From: Gemmatimonadota bacterium
GTDB lineage: Bacteria > JAAXHH01
Direction: 5' to 3'
Length of the DNA: 49,306 nt
Assembly (NCBI GenBank): GCA_026713285.1
Contig: JAPOOT010000231.1
Location: 1-49,306, forward strand
In this document: piece by piece, positions 1 through 49,306 of the stretch
Position numbering within the stretch: position 1 is the first letter of the stretch
How the letters are laid out: each line of letters starts with the position of its first letter
The notes under the pieces: generated by a model
Seen by the model: only the letters and a program-made list of their open reading frames with translations
The model's database searches: none
What the model was told of the DNA's origin: nothing
Program-made: the position numbers and the translations under genes

Positions 1-2154
1 ACCGGTGCGCACGACGGCCGTGAAGATGGCGACTCGACTGGTTCCGGCAAAAGCGATCTCTCAGGCAATGGCCGGCCCGACCACGAACCCCGGGCCATAC
101 GCCTGACCGAGCTCGACTGCCTCGTAAACAAGGCGATCATCGATGCGCGTAACGGGGTCACCGGCGGTCTGCGGACCGAACAGTCCGACGAGATCGTGGA
201 TGAGCTCGCGGCGCTGAACGCGGCCAGGCCCCAGTCCTCCTTTCACAAAGGATTCGCTGACGCGGTATTCGGAAGGAGCCCCGCCCGTCGTATCGGAGCA
301 GATGCCAACCGCTGGTACTGGGCCGGCGTCGTTCGAGGCAGGGCCTATCTGTCGGATTATGACGGAATCATACAGCATTTTGACGAAAACGCGATCGTGC
401 GGAGCCTGGGCGACGGAGAGGACGCGGCCTCGGATGAAGCGGCCATACACGTGGTCCAGGCGTTGAGGAAGGCGGAGCGTCACGCCGAAACGGCCGACTT
501 CGTGGAGGTCGCGGCCCTCGGGGACCCGGTCGGCGAGCTGTTCGGAGAACTGCTGGAGATCGGTACCGAATTGCTTCGGGGGGAACGTCCGGGTGAGGCG
601 CGGATGGTATTTGCCTTGTTGATGGACGCCGAGAACATGCTGCGGAAACTCGGACTCTCGCACGGGGATGACCGGTTTCTGACGGTACGCCGGAGGCAGG
701 CGCATACGCTGCGCAAGTTGCACGAGCACGAACAGGCCGAGAAACTGCTACGGGATATCCTCGAGATGAATCCGAATCCGGAAATCCGGGCCATGATCAG
801 CGCGGATCTGGGGTTGCTTGAAGGCGGATTCGCGGAGCTGGAGGAGGTATACCTTCCGCTTGAGCAGGAAGGGGTGGGTGATTTCTTAGAGCGACTGCGG
901 GCCGGCGAGCGGATGTTCAGGGAGTCCATCCGTAACGACGTACCATATTCAGGCCATGGCCATTACTGCCTCGGGGCACTCGCCCTCGCAGATGGAGACT
1001 ACACCTCGGCGGCCTTTCATCTAGAGCGGGCCCGGGGTCTCTTCAACAGTCGAAAGCCGTCCTATGGAGCAGCCCTTGCGGGCAGAGCGGATTTGTACGC
1101 CGGTATCGCCAAGGCGGCACAGGCGGAATCCGTCGGTGATCTGTCCTACGCCGCGCAAATTATCACGACTGCCGTGGCTTCAGATACGCCCATTCCGGCT
1201 TATCTGATCAGACCGGCTGCCGAGGGATTGGAGCTGCTGGGATCCGCGGAAGTCCAATCGGGTTTCTGCGCGGCCGTCCTCGAATCGGATCAGGGAGGGG
1301 CACTGGATGTCTTCGTGAACCTCGATGCGGCCTTGACCACCGAGCCGGTTACGGAAGCGCTTCGCCGACGGGCCCGGGAACTCGGTAAAACGGAAGCCGC
1401 TGCCGCCGACCTGCAAAGGTGTTTCGAAGGTTGCATGAAGGCCGGACGCCATGAGGACGCCCGGACGGTCCTGGACGAACTGGAAGTGCTGTCCATAGGC
1501 GGAGTCGGCGAGGCGGCCTTCCACGACTTGCTGATGAATACCGAGTATCTCCAACCCGCCTGGGAAAGGGATGAGGCGGTGGTTGCACAGGTCCGGTGCC
1601 TCGAAGCCAAGGGGGACTTGGAAAACGCCATGGCGAAATCAGTCCCCTTGTTCCATGAAGCACTGACAAAGGGCAACATCGACGAGGCGCGGGGAATCTA
1701 CGAGAACATGCGCGGCTATGGGCTTCCTGATTCCCATTACCAGGAGGTGAAGAGCCGTCTGGACGGGGTGATCCGTCAATATGAATCGTCCGAGACCGGA
1801 CAGGACGACAGCGCCCCGAGGCAGCGTACGCGGCCGGTACGGGTCCTGTTTGTCGGTGGGGACGAAAACCAGCAGAAACTGGTGCCGGCGGTCCGGGAGC
1901 AGTTGAAGGAACGCGCACCCCACGTGGAAGTGCAGTTCATCTTCCCGGGCTGGAGCGGCAACTGGCCTCCACACCTTGAACGGGTTAGGAAAGAACTGGA
2001 AGGGCACGACGTAGTGGTACTGTTGCGCTTCATGCGCACGCACCTGGGCCGCGAGATCCGGAAGGCCTGCCAAGACATGCCCTGGCGCTCCTGCTGGCCG
2101 TCCGGCGCAGGTGGAATAACGGAGTCCATCATCTCCGCCGCGGAATCAGTTTAG
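1..2154 (+). CDS. Large alpha-helical (TPR-like) protein with C-terminal DUF2325-like domain; probably 5-prime-truncated by the window edge
   Basis: Track ORF 196..2154 starts at a GTG, but the same frame has no stop codon back to nt 1, so the gene may begin upstream of the window. The last ~100 aa (RVLFVGGDENQ...GHDVVVLLRFMRTHLGREIRKAC) fit the DUF2325 pattern as I remember it (VGGD ... acidic-VVVLL ... H ... basic). The rest is Leu/Ala/Glu-rich helical repeat with no catalytic motif I recognise. Antisense ORFs (61..729, 480..929 and others) look like high-GC shadow ORFs. Confidence 0.6.
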   Translation, partial: TGAHDGREDGDSTGSGKSDLSGNGRPDHEPRAIRLTELDCLVNKAIIDARNGVTGGLRTEQSDEIVDELAALNAARPQSSFHKGFADAVFGRSPARRIGADANRWYWAGVVRGRAYLSDYDGIIQHFDENAIVRSLGDGEDAASDEAAIHVVQALRKAERHAETADFVEVAALGDPVGELFGELLEIGTELLRGERPGEARMVFALLMDAENMLRKLGLSHGDDRFLTVRRRQAHTLRKLHEHEQAEKLLRDILEMNPNPEIRAMISADLGLLEGGFAELEEVYLPLEQEGVGDFLERLRAGERMFRESIRNDVPYSGHGHYCLGALALADGDYTSAAFHLERARGLFNSRKPSYGAALAGRADLYAGIAKAAQAESVGDLSYAAQIITTAVASDTPIPAYLIRPAAEGLELLGSAEVQSGFCAAVLESDQGGALDVFVNLDAALTTEPVTEALRRRARELGKTEAAAADLQRCFEGCMKAGRHEDARTVLDELEVLSIGGVGEAAFHDLLMNTEYLQPAWERDEAVVAQVRCLEAKGDLENAMAKSVPLFHEALTKGNIDEARGIYENMRGYGLPDSHYQEVKSRLDGVIRQYESSETGQDDSAPRQRTRPVRVLFVGGDENQQKLVPAVREQLKERAPHVEVQFIFPGWSGNWPPHLERVRKELEGHDVVVLLRFMRTHLGREIRKACQDMPWRSCWPSGAGGITESIISAAESV

Positions 2155-2287
2155 TCGCGATGCAGGTATTTCCCGATGCAGACACGGTTGCGGAGACAGG
2201 GAAACCGCGGCGCCGCTCCAAATTTCCTATTTCCAAGACAAACTATTCCTGAAAAACTGCCTCTCGCCGGTTTATGATGAATCAGGG

Positions 2288-3508
2288 TTAATTTGAATTC
2301 AGCCCCTTCACCGCCCCCTCGATCCTTTCCAGTGCCTCCGCAAGAATCGACCGGGGGCAGGCGATGTTGATCCGCTCGAAGCCCTCGCCCTCCGCCCCGA
2401 ATATGTACCCCTCGTCGAGGAAAACGCGCGCTTGTTCCATCATGAGGCGCTGGAGGGCGTCCTTGTCCAGGCCCAGGCGCGTGAAATCCACCCAGACGAG
2501 GTAGGTGCCTTCGGTTTCGATGACCTGAATCTCGGGCAGCCGCTCGCGGAAGAAGGAGTCGAGAAACCGGAAATTCCCTTCCAGGTAGGCGAGGAGTTGG
2601 TCCAGCCATTCCTCCCCGTGGTCATAGGCGGCTTCGACGGCCGCGATGCCGAAGGGGTTGAGGGTGAACAAGCCGGCGCTGCGGACAGTCTGCTGAAAGG
2701 TCTCCCTCAGTTCCGGGTCGGGAATCATCATGTTCGAAGCCTGCAGGGCGGCGAGATTGAAGGTCTTGCTGGGCGAAGTGCAGATGATCGACCGTTCCTC
2801 ATATTCCTCGCCGAGCGTGGCATAGGCCGTGAAGGTCCGGTCTCCGAGGATCAGATCGCAGTGGATTTCGTCGGAGACGACCAGCACGTCGTTATCCATG
2901 CAGATCCGGCCGAAGCGCCGCAGTTCTTCCGCCGTCCAGACCCGGCCGACGGGATTGTGCGGGCTGCACAGAATGGCCAGTTTTACCTCGGGATCGGCAC
3001 ATTTTGCTTCCAGATCATCAAAATCCATGTAGTACCGGCCGTTCTCATACCGCAGCGGGTTCAACGCCGGTACCGTCTGAAGATTCTCGATGGCGTTGAA
3101 AAAGGGATAGTACACCGGAGGTTGAACCAGCACCTTGTCGCCCGGGTTCGTGTAGGCCGAGACCAGCAGATGCAGGGCGGGTACGATGCCGGGTGTAAAG
3201 CAGATGGTACCGGGATCGACGGTCCAGCCATGGCGCCGCTTCATCCACCGAACCACGGCGTCATAATAGGACGGCGACGGGAAGGCGTAACCGTAAACGC
3301 CCATGCGGGCGATATCGGTCACCGCGTCGACCACAGGCTGCGGGCACGGAAAGTCCATATCCGCGACCCAAAGCGGCAGTACGGGTTTTTCGTGCCGGCC
3401 GGCGTCGGTCTCGTCCCAGGGTACGATGGCCCCATCCCGTTTCACAAAGTCCCATTTGTAGGAATTGGTGCCGTTGCGATTGATGATCCGGTCGAAATCA
3501 TAGTTCAT
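2288..3508 (-). CDS. PLP-dependent C-S lyase (cystathionine beta-lyase), MalY/PatB family
   Basis: MNYDFDRIINRNGTNSYKWD is the typical N-terminus of this family. Also present are SPHNPVGRVW and SPSKTFNLAALQ (PLP-lysine context). I moved the start from track 3625 to ATG 3508, because the upstream 39 codons have no family counterpart. Confidence 0.85.
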   Translation of the reverse strand: MNYDFDRIINRNGTNSYKWDFVKRDGAIVPWDETDAGRHEKPVLPLWVADMDFPCPQPVVDAVTDIARMGVYGYAFPSPSYYDAVVRWMKRRHGWTVDPGTICFTPGIVPALHLLVSAYTNPGDKVLVQPPVYYPFFNAIENLQTVPALNPLRYENGRYYMDFDDLEAKCADPEVKLAILCSPHNPVGRVWTAEELRRFGRICMDNDVLVVSDEIHCDLILGDRTFTAYATLGEEYEERSIICTSPSKTFNLAALQASNMMIPDPELRETFQQTVRSAGLFTLNPFGIAAVEAAYDHGEEWLDQLLAYLEGNFRFLDSFFRERLPEIQVIETEGTYLVWVDFTRLGLDKDALQRLMMEQARVFLDEGYIFGAEGEGFERINIACPRSILAEALERIEGAVKGLNSN

Positions 3509-3778
3509 GGGGAGGCATTCTCCATCAAAAACGGGGATATGGGGAGGCATCTGGAACACGTGCGGACGGCGACGTATTTTAACAGGTCCCGGCGCCGGTG
3601 TCAATTTGCATTTAACGGTTGCCAACCATGGGCGGATCCTGTACCATCATGACTCGGTGGCTTCCCGGGAAGCCGCCGCCTTGTACACCCTGATACCTCG
3701 AAGAAGAAAGCGCGATCGGCGGGTCAGTGTCGTCTGTCGCGGGCACTTCGGACCGGCGCCGATCCTCGCCCATCACGC

Positions 3779-5899
3779 ATGAGCATTGTCAAAAAACTAC
3801 AAAGCCTGCCTCCGGGTGAGATCTCCGTCATAGCGGGTGTGGGCCAGCGGGCGGGAATCCCCGCGCGGGAAGCCGATGCCGGGTGGCCCATGGGCGTGGC
3901 GCGTCGGCCCGACGGCGACCTGATCGTGATCGACTACCAGTGGCATCGCATCTGGCGGATCGATCGCGATGGCACGCTGCACGCCTTTGCCGGGGACGGT
4001 ATCGCGGGCAATTCGGGCGACGGCGGTCCGGCCGCCGAAGCGCGGTTCCGCCACCCCCATGATCTAAACCAGGACCGCCATGGCAATCTCTATCTGTCGG
4101 ATCTGGGCAACAACACGATACGCAGAATCGATTACGAGACCGGCATTATCACACGCGTTGCAGGTAACGGGGAGATTGGCCGGGGCGGCGACGGCGGGCC
4201 GGCCCTGGACGCCGAACTGGACTGTACCTGCGGCGTGGCCGTGGACCCCGACGGGAACGTGTACCTGTCAAGCGAGTGGACCAACAACATCCGCCGCATC
4301 GACGCGCAGACCGGGATCGTCGAAACGGTATTCGGCCATCACGCCCGGCACTATCCATCCGAACGGGGTGACAGCCGGCCATACTCGGGCAGGGGACTGA
4401 GCCTGGGAGGATACCACGGCGACGGTGGTCCGGCGAAGGAAGCCGGATTCAACCACCCGGAGCATCTCGCCTTCGACTCAACGGGCGATCTATATGTGTG
4501 CGACAATTCCAACGACCGGGTGCGCAGGATCGACATGCGAGCCGGGACCATAGACACGGTCCTGGGCAATGGACAGCGCGCCTCCAACGGGGACGGCGGT
4601 CCGGCCGCCGAGGCGAGCACGCTCATGCCGGACGCGATCTGCCTGGATGTCCACGACAACCTCTACGTCGGCGAGAAGTACGGCTTCCGGGTCCGCAAGG
4701 TGGAGCGGGAGACCGGACTCGTCCGTACGCTCGTCGGCACCGGCGAACCGGGATTCGGCGAAGAGGGGCTGCCTGGCCTCATCACCCGGTGCAACTCAGT
4801 GGAAGCGGGGATCTGCGCCGATCCGGACGGCACGGTTTTCTGGGGCGACTGCTCCGGCCGGCTCAGGCGGTGCGACGGAGTTACCGGGATCGTAACCACC
4901 GTCCTCGGCGGCACCAGCGTACACGACGGCGAGCACGCCAGGGCCGGGTTTCTCAACGGCCCGGGCGGCCTGTCGGTCGGCCCCGGCGGCACGATCCATA
5001 TCGCCGACGTGTGGAATCAACGCATCCGGTCCATCGACCCGGACACCGGGATCGTCCGAACCATTGCCGGCACCGGTGCGCGGGCCTACGGCGGTGACAA
5101 CGGTCCAGCTGTCGACGCCCACCTGGGCAATCCTCACGACGTGTCGGTGGATCGCGCCGGCCGCGTGGTCATCGCCGATACGCGGCACGGCCACGTGCGT
5201 AGGATCGATCGAGACGGCGTTATCCGCAATGTCGCTGGTGCGGCCTTTCAGTGGGACAAGGGAGACGGCGGTCCGGCCCTGAGCGCGTGCCTGATGCACG
5301 TCCTCGCCGTGACCCACGGTCCCGATGACGACATATACATCGGCGATGCCGGTTGCGGGCGCATCAGGCGAGTAGACGCGCGAACGGGTATCATCACCAC
5401 GGTCGCGGGCATCGGCCTGCATGGATATTCGGGCGACGGCGGACCGGCGATCCGGGCGCGGATCGGCTCGCCCACGGCCATTCGAGTAGACGGTTCGGGC
5501 CACCTCTACTTCGCGGACGACCGATATCATGTCATCCGGCGGGTGGACGCAGATACCGGGGTTATTTCCACTTTGGCCGGGACCGGAGAAGCGGGCATGG
5601 CACCGGACGGTACAAGGGCTGCCAGCGCTGCAATATCGGTTCCCCGCGGCCTGGCACTGGACAAAGAAGGACGTGTATACTTTTCCGACTCGGGCAACAA
5701 CCGCGTGCGGCGCATTTCCGGGAACGGCCTGATGGAGACCGTCGCCGGCAGTGGGGATTATAGCGACACCGACCAGTCGGTGCCGGCACTGGATGCGCCG
5801 TTGAACGAGCCCCATGGCCTGTGTTTCTTCGGCGATGACGTGCTGCTCGTCAGCGACCACTACAACAATCGGTTGAAGGCGGTCCGGATCGGAGACTGA
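3779..5899 (+). CDS. NHL-repeat beta-propeller protein (about 12 blades)
   Basis: About 12 copies of the NHL-type unit, e.g. GDGGPAAEARFRHPHDLNQDRHGNLYLSDLGNNTIRRID. GDGGPA recurs at regular ~55-60 aa spacing. No obvious N-terminal signal peptide. Confidence 0.85.
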   Translation: MSIVKKLQSLPPGEISVIAGVGQRAGIPAREADAGWPMGVARRPDGDLIVIDYQWHRIWRIDRDGTLHAFAGDGIAGNSGDGGPAAEARFRHPHDLNQDRHGNLYLSDLGNNTIRRIDYETGIITRVAGNGEIGRGGDGGPALDAELDCTCGVAVDPDGNVYLSSEWTNNIRRIDAQTGIVETVFGHHARHYPSERGDSRPYSGRGLSLGGYHGDGGPAKEAGFNHPEHLAFDSTGDLYVCDNSNDRVRRIDMRAGTIDTVLGNGQRASNGDGGPAAEASTLMPDAICLDVHDNLYVGEKYGFRVRKVERETGLVRTLVGTGEPGFGEEGLPGLITRCNSVEAGICADPDGTVFWGDCSGRLRRCDGVTGIVTTVLGGTSVHDGEHARAGFLNGPGGLSVGPGGTIHIADVWNQRIRSIDPDTGIVRTIAGTGARAYGGDNGPAVDAHLGNPHDVSVDRAGRVVIADTRHGHVRRIDRDGVIRNVAGAAFQWDKGDGGPALSACLMHVLAVTHGPDDDIYIGDAGCGRIRRVDARTGIITTVAGIGLHGYSGDGGPAIRARIGSPTAIRVDGSGHLYFADDRYHVIRRVDADTGVISTLAGTGEAGMAPDGTRAASAAISVPRGLALDKEGRVYFSDSGNNRVRRISGNGLMETVAGSGDYSDTDQSVPALDAPLNEPHGLCFFGDDVLLVSDHYNNRLKAVRIGD

Positions 5900-5952
5900 G
5901 CAGGGATTGAAGTCGGAATGCCTGTAGTTGCGCATGCGAGATAGGTATTGAA

Positions 5953-6016
5953 TTGGGCAATCCTTTAAAGTGGGCAATCCTTTAAGGTGGGCAATCCGCA
6001 TTGAAGTGGGCAATCC
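5953..6016. repeat. Four copies of an 11-nt core (T/G)TGGGCAATCC at 17/17/19-bp spacing
   Basis: Cores lie at 5953-5963, 5970-5980, 5987-5997 and 6006-6016, read directly. The array sits in the gap between the NHL gene stop (5899) and the enolase-family start (6067). Confidence 0.9.
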
Positions 6017-6066
6017 GTGAATGGGACGGGATGTCGCGATCGATTTAAATTCAGACGGGAGAACGG

Positions 6067-7197
6067 ATGAAGATCACCGAAATAAAAACCGCCGATGTCC
6101 CAGTTAAATCAGGGAATACCATTTACCGGTACCATTATGTTCGCGTATACACGGACGAGGGGGTATACGGCACGGGGGAAGCCAGTCACGTCGACGGCGG
6201 CTGGCGGGAGTCGACCCGGCACATGGCGAAGATGATTATCGGCATGGACCCGAGGGACGTGGATGCCTGTTTCGAGTACATCCGTCGAAGGTACATCTTC
6301 ATGGGCGGTGCGGGCGGCGCTTCGATCTCCGCGCTCACAGGCATCGAGGTAGCCCTGTGGGACCTGGCCGGAAAGGCCCAGGGCGTCCCCGTCTACCGGC
6401 TTCTGGGCGGCAAGTTCCGTGACCGGGTTCGTCTATACGTGGACAGTGCCCACGCCGACTACAACGAACGTGCCGCGGAGGTGCGGGAACAGGGTTTCAC
6501 AGCGATCAAGTTCGATCTCGACGACGCGGATAACCCACACAAGCTGGATCCGTGGAACTGGTCGGTGACGCCCGATGAACTCAAGTCCCTGGTGGATGAA
6601 GCGTACGCGATCCGCGAGGGCATCGGACCGTCTCTTGATCTTGCCATCGACCTGCATGGCAGGTATGACGCCACCGCGGGGATGAAAATGGCCCAGGAAC
6701 TCGAACCGCTGAATCTCCTGTGGCTTGAAGAGCCGGTTCCCCCCGAGAACATCGACGCCCTGGCCAAGATCACGCAGGCCACGGGGACGCCCATCTGCGT
6801 CGGCGAAAACCTCTATCTTCGCCATGGGTTCCGCGACCTGCTGCAGCAGCAGGCCGCCGATATTATCATGCCGGATATATCGAAATGCGGCGGCCTGTCG
6901 GAATGCCGAAAGATCGCCAACATGGCCGAGATGTACTACGTTCCATTCGCTCCGCACAACAACTCCAGCGCGTTGAGCACGGTTGGGGACGCCCACGTCT
7001 GCGCGAGTGTCCCGAATTTCCTGGCACTGGAATACCACCGTTTCGACGATCCTGCATGGAATGACGTGCTGGCGACGGACGAGTCGGTGATCCAGGACGG
7101 ACACGTGGTGATGACGGAAGCGCCGGGTCTGGGCGTTGAACTGAACGAGGAGTTTCTTGCTTCGCAGATGGATGATGGGGATATTTTGTGGCAGTGA
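6067..7197 (+). CDS. Enolase-superfamily enzyme (mandelate racemase/muconate lactonizing family, galactonate-dehydratase-like)
   Basis: MKITEIKT N-terminus, VRVYTDEGVYGTGEA, KFDLDD, DLHGRY, LWLEEP, GENLY, DIIMPDISKCGG and APHN blocks. A GGGAG Shine-Dalgarno-like motif lies just upstream. Confidence 0.85.
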   Translation: MKITEIKTADVPVKSGNTIYRYHYVRVYTDEGVYGTGEASHVDGGWRESTRHMAKMIIGMDPRDVDACFEYIRRRYIFMGGAGGASISALTGIEVALWDLAGKAQGVPVYRLLGGKFRDRVRLYVDSAHADYNERAAEVREQGFTAIKFDLDDADNPHKLDPWNWSVTPDELKSLVDEAYAIREGIGPSLDLAIDLHGRYDATAGMKMAQELEPLNLLWLEEPVPPENIDALAKITQATGTPICVGENLYLRHGFRDLLQQQAADIIMPDISKCGGLSECRKIANMAEMYYVPFAPHNNSSALSTVGDAHVCASVPNFLALEYHRFDDPAWNDVLATDESVIQDGHVVMTEAPGLGVELNEEFLASQMDDGDILWQ

Positions 7198-7265
7198 GCC
7201 AACTGCCTGGTTATTCGAGACTACTGTGTCAGGACGGCAATAGCCACTCATGGTGAGGAGGCAAC

Positions 7266-7649
7266 ATGCACTGGTACATCGATGTATTGAGGAAGTACAC
7301 GGTTTTCAGCGGGAGGGCGCGAAGGAAGGAATTCTGGATGTTTTTTCTTTTCTCCGCACTCATTTCCATATTCCTCGCCGTGATCGACGAGTTTATGGGG
7401 TGGAGATTCGAGATGGGCGGAGAAAACCTTGGATTCCTCAGTACCCTTTATTCTCTCGCCGTCATCATTCCCTATCTCGCTGTGGTGTTCAGACGCCTGC
7501 ACGACACCGACCGCAGCGGATGGTGGTTTCTGATCGCGTTTATTCCGATTGTCGGGATTATAGTGCTCCTGGTGTTCCTGATCCTGGACGGAACCAAGGG
7601 TGAAAACCGGTTCGGACCGGACCCCAAGACGGCAACGGCCCGGTGGTAA
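7266..7649 (+). CDS. DUF805 family inner-membrane protein (YhaH/YhaI-like)
   Basis: YTVFSGRARRKEFWMFFLF ... VVFRRLHDTDRSGWWFLI ... GENRFGPDP is the classic DUF805 signature. GAGGAGG precedes the ATG. Confidence 0.85.
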   Translation: MHWYIDVLRKYTVFSGRARRKEFWMFFLFSALISIFLAVIDEFMGWRFEMGGENLGFLSTLYSLAVIIPYLAVVFRRLHDTDRSGWWFLIAFIPIVGIIVLLVFLILDGTKGENRFGPDPKTATARW

Positions 7650-7694
7650 GAGGCCGGCGATACCAGTAGAGGCGGACCTGTTCCGTTGTTCGAG

Positions 7695-8018
7695 TCAAGA
7701 TCTCGGCTGAACGATGCTGTCCCGGACCTGGCGCATGAGTTCGCCGTTTTTTGCCCGGGCCGCATCCATGATCAGGAACAGGTCGATTATCGTCCAGATG
7801 AACAACCCGCCGAGTGTCAGAATTTTTGCGATGCCCAGGCCTATGTCGCCGACGTAGAAACGGTCTAAACCGATCGTACCACCCATGATGCTGAGAACGA
7901 GGGCAACATTAGGGTCTTTTCGACGGGTCCCGTACTGCACATCGAATCGCAAACGTTCATCGTTTGACAGTTCCTTTTTCGCCAGGTTCGCTTCCTGGAT
8001 CTCCATTACGTTGGACAT
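7695..8018 (-). CDS. TM2 domain-containing membrane protein
   Basis: Two hydrophobic helices flank GLDRFYVGD (the DRF motif of TM2 domains): ALVLSIMGGTIGLDRFYVGDIGLGIAKILTLGGLFIWTIIDLFLI. Confidence 0.8.
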   Translation of the reverse strand: MSNVMEIQEANLAKKELSNDERLRFDVQYGTRRKDPNVALVLSIMGGTIGLDRFYVGDIGLGIAKILTLGGLFIWTIIDLFLIMDAARAKNGELMRQVRDSIVQPRS

Positions 8019-8278
8019 TTCATGATCTCCCGTGGTTTTGTCCCCATGGTTGCGACATAGCGTAATACATATCCGATTGTGGAATGCTCAAGGTGTAAGT
8101 GGACCTTAAATAAGTCAAGTTATTGCATCTCATGTATTGGACAGGTATGACCGGCAAAAAGTTACGTGCACATAGGCCGATCCTCTCATGCGGATTCTGC
8201 CGGAAATTGCAGAACATGATTCAGCAGTACCCGCGATCTTGCAGGTAGTTCTCACGGCACTCCACGAAAGGACAGACC

Positions 8279-9277
8279 ATGATTCGAGTGGGTTCAATTG
8301 GCGTCGGCGGCATGGGCACGCATCAGGCCCGGACATTCGATCAGGTCGATGGTTGCCACCTGGTCGCCTGCGCAGATCCGTCCCCTGAAATGCGCGCGCG
8401 ATTTGAAGAAAACTTTCCAGGCACCGAGGGATTCGATTCGGCCGAGGCGCTCGTCAACAGCGGGAAGGTCGACGCGGTTGTCGTTGCGGTACCTACCGGC
8501 CTTCACTGTGCCGCGGCCTTGACCGCGCTCAACGCAGGCATACCGGTACTGGTGGAAAAACCCATGGCCAGAACGGTGGACGAGTGCCTGAGAATGATCG
8601 AAACAGCGGAACGGAAGGACACCGTGCTGATGGTCGCGCACTGCCGGCGATTCGACTCCTACTGGAAGTCCTGGGGCGCCTGCATTGCATCAGGAGACCT
8701 GGGGTCGCCCATCCTCTGGCGTAACGCCATGGCCGGATTCGGTCCCGGAAGCTGGTACATGGACCACGACCTCGGTGGCGGTCCGCTCATGGACGGCGCC
8801 GTCCACAACTACGATTTCGCGAATTTCCTTTTCGGAGATCCCGAGAGCGTCCTGTCCAGTTCGATAAATATGGACCCCGAATCATCCGCCCAGGACACCA
8901 GTTCCGCCATCGTACGCTACAGGAACGGAAACCAGTTGCTGATGTCATGGAGCTGGGCGGCCCGGGGCAATGGGTTGCACGACATTATCGGACCGAAGGG
9001 TTTTATACAATTCGGTACGGGTGACTTGCCAGATCCTGAAGACGATGAGCCTCACCAGTACTGCTGTTTCACGAACCGCGAAGGCGAGCAGACGCTGATC
9101 AAGTCGAAAGCGGAGCCCGACATGTACGCCTGCCAGGCGGAGCATTTCCTGTCGTGCGTGCGTGGCGATGTCACGTGCCTTTCGCCGGGCACGGAGGCGA
9201 TCAAGGCTATTGCCGTGGCGGACACCATCCTGGAGGCCGGTCCCACTGGCGAGGCGCGGGAGGTTGCCTGGACGTGA
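8279..9277 (+). CDS. Gfo/Idh/MocA family NAD(P)-dependent oxidoreductase
   Basis: N-terminal Rossmann motif IRVGSIGVGGMG and the EKPMA motif. Length and layout are typical. AAAGGA precedes the ATG. Confidence 0.85.
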   Translation: MIRVGSIGVGGMGTHQARTFDQVDGCHLVACADPSPEMRARFEENFPGTEGFDSAEALVNSGKVDAVVVAVPTGLHCAAALTALNAGIPVLVEKPMARTVDECLRMIETAERKDTVLMVAHCRRFDSYWKSWGACIASGDLGSPILWRNAMAGFGPGSWYMDHDLGGGPLMDGAVHNYDFANFLFGDPESVLSSSINMDPESSAQDTSSAIVRYRNGNQLLMSWSWAARGNGLHDIIGPKGFIQFGTGDLPDPEDDEPHQYCCFTNREGEQTLIKSKAEPDMYACQAEHFLSCVRGDVTCLSPGTEAIKAIAVADTILEAGPTGEAREVAWT

Positions 9278-9386
9278 CGGTCCGGCACTCGGCCCTGCCT
9301 GACATGGCATGTTTTTAATAGCCAATCACTATCAGTGAGCACGAATCCACCCCATCGATATTCACCCCATTAATAAGGATCTAACC

Positions 9387-9839
9387 ATGAATAGTATCGT
9401 GCGCTTTCTTACGAAAAACCTCGGTATGACCGACCTCGGTCTGCTCATCATCCGCATTGTGATCGGTTTCAGCATGGCGGCCTTTCACGGCTGGGGAAAA
9501 ATATCCAATCCCGAGCGCTGGGCCGCCATCGGCGGCAATATGGAGATGGTCGGCATCAGTTTTCTTCCGGCATTCTGGGGTTTCATGGCCGGATTCGCGG
9601 AATTCGTCTGCTCGATACTCGTGATATTCGGTGTTTTCTTCCGGCCCGCGACGACGCTGCTCACGCTGACCATGCTTCTGGCCATGCTGCGTCACCTGTC
9701 GCTGCCTGCCGACGATCCCGGTTCAGGTCTCAACGGCGCGTCGCACGCCATGGAACTCTGCGCCATTTACATCGCCCTGTGGTTTACCGGTCCGGGCAAG
9801 TACAGCCTGATGCCGGGGACAATGAAAGACCGGTCCTAG
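9387..9839 (+). CDS. DoxX family membrane protein
   Basis: Four hydrophobic segments and an LLIIRIVIGFSMAAFHGWGK N-terminal pattern typical of DoxX. AAGGA precedes the ATG. Confidence 0.75.
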   Translation: MNSIVRFLTKNLGMTDLGLLIIRIVIGFSMAAFHGWGKISNPERWAAIGGNMEMVGISFLPAFWGFMAGFAEFVCSILVIFGVFFRPATTLLTLTMLLAMLRHLSLPADDPGSGLNGASHAMELCAIYIALWFTGPGKYSLMPGTMKDRS

Positions 9840-9875
9840 CGGTCGTGGCGGAATCGTACGTTGACACGGGAATCT

Positions 9876-10349
9876 ATGAGCCATCCTGTTGAGATCGGTG
9901 TGATTTCGGATACCCACGGCCTGTTGCGGCCGGCGGCCGTGGCCGCGCTGGATGGCGTCGAACGGATCATACACGGCGGGGACGTGGGTGGCGAGGATAT
10001 CCTGGACACCATGGCGGAGATCGCGCCGATTACGGTCGTCCGGGGCAATACGGACTATCAGCCCTGGGCGGCTCGGTTGCCGGTGACCGAACTGGTGGAA
10101 GTCGAAGGGCGGTCGATCTTCGTCGTGCACGATATCGAAGATCTGAATCTCGACCCCGCGGCCGCGGGCATAGACGTGGTCGTCTACGGCCATTCCCACC
10201 GTCCGGAGTGGGAACAGCGCGGAGACGGGGTCTGGTATCTCAATTCAGGCAGCGCGGGGCCCCGCCGATTCAGCCTGCCCGTCTCTGTTGCCCGCTTGCA
10301 AGTATCTACAAAGTATATACGCGGTGAGATCAAGTACCTGGAAGTGTAG
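9876..10349 (+). CDS. YfcE/MJ0936-family metallophosphoesterase
   Basis: Motifs ISDTHG, HGGD, GNTD and GHSH appear in the canonical order. I prefer ATG 9876 (MSHPVEIGV) over the track TTG at 9861. Confidence 0.85.
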   Translation: MSHPVEIGVISDTHGLLRPAAVAALDGVERIIHGGDVGGEDILDTMAEIAPITVVRGNTDYQPWAARLPVTELVEVEGRSIFVVHDIEDLNLDPAAAGIDVVVYGHSHRPEWEQRGDGVWYLNSGSAGPRRFSLPVSVARLQVSTKYIRGEIKYLEV

Positions 10350-10357
10350 TGCGGGAG

Positions 10358-10478
10358 GGAGACCTTGGCTGCGGTAGTACAGGAGTCGTGGCCACGGAAG
10401 TACAGGAGACCTTGGCTGCGGTAGTTCAGGAGTCGTGGCTACGTAAGGACAGGAGAGGTGGCCGCGGCTGTGGAGGTA
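10358..10478. repeat. 47-bp tandem repeat, about 2.5 copies
   Basis: GGAGACCTTGGCTGCGGTAGT(A/T)CAGGAGTCGTGGC(C/T)ACG(G/T)AAG(T/G)ACA starts at 10358 and 10405. A degenerate third copy starts at 10452. The array lies in the convergent gap between CDS ends 10349 and 10516. Confidence 0.85.
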
Positions 10479-10515
10479 TGGAAGACGCCGGATCGAAGGG
10501 GATCGGTTGCGTATC

Positions 10516-11643
10516 TCAGTATGCGGCCACGGTCATGGCTTCGAAGCGTTCCATGTCCCACTCCGCGCCCCAGCCCGGCCCGTCGGGCGGGACGATGTGG
10601 CCGTCCGCGATAAGCGGCTTGTTGACCATGCCCCAGGTGCTGGCGGTGTCTACGAAGCCATTGGCGCCGGTCTCGTAGAACCCCGTGTTGTCGATGCAAC
10701 ATCCGAGATGGGCGTGGACGATTCCGAAGAGACCCCCTTCGGCGTTCAGTTCGATGTTGGTGTCGTACATCTCCGCGAAATGGGCCATCTTGAGCACCTG
10801 GGTGGTCCCGAAACGGGCATTGGCGCGCAGCAGGTCGGTCGCCCCCGAAATCAGCCGCTGCGTGGAAATCCCCAGGTCGCCCATCAGCGTTTCGTTCCCC
10901 ATCACCGGTATGGTCAATTCCCTGCACAGTTCCTGGTACTGGCGCTCTTTGTGTTCGTGCATCGGTTCTTCCAGCCAGATGAAATCCAGTTCCTCCATGA
11001 CCCTGCCCACCTCGATCGCTTCCTGCAGCGTGTATGAACAGACCGGATCGTTCAACAGCAGATAATCGGGTCCGACGATCCGGCGGACTTCCCTGAATAT
11101 CGGGATATCCGCCTTTCCGCCCTTGTAGGTGTGAAACTTGTAGGCGTTGACCCCGTATTCCTTGCCTCCCTGAATCATCTGGAGGTAGGTCTCGATGTCG
11201 GAATCTCCCCCGGTCAGGTAAACCGGGAACCGGTCGCGCACCCGGCCGATCAGGTCGTAGACCGGCAGGCCGGCCTTCTTGCCGGCGATGTCCCAGAGAC
11301 AATTGTCGAAGTCACCGAACCACCCCGGTTTCTGGTACAGCCAGCGCGTTCCCTTGTGGAGCAACTGGAACAGCGCTTCCCGGTGCAGGGGATTCTTGCC
11401 CAGTACCTGTGTCTTCAGGATCTCCACCTGCTCACGGCCCATCGTGGTCGTGCACACGCCGGATATGCCTTCATCGGTCTCGACCTGGATGAAGTGCTGT
11501 CGCAGGTTTCCGCCTTTGGGGTGGGATTCGCTGCCGTGGGTATACTGCGTGCGCCTCAGGCCCGGGACCCGCTTCAACACATGGTAGTACTGCGGCTGGT
11601 CCGGATCTTCCAGCAAAAACAGCTTTATTCCGGTGATTTTCAC
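10516..11643 (-). CDS. Enolase-superfamily enzyme (mandelate racemase/muconate lactonizing family)
   Basis: (V)KITGIKLFLLED N-terminus, VETDEGISG, WDIAGKKAGLPVYDLIG, NAYKFH, LLNDP, IWLEEP and GNE blocks. The start is set at GTG 11643, which overlaps the TGA of the upstream desaturase gene (GTGA). The 128 extra codons in track ORF 10516..12027 run inside that gene. Confidence 0.85.
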   Translation of the reverse strand: MKITGIKLFLLEDPDQPQYYHVLKRVPGLRRTQYTHGSESHPKGGNLRQHFIQVETDEGISGVCTTTMGREQVEILKTQVLGKNPLHREALFQLLHKGTRWLYQKPGWFGDFDNCLWDIAGKKAGLPVYDLIGRVRDRFPVYLTGGDSDIETYLQMIQGGKEYGVNAYKFHTYKGGKADIPIFREVRRIVGPDYLLLNDPVCSYTLQEAIEVGRVMEELDFIWLEEPMHEHKERQYQELCRELTIPVMGNETLMGDLGISTQRLISGATDLLRANARFGTTQVLKMAHFAEMYDTNIELNAEGGLFGIVHAHLGCCIDNTGFYETGANGFVDTASTWGMVNKPLIADGHIVPPDGPGWGAEWDMERFEAMTVAAY

Positions 11644-12839
11644 GTAGATTCCCGGGGTGTGGGAGAGGCCGTCGGGAGTTCGGCGACGAACTGGTAATCG
11701 GGTTCGACTTCCTGGCGGTCCATGATCTCTATAATCTGTTTCCAGGTCGCGTAGAGTCCACGGGTGCAGAGAGGCATCTCGTGCTTGATGAGCCTGTGCA
11801 GGCGTCCGAGTCTGTAGCAGGGCACCGCGGCGTACATGTGGTGTTCGGTGTGGTAGTTCATGTGCCAGTACAGGAACTGCAGGATGGGGTTGATATGGAA
11901 CGTCCTGCAGCAAAGGCGGTAATCGGGCACTTCGTCCTGCAGCCCGACGTGCTGGGTGGCGTTGCAAAGGAACTGCAGCCACGCGCCGAACATCCGCGGA
12001 AAGGTGATGACCAGCGGGACCACCCACAGGCCCGAGACCAGCGCTCCGCCCGCAACAAGCACGTGGCCCGTGAACATGAAACGTTCCCAGTTGGTATAGG
12101 CCCTGCGCCGCTCCGGGTCGCTTTCGGGAAAGAGTTCCCGGGACCAGCGGTCGTCCGGGATTTTCCCGGCGAAGGCCGCGAGCCTGCCTTTAACCAGGTC
12201 GTAGGGATACCGGTAGTTGATGATCGACCATTTCCACATGTTCCGCATGTCGAACTTCTGGGGCAGGATCACTTCCTGGTCGTCGGGATGGTGAAGCGTG
12301 TACTTGTGGTGCTCGGTGTGGCTCGCCCAGAAATGATGGTGGTTGTGCCAGCCGAGGAAGGAATAGACGCGGAGAAAGAAGCGGTTCAGCCACCGCGTCC
12401 GGAATACGGAATCATGGACCAGTTCATGGAAGCCGTTGACCAGGAAATGCCAGAAGTGTCCGTTGATGAACACCAGCAGGAGGGTGATGTACCACGGCCA
12501 GTTCAAAGAAGAGTAGATGGCGACACCCGCCCCCGCGGCGAGGACGGCGAGATAGCCCAGGGTCTGGACGAATCCGAGGAAATCGCTTCGTTTGTTGAGA
12601 CTGGCCAACTGTTCCCGGGTCACGCGGCAGCGGTACCACTTTACCCGGTTCTTCGGGAGCGGTGCGTTGTACTCGGGCCCCTCGGTCAGTACTTCCTCTT
12701 CGGACAACGCGGTGTGGTCCGGACCTACGATTTCGTGGGTATCACCCGATCCGCTTGCTTCTTTGGCAGATTTGCTCACGATTCCATCCTGCCTGGATGA
12801 TGTCGATGGGAACACGAATAAAGTAAGGTGGATCTCCAA
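11640..12839 (-). CDS. Membrane fatty-acid-desaturase-family di-iron enzyme
   Basis: Three histidine boxes are present: HELVHD, WASHTEHHKYTLH and NYHTEHHMY. Hydrophobic segments lie between them. The start is uncertain: track TTG at 12839, or GTG at 12779 preceded by AGGCAGGATGGAA. Confidence 0.8.
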   Translation of the reverse strand: MEIHLTLFVFPSTSSRQDGIVSKSAKEASGSGDTHEIVGPDHTALSEEEVLTEGPEYNAPLPKNRVKWYRCRVTREQLASLNKRSDFLGFVQTLGYLAVLAAGAGVAIYSSLNWPWYITLLLVFINGHFWHFLVNGFHELVHDSVFRTRWLNRFFLRVYSFLGWHNHHHFWASHTEHHKYTLHHPDDQEVILPQKFDMRNMWKWSIINYRYPYDLVKGRLAAFAGKIPDDRWSRELFPESDPERRRAYTNWERFMFTGHVLVAGGALVSGLWVVPLVITFPRMFGAWLQFLCNATQHVGLQDEVPDYRLCCRTFHINPILQFLYWHMNYHTEHHMYAAVPCYRLGRLHRLIKHEMPLCTRGLYATWKQIIEIMDRQEVEPDYQFVAELPTASPTPREST

Positions 12840-12895
12840 AGACCGTCAAGGGCAAACGCGCCTCAGAAATTGGTCGAACAGCTCCGCCGGATCGC

Positions 12896-13900
12896 CTACT
12901 TCCTCGATTCTCCCTTGAGAAAGCGGTCGAACCAGTCCACCATCCATTCGAAGTATTCGAACCGGAAGACGTGGTTGCCGTCGGGCTGGTACACGCGGAA
13001 ATGGTCGCCCGCGCCGGCCTCGCGGTATGCCGGCGCCACGACGCGTATGAGTTCGTCGACACCGCACTTCGGCATGTCCTCGTCCGAAGCGGGCGCCACC
13101 ATCATGAAGGGACGCGGCGCGATGCAGTTCGCGACGATTTCAGGATGGTCGAAGTAACGAAGCATGTGGGGCACGTAGAAGTAAGCGCTGTGCCGGTACA
13201 GGTCGCCGCCCCGTATGACGCTCTCCATCTGGCCCACGCCGCCGCAGATGGGCACGCCCGTCGCCAGCCACGGGGCACAGGCCATGGCGTACCATGTAGC
13301 GTTGCCCCCCAGGGACATGCCGGTCATCCCCACCTTGTTTTTCCCGATCCGGTCCTGGACTTCGAGCACCCGGACGCCCCTGAGCGCTTCCTCCACCAGG
13401 AGACCCATCTGCGAAATGCCGTAGGCCAGCAGGTGTTTGAGTTCGATGTACCAGGAGACCTCGTTCGTGCCCCGGCCGTGGCAACCCTTGGGCGAGATGG
13501 CCAGGGTGACGTATCCCCTCCGCGCCAGTTCCCGTGCCCAGCCATACAGCGGCGGATCATTGGGACCGTCCTTGTAGTACCGTTCGAGGGCCATGCGCTC
13601 GGCCGATCCGCCCGTACCCGGAACGCAGACGACGCCCGGGAGGTGTTTCGCCGGGCTGTCCAGGGGCTCGATCAGGATGGCCGGTACCGTCTCCCCGTGG
13701 GAATTGGCGTATGACAGATTCGTGAGACGGATATCGTCTTCCACCCGGGAATCACCCAAGGTGAAATCGACCTGCCCGGGGATCTCTGCCATGCCGAAGA
13801 GTTCCAGCAGCTTTTCGCGGATCTTTTCGGGCGGAATCGATTCGGGATACCTGGGACGCAGCCCCTTGCGGTTATAAGTGGTCTCGAACGGCTTTTCCAT
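12896..13900 (-). CDS. Alpha/beta hydrolase (dienelactone hydrolase / acetyl-xylan-esterase-like)
   Basis: Nucleophile elbow GMSLGG, a CVPGTGG oxyanion-region pattern and a C-terminal GNHVF (His). The start is set at ATG 13900 (MEKPF), with GAGG 8 nt upstream. Confidence 0.75.
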   Translation of the reverse strand: MEKPFETTYNRKGLRPRYPESIPPEKIREKLLELFGMAEIPGQVDFTLGDSRVEDDIRLTNLSYANSHGETVPAILIEPLDSPAKHLPGVVCVPGTGGSAERMALERYYKDGPNDPPLYGWARELARRGYVTLAISPKGCHGRGTNEVSWYIELKHLLAYGISQMGLLVEEALRGVRVLEVQDRIGKNKVGMTGMSLGGNATWYAMACAPWLATGVPICGGVGQMESVIRGGDLYRHSAYFYVPHMLRYFDHPEIVANCIAPRPFMMVAPASDEDMPKCGVDELIRVVAPAYREAGAGDHFRVYQPDGNHVFRFEYFEWMVDWFDRFLKGESRK

Positions 13901-13938
13901 TTTGTACCTCACCGGCCGGGCAGGCAGGGCGGCTTACC

Positions 13939-15402
13939 CTACACGGCATAGGGCGGGAACTCGTGGGTGTGGCTTTGTGCGGCTTCGTTGCTCAGTTTTC
14001 CGTCGCGCATGAAGTCCTTCTCCCGGCCCTGCTCCACAATCAGGTTATGTAACCGGTCCCGAAGGATCCGCGCTCTCGGATGATCATCGCTATAGAGGTT
14101 CCGGCACTCGAGCGGATCTTCCTGTAGATCGTAGTACTCGAACTGCCCCGTCCGGTAGTGCCAGATGAACTTCTCCCGGTGGTCGACAAGGTAATGTCCG
14201 AACTCGAGATGTTCCGCGTGCAGATGCTCCCGGTCCAGTCGGCGCGTCTCGTCCCGCACGAGCGGCATGAGCGAACGGCCGTCCATGCGGCCGGGCGCGG
14301 GCAGGCCGCACACGTCCAGCAGCGTGGGCATCAGGTCGGCTAGTCCCACGGTCGTTTCGGGGTATTGGACGCCGGCGGGGAAATCCAGCTGCGCGGGGAA
14401 ATTCAGGACGAAGGGCACGCGGATCGAACCCTCGTAACCGTAGGACTTGGCCCAGTAATGGTGATCGCCCAGCATGTCGCCGTGGTCGCCGACGAAGGCG
14501 AAGACGAGATTGCGCAGCTGGAGCATGCGCCACATGTGATACGTGAACCGCGTGATCTGTGTGTCTACGTGATCGATGCAACCGTAGTATCCCGCCCGGG
14601 CCCGCCGGACGTCTTTAGTTGAGCGCGGGAGATACTCGGCTTCCGGGAAGGGGCCGTGGGCCTTGACGAAGGGCGTGCGTCCGCTCACGTAGCGGGACGG
14701 ATCGCCAATCACCGGATCGGGCAGGTCGGGGTCGCCGGCGTATCGCTCGTAGAAGAAAGCCGGCGGATCCCAGGGCGGATGGGGCTTGCTGAAGGACAAG
14801 AAGAGAAAAAAGGGCGTGTCCCGGCCGTGGTCCCGGACGTGCTCGTCCATCACGCGTATGGCCTGGGTGGCCGTCCATGTCGTCACGTGGAATTCCTCGG
14901 GAAATACGCAGGGACGGGCCGTGTACCCATTGTTGGTCACGCCCGCGTTGAACAGGCCGAAATCGCCCCAGCCCTGTTCGGCAAGCCAGTCCAGGTAATC
15001 GTCGCGGAATCCGGGTGACAGGTACCGGCCTTCCTCGTGGGCGACGATGCGGTCGAAGCCGTAGGGGGCGTCCTGGGGATAGACATGCCTTTTCCCGATG
15101 CAGTAGGTCTTGTAACCGTTTCGCTGGAATACCCGGCAGAGCGTGTCCGGTTCGTCCCACGCCATCATGTCGTTGAAACCGACCATGCCGTGGGTGACCG
15201 GCCACTGCCCGCTGAAGAGCGTCCGGCGGGCGCCCACGCAGGAGGGAACCTCGGAGACCGCGCTGGGGAAGTAATGTCCGCTATGGGCGAGGGCGTCGAT
15301 CCCGGGCGTGTGGACCACGGGGTGGCCCGCTATGCCCAGGGTGTCGCCGCGAAGCTGGTCGGCGCAGATGAGGACGACGTTGGGTCGGGCGTTACGTTTC
15401 AT
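13939..15402 (-). CDS. Type I sulfatase-family hydrolase with non-canonical active-site motif
   Basis: PNVVLICADQLRGD N-terminus, PSCVGARRTLFSG at the formylglycine motif position, and GKRH, FSKPHPP and VGDHGD blocks. No signal peptide. AAGGA precedes the ATG. Confidence 0.85.
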   Translation of the reverse strand: MKRNARPNVVLICADQLRGDTLGIAGHPVVHTPGIDALAHSGHYFPSAVSEVPSCVGARRTLFSGQWPVTHGMVGFNDMMAWDEPDTLCRVFQRNGYKTYCIGKRHVYPQDAPYGFDRIVAHEEGRYLSPGFRDDYLDWLAEQGWGDFGLFNAGVTNNGYTARPCVFPEEFHVTTWTATQAIRVMDEHVRDHGRDTPFFLFLSFSKPHPPWDPPAFFYERYAGDPDLPDPVIGDPSRYVSGRTPFVKAHGPFPEAEYLPRSTKDVRRARAGYYGCIDHVDTQITRFTYHMWRMLQLRNLVFAFVGDHGDMLGDHHYWAKSYGYEGSIRVPFVLNFPAQLDFPAGVQYPETTVGLADLMPTLLDVCGLPAPGRMDGRSLMPLVRDETRRLDREHLHAEHLEFGHYLVDHREKFIWHYRTGQFEYYDLQEDPLECRNLYSDDHPRARILRDRLHNLIVEQGREKDFMRDGKLSNEAAQSHTHEFPPYAV

Positions 15403-15519
15403 GCATTCCTTAGCCTTTTATATTCCCTGGTTTTCGCCGGACGTGATACCTCCGGTCCCATCGCCTGAACGGTAAAGGCTCCGTCGCCAGGACTGTGGAG
15501 CACTCAGGCGGACGGCGCC

Positions 15520-16350
15520 TTAGGAAGGAAGGACCCGCTGTCCCAGGACGATGTGATGGAACAGCGGTTTTGTCCGTTCCGGCAGCGCCTCGTACTGCTC
15601 CGGGGTCAGCGGCACGACATCATCCGGCCTGAAGCCCCGGTCGGCCGCATCGCGTTCGAAGTCCGACAGACCGGGAATAAGCGGGTTGAGGTTGAACCAC
15701 CACGCCGCGTAACGGGCGATTACGGCCATGCGGGTCTCTTCGCTGTTGTTGTGTCCGTTTATATGCCAGGTCCGGCTGTCAAAGAGCAACACGCTTCCCG
15801 GTTCGCCTACGGCCTGGATTTCCGATGGATGGGTCGTTCCCGGCACCAGGCTGCTGTCTCCCGTCGGATTGTTGCCCGCCTTGTGGCTTCCCGGCACCAG
15901 TACGGTACCGCCGTTCTCTCTGGTGAAGGGCGTGAGCATCCATAGGCTGGTCAGCAGCAGCGGGGCGTCCGGATACGGCGCCGGGATGCGATAGTCGTAG
16001 CCCTGTCCGAAGGGCCAGTCGGAGTGTAGGCCTCCGCCTGGGTCGTCTGTCCGGGGATAACCGGGGTGGAGTATGACGCCCGTAGTCATGGATATGCGCA
16101 CGTGCTTGCCGAAAAACGCTTCGGTTATGCCCATGATCCGGTCGTCGGACAGGTAGGGGGCGATCGCCTGGTCGTAGGCGATGATTCCTCGAACGCAGTG
16201 GCGGCCATTCGCCAGGTCCTCGGGCCGGCCGTCCGCCGTTGCGATCAAGCTGTCGCGGACCTTCACCACTTCGTCCGGGGGAATTACGCCGTCTACAACG
16301 CACCAGCCCTCGATCCTGATCCGCTTGACGAGATCTTCGACGGTTGACAT
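15520..16350 (-). CDS. Phytanoyl-CoA dioxygenase (PhyH) family Fe(II)/2-oxoglutarate oxygenase
   Basis: GWCVVDGVIPPDEV N-terminal pattern, LHSDWP (HxD), VPGSHK and WHINGHN (distal His). Confidence 0.8.
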   Translation of the reverse strand: MSTVEDLVKRIRIEGWCVVDGVIPPDEVVKVRDSLIATADGRPEDLANGRHCVRGIIAYDQAIAPYLSDDRIMGITEAFFGKHVRISMTTGVILHPGYPRTDDPGGGLHSDWPFGQGYDYRIPAPYPDAPLLLTSLWMLTPFTRENGGTVLVPGSHKAGNNPTGDSSLVPGTTHPSEIQAVGEPGSVLLFDSRTWHINGHNNSEETRMAVIARYAAWWFNLNPLIPGLSDFERDAADRGFRPDDVVPLTPEQYEALPERTKPLFHHIVLGQRVLPS

Positions 16351-16495
16351 GCCCGTTCCTTCCGCATAACGTGAATCCGGAGCGAGGTTTCAGAAGTTGG
16401 AGTGCGATGCAGGATCGATAGTCAAAACCCACGTCTTTGTAAAGGCCAATCTCACCGATGACCGGCACCTTCAGTCGGCCCCTTCTGGAGTTGAT

Positions 16496-17461
16496 ATGGT
16501 TTCATACCGTCCCCTGGGCCGCACAGGATTGAACGTTTCAACGCTGAGTATGGGATCCGGCGGGTACAATCGGCTGGGTCAGACCAGCGATCCTCCGCTC
16601 ACCGAACCGGAAATGCACCGGCTCGTTCACGGGGTCCTGGACCTGGGCATAAACCTTTTCGATACGTCTCCGGGTTACCTTGAAGCCGAGGCGATACTCG
16701 GGCGGGCCTTTCAAGGCATTCCGCGCGACCGGTTCTACGTCGCCACCAGGGTCGTACTCTCGAAATTCGACGAGGAGCGCGGGCCGGTCCTGATGACCCC
16801 GGAGCATATTACGGATTCCATCGAGACCAGCCTGCGCCGTCTGGGAATAGACGCGATCGACGTGGCGTTGATCGCCGCGACCGAGACCGCCGATTTCGGC
16901 TATATGATCAACGAGCAGTTCCCCGTTCTGGAACGACTGTGCCAGCAAGGTAAAATCCGTTTCCTCGGATCCAGCGAGACCGCGTTGTCCGACGGCTCAC
17001 ATGCGTGGTTGCGGGCGGCGCTGCCAACCGGGAAGCTGGACGTCATCATGATCGCCTACAGCATGCTCAACCAGTCTGCGCGTCATTCGGTCTTCCCCTA
17101 CTGCAGGGAGCACGACGTGGGGGTAATGAACATCTTCTCGGTGCGTAACATCTTCAAGGATCCGTCGCGTCTCAAGGAGACGATCGAAGAACTGCAGCGC
17201 CAGGAGCTTCTGGACGAATCCATCGATCCCAAGGCGCCATACGACTTCCTGCTCGAGGATCCGGAAATCGATACGTTGGTCGAAGCGGCCTATCGATTTG
17301 TAGTAAATACGGAAGGCGTCACGACCGCCGTGTGCAGCGCGGTTACCCTGGATAAGATCGAGCAGAACATCCACAGCATCGCCAGGGGGCCGCTCCCCGA
17401 GATGCACGTGAAACGCATTCGACAACTGTTCGGACACATCAGCGAACCCGTCGGGAACTAG
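16496..17461 (+). CDS. Aldo/keto reductase
   Basis: MVSYRPLGRTGLNVSTLSMGSG N-terminus, FDTSPGY, and IRFLGSS followed by MIAYSMLNQ. The start is set at ATG 16496, with GGAG 7 nt upstream. Confidence 0.85.
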   Translation: MVSYRPLGRTGLNVSTLSMGSGGYNRLGQTSDPPLTEPEMHRLVHGVLDLGINLFDTSPGYLEAEAILGRAFQGIPRDRFYVATRVVLSKFDEERGPVLMTPEHITDSIETSLRRLGIDAIDVALIAATETADFGYMINEQFPVLERLCQQGKIRFLGSSETALSDGSHAWLRAALPTGKLDVIMIAYSMLNQSARHSVFPYCREHDVGVMNIFSVRNIFKDPSRLKETIEELQRQELLDESIDPKAPYDFLLEDPEIDTLVEAAYRFVVNTEGVTTAVCSAVTLDKIEQNIHSIARGPLPEMHVKRIRQLFGHISEPVGN

Positions 17462-17549
17462 ATCCATCGCCGGTTGGCAGGGGTCCGGGTCGGCAGCGGC
17501 CCCGGACTAACGCCAGCCCTTTCGGCTTCCTTCCAGCCAGCGCGCCCTG

Positions 17550-17657
17550 TTCCTGTGGTTCGTCGGTATGCGCCTTGACGAAGAGCCAGTGGCGCCAGGC
17601 GGTCCTGCCGGGCGGCGAGGCGTTCATGAGAAACGTGCGGACGTCCGTGATCTTCAT
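17550..17657 (-). pseudogene. Remnant of the N-terminus of an enolase-superfamily gene
   Basis: MKITDVRTFLMNASPPGRTAWRHWLFVKAHTDE mirrors the N-terminus of the two intact enolase-family genes here (MKITEIKT..VRVYTDEG; KITGIKLF..VETDEG). After TDE the similarity is lost, and the frame runs into the 3-prime end of the convergent AKR gene. Confidence 0.35.
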
Positions 17658-17747
17658 GGTCGGGAGAGTGGATTGCGTATGGTCGCAGGATCACTGTCAT
17701 CGGAAATCTGATTTGGTGCGCACCCCCGAGCGCAGGACAGATCGGAA

Positions 17748-18062
17748 TCAGCCGGAGGCACCATCCCTCAACTTTCGTTCGACGCTTTCCATCTTCTCTT
17801 CCAAGGTCTGCGCGCGGTCGGTTCGCGTACCCAGGCGGATGGTCGTGGAAATCCTCGGCGCGCCCATTTCGTGCACGGTCGCATGGCATTGCTTCACGGC
17901 CTCGAAAACCGCATCCCACTCGCCTTCGATATTTGTCCCGTAAGCATGCATGAAGGTCTTGAGCCCCGCCTTTCTCAGCACCCTTTCACAGGCCGTAACG
18001 TACGCTGAAACCGATACGCCGACCCCGATGGGCACCACGCACAGATCAACGATTACTTTCAT
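17748..18062 (-). CDS. MTH1187/YkoF-like thiamine-binding protein family (UPF0045/DUF77)
   Basis: MKVIVDLCVVPIGVGVSVSAYV ... YGTNIEGEWDAVFEAVKQCH ... RISTTIRLGTRTD ... KMESVERKL matches the family pattern over its usual ~100 aa. ATG 18062 is preferred over the track TTG at 18083. Confidence 0.75.
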   Translation of the reverse strand: MKVIVDLCVVPIGVGVSVSAYVTACERVLRKAGLKTFMHAYGTNIEGEWDAVFEAVKQCHATVHEMGAPRISTTIRLGTRTDRAQTLEEKMESVERKLRDGASG

Positions 18063-18079
18063 GGTGTGCTTCCCTGTTT

Positions 18080-26723: not shown

Positions 26724-27920
26724 ATGGCACAGGTCAGCATCGTCAGACACAATCCCATCGCCATTTTTTCCAATCCCACGGAAGTACTCGTCAGGGACGA
26801 CCATAACCAGGTCTTCCGCCTGATCGAGCCGAGTGGCAACGTGGGCACGCAGTATCCGAACGACATCGGTTCCGAGTGGTTCGGCACCATAGAGAACCTG
26901 AACAAGAACCTGGAGACCTGCGGCGTGAGCTGGTCGGACGTCTATAAGACAGACGTTCTGTGGACCACGCCCTCGAGCGACAGGGACGCCTGTGACCGGA
27001 TGAAGGACGACTACAACGCCATTTACGCACCGATGATAGACGCTGTGACCGGCGGGCCGCTCCGGTCCAATCGCATGGCGCGTTTCACGCACCCGGAGGG
27101 CTTCCCGGATCCCGTGGCGCTGTTCGAGGTCCAGATCAAGGCCGCCCGCGGCGAGAACGTAACCATTGGAGACGGCGTGATCGACTATGGATACTGGCGG
27201 GACCATCAACCGAGCGGGGCGTCGGTCATGCACACCCGCAACGGAGCGGTCGTTGCATCCCTGGGGTCCGACCTGGCGGAGGAAACGGCCTTCGTGCTGG
27301 ACGAACACTACGAGAAGCCCCTTGCCGAGGCCGGCGTCGATTTCAGGAAGCAGACGGTCTGGATGGAAATCCTTGTGGCCGTTGACGATGCGCCCGAAAA
27401 AACCTGGGAGAGGATCGAGACGGTAAGGCGGGTCTTCGAGGAATACTACGGCGACGACCGGCCAGCCGGGCTGATCTATCCGGTCTCCCGTATCCCGAAC
27501 CTGGACGGCATTGTCGAACCTCAGCCCCGCGTGGTCTCAGGCGACGTGAATATCACGCGCTCCGGCGTACTGGAGGACGGTTTCAGCACGTGGAACTCGA
27601 TCCGGTACGGCGGCGTGTCCGAAGTCATGTCCAGCGCCGTGGGCGGCGACGATGCGGCCCGCCAGCTTTCCACGCTGGATGCGCGCATCAGGGAGGCGGG
27701 CGGAAACGGGCTTAAAGAGGACGGCATATTCAACAACGCCTACGTGGTCGCCGGCGAGGATTCCAAAGCGAACAGGGCCTGGATACAGGAATTCAACGCG
27801 TCGTTCAGCGCGTGGTACGAAGGCACGGCGCCGGCGGGCCGCACCGCCCAGTTCATCGGCGGCGTTCAACAGGCGACCTACCGGTCAGGCATTTCGAACC
27901 GCGCCATTTTCGCCGGATAA
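26724..27920 (+). CDS. Protein with three tandem RidA/YjgF/L-PSP-like modules
   Basis: Three ~130-aa segments each show the RidA-type layout. (1) ENLNKNLETCGVSWSDVYKTDVLWT...YNAIY...PLRSNRMA...LFEVQIKAA. (2) EKPLAEAGVDFRKQTVWMEILV...FEEYYGDDRPAGLIYPVSRIP...VEPQPRVV. (3) LDARIREAGGNG...FNNAYVV...FSAWYEGTAPAGRTAQFIGGV. AAAGGA precedes the ATG. Confidence 0.5.
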   Translation: MAQVSIVRHNPIAIFSNPTEVLVRDDHNQVFRLIEPSGNVGTQYPNDIGSEWFGTIENLNKNLETCGVSWSDVYKTDVLWTTPSSDRDACDRMKDDYNAIYAPMIDAVTGGPLRSNRMARFTHPEGFPDPVALFEVQIKAARGENVTIGDGVIDYGYWRDHQPSGASVMHTRNGAVVASLGSDLAEETAFVLDEHYEKPLAEAGVDFRKQTVWMEILVAVDDAPEKTWERIETVRRVFEEYYGDDRPAGLIYPVSRIPNLDGIVEPQPRVVSGDVNITRSGVLEDGFSTWNSIRYGGVSEVMSSAVGGDDAARQLSTLDARIREAGGNGLKEDGIFNNAYVVAGEDSKANRAWIQEFNASFSAWYEGTAPAGRTAQFIGGVQQATYRSGISNRAIFAG

Positions 27921-27974
27921 CGAGGGAATGGACTGGTTCGGCATAGCGGCACAGACCCGGTCAATACCCGTGAG

Positions 27975-29666
27975 GTGCGTGTGATTCCAGGCCTCCTTCT
28001 GTGCATTCTCCTGCTCATTATTCCGGTCCTTCAATTCGCACAAGACGATCCGGCCCATCCAGGGGCTGCAAAGCAGCCTGTCAATGCGGTCGGCAAGACT
28101 ATGCCTCCGGATGCGGCGCCCCTCGCGCGGCAGGTTTTCTCCTTTCACCTGCCCGAGCCCACCACGCTCGATATCGGGATTGCCGTCTACGAGGCCACCG
28201 GTGCGGTGTTTTCCTTCGAAGGCCTTACCCGGCTAGACCACAATAACGAGTTGCTGCCGGCCGCGGCCGATCGATGGGAGCCAACTCCCGGCGGAACGCG
28301 CTGGACCTTCCATCTGCGCAGGGGCGCGAAGTGGAGCGACGGCAGACCCGTCACCGCGCACGATTTCGAATATGCCTTCAAGCGGATGGTCGATCCGGCC
28401 AGCGCGAACAGAAACGCGTCCTTTTATTACGAGATAGAAGGGGCTAAAGCCTTCAACCAGGGATTGACCCGGCAGGCGGATTCCGTCGGCGTGAAGGCCA
28501 TCGATGACTACACGCTGGAAATTCGAACCACGCTGCCCTGTCCCTATCTTCCCTACATCGCCTCCTTCCCCACCTCCGTCCCGGTCCCCCGCTGGCAAGT
28601 GGAGAAATACGGCCCCGCCTGGTCCGAGGCCGGCCGGTTCGTGACCAACTCCACCTTCAAGCTGGATTCGTGGGATCACGGTTCCCGCTTCGAATTCGTG
28701 CTGGACCCCAACTACAACGGTCCACACAAAGGGTACGTGGAACGGATCGTCGGCAAGTTCCTGGATACCCGAATGATGGCCGGCGGCACGCTGTCCTACG
28801 AAAACGACGAGATCGACATGCAGGACGTAACCCCCATCGATCTTCCCCGCGTCAGGAGACATCCTAGGCTATCGGGTGAACTGGACGTCAGCAAGGATTT
28901 CATGACCCATTTCCTCTTCTTCAACGCGGACTATGCACCTTTTGGCAATCTGAAGGTGCGCCAGGCGATCAGCCACGCGATCGACCGGCAGGCTATCTGC
29001 AGGGTGCTTCTTCAGGACCTGGGCGAGCCCGCCTATTCCATGCTTCCGCCTGGGTTTCCCGGCTACGCCGGCGGCAAGTACAGGGACATCCAGCGATTCG
29101 ATCCGGACCTGGCCAGACTGCGGCTGCGGGAGGCGGGTTACCCGGAGGGACGCGGGTTTCCCCGGATCGAGATGTGGATCAATAACATGGCCAGGCAACA
29201 GGTCGGTCAGGCCATTCAGGAGATGCTCAAGACCCACCTGGGCATCGACATGTCTATACGTGTCGTCGAGAACATCTCCTACCGGACCGCCCAGTACCAG
29301 CGAAAGATCCCCTTCAGCCTGATTCAGTATCATTACGACTACCCGGATCCCAACAACATGCTCGCCATGGTCTGGCGGTCCCAGCCGGCCGGATACAGCC
29401 GCCATCCCTGGGTAAACGCGGCATTCGACCGCCTCGTGGACGAAGCGGCTTCGGAAATGGACGTAGCCAGGCGATTCCGCCTCTACGACGAGGCGCAGCG
29501 GATCCTCTCCGAGGACGCAGGCGCCGTATTCCTGTATTACGGCAAGAAGGCTTCACTGCGTAAACCCTGGCTCAAGGGCATCAAGCGGGACCGTGACGGC
29601 GAATACCCCTTCTGGGGCAACAACACGGGCTATTTCGATATCTATATCGGAGAAGGCGGGCGGTAG
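27975..29666 (+). CDS. ABC transporter substrate-binding protein, family 5 (peptide/nickel/opine type)
   Basis: Signal peptide RVIPGLLLCILLLIIPVLQFAQ. Family-5 blocks W(T/S)FHLR.GAKWSDG.PVTA.DF and N..Y.GP, with size ~560 aa. Confidence 0.85.
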   Translation: MRVIPGLLLCILLLIIPVLQFAQDDPAHPGAAKQPVNAVGKTMPPDAAPLARQVFSFHLPEPTTLDIGIAVYEATGAVFSFEGLTRLDHNNELLPAAADRWEPTPGGTRWTFHLRRGAKWSDGRPVTAHDFEYAFKRMVDPASANRNASFYYEIEGAKAFNQGLTRQADSVGVKAIDDYTLEIRTTLPCPYLPYIASFPTSVPVPRWQVEKYGPAWSEAGRFVTNSTFKLDSWDHGSRFEFVLDPNYNGPHKGYVERIVGKFLDTRMMAGGTLSYENDEIDMQDVTPIDLPRVRRHPRLSGELDVSKDFMTHFLFFNADYAPFGNLKVRQAISHAIDRQAICRVLLQDLGEPAYSMLPPGFPGYAGGKYRDIQRFDPDLARLRLREAGYPEGRGFPRIEMWINNMARQQVGQAIQEMLKTHLGIDMSIRVVENISYRTAQYQRKIPFSLIQYHYDYPDPNNMLAMVWRSQPAGYSRHPWVNAAFDRLVDEAASEMDVARRFRLYDEAQRILSEDAGAVFLYYGKKASLRKPWLKGIKRDRDGEYPFWGNNTGYFDIYIGEGGR

Positions 29667-29918
29667 TGGCACAGACCCTGCCGCCGAGACCATTTCGGTT
29701 TGACAATACCCGAGGTGTGGGTACATTCAGGGAGATGCGTCGGGTCCAGGGATCCAGGGGATGGACGGGTCGCACCCGGACCGGTACGATTCTTCGTCAC
29801 CATCTCGAAAATCGGAATCGTTCAGGCAACACCATGCGCGGCCACACCAGTCGGCCGCCAGGATTTACCGTACCAGTTGTCTGAGATTTACCATATCAGT
29901 TGGCAGAAAGGACATTCG

Positions 29919-30908
29919 ATGAAAGCGGGACAGGTGGTCGCTCAGGAACGCATCGAAATCGTGGAATCCGAACGGCCGGACCTTGCGCTGGAACGCACCA
30001 ATCCGGACGCGCTCAGGGACATGGTGCTCGTGCGAACCGTAAACGCCGCCATTTGCGGTAGCGACCATCCGTTGTTTACGGGCCCGGCAAACTATCCCGC
30101 GGCCCCGGGCGTATCCCTGCATGAGAGTATAGGCGTCATCGAGAAATCGTGGGCGCGTGGATGCCGGGAAGGCGACCTCGTCCTGGCCCTGCCATCCGGC
30201 TCGAGCGCCATGGCCGAGTATTTCCTTGGATTCGGCGCGTCCGTGACCCCCCTGCCGGAGGATGTGCCCCAGGAACAGTCGCTGATGGCCCAGCCCCTGG
30301 GTACCGTGATATATTGCCTGCGTAAACTGGGCCACTGGTTCAACGCGGAAGTCGCTATAGTCGGCCAGGGTCCCATGGGTCTGCTCTTCACGGCCATGAT
30401 GTGGAACCTCGGCGCTGCACGGATCATCGGTATAGACCAGCACGACAACCGGCTTGCCGCCGCGAAGGAGATGGGGGCGACCCACACCGTGAACACGGCG
30501 AGTACCGATCCGGTGGAGGCCGTGAACGAGATCACCGATGGGCGCATGGCAGACGCGGTGATCGAAGTCGTGGGCGTTGAGGAGACCTTCAACCTGTGCG
30601 TCAGTCTGGCCAGGCAGGATGCGCGGTTCATCAACTTCGGCGTGCCCAAGACATCGCGGTACACGGTCGACATGATGGAACTTTTTCGAAAGAACCTGCA
30701 ACTGACGACTTCCGTGGGACCGGATATGCATATCGACTTTGCCAGCGCCATGCGCATGATTGGCGAGGGCCGCGTCGACGTTTCGCCAATGATCTCTCAT
30801 AAACTGCCTTTCGCCAGGGTCCAGGAAGGCTTCGAAATGGCCACGAAACGCAAGGGCGAGTGTATCAAGATCGTGGTGGATTTCGAGGAAAAGGGCCTGG
30901 GAAGGTAG
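29919..30908 (+). CDS. Zn-dependent medium-chain dehydrogenase (threonine/sorbitol dehydrogenase-like)
   Basis: NAAICGSDH (catalytic Zn Cys/His context) and a VGQGPMGLL Rossmann motif. ATG 29919 is preceded by AAAGGA. The 73 upstream codons in the track ORF have no family counterpart. Confidence 0.8.
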   Translation: MKAGQVVAQERIEIVESERPDLALERTNPDALRDMVLVRTVNAAICGSDHPLFTGPANYPAAPGVSLHESIGVIEKSWARGCREGDLVLALPSGSSAMAEYFLGFGASVTPLPEDVPQEQSLMAQPLGTVIYCLRKLGHWFNAEVAIVGQGPMGLLFTAMMWNLGAARIIGIDQHDNRLAAAKEMGATHTVNTASTDPVEAVNEITDGRMADAVIEVVGVEETFNLCVSLARQDARFINFGVPKTSRYTVDMMELFRKNLQLTTSVGPDMHIDFASAMRMIGEGRVDVSPMISHKLPFARVQEGFEMATKRKGECIKIVVDFEEKGLGR

Positions 30909-30979
30909 TCCAGCGAAAGTTTACCGGACTGTGCGTGGGCTGTTCATGGCGCACTGGAGACGCTTGGAGGTACGACGTC

Positions 30980-32839
30980 ATGCGTAAGAATACGGGTACG
31001 GCGGCAAAGGCCGTTGCGGTTTGTTTGTTCGCCTCCCAGATCGCCTGCGGCGGCGGCGAAACGACGGAAGATCCATGGAACAAGGTACAGGCGATCCTGG
31101 CTGAATCGAGGGATACGGTCGTGCTCGATGGTACCGAGAAGGCGGCGCTGAAATACGCGGGGACGGACGAACCGGAGTTCGGCGACTGGATGGTACGCCA
31201 CGCCCTGTCCGATCCCGAAAACTTCAATCCCTACACGTCGAGCGACCAGGGCGCCACGCAGGTTCACACCTATGTCTTCGAGTCCCTGTTGGAGCCGGAC
31301 TACGATCCGCCCTACACCCAGCGTGGATATATCGCGGTGGACTATCCGTCCGTATCGGAAGACAAGCTCACCTATACCTTCCGTCTGCGCGAGAACGCCC
31401 ATTTCGCGGACGGCGTTCACTTGACGGCGGATGACGTGCTCTTCAGCATCAAGACCATCCTGACCCCGACCGTGCGGGCGCCGCACCTGCGAAACTATTA
31501 TGCGTCGATCGTAAACGTCAGGAAACTTGGCGATTACGAGATCAGTTTCGAATGCAGGGAACCCTACATCCTGAACGATCTCTTCCTCGGCGGCTTCGAT
31601 ATCCTTCCGCGTCACTTCTACGATCCGGACGGCCTGCTCGATCCGGTGACGATCGGGAGCCTCATCGACGGAAGCTGGGAAGCGGGTGGACACGCGGACC
31701 GGGTACGGCAATTCGGCGAACGGTTCAACCAGGATTTCAACCGCCGCATGCTTGGTTCGGGGCCCTACGGCGTGGCGGACTGGGAGAATGACGTGCTCAC
31801 CGGACAGCGGGTCGTACTCAGCCGGAACGAGAACTACTGGGGCCGGGAAGTGGACGGGCTCCCCCCCGCGGGTAATGTGGACAAGGTAGTCTTCAAGATT
31901 ATAAACAACCTGGACGCCGCTTTCATCGAACTGACCAACGGCAACCTCGATCTCCACGGGATGAAGCCCCTCGAGTTCAAGGAGAAGAGCTGGTCCCCCG
32001 ACTTCACAGACCGTTTCATGAAGGGCATTCAGTACGCGGGAGGCTACACGTATATCGGGTGGAACAACGACCATCCCATATTCCGGGACCGGCGGGTCCG
32101 CCAGGCGATGACCCACCTTACAGATCGTGAATCCATGGTGCGCAACCTGCTCTTCGGACTCGCGGAGACGGTCGAAAGTCCCATACACAAGTTCCGGCCC
32201 GAGTACAATCACGACCTGCAACCCTACGCTTTCGACCCGGACCTGGCCCTGTCTCTCCTGAACGAGGCAGGATGGTCGGATTCGGACAACGACGGGATTC
32301 TCGACAAGGAGATCGACGGCAAAAGGATTCCCTTCCGCTTCGAGTTTCTCGTCAATTCGGGAAACCAGCTCAGGAAGGACATCGCGCTTACGCTTCAGAG
32401 CGCCCTGGAAGACCTCGGCATCGACTGCCAGGTACGCGAACTGGACTGGTCGATATTCCTCGAAAGGGTAAAGGACAAGGACTTCGCTGCCGTGACGCTC
32501 GGCTGGAGCGGCGGTACGGGTCTGCGTTTCCCGCCGGATGCCTACCAGATCTGGCATTCGTCGCAGATCGAAGGGAACGGATCGAACTTCGTCAGTTTCA
32601 GGAACGAGGAATCCGATGGGATCCTCGAAGTCTACCGGACGGATTTCGACATGGACCGGCGGATTGAATTATATCGGCGTTTCCAGGAAATCCTCCACGA
32701 GGAACAACCCTATACCTTTCTATGGAAATCGCGCGTCGCCAGTGCATACAGCCGGCGCTTTCATGGCGTAAACTGGTATCCGGCCGGCGCCGTGAACCAG
32801 GAATGGTGGGTAGAGCCCACCGACCGGATGTATCAGTAA
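30980..32839 (+). CDS. ABC transporter substrate-binding lipoprotein, family 5 (second copy)
   Basis: MRKNTGTAAKAVAVCLFASQIACGGG is a signal peptide with a lipobox-like IAC. Family-5 blocks YTFRLRENAHFADGVHLTADDV and NENYWG are present. GGAGG lies 10 nt upstream of ATG 30980. Confidence 0.85.
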   Translation: MRKNTGTAAKAVAVCLFASQIACGGGETTEDPWNKVQAILAESRDTVVLDGTEKAALKYAGTDEPEFGDWMVRHALSDPENFNPYTSSDQGATQVHTYVFESLLEPDYDPPYTQRGYIAVDYPSVSEDKLTYTFRLRENAHFADGVHLTADDVLFSIKTILTPTVRAPHLRNYYASIVNVRKLGDYEISFECREPYILNDLFLGGFDILPRHFYDPDGLLDPVTIGSLIDGSWEAGGHADRVRQFGERFNQDFNRRMLGSGPYGVADWENDVLTGQRVVLSRNENYWGREVDGLPPAGNVDKVVFKIINNLDAAFIELTNGNLDLHGMKPLEFKEKSWSPDFTDRFMKGIQYAGGYTYIGWNNDHPIFRDRRVRQAMTHLTDRESMVRNLLFGLAETVESPIHKFRPEYNHDLQPYAFDPDLALSLLNEAGWSDSDNDGILDKEIDGKRIPFRFEFLVNSGNQLRKDIALTLQSALEDLGIDCQVRELDWSIFLERVKDKDFAAVTLGWSGGTGLRFPPDAYQIWHSSQIEGNGSNFVSFRNEESDGILEVYRTDFDMDRRIELYRRFQEILHEEQPYTFLWKSRVASAYSRRFHGVNWYPAGAVNQEWWVEPTDRMYQ

Positions 32840-32917
32840 TCGCACGTTCCAGCACCTGTCCGCACCCGTGATGACGCGCGCAACCGACCATGATCCAGGC
32901 CAGGATCATAGGCACCT

Positions 32918-34219
32918 ATGCTCGGTTACATCCTTCAACGCTCACTGCTCATGGTCCCCACGCTCGTCGGGATCACGGTGATATCCTTCTTCATTATGCA
33001 CCTCGCTCCAGGCGATCCCGTGGACCTGTTCCTCGGCGGTGTGGCCGGCGGCGAGGGACTCGCTTCCGACCGCCAGCAGGATATCGAGAAGACACGGCAG
33101 GAACTGCGCAGGCAACTGGGCCTGGACCAGCCTGTCCACGTACAGTACTTCAACTGGGTCACTTCGCTTTTCCTGAAAGTCGAATCCATCAGTACCTTCG
33201 ATCGCAGCGCAATGCGGGCGGACCGGTTGCTGGAACGGCTCGAGGCGTCGGAACGCCGGGCGCTGGCGGGACTGGACAGAGCGGACCAGAAAGAACGGTT
33301 CCTTGTCCTTGTGCGGGAATTGGCGCCAGCGGATGCAAGCGAACTGGAACGATCTTCTTTCTGGGAAGGGAGGACCTTCAGCGCCGAGGGCAACTACACC
33401 TACAGGGGCGCGGGTATAGAACTCGCCAAACTCGCCGGATACCGCTTCGTCACGTTGGATTTCGGCCGTTCTTTCAAAGATAACCAGCCCGTCATCGGCC
33501 GGATCATGGAGCGGCTGCCCGTAACCCTCGAGATCAACATCATCGCCGTCATAATCGCCTATCTGGTCGGCCTGCCCCTCGGTGTCTGGCTTGCGGTAAA
33601 GCAGAATACCCTCACGGACAGGGCACTGACGTCCGGCACTTTCGTCCTCTGGTCCATGCCCTCTTTCTGGGTGGGCATGCTGCTGATCATATTCCTGTGC
33701 AACCGGGAGTTTTTCTACTGGTTTCCGGCATCGGGCATACAGTCGCTCGAAGCCTCCGGCGACTGGAGTGCCTGGCGGATCCTCACGGATCACATGTACC
33801 ACATGTTCCTGCCCGTACTGGCCTCCGCCTATATCAGTTTCGCGACGATTTCGCGGTTCATGCGGACGAGCATGCTGGAGAACCTGCGCCAGGATTACGT
33901 GCGGACCGCCCGAGCCAAGGGATTGTCGGAAAAAGTCGTCATCCTGCGCCACGTGTACCGCAATTCCCTGATACCGATCGTGACCACGTCCGCCGGGTTG
34001 CTTCCGGCCATGATCGCGGGGTCCGTATTCATCGAAACGATATTCACCATACCCGGTATGGGGCTGCTCGGATTCGAGTCGGTGCTGAACAGGGACTATC
34101 CCATGGTCATGGCGATATTCACCATCGGATCCCTGCTTTCGCTCCTGGGCATCCTGGTGGCGGACATACTGCTCAAAGTGGTCGATCCAAGAATCACTTT
34201 CGACCAGTTGCAGGGTTAG
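32918..34219 (+). CDS. ABC transporter permease (DppB/OppB-like) with enlarged first external loop
   Basis: MLGYILQRSLLMVPTLVGITVISFFIMHLAPGDP N-terminus and the EAA-type loop YVRTARAKGLSEKVVILRHVYRNSLIP. At 433 aa it is longer than I expect for this family, because of an insert after TM1. Confidence 0.85.
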   Translation: MLGYILQRSLLMVPTLVGITVISFFIMHLAPGDPVDLFLGGVAGGEGLASDRQQDIEKTRQELRRQLGLDQPVHVQYFNWVTSLFLKVESISTFDRSAMRADRLLERLEASERRALAGLDRADQKERFLVLVRELAPADASELERSSFWEGRTFSAEGNYTYRGAGIELAKLAGYRFVTLDFGRSFKDNQPVIGRIMERLPVTLEINIIAVIIAYLVGLPLGVWLAVKQNTLTDRALTSGTFVLWSMPSFWVGMLLIIFLCNREFFYWFPASGIQSLEASGDWSAWRILTDHMYHMFLPVLASAYISFATISRFMRTSMLENLRQDYVRTARAKGLSEKVVILRHVYRNSLIPIVTTSAGLLPAMIAGSVFIETIFTIPGMGLLGFESVLNRDYPMVMAIFTIGSLLSLLGILVADILLKVVDPRITFDQLQG

Positions 34220-34229
34220 GAGATCGGCA

Positions 34230-35312
34230 GTGGGATCGAACCCGGACATAAAAAAGGAAATAGCGGCCGAAAACGGCATGCCCTTCGACGCGGTAGAGAA
34301 TGAAAGCGGCGAAAGCTTCTGGCGGTTGACGCGCAAGGAGTTCCGCAAGAACCGTCCGGCACTGTACAGTCTATATGTCCTCGCGGCCATGGCCACAGTC
34401 GCGCTTACTGCCGACCTGATCGCCGGCAACAAGCCGTATTACATGGTGTACGAGGGAGAAACCTACTTCCCTGCGTTTCGCCAATACGCGGTGTATACCG
34501 GCCTGATGGACTGGCCAGAGGAATTGAGGACGCGGAAGAACTTCAAGCGGTACGCCTACAGCGACGCGGTGTTTCCCATCATCCCCTACGCGCCGGACGA
34601 GATCCAACTCGGCGAAAGCTACGAACGGCCGGGAGGCGCACATCTCTTTGGCACGGACCGCCTTGGCCGTGACGTGCTGGCCGGACTCATTCACGGCACG
34701 CGGTACTCGCTGACCATCGGGCTGGTTTCGGTGGGCATTTCCCTGCTCATCGGCGTGGGACTCGGCGCGCTGGCGGGATTCCTCGGCGGGTGGACGGATC
34801 TGTTTCTGTCCCGGGTGTTCGAACTATGGGCGGCGATACCTCCCTTCTTCCTGATCATCACCGCGGCGGCCTTCTTCCCGCCGAGTCTCTTCTGGATCAT
34901 GATCATCATCGGATTCACGGGATGGGTGGGCATCGCCCGGTTGACCCGGTCCCAGTTCCTCCAGATCCGGGCCTTCGACTACATCGCGGCCGCACGGGCC
35001 CTGGGCTGTTCGAATCTGCGCATCATGGCGGTGCACGTCCTGCCCAACGCCATCGCGCCCGTGCTGATTCCCGCGGCTTTCGGCGTGGCCGGCGCCATCC
35101 TGGCCGAATCGGGACTGAGCTTCCTGGGCATCGGCGTACCCGCCGAAGTCATCACATGGGGATCGCTGCTGGCCGGCGCGCGCAGCAATATCGCGGCCTG
35201 GTGGCTGGTGATCGTGCCCGGATTCGCCATTTTCATCACGGTAACCCTGTACAACCTGCTGGGAGACGGATTGCGCGACGCCCTCGACCCGAGGCAGCGC
35301 GAAGCCGCATAG
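34230..35312 (+). CDS. ABC transporter permease (DppC/OppC-like)
   Basis: [19 protein letters not shown], and [29 protein letters not shown] (EAA loop). GTG 34230 is preceded by AGGAG. Confidence 0.85.
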
Positions 35313-35319
35313 GAGTAGC

Positions 35320-36309
35320 ATGCCGAATACAATCCTGCGCGTCTGCGACCTGAAGACTTACTTCGACACCGAGAGCGGCGTGGTACGTGCCGTCGACGGC
35401 GTCAGCTTCGAGGTGGAGGCCGGCAGGACGCTGGGCATCGTGGGAGAGTCCGGATGCGGCAAAAGCATGACCGCCTATTCAATCCTGGGCTTGATCCCGC
35501 AACCTCCCGGCCGCATCGCCGGTGGCGAGGTGTTTTTCGAGGACAGGGACCTGCTGCAACTCACTTCCCGCCAGATCCGGGAGATTCGAGGCAACGACAT
35601 CGCCATGATCTTCCAGGAACCGATGACTTCCCTGAATCCCGTATTCACCGTCGGCGAACAGATCGCCGAAGCTATCCGCCTTCACCGGGGCGCCGACCGG
35701 AAGGAGGCCTGGCGGCGGGCCGTAGAGCTGTTGGACCTGGTCGACATCCCGCTGGCGGAAGAACGGGCCGGAAGCTATCCCCACGAACTCAGTGGAGGCA
35801 TGCGCCAGCGCGCGATGATCGCCATGGCCATCTCCTGCGATCCCAAGCTATTGATCGCCGACGAACCGACGACGGCGCTGGACGTTACGATTCAGGCACA
35901 GATTCTCGATGTGCTGCGTCGTCTGCAGGAAGAACTGGGCATGGGACTGATGCTGATTACCCATGACCTGGGCATCGTGGCCGAGATGGCGCACGAGGTA
36001 CTGGTCATGTACGCGGGCCAGGTCGTGGAACAGGCCGACGTCAAAACGTTATTTGGCAGTCCCCGCCATCCATACACCCGCGGGTTGCTCGCGTCCGTGC
36101 CGACCATGAGCTCGGGTACAGAGGAACTTTCGACCATCGAGGGCACGGTACCCGACCCCGTGCGCTTCCCTGCCGGATGCCGTTTCGCGCCGCGCTGCGA
36201 TTTCGCGGCGGAAGCCTGCGACCGGCCGCAGGCGCTACTGGACGTGGAGGGCCGCCACGTGGTCCGTTGCGGCGAATGGCAGCGGGTTTCGCAGAAGGAT
36301 ATGGCCTGA
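35320..36309 (+). CDS. ABC transporter ATP-binding protein (DppD/OppD-like)
   Basis: Walker A GESGCGKS, signature LSGGMRQR, Walker [13 protein letters not shown], and a C-terminal oligopeptide-type extension ([10 protein letters not shown]). Confidence 0.9.
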
Positions 36310-36311
36310 CC

Positions 36312-36362
36312 GAGTGTGGAAGATGACGGAATGTGGGAAATGACGGAGTGTGGGAAATGACG
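36312..36362. repeat. 17-bp tandem repeat, 3 copies (GA(G/A)TGTGG(A/G)A(G/A)ATGACG)
   Basis: Units lie at 36312..36328, 36329..36345 and 36346..36362, read directly. The array fills the spacer between the two ATPase genes. Each unit carries an ATG, and the last one (36357) is the in-frame start candidate. Confidence 0.9.
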
Positions 36363-37361
36363 GAATCGACTGACCTGTTGTTAAAGGTACAGGGTCTGAA
36401 GAAACACTTCCCCGTGGGAGGCGGACTGCTGCGGCGTCGCCGGACGGTGATTAAGGCCGTAGACGGCGTCGATCTTTCGCTTCAGCGAGGCGAAACGCTG
36501 GGGCTGGTGGGTGAGAGCGGGTGCGGCAAGACCACGATAGGGCGGGCCATTATGCGCCTGATTCATCCGTCCGCGGGAACCGCCACCTTCCATACCGCAC
36601 TCGAGGACGGTCAGGAAAGAAGGCCGCACGAAGTTTTTACCATGAAGAAAGGCGATCTCCGGCGGCTGCGACGCCAGATGCAGATCGTATTCCAGGACCC
36701 CTACGGCTCCCTCAACCCCCGTATGACCGTGGGTTCCCTGCTCCGGGAACCGCTTACCGTTCATGGATTGAGTACGCGGGGAGAAGCTGGAGACCGCGTG
36801 GCCGACCTGCTCGAAACGGTGGGCCTGAATCCCGCGCACGCACGCCGATATCCCCATGAGTTCAGCGGCGGCCAGCGACAACGCATCGGCATCGCCCGCG
36901 CCCTGGCCGTCCGGCCCGAACTGATCATTGCCGACGAGCCGGTCTCGGCGCTGGACGTATCGATCCAGGCACAGATCATCAACCTGCTCAAGGTGCTGCA
37001 GGAACGGTTCCGGCTCAGCTATCTCTTCATATCCCACGACCTTCGCGTGGTGCGGCATATCAGCGACCGGGTGGCCGTCATGTATCTCGGCAAAATCGTG
37101 GAAACGGCCACAAGAGATCAGCTCTACGCGAAACCGCTTCACCCCTACACTACGGCCCTGCTCTCGGCCGTGCCCCTGCCCGATCCCACGCTGGAACGCG
37201 ACCGGACCATCCTCAAGGGCGACGTGCCCAACCCGGCGGCCATTCCCCCGGGGTGTCCCTTCCATCCCCGGTGCCCCCTGGCGGAAGCCCGATGCAAGAC
37301 CGAAGTCCCCGCGCTGGAAGACAAGGGTAACGGCCACAGGGCGGCGTGCCACCTGATCTGA
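36357..37361 (+). CDS. ABC transporter ATP-binding protein (DppF/OppF-like)
   Basis: Walker A GESGCGKT, signature FSGGQRQR, Walker [13 protein letters not shown]. The start is either ATG 36357 or the track GTG at 36333. Confidence 0.9.
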
Positions 37362-37395
37362 CGACCGGGTCTGATGACTTGGTCCGATGGTCTGG

Positions 37396-38457
37396 TCAGG
37401 TGCCTGTCTGGTCCGGCGGAACGTGCATCTTAGCTCGCAGCACTCGCATCTCTTCCCGGAAATTCGCCGCCAGCGATTGTTTCGTTTCTTCCGGAAGGAA
37501 GCTGAAGTGCACCCCGTTCAGCAGGATCTCGTCAATGGTGTCCGCGGAAAACCTGCAGGGGTCTGCCAGCAGCGCCAGTTCCTCGGTCAGCGTGGTATTG
37601 AACAGCGGAGGATCGTCCGAGTTGACAGTGACGATTACTCCCGCCTCGTGGAGTGCTTTCATGGGATGGGAAGCTGCATCGGGATAGATTCCCAGGCTGA
37701 TGTTACTCGTGGGACTGATTTCGAGCGGAATGCCGTGTTCGGCCAGGTAGTCGACGAGTTTCGGATCTTCAATGGCCCGCACCCCGTGGCCGATGCGTTC
37801 GGCGCCCAGGTCTTCAATCGCGCTCCAGATGCTCTCGGGGCCGACGTGCTCTCCCGCGTGAGGCGCGCTGCGCAGGCCGGCTGTCCTGGCCCGGTCGAAC
37901 CACGGCTCGAACGGTCCGGGAGGGTATCCTTCCTCCATGCCGCCCAGGCCCAGGGCGATCACCCCGTCATCCATCCCCTCGATGGCGACATCGGTCGTGT
38001 AATCGAATCGCCCCCGCTCGGGATAGTCGTTGCGCACCAGGTCGAACACCCAGTTGATCTCGACGCCGAAAGAGGCGCTCACCCGGCGGCGCCCTTCGGT
38101 GAGTCCCGTGAACCACACGTCCTGGCCGACCCCGTTGATCCATAGGTGGGTGCTCGGCGAAAAGGTGACCTCCGCGTACCGGATGTTCTGCCGCGCCATG
38201 TCGGCGCCGAATTCGTACACGATCAGCTCGAAGTCCTCGACGGTTCGCAGGCAGCGGGTTATCGCGACATACACCTCGATGAAATGATGGAAGTCCCTGA
38301 AACGGTACCAGTTACGCAATCCTTCCTCGGTATCTGCCGGCAGGTCGACCCGGTTGCGTTTCGCCAGCATCAGGAAGGTGGAAGGCTGGATGGAACCTTC
38401 CAGGTGCACGTGCAACTCCGCCTTGGGCGCCGCGGCGATGTATTCGTAAAGGGACAT
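37396..38457 (-). CDS. add: Adenosine deaminase
   Basis: KAELHVHLEGSI, HAGEHVGPESIWSAIEDLGAERIGHG, SPTSN and NSDDPPLF blocks align with E. coli Add as I recall it. Confidence 0.9.
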   Translation of the reverse strand: MSLYEYIAAAPKAELHVHLEGSIQPSTFLMLAKRNRVDLPADTEEGLRNWYRFRDFHHFIEVYVAITRCLRTVEDFELIVYEFGADMARQNIRYAEVTFSPSTHLWINGVGQDVWFTGLTEGRRRVSASFGVEINWVFDLVRNDYPERGRFDYTTDVAIEGMDDGVIALGLGGMEEGYPPGPFEPWFDRARTAGLRSAPHAGEHVGPESIWSAIEDLGAERIGHGVRAIEDPKLVDYLAEHGIPLEISPTSNISLGIYPDAASHPMKALHEAGVIVTVNSDDPPLFNTTLTEELALLADPCRFSADTIDEILLNGVHFSFLPEETKQSLAANFREEMRVLRAKMHVPPDQTGT

Positions 38458-38624
38458 GACAGGTACCCGTTATCAGTCTTCGTTACACATCCTGGTTTAA
38501 AGAAAGGGACAACCTGACCGCGGGACAACCATTATGCACATTTGCCATGACAATCTTTCCGCCCGACGCTATAATGTGGGGTCGGAAAACCTGTAAATCG
38601 AGCGTGTCAGAAAAGGAGCGTGAA

Positions 38625-39455
38625 GTGGAGTTATCTGTCGTCAGCGGCGGCGTGTTCAAACTGGACGGCGGGAGCATGTTCGGGATCGTTCCGAAACCGC
38701 TCTGGGAGAAGACCTGTCCCCCCGACGAAAAGAACCGGATCACCAACGACACCAATTGCCTCCTCATCAGGAAGGACGGCCGGCTCATCCTGGTCGACAC
38801 GGGCTACGGCGACAAGATGACAGAACGTGACCGGGGAATCTACGGGATGTCGGGTTCCACTGTCATCGGGTCTTTGTCGGCCCGGGGCGTGTCTCCGGAA
38901 GACATCGATCTCGTCATCCTGAGCCACCTCCACTTCGACCACGCCGGCGGCGCGACCCGAACGGACGATGACGGCCGGGTCGTTCCTGCGTTTCCCAACG
39001 CACGGTACATAGTTCAGAAGGGCGAATGGGAAGACGCGCTGAACGATTACGGCACCATGAAGACCACCTATCGCCCCGAGAACTACCAGCCCCTCATGGA
39101 AGCGGGCGCACTGACCCTGGTGGAAGGCGACGTGGAGATCGAGGAGGGGGTCCGGGTGGAGGTGACCGGCGGCCATACCCGGTACCATCAACTGGTGAAA
39201 GTGGAATCCGGCGACACCAGGGCGGTATACTCAGGTGACATCCTGCCCATGACGACCCACCTGCGCGCCCCCTACAACATGGCCTACGACCTGTTCCCCT
39301 ACGACACCATGACAGCCAAGATGCGCCTCCTCCGGCAGGCGGCCGACGAAGGCTGGATTATCGTCCTGGATCATGATGCCGGCGTCTCATCGGGCAGGAT
39401 TTCGTGCGAGGGAGAGGACCGGTTCGGATTCGAAGCGGTGGCGTTGAATCAGTAG
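38625..39455 (+). CDS. MBL-fold metallo-hydrolase
   Basis: HLHFDHAGG motif and a GGVFKLDGGSMFGIVPK N-terminal pattern. I prefer GTG 38625, with AAGGAG 7 nt upstream, over the track ATG at 38547. Confidence 0.8.
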   Translation: MELSVVSGGVFKLDGGSMFGIVPKPLWEKTCPPDEKNRITNDTNCLLIRKDGRLILVDTGYGDKMTERDRGIYGMSGSTVIGSLSARGVSPEDIDLVILSHLHFDHAGGATRTDDDGRVVPAFPNARYIVQKGEWEDALNDYGTMKTTYRPENYQPLMEAGALTLVEGDVEIEEGVRVEVTGGHTRYHQLVKVESGDTRAVYSGDILPMTTHLRAPYNMAYDLFPYDTMTAKMRLLRQAADEGWIIVLDHDAGVSSGRISCEGEDRFGFEAVALNQ

Positions 39456-39574
39456 TCAACGTGATGCGGTTCGTTCTGCGGGCCGAGTCCCGGCTGATCC
39501 GCCCGCCCGCGTCCAGGCCGATCCAGGCCGCCCGACAGCAGGCCGGATTTGGGCCGCGCGCAATGCCTCGCCGG

Positions 39575-40378
39575 TTATTCCGTACCCGCCCCGAACACCT
39601 GCGTGCGCCACATGATCCGCCGCTGCCGGTCGTCGAACGGCGTGCGGCGGTGCATGGTGCAACGGTTGTCCCACATGACCAGGTCGCCCACCTGCCAAAT
39701 GTGCTTCCATACAAAACGGGGGTCGATTGCGTGGGCGATCAATTCGTCCAGCAGTGCCTGGCCGACCTCCCGTTCCATACCGGCGATACGATAGATCAGG
39801 TGAGGGCTGACGTAGATCACGTCGCGGCCCGTTTCCGGATGAGTGCGAACGACCGGATGCATGGTGGGCTCGGGCGTATTCAGCGCGTCGATAGGATGGC
39901 GGTGGACCGCGCTCAGACCGTTGATGCGGGTCTGCACATCGGGGTTCAGCGCCTCGTAGGCAGCGTATCCGTTGGCCCACATCGTCTCGCCGCCCTCGTC
40001 GGGGATCTCCAGCGCGTACAGCAGCGAAATTGTCCCCGGCTCAGGCAGGTAGGACAGATCGGAATGGAAGGGAATTCCTTCACTGCCAAGTGCTCCGATG
40101 GGTTTGCCGTCCTCGGTCACGTTGGAGATGACGAAGATCTCCTCTATGGGACGGTCTGGTTGCGGCCTCACGTGAGGTACGGGTTCACCGAAGTACCGGG
40201 TAAACCGAACCAGGTCCGGCTGGCTGATCACCTGATCGCGAAAGAACAGCACGCAGTGATCGAGGAATGCCGCGCGAAGCCTGCCAACAGTATCCTCGTC
40301 CAAATCGCGGCGCAGATCCAGGCCGGTAACTTCCGCGCCTAGCGCGCCTCCGGTCGGTATGACTTCGAAAGTAGTCAT
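39575..40378 (-). CDS. TauD/TfdA family Fe(II)/2-oxoglutarate dioxygenase
   Basis: GAEVTGLDL, FHSDLSY (HxD), and WDNRCTMHRR near the C-terminus. ATG 40378 (MTTFEV) is preferred over the track GTG at 40408. Confidence 0.85.
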   Translation of the reverse strand: MTTFEVIPTGGALGAEVTGLDLRRDLDEDTVGRLRAAFLDHCVLFFRDQVISQPDLVRFTRYFGEPVPHVRPQPDRPIEEIFVISNVTEDGKPIGALGSEGIPFHSDLSYLPEPGTISLLYALEIPDEGGETMWANGYAAYEALNPDVQTRINGLSAVHRHPIDALNTPEPTMHPVVRTHPETGRDVIYVSPHLIYRIAGMEREVGQALLDELIAHAIDPRFVWKHIWQVGDLVMWDNRCTMHRRTPFDDRQRRIMWRTQVFGAGTE

Positions 40379-40459
40379 TATTCCCCGAAATCGCTGATCT
40401 ACATTCACAATCGATTGCGGCTTCGTGATTTTCCAGGTTTCCCCGCAGCTTCACATCCG

Positions 40460-41023
40460 TCAAACATTCGTCGCGTTCGGTTCGTCCCAGAACGCTTCCA
40501 GTTCCACGCCCAGGCCGTCCACCGTCCGGTTGCACCAGGCGAAGAAGCCTGTGATCTGGTTGATCTCCAGGATCGCCTTGTCTCCGAAACCCGCCCGCCT
40601 CAACTGCTCGATATCCGATTCGGATGTGGAAGCGGGCGCCAGGGTCAGTTTGCGGACGTAGTCCAGCATGGCGCGGTCGCCGTCGTCCAGGTCCGCCTCG
40701 CGGTAGTCTCTCTTGATCGCATCCACCAGTTCGCGGTCGTCGATCTCTCTGAGGAGCCCCTCCCCATGATGGCGGATTCAGTACTCGCACTCGTTCAGAA
40801 CCGAGACGGTCGTCGCGATCATCTCCCGCTGCCCCAGCGTGAGGTCGCAGTCCCCGTGCATGAGGCCCTTGTAGAAGGTCATAAGCGCTCTCAGCGCCTG
40901 CACGTTCAGGCTGTGGACCTTGATGATGTTGTCCACGCCTCCCCAGGATCGCATCGATCCCTGGTAGATTCTTTCCAGTGGGCCTTCCGCTTCCGATTCG
41001 TCAATGGTGCGTATCCAGGCCAT
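40460..41023 (-). CDS. AhpD-like / carboxymuconolactone decarboxylase-family peroxidase-related protein; candidate selenoprotein with in-frame TGA at 40778..40780
   Basis: Track ORFs 40778..41023 and 40460..40726 share one frame. They are separated only by one TGA and 17 sense codons. Joined, they give 187 codons with the full family layout. The TGA replaces the second Cys of CxxCxxxH (VLNE-C-E-Y-TGA-I-R-H-H). Confidence 0.6.
40750..40766 (-). promoter_or_regulatory. Candidate bacterial SECIS-like hairpin
   Basis: The mRNA 12-28 nt after the UGA is U-GGGGAG-GGG-CUCCUC-A. It can form 7 bp including one G-U pair, with a G-only apical loop. This was folded by eye only. Confidence 0.35.
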
Positions 41024-41043
41024 GGCCGTCTCCTGTGGGTTGA

Positions 41044-41892
41044 CTACAGTCCGAAGTGACGCCGCATCCGGGTTACGGCGGCCTTTTCGTCTTTGCTCAG
41101 CGACTCCAGTTCATACTCCTCTTCGGTGATCTGGTCCCGGTAATCCTCGAAGGGCAGTCCGCCTTTGCCGCTTTCATTGAAATAGGCGCTGAGCTGATAG
41201 CGCTGGAAGATGTTCATCCTGGGACAGTCCTGGGTCCAGGCCGCGGCATCGTGCAACAAGTGGGTCGAGAAAACGAGGACGTCGCCCGCGTCCATGGGCA
41301 CGGTGATCGATACGGACGGATGGTCGCCGACCTTGAGTGCGTCCGGCGTGCCGAAGGCCGACTTGTGGCTGCCCGGCACCAGGCTGAACCCGGTGCCCGC
41401 CGGCACATCCGCCAGCGCGATCCACGTGGCCAGGTGGCTGCAGTAGATCTCCCCTCCCGCCGCCTGGTAATCGTTGTGGGGATTCCGGAAGCCCGGGGGG
41501 AACTTGAAGCCGCTGTCATCCCTGTGATAGGCCTGAGCGTCCGCGTCGCCCGGCGCGGCGCGGTCCATTTTCGTGAAGTTGCAGTGAAACAGCCGGGGCA
41601 TGCCCATGGTCAGTCCAGCGACCACGCGGATGATCTCCGGATCGGCGTTCAATTCCTGGAACAGCCTGTGCCCGTACTGGATATGGTCCAGGTGTGTCTT
41701 GTAGGGCTCCTGCCGATGCCTTAAGACCGGCGCGGGGATATCGGATTCGTCGGCGGACAGCCAGCGATCGACCACCTCCAGGATACGGCCCAGTCGCTCC
41801 GGCGCAATCACGCCGCGCAGGTGAAGGTATCCCTGAAGGTCGAAATGCCACTTTTCGTTATCGGTCAGCAGATGAGCGTAAGGCGACGCCAT
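41044..41892 (-). CDS. Phytanoyl-CoA dioxygenase (PhyH) family oxygenase
   Basis: WHFDLQGYLHLRGVI N-terminal pattern, YHRDD (HxD), VPGSHK, and HLLHDA (distal His). Confidence 0.8.
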   Translation of the reverse strand: MASPYAHLLTDNEKWHFDLQGYLHLRGVIAPERLGRILEVVDRWLSADESDIPAPVLRHRQEPYKTHLDHIQYGHRLFQELNADPEIIRVVAGLTMGMPRLFHCNFTKMDRAAPGDADAQAYHRDDSGFKFPPGFRNPHNDYQAAGGEIYCSHLATWIALADVPAGTGFSLVPGSHKSAFGTPDALKVGDHPSVSITVPMDAGDVLVFSTHLLHDAAAWTQDCPRMNIFQRYQLSAYFNESGKGGLPFEDYRDQITEEEYELESLSKDEKAAVTRMRRHFGL

Positions 41893-42056
41893 AAACGGTC
41901 TTCTCAGTAATAGGCCGGCGTAGGTTACATCTGCGCCAGGTTCGCGACGAGGTTGTACGTAAACCAGCCATCACCCGTTATGAAAGTCTGCGGCGTCGCG
42001 GTCACGGCCATGTGCCAGTTTCCGTCCGCCTGCCCGTCAACCGGCACGATCGAAGT

Positions 42057-42827
42057 TCAGCGGCCCATCCAGCCGCCGTCTACAGTCAGGATCGTCCCGT
42101 TGACGTAGTTGGACGCGTCCGAGCACAGGTAGACCACGGCGCCCTTCAGGTCTTCCGGCGCGCCCCAGCGGCCCGCGGGGATCCGTTCGGAAATGGATCG
42201 GGACCGCTCCGGGTCGGTCTGCAGGGCCGACGTGAGGTCCGTTGCGATATACCCGGGCGCGATGGCGTTGACGTTGACACCCTTCGAAGCCCATTCGTTG
42301 GACAATGCCATGGCCAGCTGCCCGATCGCCCCCTTGGAGGCCGCGTAACTGGGCACGGTGATGCCGCCCTGGAAGGACAGCACGGAAGCGGTAAACACGA
42401 TCTTGCCTTTGCCGCGGGCGACCATGTCCCGACCGATTTCCCGGCTGAGAATGAACGGCGCATGCAGGTTCACGTTCATGACCGTGTCCCAGTACTCGTC
42501 GGAATGCTCCGCGGCCGGCGCCCTCAGCGTGAGGCCGGCGTTGTTGACGAGGATGTCGATCACCGGGAAATCGCGCTTGACCTTGCGAATGAAATCATAC
42601 AGCGCGTCCCGGTCGTTGAGGTCGGCGCCATACCCGGTAAACTTCCGGCCAAGGGCCGTGACCGCCCCTTCGATTTCGCTTCCGGACGGCTCCATCGACG
42701 CGCTAACGCCCACAATATCCGCGCCGGCTTCGGCCAGCCCCTCCGCAAGGCCCCTGCCGATCCCCCTGCGGCAGCCGGTTACGAGAGCGGTTCTGCCATC
42801 CAGTCTGAATGCATCCGATATGGACAT
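42057..42827 (-). CDS. kduD: SDR oxidoreductase, 2-dehydro-3-deoxy-D-gluconate 5-dehydrogenase (KduD)-like
   Basis: FRLDGRTALVTGCRRGIGRGLAEGLAEAGADIVGVS, YAASKGA (YxxxK), and the C-terminal TILTVDGGWMGR closely follow the KduD pattern I remember (VTGC..GLG.G.A.GLA.AG.DIVG ... VDGGWLAR). Confidence 0.6.
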   Translation of the reverse strand: MSISDAFRLDGRTALVTGCRRGIGRGLAEGLAEAGADIVGVSASMEPSGSEIEGAVTALGRKFTGYGADLNDRDALYDFIRKVKRDFPVIDILVNNAGLTLRAPAAEHSDEYWDTVMNVNLHAPFILSREIGRDMVARGKGKIVFTASVLSFQGGITVPSYAASKGAIGQLAMALSNEWASKGVNVNAIAPGYIATDLTSALQTDPERSRSISERIPAGRWGAPEDLKGAVVYLCSDASNYVNGTILTVDGGWMGR

Positions 42828-43014
42828 TGGTGCTTCCTTGAACGAGGATCCGGTGCCTGACTACAGGTCCGATGGATCGTCTGGTTTCGACACACACGAA
42901 GCGTCAATTAACAAGTGGATATCAGCCTGAATAAATAGCCGTTCGCAGGAGTTTTTGTCAATTGAGATTTCATGCCCTGTGGACGGCGCCGGGGTGCGCT
43001 GGGGGCGGCAGAGG

Positions 43015-44541
43015 TCATTTGTGTGTCGGGGCGAGGGTCCAGGCCTGCAGTGACCGTAACCTGGCAGCGCCACCGCGCGCAAACAGGCTGATGCCGGTGC
43101 TGTCGGCCCGCGTCGGATAGATGCGCTGGGTAACGCATTGCCGGCGGTTGGCAAAGACTTCGAGAATCGAATGGTCGAGGAAGATGCGCAAGGTCAGCCG
43201 TTCACCCGGGACCAGCTCGAATGGGCCTTCCTGGGCGGTGACGTACTGCTCGCGCTCCGACAGATGCGGCTGCTGTCTGCGGTATCGCGTGTAACGCATT
43301 TCGCGGTCGAGCGACGACCGGCCGACTTCGACCCGAATCACGGCGGCCTCTGCGTCATAGGAGACCGCGGTTTCCTCCTCGCCTCCCGGGGAGCGCCGCA
43401 CTTTAAGCCCTACTTCCCGCGCGTTCATTGGATCGATCTCAACGGCCAGTTCCAGGCAGTCTCCGCCGATTCCGTCGACCGCCGTTTCGGAATCGGCGGC
43501 TACGTCCATGGGTCCATGCCGGCGGGCATCCATCCGCAATACTTCCAGCTCCGGGACGGGATCGATCCGCAGCTGGCCGCCAGAACCCAGCGACAGAAGC
43601 CGTGGAACAGTCATAACGCCCGACCATCCCGATGCACGCTCACGCTCGTTTCCGCGCAGTTCGCGGACCCAGTCGAAGAAGATGCGCCGGCCGCTTGCGT
43701 CGAGCAGGGTTCGCGGTCCGCCGAGATGACCCCCCTCCCAGCTCATGCGTCCGTGTGTCTCGGGATAAAACCGTTCGTCCCGGACCTGGCCGATGTAGTA
43801 CTGGCTTCCCTGCAGATGGCTGCAGAAGAGCAACATGTGACGGTCGCCGAGTGGGAAGAAATCCGGCACGGCGCAGTCTTCGCCCCCTTCGGTCCACTCC
43901 CGCCGCGACCGATAGAACAAATCCACGTACTCCCATGTGCGCAGGTCCGGCGACTTGAAAAGGTATGCCGCGTCCCCCTGGTCCTGCGGGTCGCTCTTGT
44001 TGACGGCGGCGTAATACTGGTCGTCTGCCAACCACCCGCAGGGGTCGTGGATAGTGTAACGCCCGAAGTCGGCACTCCCTGGTTCGGGCTGGGGAATGAC
44101 CGGATTGCCCGGGTCTTTCGTCCACTCGATCAGCAGGTCGTCGCTGCTGCGGGCAAGACAGAGGCCGTCGGGGTTGCCATAGTAGATCAGCACCGGAACC
44201 CCTTCCTTGCTGACCAGGGCGCCCCCGCTGTAGCAGCCCTTTCGATCCGGTCCGTCCGCATCCGGGGTCAACGCCACCGGATGGTGGACCCAGTGCACGA
44301 GGTCGGTACTGGAGGCATGACCCCACTGGATGAGATGCCAGTAGGCGCCGTGCGGGTAATACTGGTAGAAAATGTGGTACCTGCCCTTCCAGAACAGGGC
44401 TCCGTTGATATCGTTCATCCATGCCGCCGGCGGCGTGAAGTGGTAGGCGGGGCGGTGCGGATCGCGGGCGAATGCGGCGGCAAGGTCGCCGGCCTCCCGG
44501 ATGCGCGTTTCCATCCGTTTAATTGGACTGTCGGCTGTCAT
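43015..44541 (-). CDS. Glycoside hydrolase family 32 (beta-fructofuranosidase/levanase-like)
   Basis: RPAYHFTPPAAWMNDINGALFWKGRYHIFYQY (WMND nucleophile block) and WGHASSTDLVHW. HDP stands at the RDP position, and EDCAVPDFF at the ECPD position. No signal peptide. Confidence 0.8.
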   Translation of the reverse strand: MTADSPIKRMETRIREAGDLAAAFARDPHRPAYHFTPPAAWMNDINGALFWKGRYHIFYQYYPHGAYWHLIQWGHASSTDLVHWVHHPVALTPDADGPDRKGCYSGGALVSKEGVPVLIYYGNPDGLCLARSSDDLLIEWTKDPGNPVIPQPEPGSADFGRYTIHDPCGWLADDQYYAAVNKSDPQDQGDAAYLFKSPDLRTWEYVDLFYRSRREWTEGGEDCAVPDFFPLGDRHMLLFCSHLQGSQYYIGQVRDERFYPETHGRMSWEGGHLGGPRTLLDASGRRIFFDWVRELRGNERERASGWSGVMTVPRLLSLGSGGQLRIDPVPELEVLRMDARRHGPMDVAADSETAVDGIGGDCLELAVEIDPMNAREVGLKVRRSPGGEEETAVSYDAEAAVIRVEVGRSSLDREMRYTRYRRQQPHLSEREQYVTAQEGPFELVPGERLTLRIFLDHSILEVFANRRQCVTQRIYPTRADSTGISLFARGGAARLRSLQAWTLAPTHK

Positions 44542-44589
44542 GGGTGCGCTCGCAGGTTGGCTGCCCGGAATTCAAGGCAGCGGACTGAC

Positions 44590-46730
44590 ACGTGAATGAA
44601 GTTACGATTTTAAAGGTGAGTCCGGACTGGCTAAACGGATTCCGGTCAGCGCCCATTCGCGGAATCAGCGAAGATGTGCTTGCCATATGGCAGACGATGG
44701 GACGTAATTTACACAATTCGGACCGGGAAATCCAAGGCGCAGTGTGTGATAATGAGCCTGGTTATGCCCTGGAGATAACCCCGGTAACCCCGGTAGCTAG
44801 TTTTCTGCATAGTCATTGTATTGTCAACGGCTTCATGTTATACTTCCAAAAACCTTGGCTCGCCCTGGCTCACCTCTCATCGTGCAGGAATAGCCGCGTA
44901 TCTTCTCCGGTAGCGACGCGTCGCCGCTTGGAAGAATCCTTTTGTGTTGGATCCCGAAGGTGTTGAGTTGTGAATTTCAATACTAGCAATGAAACGTTTC
45001 GGCAGCTCATGGGCAACGGGTTGAGTTATCACGTGCCCAGGTTCCAGCGGGATTACTCCTGGGATGTCGATGAGTGGGATGATCTGTGGCAGGACATCGT
45101 CGGTTTGTTCGGAGACGGCGCTGAATCCGCACACTACATGGGCTACCTTGTACTTCAATCTGCTGACAACAAGGTATTCGATATTATCGACGGCCAGCAA
45201 CGAATGACGACGCTCAGCCTGTTCATGCTCGCGGCGGTTTCCCATCTTACAGACCTCGCCGCCCCTGATGCTCCCAACGATCCCCAGTTCCTCCGTGCCG
45301 AACAATTGCGTAGCAGCTATATCGGGTATCTGGATCCTGTGAGCCTTGTTCCGCAGTCCAAGCTCACGCTTAACAGACACAACGATAGTTACTATCAGAA
45401 CTATCTCGTACCGTTGGATCGCCTGCCGCAAAGAGGGTTGAACGCATCTGAACACCTGCTGCGCAAGGCATTTGTCTGGTTCAAGGATCATATAAAGGAC
45501 TACAGTGGCAGCAATGGCGAGGCTGTGGCAAGATTTGTCGATCATACCGTAGACAAACTGCTCTTTACCGTAATTACGGTCACAGACGAATTGAACGCGT
45601 TCAAGGTCTTTGAGACGTTGAACGCACGAGGCGTTCGATTGTCAGCAACTGATCTGCTCAAGAACTTTCTGTTCTCCGTTGTATCGCGGGAAGCGGTCCA
45701 TGACTCGGAGATCAAGGCGCTTGAAGACCGGTGGGAGTCTATCGTCGAACTCCTTGGCAGCGAAAGCTTCCCCGAGTTTTTAAGGGTATTCTGGAATAGT
45801 CGCAACAGATTGGTTCGCAAGACGGAACTGTTCAAGACAATCCGTAGTGAAATCCAAAACAGGGAAGACGCATTCAGCCTGATACGTGACCTGGACAGGC
45901 ACGCGAGGATATACGCGGCGATACGAAACCCGGACGATACAGCCTGGATGCCGGAAGAACTCGAATGCCTCGAAAAGTTGCAGATGTTCAATGTCCGCCA
46001 GCCGTATGCCGTATTGCTTGCGGTTTTCGACAGATTCGCAGAGAGAGACCGAGGGGGGTTCCGCCGGTTCCTGAACGCGATCGTTGTAGTGTCCTTCAGG
46101 TACAACGTGATCTGTGGGCGTCAGGCCAATGAACAGGAGTTGGTATATAACGGAATCGCTCGAGACGTATCCGCAGGTAGAATCGACGATGTGAACAGTG
46201 CGATTTCCGCACTCAAACCGGTCTATCCGGAGGACAACGAGTTCAAAGCGGCTTTTGCGGAGAAGGTGCTTCGAACGACAAACACTCGAAACAAGAAGGT
46301 AGCACGTTACATATTGTTTCAACTTGATAGGCAACATTCAGAAACTGCCTTCGAGTCCGAGAGCGCGAAGTACGGCATTGAACATGTACTACCCGAAAAC
46401 CCTGGTGACGAATGGGACCAGTTCGATGAACCACAAAGGGAGTCCTCGACTTATCGTCTTGGTAACCTCACGCCATTGGATACTTCCGATAATCGGGACA
46501 TCGGGAACGCCGGCTTCGACGCGAAACGACCAGTGTACGAGGCGAGCGTTTTCTCGATCACGACGAAAATAGCGCAGGAATTTGATACGTGGACCGTAGA
46601 GAAGATACGTTTGCGGCAGCATTGGATGGCCAGGCAGGCGACGGGCATCTGGCGATTGAGTTTGTGACCTGAGATGGAATCTTTAGAGTGCTGAACGTTG
46701 AACGATCGTACAGGTTGTACACAAACGGCA
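44590..46730. other. Lower-GC compositional island carrying a single defence-type gene
   Basis: By eye the sequence here is clearly less GC-rich than the flanking GH32 and cupin genes, with many A/T-ending codons. A 430-bp non-coding leader precedes the gene. No integrase or flanking direct repeats were found. Confidence 0.5.
44970..46667 (+). CDS. DUF262 + DUF1524 two-domain protein (GmrSD-like type IV restriction / His-Me finger nuclease family)
   Basis: N-terminal DUF262 motifs are PRFQRDYSWDVDEWDDLWQDI and IIDGQQRMTTLSL. C-terminal DUF1524 motifs are IEHVLPENP, LGNLTPLD and SDNRDIGNAGFDAKR. GTG 44970 has GAAGGTG upstream. Confidence 0.8.
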   Translation: MNFNTSNETFRQLMGNGLSYHVPRFQRDYSWDVDEWDDLWQDIVGLFGDGAESAHYMGYLVLQSADNKVFDIIDGQQRMTTLSLFMLAAVSHLTDLAAPDAPNDPQFLRAEQLRSSYIGYLDPVSLVPQSKLTLNRHNDSYYQNYLVPLDRLPQRGLNASEHLLRKAFVWFKDHIKDYSGSNGEAVARFVDHTVDKLLFTVITVTDELNAFKVFETLNARGVRLSATDLLKNFLFSVVSREAVHDSEIKALEDRWESIVELLGSESFPEFLRVFWNSRNRLVRKTELFKTIRSEIQNREDAFSLIRDLDRHARIYAAIRNPDDTAWMPEELECLEKLQMFNVRQPYAVLLAVFDRFAERDRGGFRRFLNAIVVVSFRYNVICGRQANEQELVYNGIARDVSAGRIDDVNSAISALKPVYPEDNEFKAAFAEKVLRTTNTRNKKVARYILFQLDRQHSETAFESESAKYGIEHVLPENPGDEWDQFDEPQRESSTYRLGNLTPLDTSDNRDIGNAGFDAKRPVYEASVFSITTKIAQEFDTWTVEKIRLRQHWMARQATGIWRLSL

Positions 46731-46789
46731 GCTGTTCCGGGGCCGGCTGACTCTACACGCTCCGCGCACCCCCATCATTAGAAGTTCGA

Positions 46790-47479
46790 ATGGTCATTGA
46801 CGACCCGCGATACGTCATTCGTTCGCTCAATTCGAACCAGACCTACTGGGAACAGGGCGTGTATCCGGAATGGACCGCCCTGAACTGCTACCGGCATTTT
46901 CCGGACGGCGGGGTCGGGACTGGTGTCGAGCCCCACTACCACGACAACGACGAGATCTGGCTGTTCACAACGGGGCACGGTGAGGTCCGGCTGGACGGCG
47001 TCAGACACGAGATCACGCCTAACACCCTGGTCTACACGCCCATGGGTTGCGTGCACCAGTTCCAGATGTTCACGCCCTACGAGAACAACGCCATCGTGAC
47101 GCGGCTGGAACGGGCGGGCAGGCCGCTTCACCTGACCGTAGAAGAATACGGCCCGCCCGAGCCCACCGTGCCCGGATTCGTCGTTCCCGGCGAGTTGAAT
47201 ACCGGCCCCATTTCCGATCCAGGTCCGAGATGCCCCATCTCCGAATGGCGGTTGCAGGGATACGATGAGTTGAATAACCTTGGAGATACCGCAATGGACC
47301 GGCACGAGCACTGGATGGTACTGAACGGGGTCGTGCGAATGGCACTGGATGGACGGGACTTTTCGCTCGAACAGGGGGATATCGCGCTGCTCAGAGCGGG
47401 CGTCGCCCGCCGTATATCCGCGGCAGACCGAGGCGCCAGGGCGGTGGTCGTTCGGGAGCATCCGGGTAACGCGGACTAG
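46790..47479 (+). CDS. Cupin-domain protein (bicupin-like)
   Basis: Cupin motif 1 is GVEPHYHDNDEIWLFTTGHGEV, and the motif 2 region is TPMGCVHQF. A second, His-poor cupin-like half follows (HEHWMVLNGVVRMALDG). Confidence 0.65.
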   Translation: MVIDDPRYVIRSLNSNQTYWEQGVYPEWTALNCYRHFPDGGVGTGVEPHYHDNDEIWLFTTGHGEVRLDGVRHEITPNTLVYTPMGCVHQFQMFTPYENNAIVTRLERAGRPLHLTVEEYGPPEPTVPGFVVPGELNTGPISDPGPRCPISEWRLQGYDELNNLGDTAMDRHEHWMVLNGVVRMALDGRDFSLEQGDIALLRAGVARRISAADRGARAVVVREHPGNAD

Positions 47480-48477
47480 CCGTCGCCAACCGCCTGGTGG
47501 ATCTCGTCGAGCCAGACGACCATTTCGGCCGTGATGTCGTTGTGCGGTCCGGTCAGCCCCATCTCCGGCCAGGCCCATGCCCCGTCTGCCAGTTGGGCCC
47601 GGACCAGGTTGTCCCCCACCCTGACCGCCATGTCACGGTACTTTGCTTCCCCCGTGAGCGTGTAGAGCATCGCGCCGGCCCATCCGACCTTGCCTGCGCG
47701 CAGCAATTTGAAATGATAGTCCCCCACGTATTCGCAGAACCGAATATACTCCCTTGCGAGATCCAGCCATTCCTCCTCGCCCGTGGCCATGTAGAGGCGG
47801 CACAGGAAGCCCGCCGCGATGCCGGGGTGGTAGAAGGACTGGTCGCGCGACTCGTCCCGCGTCAGCACGTATCTGAAATCGTCGCCGTCCAGCACCTCGG
47901 TGATCAGGCCGCGCTCGCGGCTGTAGACCGTCCACAGTTCACGGGGGTAATCGGGCTGATCCTCCATCAGGCGACGCATCCAGCGGCCGATGCCCCTGGC
48001 CACGTCCAGCTTTCCGGTGTAAACGGCGCACCAGCCTATGCCGCTCACGACCCAGAGGTCCTGTTCGGTCGTATCGTCGCGCGCCGTCGGGTGGGAGTAG
48101 AAGCCGCCGCTGGCCGGGTCGCGGAATCCGAGGAGGAAGTCCATGCCGCGATGGGCCAGGTCGAAGGCGCCCAGGCGGTGGGCCGCCTTGATCACCCAGG
48201 CGTTGTGGTAGGTGTAATAGTAACTGTTGCGTTCCGCGGCGGGTCTCGGACCGAAATCACCGTCGGGTAGGAATCCGTGCTGCCTTATCCAGTTGAGCAG
48301 GCGGCTTGCCGCGCCGGTCATGCCGCAGACCATGAAAGCGGCCGGCACCTTGTAGTATTCGGTGACGCCGAGAATGAGGTTGCCGAACCCACCGTCCTCT
48401 CGAACCCGGCCGAGCAGGTATCTGCCGCCGCGGTCTCTCGCATCGCTGAACCGGCTCACGGGTACCTCGCTTTGCAC
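47476..48477 (-). CDS. Hypothetical alpha/alpha-toroid (prenyltransferase / six-hairpin-like) protein
   Basis: Recurrent ~45-aa aromatic/Gly-rich helical hairpins (DGGFG, SGGFY, WVVSGIGW, VGWAGAMLY, DGAW) suggest an alpha/alpha barrel. No catalytic motif recognised. The GTG start at 48477 is uncertain; 48459 is an alternative. Confidence 0.55.
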   Translation of the reverse strand: MQSEVPVSRFSDARDRGGRYLLGRVREDGGFGNLILGVTEYYKVPAAFMVCGMTGAASRLLNWIRQHGFLPDGDFGPRPAAERNSYYYTYHNAWVIKAAHRLGAFDLAHRGMDFLLGFRDPASGGFYSHPTARDDTTEQDLWVVSGIGWCAVYTGKLDVARGIGRWMRRLMEDQPDYPRELWTVYSRERGLITEVLDGDDFRYVLTRDESRDQSFYHPGIAAGFLCRLYMATGEEEWLDLAREYIRFCEYVGDYHFKLLRAGKVGWAGAMLYTLTGEAKYRDMAVRVGDNLVRAQLADGAWAWPEMGLTGPHNDITAEMVVWLDEIHQAVGDG

Positions 48478-48756
48478 GCTATTTTGGCATGGTCAATCTA
48501 ACGAAACAAGTAGGGTATAACATCGGAAGGTAAACACGATGGTAGTGTATGTTGAATGTTTTGGTGATTACATTGATAGTTAAACGCTGATTGGTAGTTC
48601 ATCGCCAGATAAGAATCGTAAACTAATTCTTTCATTTGAAGTAGAACTTGGTGGATTTGTTCTTGGCCTTATCGACTTAAACATCGACAAACTTTCCACT
48701 TCTGAAACTCCATTTATAGGAGATCGAAATGTTCCAGAAAAGCTGGAAGGTGTCAT

Positions 48757-48796
48757 AAAGGCAAAGCCCCGCTGCTGGGAGCGGGGCTTTGCCTTT
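48757..48796. terminator. Perfect 16-bp hairpin, intrinsic-terminator-like (bidirectional)
   Basis: AAAGGCAAAGCCCCGC (48757..48772), loop TGCTGGGA, then GCGGGGCTTTGCCTTT (48781..48796). It is followed by T-rich sequence on the + strand. It overlaps the stop codon of the minus-strand small ORF. Confidence 0.75.
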
Positions 48797-48959
48797 AGTT
48801 ATTGTTAGGTTTGGGAGGTGGTTTTAGAGCACTACCCACATTGGGGGGTTTAGGGTTTTTGGGGGCGTTCGGGTTAGGTTTCGGTCTGTATCCCCGAGTT
48901 TCTATGTTTCTGCGGTTTGGACCATACCCTTTGGGTGGTGGTTGGGATGTCTTAGACAT
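48795..48959 (-). CDS. Small Pro/Lys/Asn-rich protein (54 aa), hypothetical
   Basis: My own translation is MSKTSQPPPKGYGPNRRNIETRGYRPKPNPNAPKNPKPPNVGSALKPPPKPNNN. The ATG at 48959 lies inside the last codons of the upstream gene (AATGTCTAA) and is preceded by GGAGGA. The stop sits in the terminator stem. It is below the ORF-track size cut-off. Confidence 0.4.
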   Translation of the reverse strand: MSKTSQPPPKGYGPNRRNIETRGYRPKPNPNAPKNPKPPNVGSALKPPPKPNNN

Positions 48960-49306
48960 TTGAATCCTCCTCATTTCCTATCGGGATGAATTCTATGGAA
49001 GAAATCTCTCCACTCGAAATGTAAACACCTCGGTCTTGTTGGTTCCACTGATTTTGATCGTCTATCTCATATATTTCAGCTATGTAGATATCTTGATTTT
49101 CTATATCTGAAGAAATGAAACAATCAGAATTGAGTTTCCCACCAAACTGGTTTCCATTCTTCAATTTAACCAATACAAACTGTTCATCGGTATCTGAAAA
49201 ACAATCTTCCCAAGCTGTTGGAGTAGGATGTATCGGGTTTAGTTTTAGTTTTCTCATAATCCTGTAGACGAATTCTTTTCTTGATACCAAACCAGAAAAC
49301 AATCCA
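48952..49306 (-). CDS. Hypothetical protein, 5-prime-truncated by the window edge (small beta-barrel-like C-terminal domain)
   Basis: The track ORF 48952..49302 starts at a TTG and the frame stays open to the window end. The pattern HPTPTAWEDCF...FVLVKLKNGNQFGGKL...DIYIAEIYEID resembles an Sm/SH3-like barrel, possibly a DUF6338-type protein. That assignment is from memory only. Confidence 0.5.
   Translation of the reverse strand, partial: GLFSGLVSRKEFVYRIMRKLKLNPIHPTPTAWEDCFSDTDEQFVLVKLKNGNQFGGKLNSDCFISSDIENQDIYIAEIYEIDDQNQWNQQDRGVYISSGEISSIEFIPIGNEEDSNV

Follow-up and report, generated by a model that had tools for sequence, protein, structure and literature searches.

A 187-codon gene with one in-frame UGA

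The window, by which we mean the whole 49,306-nucleotide stretch of DNA analysed here, carries on its minus strand a predicted selenoprotein gene at 40460..41023. This is a complete coding sequence of the AhpD-like family (TIGR01926), with 187 codons including the putative Sec82, an ATG start at 41023..41021 and a terminal TGA at 40462..40460. A Shine-Dalgarno-like AGGAGA, recognised by its match to the consensus, is found 5 nt 5′ of the ATG (41029..41034, minus strand). The internal TGA at 40778..40780 (minus strand) is the predicted Sec82 codon of the sequence C79-E-Y-U82, and reading through it gives the motif N-E-C79-E-Y-[TGA82]-I-R-H85-H86-G-E-G-L-L. The first possible start past this TGA is a GTG at 40726, after 17 sense codons, and mechanical ORF calls therefore consist of two pieces of 81 and 88 amino acids. 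The preliminary description of the locus had joined these pieces into one minus-strand frame of 187 codons with a single in-frame TGA at this position and 17 sense codons behind it, and each of these elements is confirmed by the sequence.

A six-frame scan of the window, in which we looked for TGA codons with at least 60 stop-free codons on either side, singled out this TGA as the unique site at which third-position GC is gene-like on both sides (0.75 and 0.82). A relaxed scan of the window for such TGA codons gave no other credible site.

The gene is flanked by two predicted dioxygenase genes. A PhyH-family Fe(II)/2-oxoglutarate dioxygenase (PF05721, E = 2e-13) is encoded upstream at 41044..41892 (minus strand) and ends 20 nt before the ATG of the selenoprotein gene, while a TauD/TfdA-family dioxygenase (PF02668, E = 7e-68) is encoded downstream at 39575..40408 (minus strand). 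All three genes, as well as an SDR gene further upstream, lie on the same strand, and we found no intergenic terminator-like site on that strand. The arrangement is conserved: PhyH is directly upstream of the selenoprotein gene in 21 related species-level genomes, and of the 19 related genomes with TauD, 17 have it directly downstream, at a distance of 360-450 nt from the Sec codon. No homologue of peroxiredoxin (Prx) was found in the window.

Family assignment and the redox centre

The read-through protein belongs to the TIGR01926 family. With U entered as C, its score for this profile is 138.5 bits (cut-off, 81.8), and the match extends over residues 2-173 of the protein and positions 1-173 of the 178 in the profile, which upholds the earlier proposal that the two halves together have the layout of a full-length ‘peroxidase-related’ AhpD-like protein. 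The protein also matches the Pfam CMD family (E = 1.4e-10). Its scores for two other families, NF041238 (43.7 against a cut-off of 175) and NF053654 (29.2 against a cut-off of 310), are far below both cut-offs, and we therefore assign it to TIGR01926 and to neither of these.

The solved structures closest in sequence are 2pfx (E = 1e-28) and 6k40 (E = 4e-26), followed by 3c1l, 2oyo and 2prr, with E values that range over the set from 1e-28 to 2e-21, so that the predicted fold is already set by solved homologues at E = 1e-28. The CxxC motif of the PDB homologues (CFYC or CVYC) aligns exactly with C-E-Y-[TGA], and more distant full-length homologues read C-x-Y-C-x-x-H-H, with Cys at the position of the TGA. 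The TGA had been placed at the second Cys of the CxxC motif from the letters of the window, and the aligned Cys residues of homologues and solved structures put it at precisely that position.

Six residues are invariant in an alignment of nine Cys homologues: E67, C79, Y81, C82, H85 and H86, in the numbering of the window protein. These include the residues of the proton relay described for AhpD, which in Mycobacterium tuberculosis AhpD (MtAhpD) consists of Glu118, Cys130, His132, Cys133 and His137 and in Pseudomonas aeruginosa PA0269 of Glu36, Cys48, Tyr50, Cys51 and His55 (PMC3141380). All of the relay residues, at their canonical spacing, are present in the window protein as E67, C79, Y81, U82 and H86. 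The codon for Glu67, the proton-relay Glu of the E-x11-C spacing, is at 40823..40825 (minus strand) and is invariant both in the alignment of Cys forms and in the Sec forms; the spacing between Glu67 and Cys79 is that of E118/C130 in MtAhpD and E36/C48 in PA0269 (PMC3141380). Cys79, the first (and presumptive resolving) Cys of CxxU, is encoded at 40787..40789 (minus strand), is likewise invariant in Sec and Cys forms, and corresponds to MtAhpD Cys130 (PMC3141380). The invariant relay His, His86, four residues past Sec, is encoded at 40766..40768 (minus strand) and corresponds to MtAhpD His137 (PMC3141380).

Conservation of the TGA and selection on both halves of the gene

The preliminary description had named independent stops or frameshifts in relatives, or a decayed codon bias in the downstream half, as signs against the selenocysteine reading. 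We scanned one genome per species using search patterns that did not contain the TGA. All 41 genome loci recovered have TGA at the same codon and both halves of the gene intact, with no other stops or frameshifts. The 41 loci align without gaps over ∼175 codons, at identities down to 51%, and come from genomes labelled Gemmatimonadota, Latescibacterota, Acidimicrobiales/Actinomycetota, Chloroflexota (several lineages), Cellvibrionaceae, Thermoanaerobaculia, Myxococcales and Planctomycetota; these labels represent at least eight phyla. The same split is present on six further contigs from Acidimicrobiales, in which the two fragments abut directly. A complete chromosome of the lineage of the window, OX638340.1, shares 14 kb with it at 94% nucleotide identity.

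A scan of metagenomes seeded with Cys forms recovered both versions of the gene: 23 genes with Cys (TGC or TGT) and 20 further genes with TGA. The Sec/Cys pairs that had been suggested as a check exist among homologues, as 23 TGC/TGT forms alongside TGA forms at 41 genome and 20 metagenome loci. A protein search recovered the gene in pieces, as dozens of clusters of ∼105-aa proteins that start one codon past the TGA (M/V-[RQ]HHGEG...) and as N-terminal fragments that end in ...C-[EH]-Y.

Purifying selection acts equally on the two halves. The dN/dS ratios between the window gene and eleven relatives are 0.08-0.21 downstream of the TGA and 0.02-0.19 upstream of it. These ratios support the earlier view that the downstream half is coding-like, unlike that of a nonsense pseudogene.

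A hairpin downstream of the UGA

The mRNA immediately downstream of the UGA is predicted to fold into a SECIS-like hairpin at 40750..40766 (minus strand), with a 5′ arm UGGGGAG (40766..40760), a loop GGG (40759..40757) and a 3′ arm CUCCUCA (40756..40750). The hairpin begins at the 12th nucleotide past the UGA (11 nt lie between) and falls within the codons His86-Gly-Glu-Gly-Leu-Leu-Arg92. It is the fold that had been proposed by inspection, U-GGGGAG-(GGG)-CUCCUC-A, and it is recovered by RNAfold as the centroid structure, with folding energies of -8.4 (centroid), -9.6 and -10.8 kcal/mol.

We compared the hairpin with the published consensus for bacterial SECIS elements (PMC13188914 Fig. 2). 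In that consensus, a loop of 3-9 nt sits on an upper stem with 4-16 bp, G occurs in the first two positions of the loop, mostly with G or U after it, the distance from the UGA to the apical loop is 16-37 nt, and the minimum free energy is -7.5 kcal/mol or lower. The window hairpin lies within each of these bounds, with a 3-nt GGG loop on a 7-bp stem, 18 nt between the UGA and the loop (nt 4-21 when the U of the UGA is numbered 1) and a free energy of -8.4 to -10.8 kcal/mol. Its loop starts with GG; loops in relatives read GGU, GGA, GGC, GGUC and CGGGU. No SECIS family of Rfam matched, either in the window at gathering thresholds or in a 700-nt region at E values up to 10; this result carries little weight because bacterial SECIS elements are diverse in sequence (PMC13188914). 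The lone Rfam match, to an lncRNA, was spurious. The proposal that the hairpin is compatible with bacterial SECIS elements therefore stands with respect to the published consensus, and to its specificity for TGA forms described below, but finds no match among the Rfam covariance models.

As a single sequence, the hairpin is no more stable than dinucleotide shuffles (z = -0.06 and +0.79), and so the support for it is comparative rather than thermodynamic. Among 20 divergent orthologues, synonymous diversity reaches its minimum for the gene at codons 87-91, which make up the stem and loop, with a normalised entropy of 0.46 compared to 0.84 at 95 other columns with conserved residues. Only two linked sets of codons are used in these orthologues, either GGG-GAG-...-CUC with AGA or GGA-GAA-...-CUU with CGN, and either set yields a perfect stem of 6-7 bp, in registers that differ by one nucleotide. 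The second set (GGA/GAA/CUU/CGN) has at least two origins on a neighbour-joining tree from which the stem codons were left out, read without resampling support. Compensated stems occur among these linked codon switches (GGAGAA/UUCUCC) and in the TGA forms from metagenomes (GCGGAG/CUCCGC, GAGGAG/CUCCUC and ACGGAG/CUCCGU). In the GCGGAG/CUCCGC stem, the amino-acid changes G87A and L91R occur as a pair and turn a G-U pair into C-G.

The hairpin is associated with the TGA and not with the family as such. When any structure of at least 5 bp with an apical loop over nt 22-24 that contains GG is counted as a hairpin, 52 of the 55 distinct TGA forms have one, compared with 1 among the 23 Cys forms (Fisher p = 3.5e-15), and the mean folding energy is -8.95 kcal/mol for the TGA forms compared to -4.47 kcal/mol for the Cys forms (Mann-Whitney p = 4e-9); both p-values overstate the evidence, because related sequences are treated as independent. 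The contrast between the predicted structures of the two forms is still clear despite this kinship.

Tests in a fixed register were less discriminating. A covariation count on 50 distinct Sec-form sequences gave 79% paired, a value reached by none of 500 shuffles but equalled by controls in which the register was slid, since the hairpins of different lineages shift register by 1-2 nt. RNAalifold, applied to the majority variant, reported only a single covarying pair. We also noted that the G-rich and CU-rich arms permit such slippage of the register.

The RNA element shapes the protein as well, because the codon from which the loop takes its GG is without exception a Gly codon in Sec forms, where Cys forms have Ala. 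Judged from the aligned sequences, the data already show that the predicted SECIS element within the coding sequence dictates residues 87-91, which read G/A-E/A-G-L-L/R in Sec forms and A-E-A-L-x in Cys forms, and that the paired changes G87A and L91R follow the base-pairing of the RNA.

Searches for Sec machinery and further selenoprotein genes

We searched the window and the flanks of related loci for the genes of selenocysteine insertion. ARAGORN reported no tRNA-Sec in the window or in 46 loci, and tblastn with E. coli SelA, SelB and SelD found no selA, selB or selD in the 49-kb window or in ∼1 Mb of sequence flanking the relatives' genes (20-kb flanks). The only match, a SelA-like one at 18080..19225, is a DgaE/SelA-related ammonia-lyase, with 25 bits against the SelA model for a cut-off of 267.9.

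No second selenoprotein gene was found in the window. The TGA past the SDR gene (42057) was rejected as a Sec site, because the SDR protein has a normal C-terminus. The 40-codon ORF beyond that TGA is a remnant of a longer ORF that is present in the related loci L007 and L009.

Three Chloroflexota loci (L032, L034 and L036) have, directly upstream of the orthologue, a Prx gene with a TGA at the peroxidatic Cys, which reads DFT-x-x-TGA where Cys forms read DATPGC. Since the Prx and the AhpD-like genes both carry such a TGA, these genomes hold side by side two families with TGA at a catalytic Cys, which lends the selenocysteine reading indirect support.

Alternative readings of the UGA codon

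We weighed the selenocysteine reading against four other explanations. The first is that the UGA is translated, but not as Sec: near-cognate read-through or a reassigned code would place a different residue there, for instance Trp, Cys or Arg. Several database entries do have W at this site, but the one such entry that we compared with its DNA has a plain TGA there. In the window, TGA is an ordinary terminator, used by 16 of the 43 predicted genes, the selenoprotein gene included, and the codon is thus not reassigned. Neither does this explanation account for the position of the TGA at a catalytic Cys together with a SECIS-type hairpin that co-occurs with it, and we consider it very improbable.

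A second explanation is that there are two genes, or one split gene, in which translation terminates at the TGA and restarts, and polypeptides of 81 and ∼88-105 amino acids assemble. Some lineages have a GTG right after the TGA, which public calls use as the start of the 105-aa products. In most lineages, however, that of the window among them, the TGA is followed by AUC, AUA or AUU, and in the window 17 codons separate the TGA from the first canonical start. Re-initiation is unlikely because in most lineages xHHGEGLL would precede any start codon, so that the most conserved peptide of the family, [IV]xHHGEGLL, with the relay His86, would stay untranslated. Moreover, a split gene gives no reason for a break exactly at the Cys of CxxC, nor for a hairpin that tracks the TGA. 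There is, in our estimate, only the slightest chance that this arrangement is the correct one.

A pseudogene, in which a nonsense mutation has struck the codon for the catalytic Cys, would be in keeping with gene callers splitting the gene everywhere into ORFs of 81 and 88 or 105 amino acids, and with the lack of Sec machinery within the window; it is effectively refuted by the occurrence of the same TGA, with no further lesions, in 41 of 41 genomes over several phyla and by purifying selection that is as strong downstream as upstream. Finally, the idea that a TGC or TGT was misread in sequencing or assembly is refuted outright, as four independent assemblies of the species share the split calls and the same TGA, which is also called in 41 other genomes. 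Taken together, the TGA in 41 of 41 loci, the low dN/dS downstream, the use of TGA as a terminator and the agreement of the four assemblies rule out a pseudogene, an error of assembly and a reassigned code alike.

Proposed function of the selenoprotein

On the combined evidence from sequence comparison, the locus is very probably one gene, which encodes an AhpD-like (TIGR01926 / COG2128) thiol-selenol oxidoreductase with UGA82 decoded as Sec. The 7-bp hairpin with its GGG loop would be a bacterial SECIS element, which, by the established bacterial mechanism, would bring SelB-GTP-Sec-tRNA(Sec) to a ribosome that has paused at the UGA and thereby direct the insertion of Sec at residue 82. In the product, the redox centre C79-x-x-U82 would lie within the proton relay known from AhpD (E67, C79, Y81, U82 and H86).

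In M. tuberculosis AhpD, the exposed Cys133 attacks Cys61 of AhpC, and the first Cys is partly buried (PMC6626918). Since Sec occupies the position of the second, exposed Cys (Cys133), the attack is likely to come from the selenolate, with Cys79 as the resolving residue. In the mechanism that we propose, the selenolate would attack an oxidised partner, which may be a peroxiredoxin sulfenate or disulfide, or would react directly with a hydroperoxide; Cys79 would then resolve the selenenyl-sulfide, and a reductant would presumably regenerate the enzyme, with E67, Y81 and H86 forming the proton relay. The pairing of Prx and AhpD genes in Chloroflexota would fit a role in reducing peroxiredoxin, as would the adjacency of Prx-like and AhpD-like genes reported in GOS reads (PMC2398784, PMC13188914).

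For the neighbourhood of the window gene a different partnership is conceivable. In this uncultured lineage the AhpD-like selenoprotein may have left its Prx partner for the conserved trio PhyH - AhpD(Sec) - TauD, found in ∼20 species-level genomes, in which it could assist two Fe(II)/2-oxoglutarate dioxygenases as a dedicated redox partner, perhaps by clearing peroxide by-products or by keeping the enzymes reduced. We regard this as a speculative and rather unlikely suggestion.

Implications for annotation

The practical value of the locus is in annotation. In all assemblies that we examined, and across dozens of protein clusters, public calls handle the gene in one of two ways: some break it into a ‘CMD’ piece of 81 aa and a ‘peroxidase’ piece of 88-105 aa, and others read the TGA as Trp. 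In both cases, the use of selenium that the gene implies for these uncultured lineages is left out of the record. Besides a corrected gene model, the analysis yields evidence that this family is systematically mis-annotated in MAGs. The locus also offers a clear example of a putative coding-region SECIS element that constrains both synonymous sites and the amino acids that it overlaps.

Comparison with known systems

The AhpD-like family was said in the preliminary description to be among the reported selenoproteins, and it is indeed well catalogued (PMC1088965, PMC2398784, PMC13188914). AhpD-like CxxU selenoproteins were described in 2005 from the Sargasso Sea, as 27 sequences with predicted SECIS elements (PMC1088965); ‘AhpD-like 1 (COG2128, CxxU)’, with 299 genes, was the fourth most abundant selenoprotein family in the GOS data (PMC2398784); and a 2026 review lists an ‘AhpD-like protein, TIGR01926, CxxU’ (PMC13188914). 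Proteins of this kind are among the most abundant selenoproteins of ocean metagenomes (PMC2398784, PMC9312934).

Among characterised Cys-type enzymes, MtAhpD and PA0269 share with the window protein the relay E-x11-C-x-[H/Y]-C-x3-H, in which the window protein is of the PA0269-type Tyr variant (PMC3141380); it differs from both in having the predicted Sec, at the position of the exposed attacking Cys133 of MtAhpD (PMC6626918). In sequence, the window protein has little similarity to classical AhpD (PDB 6e8l, E = 0.006). The classical AhpC/AhpD system is linked to AhpC/Prx, whereas the window gene has PhyH and TauD as neighbours and no such linkage; the three Chloroflexota orthologues described above do adjoin a Prx selenoprotein gene. 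The closest structures, the ‘uncharacterized peroxidase-related proteins’ 2pfx, 2oyo, 2prr and 3c1l and the AhpD 6k40, are all Cys forms, in contrast to the CxxU of the window protein, and are mostly structural-genomics entries without a defined substrate. Two families, NF041238 (AhpD_rel_CFYUT) and NF053654 (YciW-related (seleno)proteins), are CxxU relatives within the AhpD superfamily, although the window protein is a member of neither.

The predicted SECIS element resembles the bSECISearch model and the E. coli fdhF element in its place, directly 3′ of the UGA within the coding sequence, and in its small loop that starts with GG. It is shorter than the ∼40-nt fdhF element, and its binding of SelB is a prediction.

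The closest counterpart of the window gene is the AhpD-like CxxU family itself. Both match the same TIGR01926 HMM, have CxxU with Sec as the second Cys, carry a predicted SECIS element with G in the apical loop within the coding sequence, and have Cys homologues; the adjacency to Prx selenoprotein genes known for the family (PMC2398784) is also seen in some relatives of the window gene. What sets the window copy apart is its setting, in an uncultured lineage labelled Gemmatimonadota or Latescibacterota and between PhyH and TauD, not beside a peroxiredoxin. The selenoprotein literature that we searched makes no mention of Gemmatimonadota, an omission that reflects incomplete taxonomic coverage rather than a new kind of system. 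All of the defining features that could be assessed are present in the window gene, and we found no difference in kind between it and the known family: its biology is not new, and the gene is an ordinary member of a known selenoprotein family.

Residues other than Sec or Cys at the Sec position of homologues

Several public protein entries homologous to the AhpD-like protein (P0001, P0004, P0006-P0008 and P0010) have Trp at the position of the predicted Sec. In the sole Trp entry that we compared with its own DNA (retrieved locus L051, 1056-1607), the codon is TGA, and thus the Trp in these entries is presumably the product of gene calling on short contigs with a genetic code in which TGA is read as Trp.

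Two close homologues, at L048:2001-2546 (also L049) and L050:99-647, have TTA (Leu) or AGA (Arg) in place of the Sec codon. Each of these codons is a single nucleotide away from TGA, and the sequence of the SECIS-type hairpin is retained in both homologues. Leu or Arg could not take the place of the redox Cys or Sec; the TTA and AGA codons could be either recent inactivating mutations or read errors.

Other genes of the window

The product of the minus-strand gene at 18080-19225 is a PLP enzyme that is related to SelA and belongs to the DgaE family (D-glucosaminate-6-phosphate ammonia-lyase). It could be confused with selenocysteine synthase, but its score on the SelA model is only 25 bits, compared to a cut-off of 267.9. 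Between the SDR and PhyH genes lies a minus-strand ORF of 40 codons with gene-like GC3 (41925-42047), which looks like a gene remnant, because in retrieved loci L007 and L009 a longer ORF ends, at its C-terminus, with this peptide.

Two adjoining plus-strand ORFs (19359-20618 and 20651-21913) have weak, sub-threshold matches to models of collagen-like (Scl/Lcl) adhesins, and may not be real genes, since both failed the third-position GC filter used in gene picking. The window also contains a defence gene, a GmrSD-family (DUF262/DUF1524) type IV restriction endonuclease (44970-46667, plus strand), with third-position GC below that of the adjoining genes; an arylsulfatase-like gene (13939-15402, minus strand; 444.7 bits, slightly below the cut-off of 481 for the equivalog); and, at 27975-37361 on the plus strand, a run of oligopeptide-type ABC transporter genes, including two family-5 solute-binding proteins.

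A peroxiredoxin gene adjoining the AhpD-like gene in Chloroflexota

In three Chloroflexota genomes, the gene for the AhpD-like CxxU protein is immediately preceded by a peroxiredoxin gene of the AhpC-TSA type (L032:9287-9724, L034:8703-9164 and L036:9271-9744), in which the position of the peroxidatic Cys is occupied by an in-frame stop codon, read as TGA in L034 and L036. From their sequences, these loci are predicted to carry two selenoprotein genes side by side; the peroxiredoxin motif is DFT-x-x-stop, compared to DATPGC in the Cys forms.
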